Notes under the pieces: generated by a model
What the model was told of the DNA's origin: nothing
Databases searched by the model: none
The model's input: only the letters and a program-made list of their open reading frames with translations
From: a virus
Lineage: Duplodnaviria; Heunggongvirae; Uroviricota; Caudoviricetes
Virus record (IMG/VR): IMGVR_UViG_2802429248_000004
Coordinates: 1-9,623 of that record
Direction: 5' to 3' (one strand)
Length of the DNA: 9,623 nucleotides
Shown here: positions 1 to 9,623 of the stretch, one piece after another
How positions within the stretch are numbered: position 1 is the first letter of the stretch
How the letters are laid out: every line of letters begins with the position of its first letter
Position numbers and translations under genes: made by a program

Positions 1-141
1 TTACTGCTTACACTGTAAGAACGCCGCAAACTCCGCTCCCCAGAAGCTCATCCGTATTTCGCACAGCGAACCGTGCAACATCCAGATGATGAGGATTGCC
101 GTCACGCAGAACGTGATGGCCGTAAGCGATTTTTGCGACAT
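1..141 (-). CDS. Hok/Gef-family type I toxin (small membrane peptide), 46 aa
   Basis: Reverse-strand ORF ATG at 139-141, TAA at 1-3, translated by hand as MSQKSLTAITFCVTAILIIWMLHGSLCEIRMSFWGAEFAAFLQCKQ. Hydrophobic N-terminal segment followed by SLCEIR and EFAAFLxCK closely matches the Hok family pattern as I recall it (R1 Hok ...SLCEIR...EVAAF...; HokA ...WMIRDSLCEL...ELAAFLACK). AAGGAG Shine-Dalgarno about 8 nt upstream on the coding strand. Not in the supplied ORF track because it is under the length cut-off. Confidence 0.7.
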   Translation of the reverse strand: MSQKSLTAITFCVTAILIIWMLHGSLCEIRMSFWGAEFAAFLQCKQ

Positions 142-271
142 AGCACTTGCTCCTTTTCCGGAGAGGCGCTAACCTTTCACTTGTCAAGGTAATGCGGTTA
201 GGGCCTCGGTTAAACAGAAATGTTTTCCGGGGCCTTTCCACATCTGGCCTTCGGGTATTCCCTCCGACCAT
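8..271 (-). CDS. mok-like reading frame overlapping hok in another frame (putative translational coupler); possibly not translated
   Basis: 87-aa ORF from the track covers the whole hok ORF in a different frame and starts about 130 nt upstream, which is the hok/mok architecture known from plasmid R1. No convincing SD before the ATG at 269-271; no sequence similarity claimed. Confidence 0.2.
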   Translation of the reverse strand: MVGGNTRRPDVERPRKTFLFNRGPNRITLTSERLAPLRKRSKCYVAKIAYGHHVLRDGNPHHLDVARFAVRNTDELLGSGVCGVLTV

Positions 272-331
272 CAGCCGAAAGGCACCCGCGCGTAATCTAT
301 CTCTTTTTTGTTACTCCGGCAATTCTGCCTG

Positions 332-592
332 TTAATTTTGAGGTAAGGGCAAACTCATCTGATTGTTTCCTTTGTGTGAAGCTGGCAGTTCATGCCACGG
401 GATACCTTCTGAAGAGTGAGCGCCGGAGGCGTGTTTCGATGTGAATTTATGGAAAGCTTCCAGTGTTGAGAAGCATACGCCGCATTCTAGGTTGTTACAT
501 TGGTAATACTTTTGCCGCACGGTGTTTGAATCATTTTCCGGACGACTGGTGCGGATTCGGGCAGATGCGCCACAAAGCGGACAACGGAACAT
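332..592 (-). CDS. ogr: Ogr/Delta-family zinc-finger late-gene transcription activator
   Basis: 86-aa ORF beginning MFRCPLCGASARIRTSR...YYQCNNLEC, matching the P2 Ogr N-terminus (MFHCPLC...ARTSR...HQCQNVNC) with the four-Cys zinc-finger spacing. Strong SD AAGGGAGG 5 nt upstream of the ATG on the coding strand (plus-strand 596-603). Confidence 0.9.
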   Translation of the reverse strand: MFRCPLCGASARIRTSRPENDSNTVRQKYYQCNNLECGVCFSTLEAFHKFTSKHASGAHSSEGIPWHELPASHKGNNQMSLPLPQN

Positions 593-622
593 AGCGACCT
601 CCCTTACTGTGGTGCTTCTGTG

Positions 623-651
623 ATTTTAAGTCCTACTAGTACAGATTCCAA
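623..651 (-). promoter_or_regulatory. putative sigma70 promoter for ogr (-35 TTGGAA, 17-bp spacer, -10 TAAAAT on the minus strand)
   Basis: Hexamers read by eye on the reverse complement of 623-651, placed about 20-30 nt upstream of the ogr SD. No experimental support. Confidence 0.25.
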
Positions 652-776
652 CTGGCAAGGTGTTTTTAATAAGGAATGGTCGAAATCTTTACATGGTGAT
701 GAGTTTTTCCGAAAATAGCTCCACCCAACTTACTAGTGTATTTACAATAAATTTTATTTTAGTTCTGGAGTGTGAA

Positions 777-2015
777 ATGATATCGTTTATAACGAATAAT
801 ACAGGAGTTGTATTTAAGTATGAACCTGAAATAGGGAGTGTAAATTGGGTATGGAATGAATTTGAAACTAAAGAAACTGTAAGTATTTCTAAAGTGTTTC
901 ATTTCTATATTAGCGATTTGCTCAATTCCCCTTTACCTAACCAAGATTTTAATGATTATGCTTATGAGTTCCAATTCGGGACTTTTAGTGATGATTATAT
1001 TTTGATAAAGGGTCGTATATTAAATATTAAAAACGACTTGTATATTAGTAAAGATATCAAATTAAGTCGGGCAACCTTTGTTGCTGAGAGAAATGTTTCT
1101 ATTTTTGGTGGAATTTCGCGAATATTAAATCACAGTGACCCAATTTTTATTGGTGGAGAGGTTAAGGAGGCAATTCCTTCTGAAGTTTTTAGTGAGTTAC
1201 TGAGCAAATTTCCTAATTCATATGAATTGAATAACTATGCTAAGGCTAGAGTACACACAATTCTTGAACTATATTTAGATGGTATGAGAGATGCTCGAAG
1301 ACTTTACGATGCATACCTCAACAAAATAAAGCTAAAGAAAAAAAACAAACTTGATTTAAGCTGTATTAAAAAATTAGAGGTGGATAAATATATTTTTATT
1401 AGAGATAGCATTAAAAATGCTTTAGATACAAAGCAGAACATGTCTGAAAAAGAGTGGCAAGAACTGATGGTGCAGTTCCTTCCCCTTTTATTTCCCAAAT
1501 ATATTCTTGTGATAGAAAGCATCACTATCCATGATTACTATAGTTTTCCTGGCAAGAAAAGGAAACGATTCATAGATATAGGTTTGGTTGATGCTTGTGG
1601 CAATTTAGATATTATTGAAGTAAAAAAACCATTTGACAATAAGATATTGCGCAAGGCTAAGTATCGAGAGAATAACATACCAACTCCAGAGTTAAGTGGT
1701 AGTATTATGCAAGCTGAAAAATATCTCTTTCATTTATCAAAATGGGGAAGAAAAGGTGAAGATATCCTTACTAAAAAATATGCATCCAGACTACCTGATG
1801 GAATGAGTATTCATATTTCGTATCCCAAAGCGATTCTCATTATTGGTCGTGACCAGATTGATGATAGATATATGACAGAAGATCAAAAACTCGATTTCGA
1901 AATTATTAAGCGGAAATATACTAATATGATCGATATCATTACCTATGATGACCTCTTGAGACGGCTTGATCATACAATTTCAGCACTTACACTTAAAAAC
2001 GAAGCATCTGTGTAG
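777..2015 (+). CDS. AT-rich cargo gene: predicted PD-(D/E)xK nuclease, Shedu (DUF4263)-like candidate anti-phage defence protein; N-terminal half unassigned
   Basis: Long ORF in markedly AT-rich DNA between phage genes D and ogr. Track ORF starts at GTG 660, but ATG 777 has a GGAG SD 6 nt upstream and is preferred (alternative ATG 693). C-terminal half carries EKEWQELMVQFLPLLFP, then FIDIGLVD-x5-LDIIEVKKP (D ... E-V-K catalytic core, nt ~1575-1625), then MQAEKYL (QxxxY, nt ~1710-1724), then ILIIGRD and a terminal IITYDDLLRRL, a combination I recognise from DUF4263/Shedu nucleases. Stop TAG at 2013-2015. Confidence 0.75.
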   Translation: MISFITNNTGVVFKYEPEIGSVNWVWNEFETKETVSISKVFHFYISDLLNSPLPNQDFNDYAYEFQFGTFSDDYILIKGRILNIKNDLYISKDIKLSRATFVAERNVSIFGGISRILNHSDPIFIGGEVKEAIPSEVFSELLSKFPNSYELNNYAKARVHTILELYLDGMRDARRLYDAYLNKIKLKKKNKLDLSCIKKLEVDKYIFIRDSIKNALDTKQNMSEKEWQELMVQFLPLLFPKYILVIESITIHDYYSFPGKKRKRFIDIGLVDACGNLDIIEVKKPFDNKILRKAKYRENNIPTPELSGSIMQAEKYLFHLSKWGRKGEDILTKKYASRLPDGMSIHISYPKAILIIGRDQIDDRYMTEDQKLDFEIIKRKYTNMIDIITYDDLLRRLDHTISALTLKNEASV

Positions 2016-2057
2016 AAAGAAGAGTTTTGGTCTGGTGCGTCAACATAACGTTTGAAA

Positions 2058-2083
2058 CGTCCGCTTCTTTCACGAAGCGGATT
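2058..2083. terminator. candidate bidirectional stem-loop between the convergent cargo gene and gene D
   Basis: Inverted repeat TCCGCTTC (2060-2067) / GAAGCGGA (2074-2081) with a 6-nt loop; moderately U-rich flanks on both strands; lies in the 129-bp gap between two convergent stops. Confidence 0.3.
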
Positions 2084-2144
2084 CTCGGGTTAGCATTGTT
2101 CTGTGCTATAAACTTGGCAGTTTGAGTCAGCATATCTAAGTTAT

Positions 2145-3245
2145 TTACTCTGTTTCTGCTATCCATTCCGGGATTTTTGCCTCAAGCTCAAGCTGCGTGG
2201 TAAAGCCACTGTTATCAATGGTGTGCTCGGCTTTTGCAATAATCCAGCCCTGATTATCAATCTCGCTTTTAAATCCTGTTACCGTGCCATGCATTTCGGG
2301 GTAGAGTTCTGCACGTCCACGTGCCAGCGTGATGGAGAATGATGCGGCTCCGCGTTGTAGCTGCTGCCACTTTGCCGCCGCTGCACGTCTTGCTGCCTGC
2401 TCGTTCTGATAAGTCTTGCGTAACACAAACACGTTGCCTTCCGCACCTTCCATATAGTCACCTTCACGGCTGCTGCTTTTCTCCTTTTTCGGTTTGCGGC
2501 GTTTCACGCTGACTTTTTTCTTTTTCCCGTAATTAAGATCAAGCCAGTAAGCGCGTACCCCCGTATACGCTTCGCGGTCAGCAATGCGGAACTGATGGCG
2601 ATCGCCACTGCTGCGCGTGATGGCGAACGAGGGCAACGGCTGGCCCTGTGCGTTCACGCCACCGCCTGGCATGATGAATAACAGATTACCGCTTTTTACC
2701 GTAGTGATTGCGCCCAACATTTCCGCCATGCGCGTAAGGAAGGACATGTCGCTTTCTTCGGTCTGGTCGGCGTGGTCGATTTCAATATCCATCAGCATTT
2801 CGCTGATTTGCGGTTTCAGACCGTACCGATGAGCGATGGCGGATACCACGCGCTCAACGGTCACATCATGCCAGGACACTTCACGTTTAACGTTAAATTC
2901 ATCCCGAAAATCTGCGCTTCTGGCTGAAACAGTCAGCCTGTCCGGCGGTCCTTCGTGAGCGATTTCATCAACAATGTAAGTGCCTTTTTCTGTCAGCGGT
3001 TCTCCTTTCCAGCCAATGAGAACCGTCAGGCGCGCGCCCCGTGGCGGTAGCTGCAACTGACCATCTGCATCATCCAGCGTGATGGTAAGCTGGTCCGCCT
3101 CAAATCCCCGGTTGTCGGTCAGTGACAGGCTCATCAGGCGTTCTGCCACGCCGGACAGCGTTTTACCCTCCGCGAGAATATCAAAATCCGGCATTTTCAC
3201 GGGGTCTGTGCTCTGACTGAGCAATTGCATGGTGGTATCGGTCAT
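2145..3245 (-). CDS. D: P2 gpD-family late control / tail protein D
   Basis: Translation shares extended blocks with P2 gpD as I recall it (LTDNRGFEADQL, SWHD, FLTR, GVRAYW, REGDYMEGAEGNVF, SGFTTQLELE). Track ORF extends to 3377, but the ATG at 3243-3245 (MTDTTMQLL...) is preceded by a very strong SD (AGGGAGGGAG on the coding strand, plus-strand 3246-3258). Stop TAA at 2145-2147. Confidence 0.9.
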   Translation of the reverse strand: MTDTTMQLLSQSTDPVKMPDFDILAEGKTLSGVAERLMSLSLTDNRGFEADQLTITLDDADGQLQLPPRGARLTVLIGWKGEPLTEKGTYIVDEIAHEGPPDRLTVSARSADFRDEFNVKREVSWHDVTVERVVSAIAHRYGLKPQISEMLMDIEIDHADQTEESDMSFLTRMAEMLGAITTVKSGNLLFIMPGGGVNAQGQPLPSFAITRSSGDRHQFRIADREAYTGVRAYWLDLNYGKKKKVSVKRRKPKKEKSSSREGDYMEGAEGNVFVLRKTYQNEQAARRAAAAKWQQLQRGAASFSITLARGRAELYPEMHGTVTGFKSEIDNQGWIIAKAEHTIDNSGFTTQLELEAKIPEWIAETE

Positions 3246-3402
3246 CTGCTCCCTCCCTGTGCGGCATGGTCGCATGTGTGTGCGGGCGGGGTTACTGCTT
3301 TTTGTTGTCGCCGGGCGGCAAGAACGGCGCAGGGGTGAGATTACGCGCGTGGTGGGTGATGATTGTTGCCGAATCATTTAACGGATACAAGGGGCTGAAG
3401 CT

Positions 3403-4587
3403 ATGAGTGAAACTCGTTTTCATGGTGCCCGTGTTACGGAAAATACCGACCTGGTAACAGCGATTAACGATGTTGATTCCAGCGTTATCGGTATCGTGGC
3501 AACGGCGGATGATGCGGACGCGAAGCTGTTCCCGCTGAACAAGCCCACACTGCTGACCCGCGTCAATGACGTGCTGGGAAAATGCGGAACAACGGGGACG
3601 CTTTATCGTGCGCTTAAGGCCATCGCAGACCAGGTGAGCACAAAGGTGATCGTCGTTCGCGTGGCTGAACACAAAGAAGAAGACGGAAAGACGCAGGATC
3701 AACTGGTTATCGGTGGTTCTGAGGATGACGGCAGCTATACGGGGATGTATGCGCTGCTTGTTGCAGAGCAGGATGAAAGCATCGGATACCGTCCGCGTAT
3801 TCTGGCCGCGCCGGAGCTGGACACGGAGGCGGTGACAAAATCCCTGTGCGTGATTGCGGGTAAACTGCGCGCGTTTGTGTATGCCTCATGTCACGGCTGT
3901 AACACGATGGCTGAAGCGATTACCTACCGCCAGAAATTCAACGAACGTGAAGTGATGCTCTTGTGGCCGGACTTCATCGCCTACAACCCGAAAGGTGGCG
4001 AAAACGAAACGTTCCCCGCGCCTGCCTATGCGTGCGGCCTTCGTGCGTACATTGACCATGAGCAGGGCTGGCACAAATCGCTGTCCAACGTTCCGGTTAA
4101 AAATGTGCTGGGGATGTCCAGGCATGTGTTCTGGTCGTTACAGGCCGAAGACAGCGATGCCAACAGCCTCAACAACAAAGAAATCACGACCATTATTCGT
4201 CGCAACGGGTTCCGCTTCTGGGGCAACCGCACACCGGAAACGAACGCCTACATCTTTGAGGTGTATACCCGAACCGCACAGGTGCTGGCTGATTCAATTG
4301 CGGAAGCGCAGTTTGAAACCATCGACAGTCCACTGACGCCTGCGAACGTGAAGGATGTTATCAGTGCCATCAGGGCAAAGCTGGATTCACTGGTTACTGC
4401 CGGGAAACTGATTGGCGCGGAGTGCTGGTATGACGTGGTGGATAACAGCACCACGGATTTACGTCAGGGGCGTGTGCGTATTCGCTACAAATATACGCCC
4501 GTTCCGCCACTGGAAGACATGGAGCTTTACCAGACGTTTACTGATGAATACTTTGAACCCGCATTTGCGGTGTTGGGAGGTGCCTGA
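3403..4587 (+). CDS. FI: contractile tail sheath protein (P2 FI family)
   Basis: 394 aa; strong similarity to P2 FI throughout as I recall it (DADA..FPLNKP, RILA.PELDTEAV, KLRAF.YAS.HGC, GWHK.LSNV, IRR.GFRFWGNRT, YTPVPPLE). SD AAGGGG 9 nt upstream. Confidence 0.95.
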   Translation: MSETRFHGARVTENTDLVTAINDVDSSVIGIVATADDADAKLFPLNKPTLLTRVNDVLGKCGTTGTLYRALKAIADQVSTKVIVVRVAEHKEEDGKTQDQLVIGGSEDDGSYTGMYALLVAEQDESIGYRPRILAAPELDTEAVTKSLCVIAGKLRAFVYASCHGCNTMAEAITYRQKFNEREVMLLWPDFIAYNPKGGENETFPAPAYACGLRAYIDHEQGWHKSLSNVPVKNVLGMSRHVFWSLQAEDSDANSLNNKEITTIIRRNGFRFWGNRTPETNAYIFEVYTRTAQVLADSIAEAQFETIDSPLTPANVKDVISAIRAKLDSLVTAGKLIGAECWYDVVDNSTTDLRQGRVRIRYKYTPVPPLEDMELYQTFTDEYFEPAFAVLGGA

Positions 4588-5099
4588 TGGCTGTGCCAAA
4601 ACATCTTCGCTTTTTTACGCTGTTTGTGGATGGTGAAAACGAAGTGGGTAAGGTGACGTCCGTCACTCTGCCTAAGCTGACGCGCAAAACCGACAGCTAC
4701 CGGGGTGGTGGCATGATGGGGGCGGTAAGTATTGATCTCGGTCTGGACGACTCCGCGCTTGATGCGAGCTTTGTCATGGGGGGCGCAGTTCGTGAGCTGT
4801 TCCTTAAGTATGGCGGCACGATTGACGGCACGCTGCTGCGTTTTGCGGGTGAATACTACACCGATGCAGAAAGCGACCTGTATGAAGTCGAAATGCGCGG
4901 ACGTGTGACGGAAATTGATATGGGGGAAGCCAAACAGGGCGAAGCCACATCACACACTTACGCCATTAAAAACACCTACTACAAGCTGAGTGTTAACGAT
5001 CGCCCGTTGTGGGAGATTGACCTGCTGAACTTCATTTACCGGAAGGACGGCAAGGACATTGCGCCCGATCGCATCCGTTCCGCGCTTGGGCTTGGCTGA
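4587..5099 (+). CDS. FII: tail tube protein (P2 FII family)
   Basis: 170 aa; ATG overlaps the FI stop (TGATG); SD GGGAGG 6 nt upstream; similarity to P2 FII (VTSVTLPKLTRK..YRGGGM, LRFAG.Y, EIDMGEAKQGE). Double stop TGATAA. Confidence 0.95.
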   Translation: MAVPKHLRFFTLFVDGENEVGKVTSVTLPKLTRKTDSYRGGGMMGAVSIDLGLDDSALDASFVMGGAVRELFLKYGGTIDGTLLRFAGEYYTDAESDLYEVEMRGRVTEIDMGEAKQGEATSHTYAIKNTYYKLSVNDRPLWEIDLLNFIYRKDGKDIAPDRIRSALGLG

Positions 5100-5154
5100 T
5101 AAGTAATATGCAGGCGGCGCAGTGCGTCGCCTCTGACTGAAAAGGAGACCACTG

Positions 5155-5529
5155 ATGAAAAACATCGATACTGAAACCCAGAATAACACCGTGGCGGATG
5201 ATGTGACGGCAGATGAGGATATGGCTGTCGAACGTGGTGTAAAACTTTCCCGGCCAATTGAGCGTGGCGGCGAAAAAATCACGTATGTGGAGATCACCGG
5301 GGCTATTGAGCAGGCTGGATCCCTGCGAGGTTTGTCGCTGTCTGATGTGCTGAATCTGAAAGCGGATACCATGTTCACGCTGTTGCCTCGCGTGACTTCG
5401 CCACGACTGGATGAAGTGATGATTAAAAAAATGTCGTCACGCGATTTTATTCAGTTGTGCGCTGTGGCTGTAAATTTTATGAGCGAGCCAGACTCTGGCG
5501 CGAAGAGCGTGCAGGAGACGGCAGCGTAA
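5155..5529 (+). CDS. E: tail assembly chaperone gpE (P2 E family)
   Basis: 124-aa ORF with AGGAG SD 7 nt upstream; sits between tube and tape-measure genes as in P2/lambda (E or G chaperone position); its 3' end overlaps an RBS-less ORF in the -1 frame. Confidence 0.85.
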   Translation: MKNIDTETQNNTVADDVTADEDMAVERGVKLSRPIERGGEKITYVEITGAIEQAGSLRGLSLSDVLNLKADTMFTLLPRVTSPRLDEVMIKKMSSRDFIQLCAVAVNFMSEPDSGAKSVQETAA

Positions 5530-5693
5530 TCACCCTGGTGTGCTTTGAGCACATCGAAGATCTGGTGGCGGATATTGCCGCCATTTTTAACTGGTCGCCC
5601 GCCGAAATCTTCATGATGACGCCCGGCGAAGTGGTTAGCTGGCGTGAGCGGGCGGCACTTCGCAGCGGGAATGCAGACAATGAAGACTCTTGA
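5427..5693 (+). CDS. gpE' extension, expressed as an E+E' fusion by programmed -1 ribosomal frameshift
   Basis: The -1 frame relative to E is open from 5427 (just after a TAA at 5424-5426) to TGA at 5691-5693 and has no credible independent start or SD; it overlaps the 3' end of E and ends at the tape-measure start. This mirrors P2 E/E' and lambda G/GT. Candidate slippery sites in the E frame: A7 run at 5425-5431 and A-AAT-TTT at 5472-5478. Confidence 0.5.
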   Translation, partial: KNVVTRFYSVVRCGCKFYERARLWREERAGDGSVITLVCFEHIEDLVADIAAIFNWSPAEIFMMTPGEVVSWRERAALRSGNADNEDS

Positions 5694-8487
5694 TATCCGG
5701 GTCGCTTTCAGCGCCGTTGACAGGCTGACCCGGCCTGCCGAAAACGCCCGCCGCCTGATGGGGCAGTTTGGTGACTCTATCCAGCGAACGCAGGGGGCGA
5801 TCAAAAATCTCGAGCGTCAGGCGCGTTCATTTGAGCGCGCCCGTGACGCTGTCAGTAAAGCGGATGCGGGCATCGTAAAAGCACGACGCCAGCTTAACGC
5901 CCTTAATCAGTTACAACGCACGGGTACAGTGCTCAGCGAAAAACAGCAAAAGCTGATGCAGCAGTTAAGCACCCGGCTTGAACGCCTGAATGAATCGCGC
6001 ACACGGGAAATTCAGAAAATGCGGGAGCTTGGCGGAGAGCTGAAACGCCACGGCATTTCCCTGACAGGCAGCGATAACACCATCCAGCAGACCATCAGAC
6101 GCACCGAACAGTACAACAACCAGCTTGAACGCGAACGGCAGGCGCTTGCGCGTGTAACGCGGGCGCGTGAGCGGTATTCGCGCGCGCAGGAAATTGCGGG
6201 AAAACTGAAAACAGGTGGTGCGCTGGCAATTGGTGCGGCAGCGGCTGGCGGTTATGCCGCCGGGCGTTTTTTGCAGCCTGCGATCGGGTTCGGGAAAGAG
6301 ATGTCCCGCGTTCAGGCGCTGACGCGAATCGACAAAAACAGCCCGCAGTTTAAGGCGCTGCGTGAGCAGGCGTTAAAACTTGGCTCTGAAACGCAGTTCA
6401 CCGCAGGCGATGCCGCCAGTGGACAGGCATTTCTTGCAATGGCTGGCTTCACTCCGCAGGCCATTCAGGCTGCGCTTCCCGGCGTACTGAGCATGGCAAC
6501 GGCTGGCGGTATGGATCTCGGCGAGACGGCAGATATTGGCTCAAATATCCTGACGCAGTTCGGCCTTTCTGCTGACCAGATGGACCGGGTCGGTGACACA
6601 CTCACCGCAGCGTTTACCCGTACCAACACTGACCTTCGCGCACTGGGCGAAACCATGAAATATGCAGGTCCGGTGGCGGGTAAGCTGGGAATATCGCTGG
6701 AGCAGGCCGCAGCGATGGCTGGCGTGCTGGCGAATATGGGCATCAGAGGGAGTGATGCCGGGACGGCAATGCGTGCCAGCCTGGCTCGTCTGGCATCACC
6801 GCCAAAGGCAGCGGCAGAAGCGCTGAAAGAGCTGGGCGTGTCCGTCTCGGATGCCGGGGGCAAAATGCGCCCGATGGAAGATCTGCTGGCTGACCTTTAT
6901 AAAGCTACCCGCAAATACGGGGAAGTTGACCGGGTATCCTTCTTTAAGGACATCGCCGGGGAAGAGGCTTTCACATCGTTTATGGCACTCGTTGATGCGG
7001 CGGGTGACGGTTCCTTACCCAAACTGAGAAAAGAACTTGAGGGCGCACGCGGTGAGGCTGAACGCACGGCAAAGGTTATGGCCGACAACCTTGATGGCGA
7101 CCTGAAAAATCTCGACAGCGCATGGGAAGGTCTTCGTATTCGCATCAGTGATCTGGTTGACGGTTCGCTGCGTTCTGTCACGCAGTGGCTAACGCGGGTG
7201 GTCTCAAAAGTGACGGCACTGGCGCAGGCCCATCCTGTACTGACGCGCCAGCTACTGATTGCAGGCGGTGCGCTGCTGGCAGTGACTGCAACCGTAGGCT
7301 CGTTGTCGCTTGCTCTTGGTGTGCTTGCTGGCCCACTGGCAAAACTGCGTCTTGGTTTTTCCCTCCTGACCGGATCAATGAATGCTGTCAGGCTCCTGCC
7401 TGCACTATGGGGAATGGTGACGGGTTCCGTTTCGTTACTGGGGGGCGCTATCGGGGCGCTGTTCAGCCCGGTCGGATTGATTGCTGCTGCGTTTGTGGCT
7501 GCGGCAGTTCTCATCTGGAAATACTGGGAACCCATCAAGGCGTTTTATGCCGGGGTGTTCAGTGGGATTATGGAACGGCTGGCTCCGTTGCGCGAAACCT
7601 TTGAACGGTTCGGTCCTGTTTTTGATGTCGTGCGCGATGGGATTATTCAGGTCTTTAACTGGTTTAAATCGCTGCTGTCACCGATGGAGTCCAGCAAGGA
7701 AACGCTGGATAAATGTACCAGTGCTGGCGAGATATTCGGTAACGTTCTTGGTGGCGCGCTACAGCTTGTTCTGACGCCTGCAAAAATGTTGCTGGATACG
7801 CTGGCGTGGATACTTGAAAAACTTGGCGTCCTTCCGGATGAAGCGGAAAGGGCGCGCAAGAAAATCGAAGACGCGCAGCGTGCGGCCATTCTTCAGGATA
7901 AGGTCGCTCTGTTTCAGGGAGACATTGCGAAAATCAATCCGCCGAAGCCTGTGGAAAATGGCAATGGCACCGGAGGTGATAACCCCAAAGACAACAAACC
8001 GCTCACAGACAGCAATACCGGTACGCTACGCAGACTAAGCAAAATTGCTGATAACACAGGCAAGCTGGTTGATGAGACGAAAAAACGCATTGGCCCCGGT
8101 GATATTGTCTTTAAGAACCTGCCCCGCGCACTTGCCGTTCGTGGGGAGTGGCAGGATCGGAAGATTGCGCAGGCCAGTAAGCCTGCTCCCGCAATTAATA
8201 TCACCCCCGTGGTTCCGGCTCCGCTGCCTCCGGCGCTGGTCCCTGTTGTTGCGGCCAGCTCCCGCCCGGTGGCGGAGGCCATACGATCGCCAGTGGCATC
8301 AGTTCCTGCAACTTCCCGTAACCGGGAGCCTGTTACCTCCGGATTTGGTGGTGAAATTCATGTCCATCTGCATAACGTTGTTACGCAGAATCCCCGCGAA
8401 CTGGCGAAACTGGTCGGTGAAATGGTCAGGGCAGAATTGGAACGACGCGACCGTGCCGGACGTGGCAGTTTTTACGATAAAGATTGA
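5680..8487 (+). CDS. T: tail tape measure protein (P2 gpT family)
   Basis: ~935-aa ORF directly after E/E'; coiled-coil-like N-terminal third, a central block of hydrophobic/Gly-Ala-rich segments, and a Pro/Ala-rich C-terminus, typical of tape measure proteins. Start uncertain: ATG 5680 (preferred, GGGA about 9 nt upstream), ATG 5671 or GTG 5644 in the same frame. Confidence 0.9.
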   Translation: MKTLDIRVAFSAVDRLTRPAENARRLMGQFGDSIQRTQGAIKNLERQARSFERARDAVSKADAGIVKARRQLNALNQLQRTGTVLSEKQQKLMQQLSTRLERLNESRTREIQKMRELGGELKRHGISLTGSDNTIQQTIRRTEQYNNQLERERQALARVTRARERYSRAQEIAGKLKTGGALAIGAAAAGGYAAGRFLQPAIGFGKEMSRVQALTRIDKNSPQFKALREQALKLGSETQFTAGDAASGQAFLAMAGFTPQAIQAALPGVLSMATAGGMDLGETADIGSNILTQFGLSADQMDRVGDTLTAAFTRTNTDLRALGETMKYAGPVAGKLGISLEQAAAMAGVLANMGIRGSDAGTAMRASLARLASPPKAAAEALKELGVSVSDAGGKMRPMEDLLADLYKATRKYGEVDRVSFFKDIAGEEAFTSFMALVDAAGDGSLPKLRKELEGARGEAERTAKVMADNLDGDLKNLDSAWEGLRIRISDLVDGSLRSVTQWLTRVVSKVTALAQAHPVLTRQLLIAGGALLAVTATVGSLSLALGVLAGPLAKLRLGFSLLTGSMNAVRLLPALWGMVTGSVSLLGGAIGALFSPVGLIAAAFVAAAVLIWKYWEPIKAFYAGVFSGIMERLAPLRETFERFGPVFDVVRDGIIQVFNWFKSLLSPMESSKETLDKCTSAGEIFGNVLGGALQLVLTPAKMLLDTLAWILEKLGVLPDEAERARKKIEDAQRAAILQDKVALFQGDIAKINPPKPVENGNGTGGDNPKDNKPLTDSNTGTLRRLSKIADNTGKLVDETKKRIGPGDIVFKNLPRALAVRGEWQDRKIAQASKPAPAINITPVVPAPLPPALVPVVAASSRPVAEAIRSPVASVPATSRNREPVTSGFGGEIHVHLHNVVTQNPRELAKLVGEMVRAELERRDRAGRGSFYDKD

Positions 8488-8499
8488 GGAGTCATGGCC

Positions 8500-8988
8500 A
8501 TGATGATGATCTACGGCATGTTTGTTTTTGAGCTGCGCACATTGCCGCATCAGCAGTTACAGCAAAATAAAAGCTGGCGACATGTGAAAAATGAACGCGT
8601 TAACCGTTCAGCAAGCTGGCAGTATATCGGGGCTGGCGATGATCGTATTGTTCTTTCTGGTGTGCTTTATCCTGAAATTACAGGTGGCGAAGTGTCGCTG
8701 TCTCTGCTGGCCACGCAGGCGTATACCGGACGCCCCTGGCCTCTGATTGATGGCGTCGGGCAGATTTACGGCATGTATGTCCTGACCGAAACGAATACGA
8801 CCCGTTCCGAGTTTGATCGCTACGGTAAGGCGAAAAAGATAGAATTTTCACTGACCCTTGAACGCTGTGATGAGGATTTGCGGGAGCGCCTGCAATCCTC
8901 ATCGTTCAGCGATATGCTGTCCGGCTTCAAAGATAAGGTCACATCATCCCTTAACAGCGCGGCCAGCTCCGTTAAAGGGTTGTTTTGA
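8500..8988 (+). CDS. U: tail protein gpU (P2 U family, tail terminator/tube-completion)
   Basis: Similarity to P2 gpU (MMM..G.FVF.L.T.P.Q.LQ...W.H, ITLSG.LYPE.TGG, IYGM.V). GAGGAG SD at 8486-8491 fits the ATG at 8500 (the MMM start, as in P2 U) better than the track start at 8494. Confidence 0.9.
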   Translation: MMMIYGMFVFELRTLPHQQLQQNKSWRHVKNERVNRSASWQYIGAGDDRIVLSGVLYPEITGGEVSLSLLATQAYTGRPWPLIDGVGQIYGMYVLTETNTTRSEFDRYGKAKKIEFSLTLERCDEDLRERLQSSSFSDMLSGFKDKVTSSLNSAASSVKGLF

Positions 8989-8995
8989 CTTAATG

Positions 8996-9027
8996 CAAAA
9001 CCGCTAATAAACATATTGGCGGTTTTG
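8996..9027. terminator. bidirectional rho-independent terminator-like hairpin between convergent gpU and tfa
   Basis: 14-bp stem CAAAACCGCTAATA / TATTGGCGGTTTTG with one G-U position and a 4-nt loop AACA; A-tract on one side and T-tract on the other; lies in the 59-bp gap between the U stop (8988) and the tfa stop (9048). Confidence 0.45.
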
Positions 9028-9047
9028 TTCCTTAAATCATCTTGCCT

Positions 9048-9623
9048 TTACACTAATTCTGGCCATTCGATATCAGGGGCATTTTCCGGCTGAACGCGAT
9101 TCAGTAGCACACGGTATTTTTTCCAGTGTGTCAGGCTTAACTTTTCTTCCTCGGTAGCCATATCTAAATCGACAGCATCCTGCAGCATGGCAATGATTTC
9201 ACCTGCATATGCAATCTGCTCTTTCTTCTGAGACTCAGCCGCTCTGACAAGTGCATCACGCTCTGCATTCTCATCATTCACCCACGCATTGCCGTTCCAT
9301 TTCTGATAATCCCCCTCCGGGGAAATGGCTGTCACGTCTGGAGGTAATGCGCCAAGTTCAGAGATATAAATGGCTGCTCCCGTTTTCGTTTCATAGACGG
9401 TCTTTCCGCGATGGTCTTCCATCAGTTCCCATTTCATTTCATCTGCATTGAAAACGGCTGCATAACCCGCCGGAATATCAGGCGGTGCAATATCTGTACT
9501 GTTTGCAGGCAGACCTGTATGCGGCGGAATATATGCGTCACTTTCACCAATAAATTCATTGGTTCCATCAAGTAAATTGAAAACGCGGATCGTTTGTGCT
9601 TCTGCACTCATTCTGAAAGCCAT
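9048..9623 (-). CDS. tfa: tail fibre assembly protein (Tfa; TfaE-like N-terminus with a P2 gpG-like C-terminus)
   Basis: 191 aa; N-terminus [53 protein letters not shown] closely matches E. coli TfaE-type proteins as I recall them; C-terminus ([18 protein letters not shown]...PDIEWPE) resembles P2 gpG. The start codon is the last three bases of the window, so the upstream region and the tail fibre gene itself are out of view. Confidence 0.9.

What the first reader, a model, noticed from the sequence alone, without database searches (positions are those of the whole stretch)
1..331. Hok/Gef-family toxin with a mok-like overlapping frame directly next to the prophage end
A 46-aa peptide with the Hok signature ends at window position 1-3, and an overlapping ORF in another frame (8-271) recreates the hok/mok arrangement. 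A Sok-like antisense RNA would be expected on the plus strand around 200-320 but I could not define its promoter or terminator with confidence. The expected hok mRNA leader and promoter would overlap the 3' end of ogr (stop at 332), so either the locus is prophage-borne cargo (as relBE-hokD is in the Qin prophage) or the prophage integrated next to, and possibly truncated, a chromosomal hok locus. The prophage-host junction (attR) should lie in this interval.
Basis: partly seen in the sequence, partly recalled or inferred. Interest (0 to 1): 0.5.

Follow-up and report, generated by a model that had tools for sequence, protein, structure and literature searches.

The report
Prophage-borne hok/sok toxin-antitoxin cassette
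The left end of the window carries an ordinary Hok-type membrane toxin gene with its antisense-RNA antidote, a small self-contained cassette that rides inside a common P2-like (P88-type) E. coli prophage next to ogr; it is not the prophage-host junction, which lies further left, outside the window.

Summary
The 46-aa ORF at 141..1 (- strand) is a real Hok/Gef peptide: Pfam PF01848 scores 29.9 bits against a cut-off of 22. Its leader (287..128) matches the Rfam hok/sok leader model with E = 8e-10, though below the gathering score.

Window 1-340 is 94-98% identical to P88-like phages (Xuanwuvirus). About 82% identity links it to a cassette downstream of lom in Stx phages.

Comparing 69 variants places these features:
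- hok promoter: -35 at 322..317, -10 at 299..294, predicted +1 at G287.
- Predicted Sok antisense RNA on the + strand at about 181-238, not 200-320.
- A 5' element (tac) whose 3' partner (fbi) lies about 60 nt beyond the window's left edge.

The hok promoter abuts the ogr stop codon (334..332) but does not overlap it.

A mok-like frame crosses the hok start in only 29 of 69 variants.

In the closest relatives the att core is a 25-nt copy of the ihfA terminator that begins 264 nt left of window position 1. A relative integrated at a different site keeps ogr-hok. The locus is therefore phage cargo, not a truncated chromosomal hok, and attR is not in 1-331.

This is an uncharacterised member of a well-known kind. 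Interest is low.

The parts
1..141 (-). hok-family toxin CDS, 46 aa (MSQKSLTAITFCVTAILIIWMLHGSLCEIRMSFWGAEFAAFLQCKQ); stop codon at 3..1
   Evidence: ORF list. Pfam HOK_GEF 29.9 bits vs cut-off 22. NCBIfam Hok models hit only below their cut-offs. 40 of 44 unique homologous CDS keep 46 codons; dN/dS is about 0.2-0.4, and dN = 0 at dS = 0.34 in closer copies.
150..153 (-). hok Shine-Dalgarno GGAG, 8 nt upstream of the ATG
   Evidence: Sequence check. It is paired with the upstream CUCC in the fold of the full-length homologous mRNA.
160..169 (-). anti-SD strand (GCGCCUCUCC) that sequesters the hok SD in a hairpin
   Evidence: Fold. Helices 6 and 7 are paired in 100% and 84% of cells across 67 variants.
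147..175 (+). predicted Sok promoter: -35 TTGCTC (147-152), 17-nt spacer, -10 TAACCT (170-175)
   Evidence: Placed by position from the R1 hok/sok layout as recalled from memory. Only the hokW probe sequence in PMC8621323 is a cited source; it shows TTGCCT-N17-TAACC on the antisense strand. The -10 complement is invariant in 67 variants (entropy 0.00). The consensus scan does not call it.
181..238 (+). predicted Sok-like antisense RNA (~55-60 nt): single-stranded 5' tail 181-199, hairpin 200-236, short U tail; both ends are uncertain by a few nt
   Evidence: Fold -27.5 kcal/mol, z = -5.25. The hairpin is kept in 46 of 46 variants with three alternative upper stems. It is more stable on this strand than on the hok strand in 20 of 20 variants, -21.8 vs -13.7 kcal/mol. 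No canonical T-run terminator was found.
176..199 (-). hypervariable block of the hok leader, the target of the Sok 5' tail
   Evidence: Mean column entropy 0.63 bits, against 0.00-0.16 in the flanking leader segments.
8..241 (-). mok-like overlapping frame counted from the in-frame GUG at 241..239. There is another in-frame UUG at 187..185.
   Evidence: AUGUG at 243..239 is invariant and preceded by GAAGG. An ORF from this AUG or GUG crosses the hok ATG in 29 of 69 variants, ends at the anti-SD/SD in 16 and ends earlier in 24.
279..287 (-). predicted hok mRNA 5' end (+1 = G287) and tac element GGGUGCCUU
   Evidence: Rfam model position 1 aligns at 287. The element is complementary to AAGGCACCC 57-65 nt past the hok stop in relatives. 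The 5'-3' closure is the outermost helix of the full-length fold, z = -6.8. The fbi motif is found 63-68 nt past the stop in 58 of 67 scorable unique full-length loci.
294..322 (-). predicted hok promoter: -35 TTGCCG (322..317), 17-nt spacer, -10 TAGATT (299..294), 6 nt to +1
   Evidence: TTGnnn and TAnAnT hexamers stay at the same positions in at least 8 unrelated upstream contexts while the spacer and upstream sequence differ. The consensus scan does not call it: 8 of 12 matches.
332..592 (-). ogr (late-gene activator) of the prophage, immediately upstream of and co-oriented with hok; context, not part of the cassette
   Evidence: Pfam Ogr_Delta 52.3 bits. No terminator-like site was found between ogr and hok.

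Best explanation
Window 1-322 holds most of a hok/sok-type type I toxin-antitoxin cassette. It is part of the genome of a P88-like (Xuanwuvirus, P2-related) temperate phage and sits between ogr and the phage attachment site.

Shown by computation:
- The - strand encodes a Hok-family peptide of 46 aa under purifying selection.
- Its ~145-nt leader is homologous to the hok mRNA leader.
- In relatives the predicted mRNA 5' end (GGGUGCCUU) is complementary to a 3' element about 60 nt past the stop codon, and the full-length RNA folds closed.
- The hok SD is buried in a hairpin.
- The + strand carries a conserved hairpin that is markedly more stable in the antisense orientation, preceded by a hypervariable single-stranded tail.

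Inferred from the R1 hok/sok paradigm (established knowledge, Gerdes and co-workers):
- The stable hok mRNA is made from its own weak promoter and kept inert by the tac-fbi closure.
- A short, unstable Sok RNA of about 55-60 nt, made constitutively from the opposite strand, pairs with the leader. It blocks translation and triggers cleavage.
- When Sok synthesis stops (loss of the prophage, host transcription shut-off by an infecting phage, or prophage induction), the 3'-trimmed mRNA refolds and Hok is translated. Hok inserts in the inner membrane and collapses membrane potential.

Which biological role applies here is not decided by my data. The candidates are prophage addiction, abortive infection, or help with lysis as reported for hokW-sokW in Sp5. 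Coupling through a mok-like leader ORF is possible in this window but is not a conserved feature of the subfamily.
For: - Toxin: Pfam HOK_GEF is above its cut-off. The ORF is intact in 40 of 44 unique CDS with dN/dS below 1.
- Leader: the Rfam RF01794 match covers the whole model, E = 8e-10.
- mRNA fold: the full-length homologous mRNA closes 5' to 3' and sequesters the SD, z = -6.8. The fbi motif sits at a fixed distance in 58 of 67 scorable unique full-length loci.
- Sok: hairpin z = -5.25, kept in 46 of 46 variants, and more stable on the antisense strand in 20 of 20.
- Structure: 92% of cells are paired in the proposed leader helices, against 23-53% when the 3' partners are slid.
- Promoter: the hexamers keep their positions across unrelated upstream contexts.
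- Phage-borne:
  - 94-98% identity to P88-like phage records, with hok lying between ogr and int.
  - 25-nt att cores flank a 37.65-kb prophage in strain A24 with hok inside.
  - K-12 has an empty site.
  - The same ogr-hok pair occurs at a second integration site.
- A different hok/sok locus in an Stx prophage was shown experimentally to be a type I TA (PMC8621323).
Against: - There is no expression or toxicity data for this subfamily.
- The Rfam score (49.4) is below the gathering score (59).
- The consensus scan calls neither promoter and finds no terminator for Sok. The tail after the hairpin is only UUUCC.
- True compensatory changes are few: 3 pairs, not better than shuffles. The structure rests mainly on conservation and G-U changes.
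- The mok element that defines R1-type control is not conserved.
- The window stops at the hok stop codon, so the fbi element and terminator cannot be checked for this particular genome. Its source was not found.
Confidence: 0.85

Rival explanations
1. The locus is a chromosomal hok locus next to which the prophage integrated, possibly truncating it, so that the prophage-host junction (attR) lies within 1-331.
For: hok is the last gene before the window edge and sits just beyond ogr, which is the last gene before att in P2 (from memory of the P2 map). The window edge looks like an end.
Against: - In the 98%-identical A24 and O26:H11 copies, host sequence (the ihfA terminator) begins 264 nt beyond the hok stop. 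The 25-nt att core is repeated at the int end, 37,654 nt away.
- K-12 has only 100 nt and no hok between ihfA and btuC.
- Phage records carry hok between ogr and int.
- A relative integrated next to flk keeps ogr-hok, plus two further phage genes before the junction.
- The cassette's own 3' element lies left of the window.
Confidence: 0.03
2. The cassette is a decayed, non-functional hok relic, like most chromosomal hok loci of E. coli K-12. It is carried passively by the prophage.
For: The promoters are weak by consensus and there is no canonical Sok terminator. No mok is conserved. At least one copy (L086) is interrupted after +41 by foreign DNA.
Against: - The ORF is intact and under purifying selection.
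- The tac, fbi, SD hairpin, Sok hairpin and promoter hexamers are all retained across 69 variants and in two unrelated phage backbones.
- The ogr-hok arrangement is found in 1158 of 5426 complete E. coli genomes.
Confidence: 0.1
3. The 87-aa ORF (271..8) is a genuine mok-type or independent protein-coding gene, and it is the primary translated frame.
For: It is open in the window and in about a third of variants. It contains in-frame GUG (241) and UUG (187) codons.
Against: - It has no Pfam hit.
- Its ATG lies 16 nt from the predicted mRNA 5' end, inside the tac stem, with no SD.
- One SNP closes it in O26:H11.
- Indels shift the frame among variants that have identical Hok.
- Synonymous change in the hok frame is frequent, which is incompatible with selection on the overlapping frame.
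Confidence: 0.05

Closest known systems
hok/sok (parB) of plasmid R1, the prototype type I toxin-antitoxin system
   Same: - Hok-family peptide with the SLCEIR...AAF motif (Pfam).
- A leader of about 145 nt that matches the Rfam hok/sok leader model over its full length.
- 5'-3' fold-back of the mRNA and a buried SD.
- An antisense hairpin RNA gene with a single-stranded 5' tail.
- By my recollection of the R1 sequence, a Sok promoter whose -35 overlaps the hok SD region.
   Different: - The peptide is 46 aa rather than 52.
- There is no start codon at the position of the R1 mok start (7 nt after GAGG), and no conserved mok frame.
- It is carried by temperate phages, not a plasmid.
- The Rfam score is below the gathering threshold.
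hokW-sokW of Stx2 prophage Sp5 (E. coli O157:H7 Sakai), shown experimentally to be a type I TA that speeds phage release (PMC8621323)
   Same: It is a prophage-borne hok/sok module. RefSeq phage records label the window's homologue "MokW-like host killing". The antisense strand of the hokW probe sequence shows the same TTGCCT-N17-TAACC arrangement.
   Different: It is a different locus. HokW is 51 aa and starts MKQQKAM, and its leader starts GGGUGCUUGAGGCU (primers). The window's Stx-phage relative (82% identity) sits elsewhere, downstream of lom. No function has been tested for this subfamily.
Chromosomal hokA-hokE loci of E. coli K-12, including relBE-hokD in the Qin prophage
   Same: Same peptide family. 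The best NCBIfam model is HokA. hokD is likewise prophage cargo (from memory).
   Different: It is not an orthologue: 34 bits against the HokA equivalog cut-off of 89. From memory (Pedersen and Gerdes 1999), the K-12 loci are mostly inactivated, whereas this cassette is intact in most copies.

Membership tests
Hok/Gef toxin family (Pfam PF01848) | Peptide of about 50 aa that scores above the curated family threshold, with an N-terminal hydrophobic helix and a conserved C-terminal motif | tested here: met
   29.9 bits vs gathering score 22, residues 7-44 on profile positions 5-42 of 42.
Hok/Gef toxin family (Pfam PF01848) | Kills or arrests cells when expressed, by damaging the inner membrane | not testable with these tools
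   Needs induced expression. Only purifying selection (dN/dS 0.2-0.4) speaks for function.
hok/sok-type type I TA locus (R1 parB paradigm) | mRNA leader homologous to the hok leader / Sok target (Rfam RF01794) | tested here: inconclusive
   Full-length match 287..128, E = 8e-10, but 49.4 bits against a gathering score of 59.
hok/sok-type type I TA locus (R1 parB paradigm) | Cis-encoded antisense RNA gene (own promoter, 5' tail, terminator hairpin) opposite the leader | tested here: inconclusive
   The hairpin at 200-236 (+) has z = -5.25, is kept in 46 of 46 variants, and is more stable on the antisense strand in 20 of 20. The -10 is invariant. However, both hexamers match consensus at only 3 of 6 positions, there is no T-run, and the consensus scan is negative. 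Transcription was not tested.
hok/sok-type type I TA locus (R1 parB paradigm) | Fold-back inhibition: the mRNA 5' end (tac) pairs with a 3' element (fbi) | tested here: met
   Met in relatives only. GGGUGCCUU pairs with AAGGCACCC 57-65 nt past the stop as the closing helix of the MFE fold, and the motif is present in 58 of 67 scorable unique full-length loci. In the window itself only the 5' half (287..279) is present; the 3' half lies beyond the edge.
hok/sok-type type I TA locus (R1 parB paradigm) | mok: an overlapping reading frame that starts inside the Sok target, reads across the hok start, and is needed for hok translation | tested here: inconclusive
   The window has an open frame (271..8), but its ATG is outside the Sok target and is not conserved. 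No start codon sits at the R1-equivalent position. A frame from the invariant AUGUG (243..239) crosses the hok ATG in only 29 of 69 variants.
HokA equivalog (NCBIfam NF007290); HokW of Sp5 | Orthology to a named Hok protein | tested here: not met
   34 bits vs cut-off 89 for HokA. HokW is 51 aa with a different N-terminus and leader.
Prophage-host junction (attR) within 1-331 | An att core repeated at the other prophage end, with host sequence beyond it | tested here: not met
   In A24 the core AAAGAAAAAAGGCCGCAGAGCGGCC lies at L004 43679-43703 and 6025-6049. The hok stop is at 43415. The K-12 alignment diverges right after the ihfA terminator. The window's own left flank is not available.

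The most novel reading that the evidence does not exclude
This phage-borne Hok subfamily may work without a conserved mok. Control may instead come from a short leader ORF started at an invariant dual-frame AUGUG, or directly from Sok-triggered cleavage. The hypervariable 20-25 nt block that encodes both the Sok 5' tail and its target may act as an address code. Such a code would let several near-identical cassettes on co-resident prophages (up to 7 matching places per genome) be regulated without cross-talk.
Probability: 0.25. Interest if true: 0.45.

Novelty: new member of a known kind. Interest (0 to 1): 0.2.

Why it matters
The finding corrects the map of this window. The prophage does not end at position 1, the toxin's mRNA is cut by the window edge, and the hok gene belongs to the phage.

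The cassette is very common. The ogr-hok arrangement occurs in about a fifth of complete E. coli genomes, and a related copy sits in Stx phages. Yet this subfamily has never been tested, so it is a cheap candidate for asking what hok/sok modules do for temperate phages: lysogen addiction, exclusion of other phages, or lysis timing.

None of this changes what is known about how type I toxin-antitoxin systems work.

Tried and rejected
- **Short-protein locus search.** I used a 20-nt DNA pattern from the leader instead. This fixes the first 20 nt of every variant, so tac variation could not be studied.
- **Source genome.** An exact 36-mer from the ogr-Shedu junction found nothing in genome contigs or viral contigs. 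No complete E. coli genome covers window 1-2200. The window's real left flank therefore stays unknown.
- **Consensus scan.** The promoter/terminator scan of 1-700 found neither the hok nor the Sok promoter and no terminator. These elements rest on positional homology and conservation only.
- **Covariation test.** On 67 variants, pairing is high but compensatory changes are no better than shuffles. I rejected it as proof of structure.
- **hokW identity.** I considered that the locus is hokW-sokW itself, because RefSeq calls it \"MokW-like\". I rejected this because the published HokW differs in length, N-terminus and leader.
- **Literature.** Searches for hok with ogr and prophage, and for Xuanwuvirus, gave nothing on this locus.
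- **Species scan.** The scan of GTDB representatives gave only 5 hits, three of them probably contamination. It says little about host range.

Full report
**What is in the sequence.**
- The - strand of window 1-141 holds a complete 46-aa ORF, MSQKSLTAITFCVTAILIIWMLHGSLCEIRMSFWGAEFAAFLQCKQ, with its stop codon at 3..1.
- It passes Pfam's curated threshold for HOK_GEF: 29.9 bits against 22, E = 4e-7. NCBIfam's HokA and Hok-subfamily models hit only far below their cut-offs. It is a family member, but not an orthologue of a named K-12 Hok.
- An 87-aa ORF in another frame runs 271..8 (- strand) and has no family hit.
- ogr (Ogr_Delta, 52 bits) runs 592..332.
- Rfam's hok/sok leader model RF01794 matches 287..128 (- strand) over all 157 model positions. 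The score is 49.4 bits, E = 8e-10 for the 1-kb search, below the family's gathering score of 59.

**Where the window comes from.**
- The rest of the window is a P2-like tail module: gpD (-), sheath, tube, E, tape measure and U (+), and a tail-fibre assembly gene (-).
- Window 1-651 is 98% identical to chromosomal prophages in many E. coli. 1158 of 5426 complete genomes have a place covering at least 80% of window 1-700, that is, ogr plus hok.
- Window 1-340 is 94-98% identical to phage records of the P88 group (genus Xuanwuvirus, Peduoviridae), where RefSeq calls the ORF "MokW-like host killing".
- About 82% identity links it to a cassette in Stx phages, where it sits downstream of lom.

**The junction question.**
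- In strain A24 (and in O26:H11 11368) the prophage lies between btuC and ihfA.
- A 25-nt direct repeat, AAAGAAAAAAGGCCGCAGAGCGGCC, flanks it 37,654 nt apart. One copy sits beside int and the other beside ihfA. This repeat is the ihfA terminator.
- K-12 has a single copy of it and only about 100 nt between ihfA and btuC. The alignment with A24 breaks exactly after that terminator.
- The hok stop codon lies 264 nt inside the prophage from the attR core.
- In strain 266917_2 a related prophage sits next to flk instead, still with ogr-hok, followed by two more phage genes before host DNA.
- In the P88_4B11 record hok lies between ogr and the int-side genes.

So hok is phage cargo next to the attachment site, and the chromosomal-locus alternative is refuted. 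By inference from these relatives, attR is not in 1-331.

The window's left edge coincides with the hok stop codon. I read this as provirus trimming at a gene boundary. I could not find the window's own source: the ogr-Shedu junction is absent from all the collections I searched.

**Anatomy of the cassette.** A scan with the first 20 nt of the leader returned 119 viral-contig stretches, and a later genome scan added 5 more. With the loci already held and the window, these gave 69 unique variants of the 286-nt core (one search gives the first, smaller count).
- *hok promoter.* Upstream of the leader, TTGnnn and TAnAnT hexamers stay at fixed positions in at least eight unrelated sequence contexts.
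  - This gives -35 TTGCCG (322..317), a 17-nt spacer, -10 TAGATT (299..294) and +1 at G287, where the Rfam model also starts.
  - The ogr stop is at 334..332, so the promoter abuts ogr but does not overlap its coding sequence.
  - No terminator-like site separates ogr from hok, so read-through from ogr is possible.
- *5'-3' fold-back.* The full-length homologous RNA from A24 folds with its 5' GGGUGCCUUUCGGCU paired to a 3' stretch containing AAGGCACCC, 57-65 nt past the stop. The hok SD (153..150) is paired to an upstream CUCC, and a terminator follows. The fold has z = -6.8. Of the 69 unique full-length loci, 67 could be scored, and 58 of them have the 3' motif 63-68 nt past the stop. This is the tac/fbi arrangement of R1 hok mRNA (established knowledge). 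Its 3' half lies outside the window.
- *Sok candidate.* On the + strand, TTGCTC (147-152), 17 nt, TAACCT (170-175) sits where, from my memory of the R1 sequence, the Sok promoter lies. The hokW probe sequence shows the same TTGCCT-N17-TAACC arrangement on its antisense strand.
  - The -10 complement is invariant in 67 variants.
  - An RNA starting near 181-183 would have an 18-20 nt tail and a hairpin at 200-236: -27.5 kcal/mol, z = -5.25.
  - The hairpin is retained in all 46 distinct versions, with three different upper stems.
  - Because of G-U pairs it is more stable on the antisense strand than on the hok strand in 20 of 20 versions, mean -21.8 against -13.7 kcal/mol. That asymmetry argues that the + strand RNA is the selected one.

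Sok is therefore best placed at about 181-238, not 200-320.

**Weak points.**
- The consensus scan finds neither promoter and no terminator. The tail after the hairpin is only UUUCC.
- A formal pair count shows 92% pairing, against 23-53% for slid controls. But only three pairs show double changes, no better than shuffles.

**mok.**
- A single SNP closes it in the O26:H11 copy, and indels shift frames among variants with identical Hok.
- Where R1 has its mok start (7 nt after GAGG, from memory of the R1 sequence) there is no start codon here.
- An invariant AUGUG (243..239), preceded by GAAGG, offers starts in two frames. An ORF from one of them crosses the hok ATG in 29 of 69 variants (including the window, from GUG241), ends at the anti-SD/SD in 16 and ends earlier in 24. 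The third frame almost always stops early.
- Synonymous change in the hok frame is common, so the overlapping frame is not under protein-level selection.

I score mok as inconclusive. Translational coupling may exist in this window, but a conserved mok is not a feature of the subfamily.

**Function.** Hok is under purifying selection: dN/dS about 0.2-0.4, dN = 0 at dS = 0.34 for closer copies, and 40 of 44 CDS are intact at 46 codons. By analogy with R1 hok/sok, I take the cassette to be an active type I toxin-antitoxin module (confidence 0.85). The experimentally proven hokW-sokW of prophage Sp5 supports the analogy, although it is a different locus of 51 aa starting MKQQKAM (PMC8621323). Whether it stabilises the lysogen, aborts infection by other phages or accelerates lysis cannot be decided here.

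**Novelty.** The gene is already annotated as Hok/Gef in RefSeq. I found no paper on this subfamily or on hok in P88-like phages. It is an uncharacterised member of a well-known kind, and interest is low. The only mildly unusual features are the lack of a conserved mok and a hypervariable block (176-199). That block encodes both the Sok tail and its target, and has an entropy of 0.63 bits against 0.00-0.16 in the flanking leader.

Noticed in passing
window 600-2100 (ORF 660-2015 +; likely start ATG 777): A Shedu defence gene (SduA) sits in a 28-34% GC island between ogr and gpD. It scores 691 bits on the PADLOC SduA model and 109 bits on Pfam SduA_C. At the same spot relatives carry HxsDBCA (A24, O26:H11), a 340-aa hypothetical protein (strain 266917_2) or nothing (phage P88_4B11). 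This looks like a variable cargo or defence hotspot of P88-like prophages. The Shedu insert was not found at this position in any complete E. coli genome.
   Followed up: partly
window 176-199 (- strand); alignment A2 columns ~143-170: The leader block that encodes both the Sok 5' tail and its target is hypervariable among cassettes whose Hok peptide is identical. At least 8 distinct versions exist, between invariant flanks. Up to 7 matching places occur in one genome. This may be diversification of antisense specificity. I did not test whether co-resident copies differ.
   Followed up: partly
Provirus boundary calling seems to cut this prophage family at the hok gene. That cut removes the hok 3' UTR (fbi, terminator), any further cargo genes and attR.
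   Followed up: yes
L086 8434-8720: One cassette copy is interrupted after leader position +41 by unrelated DNA starting TGAAGTGGTCAACAAAAACTGGCC, which looks like the end of an insertion sequence. It recalls the IS-inactivated chromosomal hok loci of K-12 (from memory). It was not identified.
   Followed up: no
window 2145-9623; L004 31382-32651: The sheath-tube-E-T-U block is on the opposite strand to gpD and to the tail-fibre assembly gene, unlike the P2 order as I remember it. In A24 a partial second tail-fibre assembly gene lies next to U, which might mark an invertible or recombined tail-fibre segment.
   Followed up: no
L005 516-3085; L131 3509-4739: Between hok and the attachment site some relatives carry extra genes that A24 lacks, namely a TagO-like 297-aa protein, a zinc-ribbon protein and small ORFs. 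This is a second variable region at the prophage end.
   Followed up: no
L126, L128, L129: Exact matches to the E. coli phage hok leader occur in assemblies labelled Xanthomonas pisi (an 857-nt contig), a Sphingobacteriaceae MAG and Vagococcus sp. These are probably contamination or mis-binning.
   Followed up: no

Follow-up and report, generated by a model that had tools for sequence, protein, structure and literature searches.

Results

An additional gene between D and ogr in a P88-like prophage

In phage P2, as a preliminary description of the present sequence had stated and the P2 annotation confirms, D and ogr are neighbours on the same strand, 81 nt apart, with the ogr promoter annotated within the spacer. 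The DNA analyzed here (the window, 9,623 nt, IMG/VR record IMGVR_UViG_2802429248_000004) carries both genes with a further gene between them, which raises the questions of what this gene is, how it came to lie there, and whether the position is a general insertion site for cargo genes. The genes around the insertion were identified as follows.

1 to 141, minus strand: hok/gef-family toxin gene (46 aa; translation, PF01848, Hok/Gef annotation in homologous loci)
332 to 592, minus strand: ogr, Ogr/Delta (Ogr_Delta) zinc-finger late-gene activator of 86 aa, the left anchor (Pfam PF04606, 52.3 bits; PHROG 603, transcriptional regulator)
2145 to 3245, minus strand: D, tail/baseplate-hub "late control" gene of 366 aa, the right anchor (Pfam PF05954, Phage_GPD; PHROG 52, 550 bits; gene call)

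The hok/gef gene lies at the prophage end, beyond ogr, and belongs to the context outside the cassette. Between ogr and D, the ORF list and gene calls gave a single ORF, on the plus strand, with its true start at the ATG at 777 and its end at 2015.

The source is a P88-like (Xuanwuvirus, P2-family) E. coli prophage integrated beside ihfA. It had been described as P2-like, which is correct for the family, but not for the synteny: by gene-order comparison, the FI-U tail block runs in the opposite direction to that of P2 and the arrangement is of the P88 type (Xuanwuvirus). Accordingly, G (9048-9623) abuts U in the window, and FI (3403) is divergent from D. The cassette lies between D and ogr, not between G and FI, the location of the Z/fun cassettes of P2. 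A simple inversion converting P2 synteny into P88 synteny with a D-ogr cassette was also considered and rejected, since on paper it puts the cassette between FI and D. The prophage tail region was matched in 1,738 of 5,426 complete E. coli genomes (about one third).

Comparison with relatives that lack the additional gene defined the insert.

617 to 2134, strand not applicable: insert proper, missing from phage P88 and other empty-site relatives (blastn breakpoints against L001-L004; gap catalogue)

By blastn, positions 1-616 and 2135-3400 were collinear with phage P88, which has about 8 nt where 617-2134 stands, in agreement with the insert of about 1.5 kb that had been proposed. Empty relatives have 43-45 nt from the D stop codon to the ogr ATG (45 nt in phage P88). 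The compositional break expected for an AT-rich gene was found as well: insert GC was 31-35% against about 53% in the backbone, and along the window GC was 0.28-0.34 over 600-1950, compared with 0.50-0.60 in the tail genes. Across relatives, mean GC was 0.354 for the cassettes and 0.536 for the D gene, and every cassette was low in GC (0.31-0.42).

The cargo gene encodes a full-length Shedu nuclease

777 to 2015, plus strand: sduA, Shedu defence nuclease of 412 aa with an N-terminal DNA-end clamp and a C-terminal DUF4263 PD-(D/E)xK nuclease domain (PADLOC, Pfam and PDB matches)

The PADLOC SduA model PDLC04067 matched the protein end to end (691.5 bits, model positions 1-405 of 407). PF14082 (SduA_C) identified the C-terminal nuclease at residues 222-394 (109.6 bits, cut-off 27), and residues 3-183 matched the crystallised N-terminal clamp domain of type I EcSduA (8PS6, E = 1.7e-58). 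The protein also matched PDB 8PS4 (E = 1e-154) and was 61% identical to the solved EcSduA in an alignment. All six catalytic residues listed for EcSduA (E226, Q230, D269, E283, K285, Q314; Loeff et al., bioRxiv 10.1101/2023.08.10.552762) are kept, as E224, Q228, D267, E281, K283 and Q312. Only one substantial ORF is present between the terminal repeats, as in a single-gene system. We conclude that the cargo gene is a full-length Shedu nuclease, SduA, with an intact active site.

EcSduA confers protection against T2 and T6 that does not involve abortive infection. By homology, SduA would assemble into a tetramer, clamp and nick free dsDNA ends, and block phages in which linear DNA or intermediates of recombination-dependent replication become exposed.

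The exact SduA protein was found on 8 contigs. On the 4 of these with both flanks it lay between D and ogr, and on a fifth, incomplete contig the neighbouring partial gene aligned to D.

Close relatives carry unrelated cassettes at the same junction

A megablast search with the cassette DNA returned no match in 5,426 complete E. coli genomes, and the catalogue of the locus was therefore anchored on the flanks. Among IMG/VR relatives with a D gene at least 98% identical, a non-random sample drawn from the best 80 of 518 matches, 42 of 77 loci were empty and 35 carried cassettes, which fell into 18 unrelated types. When 38 full-length loci were sampled at even spacing from complete E. coli genomes, about 18 were empty and about 20 occupied, and further cargo types were added. 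Over the roughly 120 loci covered by both samples, prophages otherwise 96-99% identical had either an empty slot (45 nt) or a low-GC cassette of 1-5 kb; more than 20 such cassettes, unrelated to each other, were represented. One junction between conserved core genes thus holds many unrelated gene sets in close relatives, as the preliminary description had proposed in calling the position a cargo hotspot. The outcomes named there as contrary to a hotspot, relatives uniformly carrying this one gene or a composition without a break, did not occur. In other species, the slot was empty in 45 of 51 loci; the activity of the slot belongs to the E. coli P88-like lineage.

An ordinary lineage-specific moron, gained once by illegitimate recombination and inherited vertically without any special slot, would fit the rarity of the exact Shedu allele, which is absent from the 5,426 complete E. 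coli genomes, and its invariable position. Such a history is hardly credible in view of at least 20 unrelated cassettes at the identical junction in near-identical backbones, an occupancy of about 50% in two datasets, and termini that are conserved across unrelated cargo.

The insert had also been described as running opposite to the late genes. This is true of the Shedu cassette, but not of the slot in general: 12 cassette types are oriented opposite to D and ogr and 8 are co-directional. No cassette was seen in both orientations in the IMG/VR catalogue.

Many cargos match known or candidate defence families

PADLOC defence models were matched by 5 of 20 cassette types (Shedu, Thoeris I with ThsA/ThsB, bSEFIR, PifA and PDC-S31). 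Pfam matches in the cargo were PIN_4, PIN_12, DUF3800, GmrSD_N+HNH, HetE-N and AAA_31. Nuclease or NTPase domains were represented by PIN (two types), GmrSD-like and DUF3800 proteins, together with one weak, sub-threshold HEPN match. Cargo in the RefSeq sample included TIR, PIN, DUF3800, P-loop NTPase, SIR2, YecA and HxsABCD. Other cassettes carried an alpha/beta hydrolase, a ParA-like ATPase, a YecA-family protein, the HxsABCD radical-SAM peptide system, or a HetE-N protein with a 930-aa partner, and 7 of the 20 types had no family match. Judged by family matches, many slot cargos are thus recognised or candidate anti-phage systems.

The slot could instead gather lysogenic-conversion or phage-benefit genes (toxins, metabolic genes, regulators), with Shedu as one passenger. 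The types without a family match leave room for this, the hydrolase, ParA-like, YecA-family and HxsABCD cargos are not established defence systems, and in Providencia the identical junction carries a conserved polytopic membrane protein. However, in addition to the five types with PADLOC matches, most of the other types have nuclease or NTPase domains of the kind usual in defence islands, and the homologous Z/fun slot gave validated defence systems (PMC9519451). We therefore regard a cargo that is not primarily anti-phage as improbable and retain the reading of a slot rich in defence genes.

Cassette ends are related to the Z/fun inverted repeats of P2

Comparison of the junctions identified the following elements at the two ends of the insert.

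625 to 633, minus strand: junction core, ogr-side copy, consensus CAACTTAGA, here GGACTTAAA (junction alignment)
634 to 660, minus strand: ogr-side terminal repeat, consensus GTCAGTTGGAATCTGAGCTAGTA (alignment of 20 cassette types and P2-EC31 IRR; P2-EC31 annotation)
2051 to 2142, minus strand: D-side terminal repeat module (nhmmer profile match, E = 2e-15; alignment)
2059 to 2082, strand not applicable: hairpin with a 9-bp stem and no U-tract, inside the D-side repeat (fold; alignment across cassettes)
2135 to 2143, minus strand: junction core, D-side copy TAACTTAGA, directly after the D stop codon (junction comparison)

The ogr-side repeat is homologous to the right inverted repeat (IRR) of the P2-EC31 Z-region, and the D-side module to its left inverted repeat (IRL). 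The D-side module is also common to an unrelated cassette (L002), with homology extending to 2056 by blastn, and the ogr-side end of the Shedu cassette is partly shared with a TIR cassette. A profile built from D-side ends matched P2-EC31 IRL (E = 7e-13), IRR (E = 6e-07) and the P2-type Z slot in L146. Beside D, this profile was found in 35 of 50 occupied loci versus none of 88 empty D-ogr sites, with 5 of the 20 cassette types missing the threshold on the D side, and it was present at the Z position in three loci of other genera (L117, L122, L131). Owing to indels, the global pairwise identity of the ends was barely above that of a random control, so that their homology rests on the profile E-values. 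In the P2-type Z slot, each cargo gene is individually bracketed by repeats, and the module accompanies diverged cargo homologues in non-P2 contexts. Together, these data show that the cassettes lie between terminal inverted-repeat/hairpin modules that are homologues of the classical P2 Z/fun inverted repeats.

The preliminary description had noted a convergent hairpin that would insulate the insert from the late genes. The hairpin is a real 9-bp stem (2059-2067 paired with 2074-2082; about -15 kcal/mol; z = -2.6 on the plus and -4.3 on the minus strand), but a U-tract is lacking on both strands and a terminator scan did not call it, so we did not retain it as a terminator, and insulation is at most presumed. 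Across 10 cassettes, 84% of cells were paired and 4 compensatory pairs were present; this covariation was not significant (33 of 500 shuffles reached the observed level), and a structured RNA is not claimed. An Rfam scan of the window at gathering thresholds gave no matches, and thus no known RNA family for the hairpin or the hok-adjacent region. The hairpin is part of the conserved terminal repeat module rather than a gene-specific terminator. Its role may be that of a terminator, of a recombination signal or of a protein site.

The cassette end may rebuild the ogr promoter

593 to 622, minus strand: ogr leader with Shine-Dalgarno sequence AAGGGAGG (present in empty and occupied loci; mean major-base frequency 0.83-0.98)
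623 to 651, minus strand: putative ogr promoter with -35 TTGGAA (651-646), 17-nt spacer and -10 TAAAAT (628-623) (promoter scan; conservation; P2 homology)
688 to 716, plus strand: candidate sigma-70 promoter of sduA, TTTACA-17-GAAAAT (consensus scan only)

The region 593-776 had been read as a divergent promoter region, and promoter-like sites were indeed detected in both directions, on the minus strand (651-623) towards ogr and on the plus strand (688-716) towards the cargo. The hexamers of the putative ogr promoter were conserved at 0.88 and 0.94, compared with 0.77 for the spacer, in 16 cassette types with constant spacing. The -10 lies within the core common to empty sites and P2 and is homologous to the annotated ogr -10 of P2; the -35 appears to be supplied by the cassette end, which would place the insertion inside the ogr promoter. 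Insertion would thus split the ancestral promoter, and the ogr-side cassette end would provide a new -35 (TTGGAA) 17 nt from the retained -10. The rebuilt promoter would leave ogr with an Ogr-independent promoter.

A GGAG Shine-Dalgarno sequence precedes sduA at 766-769. The gene may be transcribed in the lysogen from its own candidate sigma-70 promoter (688-716), independently of Ogr-dependent late transcription.

Homologous recombination and its rivals in cassette movement

Nucleotide diversity near the slot depended on its state. Within about 160 nt of the D stop, pi was 0.008-0.019 for pairs of loci with the same cassette and 0.026-0.041 for pairs in different states, and the two converged beyond about 400 nt, a pattern that recombination and recent common ancestry followed by distal recombination would produce alike. 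We suggest that homologous recombination, in the last few hundred bases of D, in ogr, and in the shared repeat modules, is the main route by which cassettes pass between related prophages. The modules would act as portable homology and may also let cassettes move among the Z/fun slot, the D-ogr slot, and other mobile elements.

Nilsson et al. (2004), as quoted in a review (PMC8987985), read Z/fun as "site-specific recombination"; the Z/fun content of that paper and of Odegrip et al. (2006) is considered here in the form given by this review and by GenBank annotation AJ512677. By extension, a dedicated recombinase or transposase could recognise the terminal inverted repeats/hairpins and insert discrete cassettes at the 9-nt core CAACTTAGA, in the manner of integrons or non-autonomous transposons. 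The junctions are suggestive in this respect: empty sites have one copy of the core, occupied sites have one per junction, and the junction is the same in 20 of 20 cassette types. The ends are mutually inverted repeats (TGTAyTAGCTCAGAC / GTCTGAGCTArTACA), occur at two backbone positions with unrelated flanks (G-FI and D-ogr), bracket each gene of a two-gene array, and stay with the cargo in other mobile elements. They are also far more diverged (median pairwise identity about 53-58%) than the backbone (96-97%), and an outward-facing -35 in a terminal repeat is an IS-like property. A resemblance of the ends to those of IS1 is conceivable but is not claimed.

Other features of the same elements argue against a dedicated enzyme. 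Neither inside nor beside the cassettes is there a recombinase gene, and the linkage of the flanks decays over a few hundred nt, as homologous recombination predicts. The long D-side and short ogr-side ends hold their positions in both cargo directions (12 versus 8 types), unlike an element inserting in either orientation, and no single cassette occurs in both. The two core copies of a locus differ by 1-4 nt and co-vary with the cassette type, which weakens the interpretation of CAACTTAGA as a target-site duplication and indicates that the unit of exchange reaches beyond the repeats. With these differences between core copies and no transposase in the cassettes, an IS, MITE or composite transposon is not indicated; the MITE reading was rejected also on copy number, the repeat being present at a median of one and at most three per genome. 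No integrase was found within the loci around the slot. With evidence on both sides, we consider a dedicated enzyme the less likely mechanism and prefer homologous recombination.

The broader form of the same idea is comparably unlikely. The repeat/hairpin modules would then constitute a mobile, integron-like defence-cassette system of Enterobacteria, in which a phage or host recombinase inserts [repeat-cargo-repeat] units at a short core. In P88-like phages, this core would include the ogr -10, and in P2-like phages the G-FI junction. The promoter broken by the insertion would be restored by the cassette end, and the module beside yeeP-like GTPase genes in CP4-type islands would belong to the same cassette system. 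The "site-specific recombination" proposal for Z/fun would be directly testable, because natural empty and occupied alleles are abundant.

Discussion

Taken together, we are largely confident that 617-2134 is a single-gene Shedu cassette in a hypervariable D-ogr cargo slot of a P88-like prophage, with the expression, promoter rebuilding and spread by recombination proposed above. In the literature searched, D-ogr was not found as a published hotspot position, the known ones being gpA-gpQ, G-FI and psu-int. The slot is thus a known kind of element at a position that we did not find described.

Prophage hotspots are among the most productive sources of new anti-phage systems. Two are documented for P2-like phages, and D-ogr brings the number to three. 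With two short conserved genes as its anchors, the slot can be mined easily, and it is occupied in about half of the sampled loci. At least 7 cassette types have no recognisable family, and HxsABCD, the YecA-family protein, HetE-N with its 930-aa partner and DUF3800 are not established defence systems. The common empty allele, which phage P88 itself carries, could serve as a natural recipient in experiments.

Integron gene cassettes (with attC hairpins) and T4-type "promoter-early stem-loop" (PeSL) cassettes are promoter-less or self-promoted single genes between imperfect inverted repeats or stem-loops. The D-ogr cassettes resemble both by analogy only, in being stackable units and in the recurrence of boundary elements around unrelated genes; they differ from integrons in that the slot has no IntI-type integrase or attI site and the repeats no demonstrated attC architecture.

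The cargo protein shares with EcSduA (PDB 8PS4/8PS5/8PS6; Loeff et al., bioRxiv 10.1101/2023.08.10.552762) the full-length two-domain architecture encoded by a single gene, and differs from it as a diverged allele.

The cos-proximal P2 hotspot gpA-gpQ (old/tin) and the P4 hotspot psu-int (Rousset et al., 2022, PMC9122126) are, like the D-ogr slot, prophage-internal, flanked by conserved core genes, and filled with short systems comprising known, candidate and unknown defence genes. The locus and the flanking genes are different, and PMC9122126 describes no shared terminal repeats there. The P2/P4 hotspots are on average 2.6-3.2 kb long and frequently contain several systems, in contrast to the D-ogr slot, which mostly holds one gene in 1-2 kb.

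The closest counterpart is Z/fun of P2, a moron site bounded by inverted repeats and lying between G and FI (Nilsson et al., 2004) and the "second defence-enriched locus" of Vassallo et al. (2022; PMC9519451). The D-ogr slot differs from it in position, in genus (Xuanwuvirus, with an inverted FI-U block), in the insertion inside the ogr promoter with a cassette end giving the putative -35, and in its common, clean empty allele. The two share homologous terminal inverted-repeat/hairpin modules, low-GC cargo of a single gene or a few genes, individually bracketed cassettes, and a defence content that includes Shedu: the P2-EC31 Z-region ORF belongs to the EcSduA type and has 56-69% identity with the SduA described here. 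Their common terminal repeats link the two slots and can be used as search sequences for locating additional slots and for tracing the movement of defence cassettes between mobile elements. Since homologous modules terminate the cassettes at both loci, the new element of this work is that the D-ogr slot is a second genomic location of the Z/fun cassette system rather than an independent invention.

Layout of the prophage end

The window covers the right-hand end of a prophage of the P2 family, with the following genes:

1-141, minus strand: hok/gef toxin gene (46 aa), beyond ogr at the prophage end
332-592, minus strand: ogr
777-2015, plus strand: low-GC ORF
2145-3245, minus strand: tail gene D
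3403-8988, plus strand: FI, FII, E, T and U
9048-9623, minus strand: tail-fibre assembly gene

By DNA search, the prophage belongs to the P88 group (Peduoviridae, genus Xuanwuvirus), and its flanks share 94-97% identity with phage P88 and with prophages of about one third of complete E. coli genomes. In contigs encoding the exact cargo protein, the integration site adjoins ihfA. As in P2, D and ogr are neighbours on the same strand. Compared with P2, the block FI-FII-E-T-U has the opposite orientation, so that D and FI diverge from a 157-nt spacer (3246-3402), and U and the tail-fibre assembly gene converge (spacer 8989-9047). The late-promoter architecture must differ from that of P2.

Within 1-331, the region upstream of hok/gef is of the mok/sok type, with no Rfam match to Sok at gathering level, and copies of the hok/gef region that are about 80-84% identical occur in many Stx-converting phages. 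Some near-identical relatives carry a DNA invertase gene (Resolvase/HTH_7) between U and the fibre genes (locus L005, 18227-18838; P88 record, 26977-27564, equal to 6978-7565 of locus L150), together with duplicated, oppositely oriented tail-fibre and assembly genes, in what looks like an invertible host-range segment. The corresponding position of the window holds 60 nt only. In E. coli O157:H7 genomes (H100-H107), the homologous prophage matches the window only from position 2900 on and has IS30/IS3 elements at its D end; it is a degraded copy without slot and ogr.

A Shedu gene in a low-GC insert

The preliminary description had reported an insert of about 1.5 kb with an AT-rich gene between D and ogr, and this observation was confirmed at its exact position. 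GC content is 0.28-0.34 over about 600-1950, versus 0.50-0.60 elsewhere, and 1-616 and 2135-3400 are collinear with phage P88, where about 8 nt stands for 617-2134. Empty relatives have 43-45 nt between the stop codon of D and the ATG of ogr. In P2, D and ogr are neighbours on one strand, as the preliminary description stated, and the 81-nt spacer contains the annotated ogr promoter. Also recovered were a hairpin noted at 2058-2083, in which 2059-2067 and 2074-2082 form the stem (about -15 kcal/mol), and a divergent promoter region at 593-776, with two promoter-like sites, recognised by consensus, that point apart.

The ORF at 777-2015 encodes a complete Shedu nuclease. It matched PADLOC SduA from end to end (691 bits), Pfam SduA_C (110 bits) and the solved E. 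coli Shedu, EcSduA (8PS4, E = 1e-154), and its N-terminal part matched the crystallised N-terminal domain (8PS6, E = 2e-58). Identity to EcSduA is 61% across 400 residues, and six of the six active-site residues reported for EcSduA (bioRxiv 10.1101/2023.08.10.552762) are kept. EcSduA has been reported to protect against T2 and T6 without abortive infection. The start codon of sduA is the ATG at 777, seven bases downstream of a GGAG; homologues gave no support to longer ORFs that would begin at 660 or 701.

Occupancy of the D-ogr slot

With D and Ogr as anchors, the interval between them was measured in 143 loci, and cassettes were grouped into types with cut-offs of 80% identity and 70% coverage. 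The proposal that this position is a cargo hotspot held up: among 77 IMG/VR loci with D at least 98% identical, taken from the best 80 of 518 matches, 42 were empty and 35 were occupied by 18 cassette types. With all sources pooled, 20 types were counted in the P88-like lineage, 12 with cargo opposite to D and ogr and 8 co-directional. Cassette GC is 0.31-0.42, versus 0.53-0.54 for the D gene. Neither outcome named as contrary to a hotspot was seen: related prophages do not uniformly carry one gene, and the break in composition is real. In an evenly spaced sample of complete E. coli genomes (RefSeq), which gave 38 full-length loci, about 18 were empty (span about 7.5 kb) and about 20 were filled, with inserts of 1.1-5.1 kb. 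In other genera (D 60-80% identical), 45 of the 51 loci had an empty junction; Providencia was the exception, with one conserved 408-aa membrane protein at this place.

The Providencia loci (L129, L135, L141, L142) share a conserved insert of about 1.33 kb with 26% GC. Its product in L141 and L142 is a polytopic membrane protein (406-408 aa) without family match; no ORF of comparable length was found in L129 and L135, and the E. coli-type terminal repeats are absent from these inserts. The insert may represent an independent, non-variable use of the junction, and its protein perhaps serves superinfection exclusion or surface modification. Two Firmicutes-assigned records, L090 (titled Vagococcus sp. 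WN89Y) and L136 (Planococcaceae MAG), have a D gene 97-99% identical to that of the E. coli prophage and E. coli-type cassettes, most likely reflecting contamination or mis-binning in their assemblies.

Table. Cargo types of the D-ogr slot and their database matches. Seven further cassette types had no match in PADLOC or Pfam.
Shedu: PADLOC
Thoeris I (ThsA+ThsB): PADLOC
bSEFIR-like TIR protein: PADLOC
PifA-like KAP NTPase: PADLOC
PDC-S31: PADLOC
PIN_4: Pfam
PIN_12: Pfam
DUF3800: Pfam
GmrSD_N+HNH: Pfam
HetE-N with a 930-aa partner: Pfam
ParA-like ATPase: Pfam
alpha/beta hydrolase: Pfam
HEPN: Pfam, weak, sub-threshold

Complete E. coli genomes added a YecA-family protein, a four-gene HxsABCD radical-SAM system and IS-disrupted variants. 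Close cargo homologues (98-100% identity) were found in the D-ogr slot only, and diverged ones (67-85%) in other mobile-element contexts, in several cases with the repeat module of the cassette ends still beside the gene.

The hxsD-hxsB-hxsC-hxsA genes, a complete His-Xaa-Ser system with two radical-SAM maturases and a repeat peptide, fill the slot in several E. coli genomes (2455-5852 of L174, NZ_CM142896.1; also H65 and H83). Because it is found in a defence hotspot, HxsABCD may be a candidate anti-phage system. In two other viral contigs (L151, L170), homologues of the Shedu (70% identity) and HEPN-like (84% identity) cargos adjoin umuC/umuD-like genes, which suggests a further cargo slot beside umuDC in a different mobile element.

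Conserved cassette ends

The cassette ends are conserved despite unrelated cargos. In D-to-ogr orientation, empty sites read TGA-GCAACTTAGAATAGCGGCAGCACC...ATG, and occupied sites read TGA-GCAACTTAGA|TGTATTAGCTCAGAC...(about 90 nt with hairpin)...cargo...GTCAGTTGGAATCTGAGCTAGTACAACTTAGA|ATAGCGGCAGCACC...ATG. Empty sites contain the core CAACTTAGA a single time and occupied sites at each of the two junctions, and the outermost bases on the two sides of a cassette form inverted repeats. A profile of the repeat module, built from D-side ends, placed it immediately past the D stop in 35 of 50 occupied loci and at none of 88 empty D-ogr sites.

The sole match of the cassette DNA in the phage database was the "Z-region" record of phage P2-EC31, in which an EcSduA-type Shedu gene lies between annotated left and right inverted repeats that are homologous to the D-ogr cassette ends. 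Three loci of other genera (L117, L122, L131) have the module about 5.7-6 kb upstream of D, where the classical Z/fun slot between G and FI lies. In a P2-type prophage whose Z slot carries two cargo genes, it stands after G, back-to-back between the genes, and before FI. Copy number is low (median one per genome). A hairpin-containing part of about 50 nt also adjoins yeeP-like GTPase genes of CP4-type islands.

This part was seen in an Ag43/dynamin neighbourhood (L144 3497-3551, L145 3491-3543, L147 3497-3549, L148 3497-3538), next to variable genes, among them one for a ParA-family protein that is a distant relative of one of the D-ogr cargos. In the P2-EC31 record (L143, AJ512677.1, 321-1537), the ORF is annotated to 1409 and SduA homology runs to about 1537, with the EcSduA C-terminus encoded after 1400; a frameshift or a truncated annotation is the probable cause.

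The core overlaps the putative, consensus-based -10 element of the ogr promoter, which is homologous to the annotated P2 -10. Occupied sites have TTGGAA exactly 17 nt upstream of it, within the ogr-side cassette end. Over 16 cassette types in one register, conservation was 0.88 and 0.94 for the hexamers, versus 0.77 for the spacer and 0.66 for upstream sequence. At empty sites, the last part of D occupies the -35 position, and the fit to the consensus there is poor. Judged by these consensus matches, the cassette end would restore an Ogr-independent promoter for ogr.

Spread of the cassettes

Sequence comparison suggests that, within the lineage, cassettes spread mainly by homologous exchange. 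In the last 160 nt or so of D, pi was 0.008-0.019 between loci with the same cassette type, versus 0.026-0.041 between loci in different states, and this gap was gone beyond about 400 nt from the D stop. One unrelated cassette has the D-side module of the Shedu cassette, and another has part of the Shedu ogr-side end. Whichever way the cargo points, the long end is on the D side and the short end on the ogr side; no cassette was found in both orientations among the catalogued loci, and core copies within a locus are not identical. All these features favour homologous recombination; a dedicated, repeat-directed mechanism is considered less likely. In favour of such a mechanism are the precise junction and the empty allele with a single core, the identical type of termini at two positions with unrelated flanks and round each array gene, and the great age of the termini compared with the backbone. 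For Z/fun, a passage in PMC8987985 attributes a site-specific recombination reading to Nilsson et al. 2004. A dedicated mechanism would at least be required to account for the arrival of the cassette system at a second position.

Relation to known hotspots

Rousset et al. (2022; PMC9122126) described hotspots between gpA and gpQ of P2 (old/tin) and between psu and int of P4, and Vassallo et al. (2022; PMC9519451) described a second P2 locus, at fun. Since we found no description of the D-ogr position in the searchable literature and the known loci lie elsewhere, D-ogr adds a third position to the hotspots of the P2 family, with a mechanistic tie to Z/fun. The EcSduA family, whose structure has been solved, is itself a Z/fun-slot gene, as the P2-EC31 Z-region encodes an EcSduA-type protein including the C-terminus; the Shedu cargo as such is already known.

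Follow-up and report, generated by a model that had tools for sequence, protein, structure and literature searches.

A predicted type I Shedu nuclease gene carried as cargo at the D-ogr junction of a P88-like prophage of Escherichia coli

Does a long AT-rich gene among the tail genes of a P2-like prophage encode an anti-phage defence nuclease? This question is raised by a 9,623-nt stretch of Caudoviricetes DNA (IMG/VR record IMGVR_UViG_2802429248_000004, positions 1 to 9,623; hereafter the window), in which such a gene had been predicted to be horizontally acquired and Shedu-like. Our analysis points with high confidence to a functional single-gene type I Shedu (SduA), which a P88-like (Xuanwuvirus) prophage of the P2 family, beside ihfA in E. 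coli, carries as cargo between D and ogr.

We assigned sduA to the + strand from ATG 777 to the stop at 2015, encoding 412 aa. The original prediction had placed the open reading frame at 660-2015; the frame and the protein length were right, but the start was not, as the GTG at 660 in the six-frame ORF list merely opens the longest possible frame. The PADLOC model, the PDB structure and all homologues align to the product starting at the Met of ATG 777. A Shine-Dalgarno sequence of its own, as had been proposed, lies 5 nt before this ATG (GGAG, 768-771, + strand) and is conserved in a related Shedu cassette (L002). The low GC content estimated by eye (~30% compared to >50% in the flanks) agreed with the measured values of 32.1% for sduA (777-2015), 54.1% for 2145-9623 and 50.2% for 1-592. 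By a rough estimate, the chance of a 412-codon open frame at the composition of sduA, where ~7.6% of codons are expected to be stops, is ~1e-14. We observed a dN/dS of 0.18 between sduA and its nearest relative (0.22 in the N-terminal domain, 0.15 in the nuclease domain). This shows that sduA is a coding gene, with purifying selection acting on each of the three parts of its product. A pseudogene or spurious ORF was rejected based on dN/dS and the invariant residues described below.

The product had been predicted to be a DUF4263 nuclease of the Shedu type. Pfam PF14082 (SduA_C, formerly DUF4263) matched it at 109 bits (cut-off 27; E = 3e-31) over profile positions 2-159 of 159. Among defence-system models, the PADLOC SduA model PDLC04067 matched end to end (E = 1e-208, model positions 1-406 of 407), and the best PADLOC models were those of single-gene SduA. 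The best match among solved structures was the E. coli SduA structure 8PS4 (E = 1e-154, aligned over 8-409, 61% identity over 400 residues). These data establish family membership. Full-length members of the family number at least 1,538, in Enterobacterales, Pseudomonas, Burkholderiales and beyond.

We compared the product with EcSduA, the characterised SduA of E. coli KTE10 (8PS4, 8PS5 and 8PS6; 10.1101/2023.08.10.552762), which is the same length, is also a single-gene system and consists of a clamp, a helical linker and a DUF4263 PD-(D/E)xK domain. In the alignment, the order of N-terminal sensor, helical linker and nuclease was collinear with EcSduA. Using the domain limits of the EcSduA paper, the N-terminal domain, a putative DNA-end clamp and sensor (aa 1-144; 777-1208, + strand), was 51% identical to EcSduA residues 1-145; identity was 60% in the linker and 67% in the C-terminal DUF4263/PD-(D/E)xK nuclease domain (aa 193-406; 1353-1994, + strand).

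The active site of EcSduA consists of E226, Q230, D269, E283, K285 and Q314, and alanine mutants of its PD-(D/E)xK residues abolish defence (10.1101/2023.08.10.552762). All six residues are conserved as E224, Q228, D267, E281, K283 and Q312, so the active site is intact. In EcSduA, W25 stacks on the DNA end, and R106, K116, R154, Y181, Y256 and K263 line the DNA path; of the single substitutions at DNA contacts, none but R106A abolishes immunity (10.1101/2023.08.10.552762). W24, R105, Y180, Y254 and K261 are the conserved counterparts here, while K116 is replaced conservatively by R115 and R154 by N153. Across an alignment of 29 homologues (60-75% identity), the six active-site residues, W24, R105, Y180 and Y254 were invariant and K261 was nearly so; positions 115 and 153 were the variable exceptions. 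The motifs listed in the original prediction (EKEWQ, D, E-V-K, QxxxY, IIGRD and ITYDDLL) are real and map onto functional residues of EcSduA: E224 and Q228 lie in S-E224-K-E-W-Q228, followed by D267, E281-V-K283 and Q312-xxx-Y316. IIGRD (354-359) and ITYDDLL (388-394) were invariant or nearly so among the 29 homologues.

An AlphaFold2 monomer model of the product (pLDDT 78) retrieved 8PS5 and 8PS4 first (E = 6e-47), with 8PS6 among the matches, and next the Bacillus cereus Shedu structures 8TI8 and 8TI9. The isolated N-terminal domain in 8PS6 aligned collinearly, with a target-normalised TM of 0.76. Because the linker (aa 149-192) was modelled with low confidence and the global TM to 8PS5 was only 0.5, both the arrangement of the domains and the tetramer are predictions. 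What is shared with B. cereus Shedu is the fold of the nuclease core (Foldseek E = 1e-6, target-normalised TM of up to 0.73). The two proteins are 17-20% identical and have unrelated N-terminal sensors, and another activation mechanism has been described for the B. cereus protein (10.1101/2023.08.10.552793). Every computational check named in the original prediction (profile search, defence-system models and structure prediction) thus came out in its favour, and we observed none of the contrary outcomes that it had listed.

By analogy with EcSduA, to which it is 61% identical, the protein would form a homotetramer whose N-terminal domains clamp only a free end of double-stranded DNA, with W24 stacking on the end. 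Clamping would place the 5' strand over the PD-(D/E)xK site (E224, Q228, D267, E281, K283 and Q312), where, in the presence of Mg2+, it would be nicked ~13-14 nt from the 5' end. The circular DNA of the host would be spared; P2-family phages, which package from circular monomers, would likewise expose few free ends. By contrast, phages that expose linear or recombination-dependent replication intermediates would be blocked without cell death. EcSduA itself blocks T2 and T6, and T6 escapes through uvsW mutations (10.1101/2023.08.10.552762).

The phage range of this allele, and even its end preference, could differ from that of EcSduA, because only 61% of its residues (51% in the sensor domain, its most diverged part) are identical to those of the tested protein, and because R154 is replaced by N153. 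A true Shedu nuclease whose diverged N-terminal sensor gives it an altered trigger or target spectrum is a possible reading that we consider the less probable one; such a protein might, for example, favour another end structure, or have plasmids, linear DNA or competing temperate phages as its main targets instead of T-even phages. The lower conservation of the N-terminal domain compared to the nuclease domain (51% and 67%) and the substitution at N153 fit this reading, as does the identity of only 75% to the nearest other cluster. Shedu orthologues also vary in phage range, and their N-terminal regions are the variable part (10.1101/2023.08.10.552762). However, W24, R105, Y180, Y254 and K261 are kept, the whole N-terminal domain is collinear with 8PS6, and its dN/dS of 0.22 gives no sign of diversifying selection.

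We also assessed the signals that could drive expression of sduA. A candidate sigma-70-like promoter (TTTACA, a 17-nt spacer and GAAAAT; 688-716, + strand) was found in the promoter scan as a 9/12 consensus match. Such matches, which do not in themselves indicate a working promoter, were about as frequent in shuffled sequence (12 found, compared to a shuffled mean of 7.5, sd 2.9). Both hexamers and the Shine-Dalgarno sequence were identical in the 79%-identical L002 Shedu cassette, which lies in a non-phage context and whose surrounding bases have diverged. This conservation weakly supports autonomous expression of sduA, and the gene would be transcribed in the lysogen from its own candidate promoter, antisense to the phage late genes.

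With its 32% GC, sduA could be subject to H-NS silencing in E. coli. An intact sduA that stays unexpressed in the lysogen, for example through such silencing, would be a silent passenger without defence in this host. The GC content and the frequency of comparable promoter matches in shuffled sequence are compatible with this, but the identity of both hexamers and the Shine-Dalgarno sequence in a copy with diverged surroundings, the dN/dS of 0.18 and the recurrence of the identical protein on 8 contigs in the same context make it unlikely.

Hairpins had been predicted on both sides of the gene. Downstream, we found a perfect 8-bp stem with a 6-nt loop (TCCGCTTC-TTTCAC-GAAGCGGA; 2060-2081) between the convergent sduA and D; upstream, no fold in 593-776 was better than shuffled sequence. 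The downstream hairpin has no T-run, and its fold was not unusual on the + strand (z = -0.25; z = -2.9 on the - strand). This is not a canonical terminator, though it may serve as a barrier to transcription. The terminator scan found no canonical terminator on either side of sduA. A search of the whole window against Rfam at gathering thresholds gave no match, hok/sok RNA included.

The carrier had been described as a P2-like prophage, and we could place it more closely. The tail module of the window was 93-95% identical to Escherichia phage P88, Xuanwuvirus P884B11, Citrobacter phage Shae_phiSM and related phages; P88 and these relatives belong to the genus Xuanwuvirus of the Peduoviridae. 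The left conserved flank of the cargo is ogr (332-592, - strand), which encodes an 86-aa zinc-finger late-gene activator (Ogr_Delta, 52.3 bits, cut-off 26.3) and is 95% identical to P88 at the nucleotide level. The right conserved flank is gene D (2145-3245, - strand; tail/baseplate hub, 366 aa; Phage_GPD, 62 bits, and gene calls in L003-L006), which is 97% identical. As had been noted, sduA lies between the two on the opposite strand, antisense to both. Outside the cargo, a Hok/Gef-family toxin gene of 46 aa (1-141, - strand; PF01848 in the identical contigs L003-L006) marks the prophage end that adjoins the chromosomal ihfA, and Hok/Gef is the annotation in E. coli and P88. With D-ogr-hok on one strand and FI-FII-E-T-U divergent from D, the layout is odd for P2 but normal here, because Xuanwuvirus shares this arrangement. 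We found the identical SduA protein on 8 contigs with the same surroundings, and in contigs with the identical protein the element directly follows thrS-infC-rpmI-rplT-pheST-ihfA.

Alignment to the empty site of P88 established the insertion boundaries at 617-2134 (1,518 bp extra). When the window was compared by BLAST with other cargo-bearing E. coli prophages, the variable cargo segment spanned 655-2133 (+ strand, 33% GC). The nearest relative of sduA is a cluster of 406-aa proteins (E. coli ABW_A32, LR-06, NCTC9104 and others) with 75% amino acid identity, 79% nucleotide identity over 682-2019 and the same -35, -10 and Shine-Dalgarno elements. It differs in its surroundings, a non-P2 island where its neighbours are an integrase fragment, an AAA ATPase and a HEPN protein, which shows that promoter and gene move between contexts as a unit. 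The unit common to the sduA region and the non-phage island Shedu of ABW_A32 is 682-2019 (promoter and ORF), while a different cargo cassette (L001) has the last 79 nt of the insert (2056-2134, with the hairpin) in common with it. Based on these two matches, the insert is a mosaic in its own right.

We then surveyed the same junction in complete E. coli genomes. A megablast of the locus against 5,426 genomes matched the flanks without sduA in 1,202, and found no copy of this sduA at ≥85% identity. A distant blastn search of complete E. coli genomes gave 10 copies at 79-80% and ~50 EcSduA-type copies at 66%. From the 1,205 matching E. coli records we drew 60 at even spacing: the junction was empty in 33 and held one other gene in 13; in the remaining 14, the best-placed match covered the ogr side only, a pattern indicative of larger cargo or of a D that has diverged. 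The cargo examples included a bSEFIR/TIR protein (PADLOC E = 1e-44), a DUF3800 protein of 389 aa, a HEPN-like protein of 340 aa (RiboL-PSP-HEPN match below threshold), three unannotated proteins (384, 221 and 201 aa), and an HxsDBCA radical-SAM cluster with IS2. Cargo proteins of the junction other than SduA include WP_000532200.1, WP_001556999.1, WP_001057121.1, WP_000069998.1 and WP_204641166.1. The D-ogr junction of P88-like prophages is therefore a variable cargo site, which may be empty or hold Shedu or other cargo. These data bear out the earlier view of sduA as a moron at a fixed hotspot: P88 and many E. coli prophages do not have the 1.5-kb segment, and at the same junction other single genes take its place as cargo.

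PD-(D/E)xK nucleases serve many phage functions, and sduA sits among phage late genes, so we considered a nuclease of the phage life cycle, acting in replication, packaging or host-DNA degradation rather than in defence. This is very improbable. P88 lacks sduA, as do most related prophages in the evenly spaced sample; sduA runs antisense to the late genes; its close relatives are found outside phages, beside HEPN and AAA-ATPase genes; and the homology to an experimentally validated defence protein is full-length.

We rejected, as the most improbable reading, the nuclease half of a two-component system such as KELShedu: two-component Shedu derivatives exist in E. coli (PMC12577705), but the architecture is identical to that of stand-alone EcSduA, the best PADLOC models are single-gene SduA, and the 1.5-kb insert holds neither a KELA-like partner gene nor a second plausible gene. 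Within the insert (617-2134), the only other ORFs are antisense and of 57-73 aa, leaving sduA as the only plausible gene in a single-gene layout.

There are precedents for Shedu as P2-family cargo. EcSduA is itself such cargo: a 99%-identical copy occupies the Z/fun hotspot of an E. coli prophage, between a tail-fibre assembly gene and FI. The two differ in site and strand, with sduA at the Xuanwuvirus D-ogr junction antisense to the late genes and the EcSduA type at the Peduovirus G-FI (Z/fun) position on the late-gene strand. They also differ in GC content (32% compared to 39.5%) and, as described above, in sequence (61% identity, 51% in the sensor) and at two DNA-path positions (R154 to N and K116 to R), while the six active-site residues, W25 and most DNA-path residues are kept. 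An older example is ORF1 of the Z region of P2-EC31 (AJ512677; Nilsson et al., 2004), annotated as a 'putative lysogenic conversion protein', which is a Shedu 60% identical to the sduA product. Long inverted repeats flank the gene in that record, whereas none were found around the sduA cargo, only short matches at chance level.

The novelty implied by the original prediction was not upheld. The NCBI entry for the exact protein reads 'TPA: Shedu immune nuclease family protein [Escherichia coli]', and the next NCBI cluster is 75% identical. An NCBIfam search with the product matched no model, so its PGAP name must come from another rule. The gene is already known: it is a recognisable allele, named in public annotation, of a defence nuclease whose structure and mechanism have been characterised. 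The presence of defence cargo in hotspots of the P2 family is likewise well documented (PMC9122126; 10.64898/2026.02.27.708500; 10.1101/2024.10.15.618418). The D-ogr junction resembles the classical P2 hotspots (old/tin between gpA and portal, and Z/fun between G and FI; PMC9122126) in holding AT-rich, swappable, mostly single-operon defence cargo between conserved genes, and differs in lying outside both. A third hotspot, between a tail protein and CI, is mentioned in 10.1101/2024.10.15.618418 and may be the same site. The main texts of PMC9122126 and 10.64898/2026.02.27.708500 do not mention Shedu, ogr or gpD, and we could not confirm from them that the exact D-ogr site has been described by name before.

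The edges of the insert carry short sequences that may be linked to cargo exchange. Junction alignments showed a left copy of a short imperfect direct repeat (ATTTTAAGTC, 623-632) of the empty-site sequence ATTCTAAGTT, and a right copy (ATCTAAGTT, 2134-2142) immediately before the D stop codon. Empty sites carry ...ATTCTAAGTTCCTCAC... once, whereas at cargo-bearing sites imperfect copies of the motif flank the cargo on either side. Adjoining the left copy on its inner side is a junction module of ~21 nt (TACTAGTACAGATTCCAACTG, 634-654), which is present in L001 and L010-L015 whatever the cargo and absent from the empty sites of P88 (L009) and cq9 (L017). In the promoter scan, the reverse complement of the left repeat held a -10-like TAAAAT (628-623) upstream of ogr. 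On the - strand, TTCCAA of the module reads TTGGAA, a -35-like element 17 nt from this box, giving a promoter-like site at 651-623. As a hypothesis only, the module may supply an ogr promoter once cargo breaks read-through from D. We tentatively extend this to the whole junction, in a proposal that is on balance doubtful: it might be a dedicated cassette-exchange site, bracketed by the TCTAAGTT direct repeat and with a left module of ~21 nt that perhaps provides the -35 element of ogr, and its unannotated cargos might be new anti-phage systems.

By itself, sduA adds little, being one more allele of a solved defence nuclease in a phage family known for defence genes. Together with the EcSduA type, it shows that Shedu recurs as P2-family cargo at two sites and in two genera, with Z/fun used in Peduovirus and D-ogr in Xuanwuvirus. 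The modestly interesting part is the D-ogr junction with its unannotated cargo, where several unannotated single genes beside known defence genes make a cheap list of candidates for new defence systems. If the cassette-exchange proposal is true, new anti-phage systems would be represented by the HEPN-like 340-aa protein, the 384-, 221- and 201-aa proteins and the 389-aa DUF3800 protein.

The D-ogr junction of P88-like prophages varied in its cargo when the window (617-654 and 2134-2142) was compared with loci L001, L009-L015 and L017. We observed that the junction was either empty, as in P88 and cq9, or occupied by Shedu (the window), bSEFIR, DUF3800, a HEPN-like protein, three unannotated proteins or Hxs. 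The cargo-bearing variants had a left module of ~21 nt in common, which reads TACTAGTACAGATTCCAACTG in the window (634-654), and the empty-site motif TCTAAGTT recurred as an imperfect direct repeat on both sides of the cargo (window copies at 623-632 and 2134-2142). At the right end of the cargo segment, a 79-nt stretch (2056-2134), which includes an 8-bp hairpin (2060-2081), was ~94% identical to the right end of a different cassette, that of the HEPN-like gene in L001. Because this stretch occurs in two different cassettes and is not in P88, these data suggest that cargo cassettes swap through recombination inside common ends.

We also identified a sigma-70-like site for ogr on the minus strand (623-651; TTGGAA, 17 nt, TAAAAT). 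Its -35 box falls inside the conserved junction module, which is present in cargo-bearing variants only; at empty junctions, 43 bp separate the end of D from ogr and this box is lacking. A promoter for ogr may therefore come from the cargo module.

On the other side of the cargo, D and the FI-FII-E-T-U operon are divergently oriented, their starts ~157 bp apart (window 2145-3402). This layout differs from P2, where F-E-T-U-D form a single operon, but is normal for Xuanwuvirus (P88), and from it a bidirectional late-promoter region can be inferred at about 3246-3402. Within the tail genes, the tail-chaperone pair, an ORF of 124 aa (5155-5529) and a GpE-family ORF of 51 aa (~5538-5693), the latter overlapping the tape-measure gene at its start, looks like the P2 E/E' programmed-frameshift arrangement, with a putative frameshift.

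Within 8989-9623, the P88 homology of the window ends near 9026. A DNA invertase immediately follows gpU in P88, L001 and L003 (a contig encoding an identical SduA), whereas the window lacks an invertible-segment recombinase at this position and instead has a tail-fibre assembly gene (9048-9623, minus strand) that shares 95% identity with Peduovirus P24A7b. This prophage has a mosaic tail-fibre module. At the prophage edge, adjoining chromosomal ihfA, is a 46-aa Hok/Gef-family toxin gene (1-141, minus strand); scanning the window yielded no hok/sok RNA family at the Rfam gathering score.

PADLOC matched none of five other single-gene cargos of the D-ogr junction. Pfam matches were obtained for two, RiboL-PSP-HEPN (sub-threshold; L001:8485-9507) and DUF3800 (above cut-off; L010:2026-3195), and for none of the remaining three (L012:2001-3155; L013:1943-2608 and L014:1951-2556, both minus strand). 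On position alone, all five are candidate uncharacterised defence genes. In E. coli S22EC, the classical P2 Z/fun hotspot, between a tail-fibre assembly gene and a sheath gene, is occupied by a gene (L016:4581-5807) that shares 99% identity with EcSduA, whose structure has been solved. Therefore, the model Shedu protein, EcSduA, is itself also P2-prophage cargo.

Follow-up and report, generated by a model that had tools for sequence, protein, structure and literature searches.

The 9,623-nt stretch of DNA analysed here (the window) carries P2-type tail genes in an order that differs from that of P2, and it raises the question of whether this order reflects a recent rearrangement, an assembly error or the normal organisation of a group of phages. 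In the P2 record, the genes V, W, J, I, H, G, (fun), FI, FII, E, E', T, U, D and ogr all lie on one strand, whereas in the window FI, FII, E/E', T and U (3403-8988) lie on the plus strand, and D (2145-3245), ogr (332-592) and tfa (9048-9623) on the minus strand. We are highly confident that the window corresponds to the tail-gene end of a P88-like prophage (genus Xuanwuvirus, family Peduoviridae), located beside ihfA-pheT in an Escherichia chromosome, and that its opposed FI-U block is an old inversion relative to the P2 order, fixed in a clade, and not a recent, switchable or artefactual feature.

Gene content of the window and comparison with P2

The minus-strand genes begin with a hok/gef toxin gene (1-141; identified by gene calling, with a weak Pfam match to HOK_GEF), which is overlapped by a mok-like reading frame (8-271). 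This hok/mok pair (1-271), the equivalent of which is annotated as "MokW-like host killing" in P88, comprises the final prophage genes ahead of the host ihfA-pheT flank. It is followed by ogr (332-592), which encodes an Ogr/Delta zinc-finger late-gene activator (Pfam Ogr_Delta, E 5.4e-14) and has a sigma-70-like site upstream (TTGGAA-17-TAAAAT at 651-623, minus strand), and by the gene for the late control D/baseplate hub protein gpD (2145-3245; Pfam Phage_GPD), the product of which is 99.5% identical to P88 gpD. On the plus strand, we found the genes for the tail sheath FI (3403-4587; Pfam sheath domains), the tail tube FII (4587-5099; Pfam Phage_tube, 8.8e-47), the tail assembly chaperone E (5155-5529; Pfam Phage_TAC_7), its -1 frame partner E' (5538-5693; Pfam Phage_P2_GpE), the tape measure T (5680-8487, the longest reading frame starting at 5644; Pfam PhageMin_Tail, 7.2e-58) and the tail protein gpU (8494-8988; Pfam Phage_P2_GpU, 6e-39). 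A slippery heptamer, A_AAT_TTT, stands in frame at 5472-5478, and the -1 frame is open from there into E'. The baseplate/fibre operon ends with tfa (9048-9623, minus strand), which encodes a P2 G-like tail fibre assembly protein (Pfam Caudo_TAP, 6.4e-39) and shares 95% nucleotide identity with the tfa gene of Peduovirus P24A7b.

Together, FI, FII, the E+E' frameshift pair, T, gpU, gpD and tfa represent the gene content of a P2-like (Peduoviridae) contractile tail cluster, and an Ogr/Delta activator gene neighbours D, from which it is separated in the window by a 1.5-kb Shedu cassette. The tail cluster of P2 likewise comprises an H/G-type fibre module, FI, FII, an E/E' frameshift pair, T, U, D, ogr and an Ogr-type late-promoter box, its proteins being 33-49% identical to those of the window. 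In P2, however, pF drives a single operon from FI to D that is colinear with V-G and ogr, whereas the canonical FI-FII-E-T-U-D-ogr order is absent from the window, where the reversal of FI-U makes D a separate unit. Colinearity characterises P2 and many genera but is no criterion for the family.

The closest relatives of the window are the Xuanwuvirus phages P88, P88_4B11, Shae_phiSM, PhiR44_2 and Chuche, which are 93-95% identical to it in nucleotide sequence over hok-ogr and D-FI-FII-E-T-U; over positions 1-9026 minus the cargo insert at 632-2134, the identity to Xuanwuvirus phages is 95%. The 93-95% identity extends over 78% of the 9.6-kb window, which is a partial genome; the ICTV genus threshold is about 70% over the whole genome. 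The window also follows the gene order of the P88 and P88_4B11 maps (V-W-J-I-H-G and D-ogr on one strand, U-T-E-FII-FI on the other), and the Xuanwuvirus relatives possess both the D/FI spacer and the hairpin after U that are described below.

The opposed orientation is widespread and old

As an earlier note on this DNA had stated, exactly the FI-U block is reversed when the Pfam-identified genes are compared with the P2 record, and the breakpoints fall within the two intergenic spacers that it had named, 3246-3402 (junction 1) and 8989-9047 (junction 2). That note had seen no inverted repeat shared by the junctions, and we found none either: the longest exact inverted match is 9 nt, a length reached or exceeded in 14 of 200 shuffles, the 25 longest inverted repeats of the window include none that connects junction 1 with junction 2, and the direct repeats connecting both junctions that were also sought gave nothing above chance.

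A layout which is exactly a one-block reversal of P2 is what one would expect from a recent inversion of 5.7 kb in place, specific to the window prophage or its immediate ancestors. Such an event is nevertheless very improbable, for the following reasons. First, the opposed order occurs in isolated phages: the annotated genomes of P88 and P88_4B11 have an orientation pattern identical to that of the window, PhiSM has the same orientation, and both P88 and PhiSM can be induced or are spontaneously active. Second, of 5426 complete E. coli genomes, 1356 contain the full-length D/FI junction (1356 of the 1380 with any match), so that a quarter of these genomes carry the P88-type prophage order. 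Third, this orientation persists down to 64% D-protein identity, since D homologues were found at 46 loci (64-99% identity) in at least 20 Enterobacterales genera, and at all of the approximately 44 informative loci, where upstream DNA is present, FI..U diverge from D, and ogr comes after D. Fourth, the junctions have no repeats. Fifth, the D/FI spacer bears conserved regulatory footprints, which imply long-term function. The earlier note had named functional P2-like relatives having the opposed orientation as standard as the finding that would speak against an anomaly; such relatives exist, and the feature is therefore nothing unusual in its group. Among the options between which that note had hedged, the "ancestral arrangement of this lineage" was the right one.

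Similarly to the E. coli phages, the Klebsiella Reginaelenavirus (species rv3LV2017, record Kp4860-2; 73% D identity) has FI..U opposed to D-ogr and shares conserved elements of the D/FI spacer with the window, although it belongs to another genus, infects another host and has a protein identity of only 62-73%. The opposed clade includes at least Xuanwuvirus, Reginaelenavirus and many unclassified Enterobacterales prophages. By contrast, the order is colinear in the outgroups P2, Gegevirus and Elveevirus (49-54% D identity), as well as in the Burkholderia phage KS5 (Kisquinquevirus) and the Vibrio phage VP58.5 (a Vhmlvirus, outside Peduoviridae). As the whole clade is opposed while relatives with a more distant D are colinear, the flip is old, fixed and clade-defining, its assignment to the P88-type clade, and not to the others, being a matter of parsimony over a handful of outgroups and not of a rooted tree. 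The reverse polarity, with the opposed orientation ancestral to P2-like phages and the colinear P2 order derived, could draw on this lack of a rooted phylogeny and on the size and diversity of the opposed clade; we regard it as unlikely, because all sampled outside groups (Peduovirus, Gegevirus, Elveevirus, Kisquinquevirus and Vhmlvirus) are colinear, and several independent re-inversions would be needed.

The opposed order was already known from deposited annotated genomes, not from any paper discussing orientation. Our literature search for an explicit account of it in P88-like phages found none, the papers on P88 and on Citrobacter PhiSM containing no terms for orientation or inversion, and an ST131 preprint describes only an invertase-driven fibre switch. 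The finding as stated matters little, as it rediscovers the normal order of common, catalogued P2-related prophages. It does show that P2 is not a universal template of "P2-like" synteny, so that closer relatives should be checked before a rearrangement or a misassembly is inferred.

The U/tfa junction and the fibre-switching invertase

At junction 2, the convergent U and tfa genes are separated by 59 nt, which contain a 15-bp hairpin with A-rich and U-rich flanks (8995-9028; fold -22 kcal/mol, z = -6.7) that is likely a bidirectional terminator. Homology to the P88-like phages extends to 9024-9037, and the homology switch falls between 9026 and 9057. In its exact form, the U/tfa junction of the window was found at full length in none of the complete E. 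coli genomes, and the draft contig to which it belongs ends about 600 nt away; its reality consequently rests on an independent copy of the stretch comprising the U 3' end, the hairpin and tfa in plasmid pN10e (98.3% identity), and on more distant relatives. Convergent, adjacent U and tfa occur in 12 relatives.

A draft contig that stops 23 nt past tfa, with junction 2 near its end, could in principle contain a misjoin that mimics an inversion, and the earlier note had allowed for such an assembly artefact. We consider this next to impossible. Finished phage genomes contain junction 1, as do the 1356 complete E. coli genomes, and the opposed orientation is annotated in the functional isolated phages P88, P88_4B11 and PhiSM; the complete genome AH19B041 has, at the same ihfA site, the overall layout of the window; junction 2 has an independent sequence copy in pN10e, and its architecture is repeated in the 12 relatives; and neither junction has a repeat able to mislead an assembler.

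Whereas U abuts the Peduovirus P24A7b-like tfa in the window, it is followed in the named E. coli Xuanwuvirus phages by an invertase gene and an invertible segment of alternative fibre/tfa sequence, the DNA invertase gene coming directly after U in P88 and P88_4B11. A Pfam search found no invertase in the window, which also has no such alternative-fibre segment. Versions devoid of the invertase exist both in other genera and in complete E. coli genomes, hence the invertase segment is a variable accessory rather than a trait that defines the group. The position of this enzyme, together with the reversible inversion of the tail-fibre segment in P88-like phages, might suggest that FI-U is itself a reversible switch run by a Gin/Cin-type invertase. 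This reading is highly unlikely. The P88-like invertase targets the fibre segment, not FI-U, and the window possesses neither an invertase nor, at its junctions, the inverted-repeat crossover sites expected at both ends of a Gin/Cin/Hin-type segment, the 9-nt longest match being in the chance range. Both orientations were not seen in otherwise identical genomes, as the junction is intact in 1356 of 1380 genomes and all informative loci have a single FI-U orientation. Moreover, flipping the block would uncouple FI-U from its conserved predicted promoter and terminator. The U-adjacent P88 invertase was accordingly rejected as the maker or operator of the FI-U flip: it acts on the fibre segment, and FI-U occurs in one orientation only.

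A predicted shared activator site between D and FI

Junction 1 is a 157-bp divergent D/FI control region (3246-3402), in which an alignment of 42 distinct relatives reveals conserved blocks. The earlier note had reasoned that D, severed from the F-operon promoter, needs a start of its own, a view supported by the strong footprints of this spacer in about 41 divergent relatives. The strong Shine-Dalgarno sequence that it ascribed to D is also present (GGGAGGGAG), ending 3 nt ahead of the ATG at 3245, which is invariant across the 42-sequence alignment and is the true D start.

Once the relatives were aligned, and only then, we recognised in this spacer an Ogr-type partial dyad (GTTGTC-N10-AAGAAC, 3304-3325, centre 3314.5), of which GTTGT is invariant and for which the clade consensus is GTTGTC-N10-GACAAC. 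It is the sole match in the window scoring at least 10/12, and the annotated P2 pF site has an equal score in the same register. In P2-type Ogr-dependent late promoters, a partial dyad of the TGT-N12-ACA class stands about 55 nt ahead of the start; a strict TGT-N12-ACA scan of the window returned one site only, inside FI, which we take as chance. At a fixed offset from the dyad centre lies the -10-like hexamer GACCAT (3266-3271, minus strand) of a predicted leftward D promoter, where 40 of 41 relatives have an A at position 2 and 39 of 41 a T at position 6; its predicted start, at about 3259, would leave a D leader of merely 14 nt or so. The mirror-image offset is occupied by the hexamer GATGAT (3358-3363, plus strand) of a predicted FI operon late promoter, in which positions 2 and 5 are A, and position 6 is T, each in 40 of 41 relatives, and the predicted start (about 3370) falls within a conserved CGAACTCA block (3369-3376). 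This FI-side geometry agrees with the mapped starts of P2 pF and pO. The symmetric hexamers match nAnnAT in 39-40 of 41 sequences, and both dyad flanks are footprinted; most relatives, however, have a stronger right half-dyad than the AAGAAC of the window and a stronger D-side hexamer than its GACCAT.

A similar arrangement is found at the P2 pP/pO promoters, where a single activator dyad (GTTGTG-N10-GCCATC) is annotated for both promoters, weak nAnnnT hexamers stand at offsets matching those of the D/FI spacer, and transcription starts 55.5 nt on either side of the dyad centre, these P2 starts being annotated as mapped whereas those of the window are predicted. The P2 site serves head genes (P/Q versus O-S); the D/FI unit would serve tail genes. 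From this common geometry, we propose that one predicted Ogr box probably drives both the FI operon and D, a promoter model, built on sequence conservation and on analogy with P2, that we favour with moderate confidence; the short predicted D leader and the weaker dyad half and D-side hexamer of the window speak against it. The tail genes would then be organised as three late transcription units, instead of two in P2: the baseplate/fibre operon would run leftward and end at the hairpin 8995-9028, the FI-U operon would run rightward into the same hairpin, and D would be transcribed leftward from the 157-bp spacer, with D and FI both activated by the dyad at 3304-3325. In relatives devoid of the Shedu insert, ogr begins only about 40 nt past D and may therefore belong to the D unit; if so, ogr might come under Ogr-dependent positive feedback. 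A broader proposal, which seems to us plausible but evenly balanced, is that the inversion set D back-to-back with FI, creating around one Ogr dyad a pair of divergent tail promoters of mirror geometry (a second instance of the pP/pO design), with ogr perhaps fed by Ogr itself and the D/ogr spacer acting as a clade-specific cargo slot. A single activator box for two divergent tail-gene promoters is a testable model and a modest lead for further work.

A Shedu cassette in the D/ogr spacer

The D/ogr spacer of the window contains a low-GC (about 31%) cargo cassette (632-2134, plus strand), delimited by its GC profile and by comparison with P88_4B11 and a Salmonella locus. It encodes the Shedu protein SduA (777-2015, plus strand; PADLOC SduA, 692 bits, full length; Pfam SduA_C, 3.3e-31), followed by a predicted hairpin (2059-2082; fold). 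The named Xuanwuvirus phages do not have this cassette in their D/ogr spacer, and a megablast search found no counterpart of it among complete E. coli genomes. Elsewhere, the same slot holds at least two other cargo genes, for which PADLOC gave no match and Pfam only a sub-threshold HEPN match for one. Two defence hotspots have been named in P2 (PMC9519451); the D/ogr cargo slot is distinct from both of them and, as it houses a Shedu defence gene here, it constitutes a second modest lead.

Gene content and orientation of the tail-gene block

From the ORFs and Pfam scans, the window carries hok with an overlapping mok-like frame (1-271, minus strand); ogr (332-592, minus); a low-GC gene with a Shedu SduA_C domain (777-2015, plus); gpD (2145-3245, minus); the FI sheath (3403-4587), FII tube (4587-5099), E (5155-5529), E' (5538-5693), tape measure T (5680-8487) and gpU (8494-8988) genes, all on the plus strand; and the tail fibre assembly gene tfa (9048-9623, minus). 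The true D start is the ATG at 3245, which has GGGAGGGAG upstream and is invariant among relatives. E contains an in-frame canonical -1 slippery heptamer, A_AAT_TTT (5472-5478), from which the -1 frame is open through E'; this is likely the site of an E+E' programmed frameshift.

The P2 record reads V W J I H G, fun(Z), FI FII E E' T U D ogr, all rightward except fun(Z), and annotates D as the final gene of the F operon. Hence FI-U is colinear with D and ogr in P2, whereas in the window the block is exactly reversed, as had been claimed, with the junctions falling in the two spacers named beforehand (D/FI, 3246-3402; U/tfa, 8989-9047). We also confirmed that no meaningful inverted repeat joins these junctions, the longest exact inverted match being 9 nt, a length matched by 14 of 200 shuffles.

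The source contig (GCA_002965825.1, PTSI01000009.1) stops 23 nt past the tfa start, so that the remaining prophage lies on another contig. On its other side, host ihfA-pheT lies about 300 nt from hok, and this prophage/ihfA junction is common to 299 complete E. coli genomes.

The opposed layout in P88-like phages and their relatives

In megablast against phage records, window 1-9026 minus the cargo insert is 93-95% identical to Xuanwuvirus genomes, namely P88, P88_4B11, Shae_phiSM, PhiR44_2, Chuche and others. P88 and P88_4B11 are annotated with the baseplate/fibre genes, D and hok on one strand and U-T-E'-E-FII-FI on the opposite one, as in the window. Induction yielded P88, which lyses E. 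coli strains, and PhiSM is spontaneously active (PMC6456863). Of 5426 complete E. coli genomes, 1356 matched a 1-kb probe spanning the D/FI junction over 80% or more of its length, most of them with 95-99% identity, and the complete genome AH19B041 shares both the layout of the window and the ihfA-pheT site of the source contig. The earlier note had described the block as inverted relative to canonical P2 synteny and had proposed a synteny comparison. This comparison found the same orientation to be standard in functional P2-like relatives, the outcome that the note itself had named as refuting; the opposed layout is not unusual, but is the standard gene order of the P88-like group, to which the window belongs. 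As data it is already known, since classified phage records in the databases have it, as does a quarter of the complete E. coli genomes; we found no discussion of it in the searchable literature.

A D-protein scan of one genome per species yielded 46 loci at 64-99% identity, in Salmonella, Symbiopectobacterium, Serratia, Edwardsiella, Kluyvera, Enterobacter, Erwinia, Pantoea, Pectobacterium, Kosakonia, Citrobacter, Mixta, Brenneria, Izhakiella, Klebsiella, Raoultella, Yokenella, Rouxiella, Trabulsiella and others. At every locus with upstream DNA, tblastn with the window proteins had FI-FII-E-T-U diverging from D on the other strand, with ogr following D. A Klebsiella Reginaelenavirus (D identity 73%) has the opposed layout too; the colinear order occurs in phages whose D proteins are more distant, namely Gegevirus and Elveevirus (52-54%), P2 (49%), Burkholderia phage KS5 and, outside Peduoviridae, Vibrio phage VP58.5. 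By parsimony over these groups, the opposed layout would be a single old inversion marking a clade.

Two assemblies that bear the labels Vagococcus sp. and Planococcaceae MAG (L007 and L049) also contain near-identical P88-like prophage sequence (D identity 97-99%), probably through enterobacterial contamination or mis-binning.

The U/tfa junction

U (stop at 8988) and tfa (stop at 9048) are convergent, and between them lies a 15-bp hairpin (8995-9028; -22 kcal/mol, z = -6.7) with A-rich and U-rich flanks, as would be expected for a bidirectional terminator between convergent operons. Homology to the E. coli P88-like phages stops at 9024-9037, and from 9057 on the window matches tfa of Peduovirus P24A7b, a switch that takes about 30 nt. 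Beyond U, the named E. coli members continue into a DNA invertase and an invertible fibre segment; the window has no invertase, which is one of two accessory features that set it apart from them.

The earlier note had left room for an assembly artefact. About 600 nt separate the junction from a draft-contig end, and its exact full-length form is absent from complete E. coli genomes. We nevertheless judge it to be real, from the following lines of evidence. First, a stretch of plasmid pN10e (L004 8999-9726) that is 98.3% identical to the window comprises the final 90 nt of U together with the hairpin and tfa. Second, in 12 wider-clade loci U and tfa converge and are 118-200 nt apart. Third, the invertase is also missing from AH19B041. 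The scrap of U on pN10e implies that the fibre module was exchanged along with a piece of U.

A putative back-to-back late promoter in the D/FI spacer

An alignment of 42 distinct D/FI spacers revealed the following conserved elements, listed from D towards FI: the start codon and Shine-Dalgarno of D; a block, ATTTCAYGCGCGCGCG, diverged in the E. coli phages; an invariant GTTGT within TTTTTGTTGTC, with a sequence resembling GACAAC 10 nt further on; a hexamer, GAnnAT; a second block, CGAACTCA; and the FI Shine-Dalgarno and start codon. The clade dyad, GTTGTC-N10-GACAAC, is in the register of the annotated pF activator site of P2 (GTTGTG-N10-GCCAAC); the window version is GTTGTC-N10-AAGAAC (3304-3325, centre 3314.5). 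Hexamers read at fixed offsets, 43.5 to 48.5 nt either side of the dyad centre, have A at position 2 in 40/41 spacers on both sides; position 5 is A in 40/41 on the FI side and less conserved on the D side; and position 6 is T in 40/41 and 39/41, respectively. The spacer is conserved and its geometry is mirrored about the dyad. In P2, a single activator site is annotated for pP and pO (dyad centre 3071.5), whose transcription starts, 3016 and 3127, lie 55.5 nt each side of the centre, with hexamers TAGCCT and GAAACT at offsets equal to those in the D/FI spacer.

From this likeness we infer that the D/FI spacer acts as a promoter and depends on Ogr. In the simplest reading, the inversion would have yielded a second back-to-back late promoter pair, a single Ogr box driving FI-U rightward from a predicted start near 3370 and D leftward from one near 3259, the predicted D leader of 14 nt carrying a strong Shine-Dalgarno. 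In relatives that lack an insert, D and the start of ogr are about 40 nt apart, so the two genes may share a transcript.

In P88, the spacer between the head genes P and O (L006 14151-14306) has a box of its own, GTTCTG-N10-TACAAC. A 12-mer, CGCGCGCGAAAC, occurs both in this spacer and in the D-side half of the D/FI spacer in relatives (e.g., L021); the leftward promoter halves may be under the same constraint or have the same origin.

A Shedu cassette between D and ogr

The window, unlike the named E. coli P88-like members, carries a 1503-bp cassette of about 31% GC (632-2134) exactly within the D/ogr spacer of approximately 40 nt, where TTTAAGT and TCTAAGT flank it. Its gene product is a full-length Shedu SduA (777-2015, plus; 692 bits in PADLOC); a hairpin (2059-2082) follows the gene, and megablast gave no match to the cassette in the 5426 complete E. 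coli genomes. A sigma-70-like site before ogr (623-651, minus) straddles the cassette edge, its -10 (TAAAAT) being phage backbone and its -35 (TTGGAA) the end of the cassette. Two P2 defence hotspots, A/Q and G/FI, have been described (PMC9519451); the D/ogr slot is neither, and looks like a cargo or defence hotspot apart from them.

In relatives, other single genes occupy this slot on the strand opposite: a 386-aa unknown gene in L007 (9229-10389), a hypothetical gene of similar size class in AH19B041 (L057 14417-15571), and in L049 (568-1590) a gene for 340 aa whose HEPN_RiboL-PSP match is weak and below threshold.

Follow-up and report, generated by a model that had tools for sequence, protein, structure and literature searches.

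The E/E′ locus of a P88-like Escherichia coli prophage has the layout, homology and conservation of a P2-type tail-chaperone frameshift pair, and it is probably decoded by an ordinary P2-type -1 frameshift at a variant heptamer, A_AAT_TTT, giving a predicted gpE and a predicted gpE+E′. Recoding of this kind is well known; here the heptamer is unusual, and the lineage carries no such annotation. Comparison with related loci supports placing the slip site at A_AAT_TTT (5472-5478) and not at a run of seven A residues (A7) that lies upstream of it.

The E/E′ locus and its predicted products

The window, by which we mean the whole 9.6-kb stretch of DNA analysed, is the tail module of a P88-like E. 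coli prophage (genus Xuanwuvirus, family Peduoviridae). Over the E/E′ stretch (5100-5720), identity is 100% with E. coli APEC E12053 and 97-98% with Citrobacter phage phiSM and with phages P88_4B11, 520873 and 503458; with phage P88 itself it is about 85% at the DNA level. Pfam matches and PGAP context give the gene order tube, E, E′, tape measure, U, which is the order of P2. The features to which we refer are as follows.

332-592, minus strand: ogr
2145-3377, minus strand: gpD
3403-4587, plus strand: sheath gene FI
4587-5099, plus strand: tail tube gene FII (Pfam Phage_tube, 8.8e-47), which adjoins E upstream and marks the chaperone slot
5142-5147, plus strand: Shine-Dalgarno sequence AAGGAG of gene E, 7 nt 5′ of the ATG
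5155-5529, plus strand: gene E, zero-frame gpE of 124 aa, putative tail assembly chaperone (from the ORF list, translation and homology)
5425-5431, plus strand: A7 run, encoding Lys-Lys, rejected as slip candidate
5472-5478, plus strand: slippery heptamer A_AAT_TTT, proposed -1 site (Asn codon in the P site, Phe codon in the A site)
5475-5481, plus strand: TTTTATG, remnant of the family-typical T_TTT_TTG as judged from the alignment with relatives
5478-5693, plus strand: E′ segment after the proposed slip, -1 frame, 71 codons and TGA (translation YERARLW...NEDS, stop)
5483-5525, plus strand: possible lineage-specific hairpin, a speculative stimulator, 4 nt 3′ of the heptamer
5538-5540, plus strand: GTG used in public annotation as the start of a 51-aa 'GpE family' CDS, which we consider wrong
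5565-5672, plus strand: Phage_P2_GpE domain (PF06528) within E′ (Pfam, 2.9e-12, residues 47-82 of the -1 ORF)
5680-8487, plus strand: tape measure gene T (Pfam PhageMin_Tail, 7e-58; PGAP CDS)
8494-8988, plus strand: gpU (Pfam Phage_P2_GpU)
9048-9623, minus strand: tail-fibre assembly gene

The initial annotation had proposed that gene E and an overlapping -1 frame form an E and E+E′ pair joined by a -1 frameshift, and every element of the anatomy that it described was found where it had placed it. The -1 frame has 88 open codons (5427-5690) between the TAA at 5424-5426 and its stop codon TGA at 5691-5693, and it overlaps E over 5427-5526. It ends at the start of the tape measure gene (ATG 5680), so that E′ and T overlap by 14 nt. 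The -1 frame had been said to have no start codon, which is true of ATG but not of GTG, since GTG codons occur at 5457 and 5538; a Shine-Dalgarno sequence is found 5′ of neither of them, in agreement with the annotation. Both of the slip sites suggested are present: the A7 run at 5425-5431, where the E frame reads ATT AAA AAA ATG, and A_AAT_TTT at 5472-5478, which is in phase (GTA AAT TTT ATG). The TTTTTTG of P2 (T6G) is absent, as had been remarked, and its absence is explained by the comparison with the P88 lineage given below.

The proposed frameshift reading is further supported by the PF06528 match, by collinearity with phage Wphi and by the P2 gene order. The -1 ORF scores 46.3 bits against Pfam Phage_P2_GpE, for which the gathering score is 23 (E=2.9e-12), and the post-slip E′ segment matches PHROG 1756 (7.8e-38, residues 1-69), with the match running from the first post-slip residue. 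Gene E matches PHROG 103, 'tail protein' (7e-37), is named 'phage tail protein E' by PGAP, and scores 21.7 bits against Pfam Phage_TAC_7 (PF10109), just under the gathering score of 25. NCBIfam profiles gave no match for E or E′. Homology of gene E to gpE of Wphi and P2 is otherwise supported, a tblastn comparison giving 36.8% identity. The predicted gpE+E′ aligns collinearly with gpE+E′ of Wphi, the E part included (BLASTP, E=1e-28, 33% identity), and the Wphi protein is recorded in GenBank as a frameshift-joined product of a '-1 translational frameshift'. In a four-way alignment the junctions VNF/Y of the window and VGF/L of Wphi (the slash marks the junction) share one column, V-x-F-[L/Y]. 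The Pfam and PHROG matches, taken with the collinear alignment to the Wphi fusion, indicate that the window locus is a P2-type E and E+E′ pair. In P2 itself a 91-aa E and a 142-aa E+E′ share one start codon, the longer protein being the product of a -1 shift at TTTTTTG (PMC3091744, citing Christie 2002 and Xu 2004).

We propose that ribosomes initiate at ATG 5155 and that the majority would terminate at TAA 5527-5529, yielding the 124-aa gpE. A minority would slip one base back while the P site holds AAU (5473-5475) and the A site UUU (5476-5478), and both tRNAs would re-pair, to AAA and UUU, the latter a cognate pairing for tRNA-Phe (UUU on UUU). The codon UAU (5478-5480) would be read next, and translation would continue in the -1 frame to TGA 5691-5693. 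The predicted gpE+E′ consists of E codons 1-108 followed by 5478-5690, 179 aa in all, with the junction ...DFIQLCAVAVNF/YERARLWR... (...AVNF/YERARLW...), and the predicted tryptic junction peptide for a slip at the heptamer is DFIQLCAVAVNFYER. The predicted junction is robust, because a slip of tRNA-Phe on U_UUU in the P site only would give the same protein. By analogy with gpG/gpGT of phage lambda, binding of the tape measure protein would fall to the shared E part and recruitment of the tube protein to the E′ part, and neither part would be present in the finished virion.

Position of the proposed slip site

The initial annotation had left the slip site ambiguous between the A7 run and A_AAT_TTT. 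The two candidates do exist; the ambiguity, however, does not hold, as the comparative data favour A_AAT_TTT. This heptamer is the sole in-phase X_XXY_YYZ within the E/-1 overlap of the window, and the A7 run is out of X_XXY_YYZ phase in the E frame (AAA_AAA_A). Its mere presence is not what makes it significant: AAATTTT is not enriched in the window (2 observed against 3.2 expected), and by our own arithmetic the chance of some in-phase X_XXY_YYZ in an overlap of ~33 codons is about 0.13. The significance of the heptamer comes from its phase, its position and its homology.

In the alignment, GGT TTT TTG of P2 and Wphi and AAT TTT ATG of the window occupy the same columns. Phages P88 and Chuche and a Salmonella prophage (L091) read AAATTTTTTG at this position, in which A_AAT_TTT and T_TTT_TTG overlap and are both in phase. 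The window type reads AAATTTTATG, where a T-to-A substitution at 5479 breaks T6G and replaces Leu by Met in E and Phe by Tyr in the -1 frame. This single change accounts for the missing T6G, and the comparison of AAA TTT TTT G in P88 with AAA TTT TAT G in the window identifies the A_AAT_TTT of the window as the upstream member of the P88 heptamer pair. The ancestral state would have been an overlapping pair A_AAU_UUU_UUG, as in P88, whose downstream, P2-type member would have been inactivated by the change at 5479. In the clade nearest to the window the context is [C/G]CC TTT TTT G, that is, [C/G]CCTTTTTTG.

To describe the diversity of the site we used a species-level genome scan, in which the E/-1 overlap of 80 relatives' loci was scanned for in-phase heptamers; 75 of these loci were resolvable. 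An in-phase T6N is present in 74 of the 75 (T_TTT_TTG in 67, T_TTT_TTA in 6 and T_TTT_TTC in 1), and the only resolvable locus that has no T6 run is that of Klebsiella michiganensis L104, which reads C_CCT_TTC and then TTG. A scan of IMG/VR gave only relatives of at least 96% identity and was used for invariance. The sequence AAATTTTATG is identical in 85 of 85 window-type loci, and A_AAT_TTT is invariant both there and in the P88-type loci. Among complete E. coli genomes, 526 records contain the exact 60-nt segment of the window type, with 599 genomes matching at an identity of at least 95%; the P88-type segment is found in 729 records, with 820 matching genomes. The stretch from the A7 run to AAATTTTATG is carried in identical form by phiSM of Citrobacter rodentium, a plaque-forming, lysogenising temperate phage with tailed virions (PMC6456863). 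Since phiSM is functional with the identical site, a signal that lacks T6G is compatible with tail assembly.

Substitutions among the window-type, P88-type and Salmonella sequences of the close clade change their codon phase at the heptamer. Between the A7 run and the heptamer (5432-5471), variation affects 9 of 13 E-frame third positions and 2 of the 27 remaining positions (Fisher p=1.1e-4), whereas from 5479 to the end of E′ it is the third positions of the -1 frame that vary (18/70 versus 10/139 others, p=4e-4). The heptamer lies inside the bracket formed by the end of the last run of E-frame wobble changes (5469) and the first wobble change of the -1 frame (5486); entropy shifts likewise in a wider set of 21 sequences. 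Within the overlap 5479-5526 taken by itself the excess at -1-frame third positions (6/16 versus 6/32) is not significant (p=0.18), a weak signal that is expected because both frames code there. In P88, Chuche and Salmonella L091, moreover, the -1 frame contains a TGA at the equivalent of 5442-5444, created by two synonymous E-frame changes (CGC GAT to CGT GAC), and three window-type loci (L029, L032 and L034) acquire the same TGA through a single change. In these phages a ribosome that shifted at A7 would soon terminate at the -1-frame TGA, which precedes the heptamer. The E-frame wobble pattern and the TGAs together argue that only the E frame is read 5′ of the heptamer, A7 simply encoding Lys-Lys.

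Stimulatory structure and alternative readings

The initial annotation had suggested that the RNA downstream of the slip site be folded in search of a stimulatory structure. A conserved structure was not found, although a 52-nt fold of the window type is mildly unusual. RNAalifold on 17 diverse sequences gave no consensus pairs, pair counts for a 5-bp hairpin and for the 15-bp hairpin of the window were not above those of shuffled or slid controls, and Rfam at E<=1 returned nothing for the region. Single-sequence folds of 5479-5570 (z = -1.35) and 5432-5520 (z = +0.99) were not better than those of shuffled sequences, and no Shine-Dalgarno-like stimulatory element was seen in the sequence upstream of the heptamer. 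The 52-nt fold 5479-5530, which contains the hairpin 5483-5525, has a minimum free energy of -19 kcal/mol (z = -1.98, with 6 of 200 shuffles as good). The corresponding fold of the P88 type, which does not have the hairpin, has -11 kcal/mol (z = +0.3), and in a by-eye comparison the P88 substitutions break 5 of the 15 pairs; the hairpin is not conserved in the clade. As the region is invariant in window-type loci, no covariation can be read from it, and a role of the hairpin as a stimulator stays speculation. P2-like sites were reported to lack such RNA structures (PMC3091744), in agreement with our result. Given that we found no conserved downstream RNA structure, the efficiency of the frameshift may be very low.

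Reporter measurements in E. coli, in which H_HH.U_UU.Y motifs, including A_AAU_UUU, were among the efficient ones (Sharma et al., PMC4066793), allow the two heptamers to be compared. A_AAU_UUU frameshifted at 0.07% with no stimulator, 0.36% with IS911 stimulators and 11.4% with the IS3 pseudoknot, and U_UUU_UUG at 0.12%, 0.25% and 0.77%, respectively; the reporter background was about 0.055%, so that the value for unstimulated A_AAU_UUU is about background (PMC4066793). By these values A_AAU_UUU is not inferior to the P2-type heptamer in E. coli and is far more responsive to stimulators. One could imagine that the window lineage exchanged the stimulator-insensitive U_UUU_UUG for the stimulator-responsive A_AAU_UUU while gaining a downstream hairpin, and that its E : E+E′ ratio is set or regulated unlike that of P2, but we think this improbable.

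Two readings place the beginning of E′ elsewhere. A shift at the A7 run, by slippage of tRNA-Lys on the ribosome or by insertion of an extra A by RNA polymerase, would give a complete product, since the -1 frame of the window is open from 5427; the fusion would again have 179 aa, but with another linker of 15 residues (...MIKKNVVTRFYSVVRCGCKFYERARLW...). Runs of A are slippery in E. coli, where A_AAA_AAA gave 0.4-25% in the correct phase (PMC4066793), and three database proteins (P0001, P0003 and P0004) match the A7-shift product exactly, an A8 variant reading through. At 5425-5431, however, just the weak tetramer A_AAA is in phase (0.13-0.26%, PMC4066793), and a slip would leave the P-site tRNA with UAA as its new codon, while the A8 database proteins are most simply sequencing or assembly errors in a homopolymer. 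The fused database proteins as a group (P0001-P0006) join E to E′ at differing points, through the A8 insertion, T-run indels or deletions, and were not used as evidence on the junction because they look like homopolymer or assembly errors. The -1-frame TGA in P88, Chuche, Salmonella L091 and the window-type loci L029, L032 and L034, the E-frame-only evolution of the 40 nt between the two sites, and more distant relatives in which the A-run is missing but T6G persists at the position of the heptamer, all speak against the A7 run, and we give a shift there hardly any credence. The other reading is that of the public annotation, in which E′ is a separate small gene of 51 aa translated from its own GTG at 5538, with no fusion. 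All the public annotations that we examined (PGAP and phage GenBank records), except that of Wphi, give E′ in this form, with no slippage annotated, and the Pfam GpE domain (5565-5672) lies wholly 3′ of this GTG. Yet the GTG has no Shine-Dalgarno sequence within 20 nt upstream and is CTG in relatives of the T6G clade, and it lies 60 nt downstream of the point where conservation of the -1 frame begins; well 5′ of this GTG, from the heptamer on, the -1 frame stays open and varies at its wobble positions. Moreover, the PHROG 1756 match begins at the first post-slip residue, in-frame E-E′ fusions occur naturally in relatives, and the fusion is the established product in P2 (PMC3091744). An independent E′ gene is accordingly very unlikely in our view.

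It might also be argued that the T-to-A change killed recoding, so that E+E′ is lost or made at noise level and E′ is a decaying remnant or dispensable. The T6 motif, near-universal in the family (74 of 75 loci), is absent from the window; its remaining heptamer is near background in reporters when unstimulated (PMC4066793); and neither RNAalifold nor pair counts revealed a conserved stimulator. But 85 of 85 window-type loci and about 600 complete E. coli genomes carry an intact and nearly invariant E′, and the heptamer does not vary in these loci either, although the synonymous codons AAC and TTC are available. In addition, phiSM is functional with the identical site, stimulated A_AAU_UUU exceeds T6G by 1.4-fold (IS911 stimulators) to 15-fold (IS3 pseudoknot) in the reporters (PMC4066793), and Klebsiella L104 has made an analogous move, to C_CCT_TTC. 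Loss of recoding is, therefore, a very unlikely outcome of the change, and a -1 frameshift at A_AAT_TTT is the reading that we prefer.

Implications and comparison with known systems

A conserved tail-chaperone frameshift is textbook biology, and its occurrence here is not surprising in kind. About 1,400 complete E. coli genomes (599 of the window type and 820 of the P88 type), and the phage records that we examined, annotate E′ as a 51-aa gene with a GTG start, where the actual product is most likely the 179-aa fusion. A search of the literature on P88 and Xuanwuvirus at the level of titles and abstracts found no paper addressing a frameshift in this genus. The comparison also suggests that T6G is not obligatory in the family, since in two lineages the signal has shifted by one codon in the upstream direction (A_AAU_UUU and C_CCU_UUC), and programs that look for frameshifts by TTTTTTG will overlook both. 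According to the E. coli reporter data, slippage may be greater on the upstream heptamer in all cases of overlap between the two. Where an X_XXU_UUU overlaps the T6G of P2-like phages (CCCTTTTTTG, AAATTTTTTG), T6G may not be the functional element; in several P2-like lineages that part may be played by the heptamer one codon upstream.

In P2 and Wphi, gpE and gpE+E′ come from a programmed -1 frameshift within the FETUD tail operon (Christie et al. 2002, as cited in PMC3091744). The window locus resembles theirs in its slot between FII and T, in a homologous E′ domain (PF06528), in the alignment column of the proposed slip, in the overlap of the E′ stop with the start of T, and in that no conserved downstream RNA structure was found. 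It differs from P2 in the heptamer, A_AAU_UUU one codon upstream in place of U_UUU_UUG, and as a consequence the predicted junction residue is Tyr (in P2, Val after Leu). The E protein of the window is longer than that of P2 (124 versus 91 aa), as is the predicted fusion (179 versus 142 aa). E also runs 16 codons past the slip site in the window and 6 in P2, which makes for a longer overlap after the site. Furthermore, the FI-U operon of the window is divergent from D and ogr, whereas in P2 they are co-linear. The P88 type shares with the window the genus, the gene order and A_AAT_TTT at the same position; it differs in retaining T_TTT_TTG (AAATTTTTTG), in having a -1-frame TGA after A7 and in lacking the hairpin of the window.

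The frameshift of the tail chaperones is conserved in long-tailed double-stranded DNA phages (Levin 1993; Xu, Hendrix & Duda 2004, 2013, 2014), as summarised in PMC5009743. In the same account, lambda gpG/gpGT is encoded by two overlapping ORFs that have the major tail gene on one side and the tape measure gene on the other; a -1 slip occurs at a low level on an X_XXY_YYZ heptamer towards the end of the first ORF, and the products share their N-terminus, all of which resembles the arrangement in the window. Lambda differs in its heptamer (G_GGA_AAG) and its non-contractile tail, and the functional roles that we suggest for the window proteins are transferred from lambda by analogy. A parallel to the change of heptamer is found in Klebsiella michiganensis L104, of the same clade, which has lost T6G (TTTCTTG) and retains only C_CCT_TTC one codon upstream. 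It differs from the window in the X base of its heptamer, and in its derivatives L005-L008 (P0057) a tandem duplication of 25 nt has joined E and E′ permanently in one frame, so that the frameshift would no longer be needed.

Fused and open E-E′ frames

In the relative L005, the E/E′ locus carries a 25-nt tandem duplication (positions 3284-3333, two copies of GAGCGTCGAACGTGGCGGAGACGGA), which places E′, the -1 frame extension of the tail assembly chaperone gene E, permanently in frame with E. The same duplication was found in the related loci L006-L008 and in the protein P0057; it occurs on 9 contigs, which come from several samples. In these carriers (L005-L008) the slip site has decayed to TTTCTTG. 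L104, a related Klebsiella michiganensis prophage that lacks the duplication, has C_CCT_TTC.

Other 'pre-fused' E-E′ proteins are present in public assemblies (P0001-P0006). These fusions arose either through one A too many in the run of seven (A7) equivalent to window positions 5425-5431 (P0001, with 15 member sequences) or through indels in the T run. They are probably homopolymer sequencing errors, though they could be real slippage-prone variants. In a further set of relatives, from Symbiopectobacterium, Serratia and Xanthomonas (L090, L092, L127 and L162), the open E′ frame extends 400-500 nt upstream; a search of these four loci for an in-phase heptamer found none. E and E′ may be naturally fused in frame in these loci; alternatively, the loci may be pseudogenes or result from assembly errors.

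Conserved and CRISPR-matched segments of E/E′

Within the E/E′ overlap, the nucleotides of the motif GG[C/A]GGAGACGG (window positions 5509-5522, columns 38-51 of alignment A3) are near-invariant even in distant relatives, including GGA, normally a rare glycine codon. This invariance may be due to dual coding, of the E tail (...ET..) and of E′ (..GDG..); the motif could also have an additional role, for example as a Shine-Dalgarno-like pause site. Inside E′, the 34 nt at 5615-5648 have a 100% match within a CRISPR array annotated in E. coli GmM066 (NZ_CM183652.1). The matching stretch of the array is probably a spacer acquired against phages of this group.

Variable genes and operon layout

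The prophage of the E. coli strain APEC E12053 is identical to the window across E/E′. This strain carries other genes where the window has the following two.

777-2015 (within ORF 660-2015), + strand: Shedu anti-phage defence gene, SduA (PADLOC PDLC04067, Pfam SduA_C)
9048-9623, - strand: tail-fibre assembly gene, downstream of gpU

The SduA gene (matches of 1.3e-208 to PDLC04067 and 3e-31 to SduA_C) is inserted between ogr and gpD and has a GC content of 32-37%, versus ~55% in its flanks. Since a TIR-domain gene occupies this slot in APEC E12053, the slot looks like a variable hotspot for defence cargo. Downstream of gpU, APEC E12053 has a recombinase/invertase instead of the tail-fibre assembly gene, suggesting an invertible tail-fibre segment.

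The FI-FII-E-T-U operon of the window (3403-8988, + strand) is divergent from gpD/ogr (gpD at 2145-3377, - strand). In P2 the two are co-linear, whereas the related phages P88_4B11 and P88 share the divergent layout.
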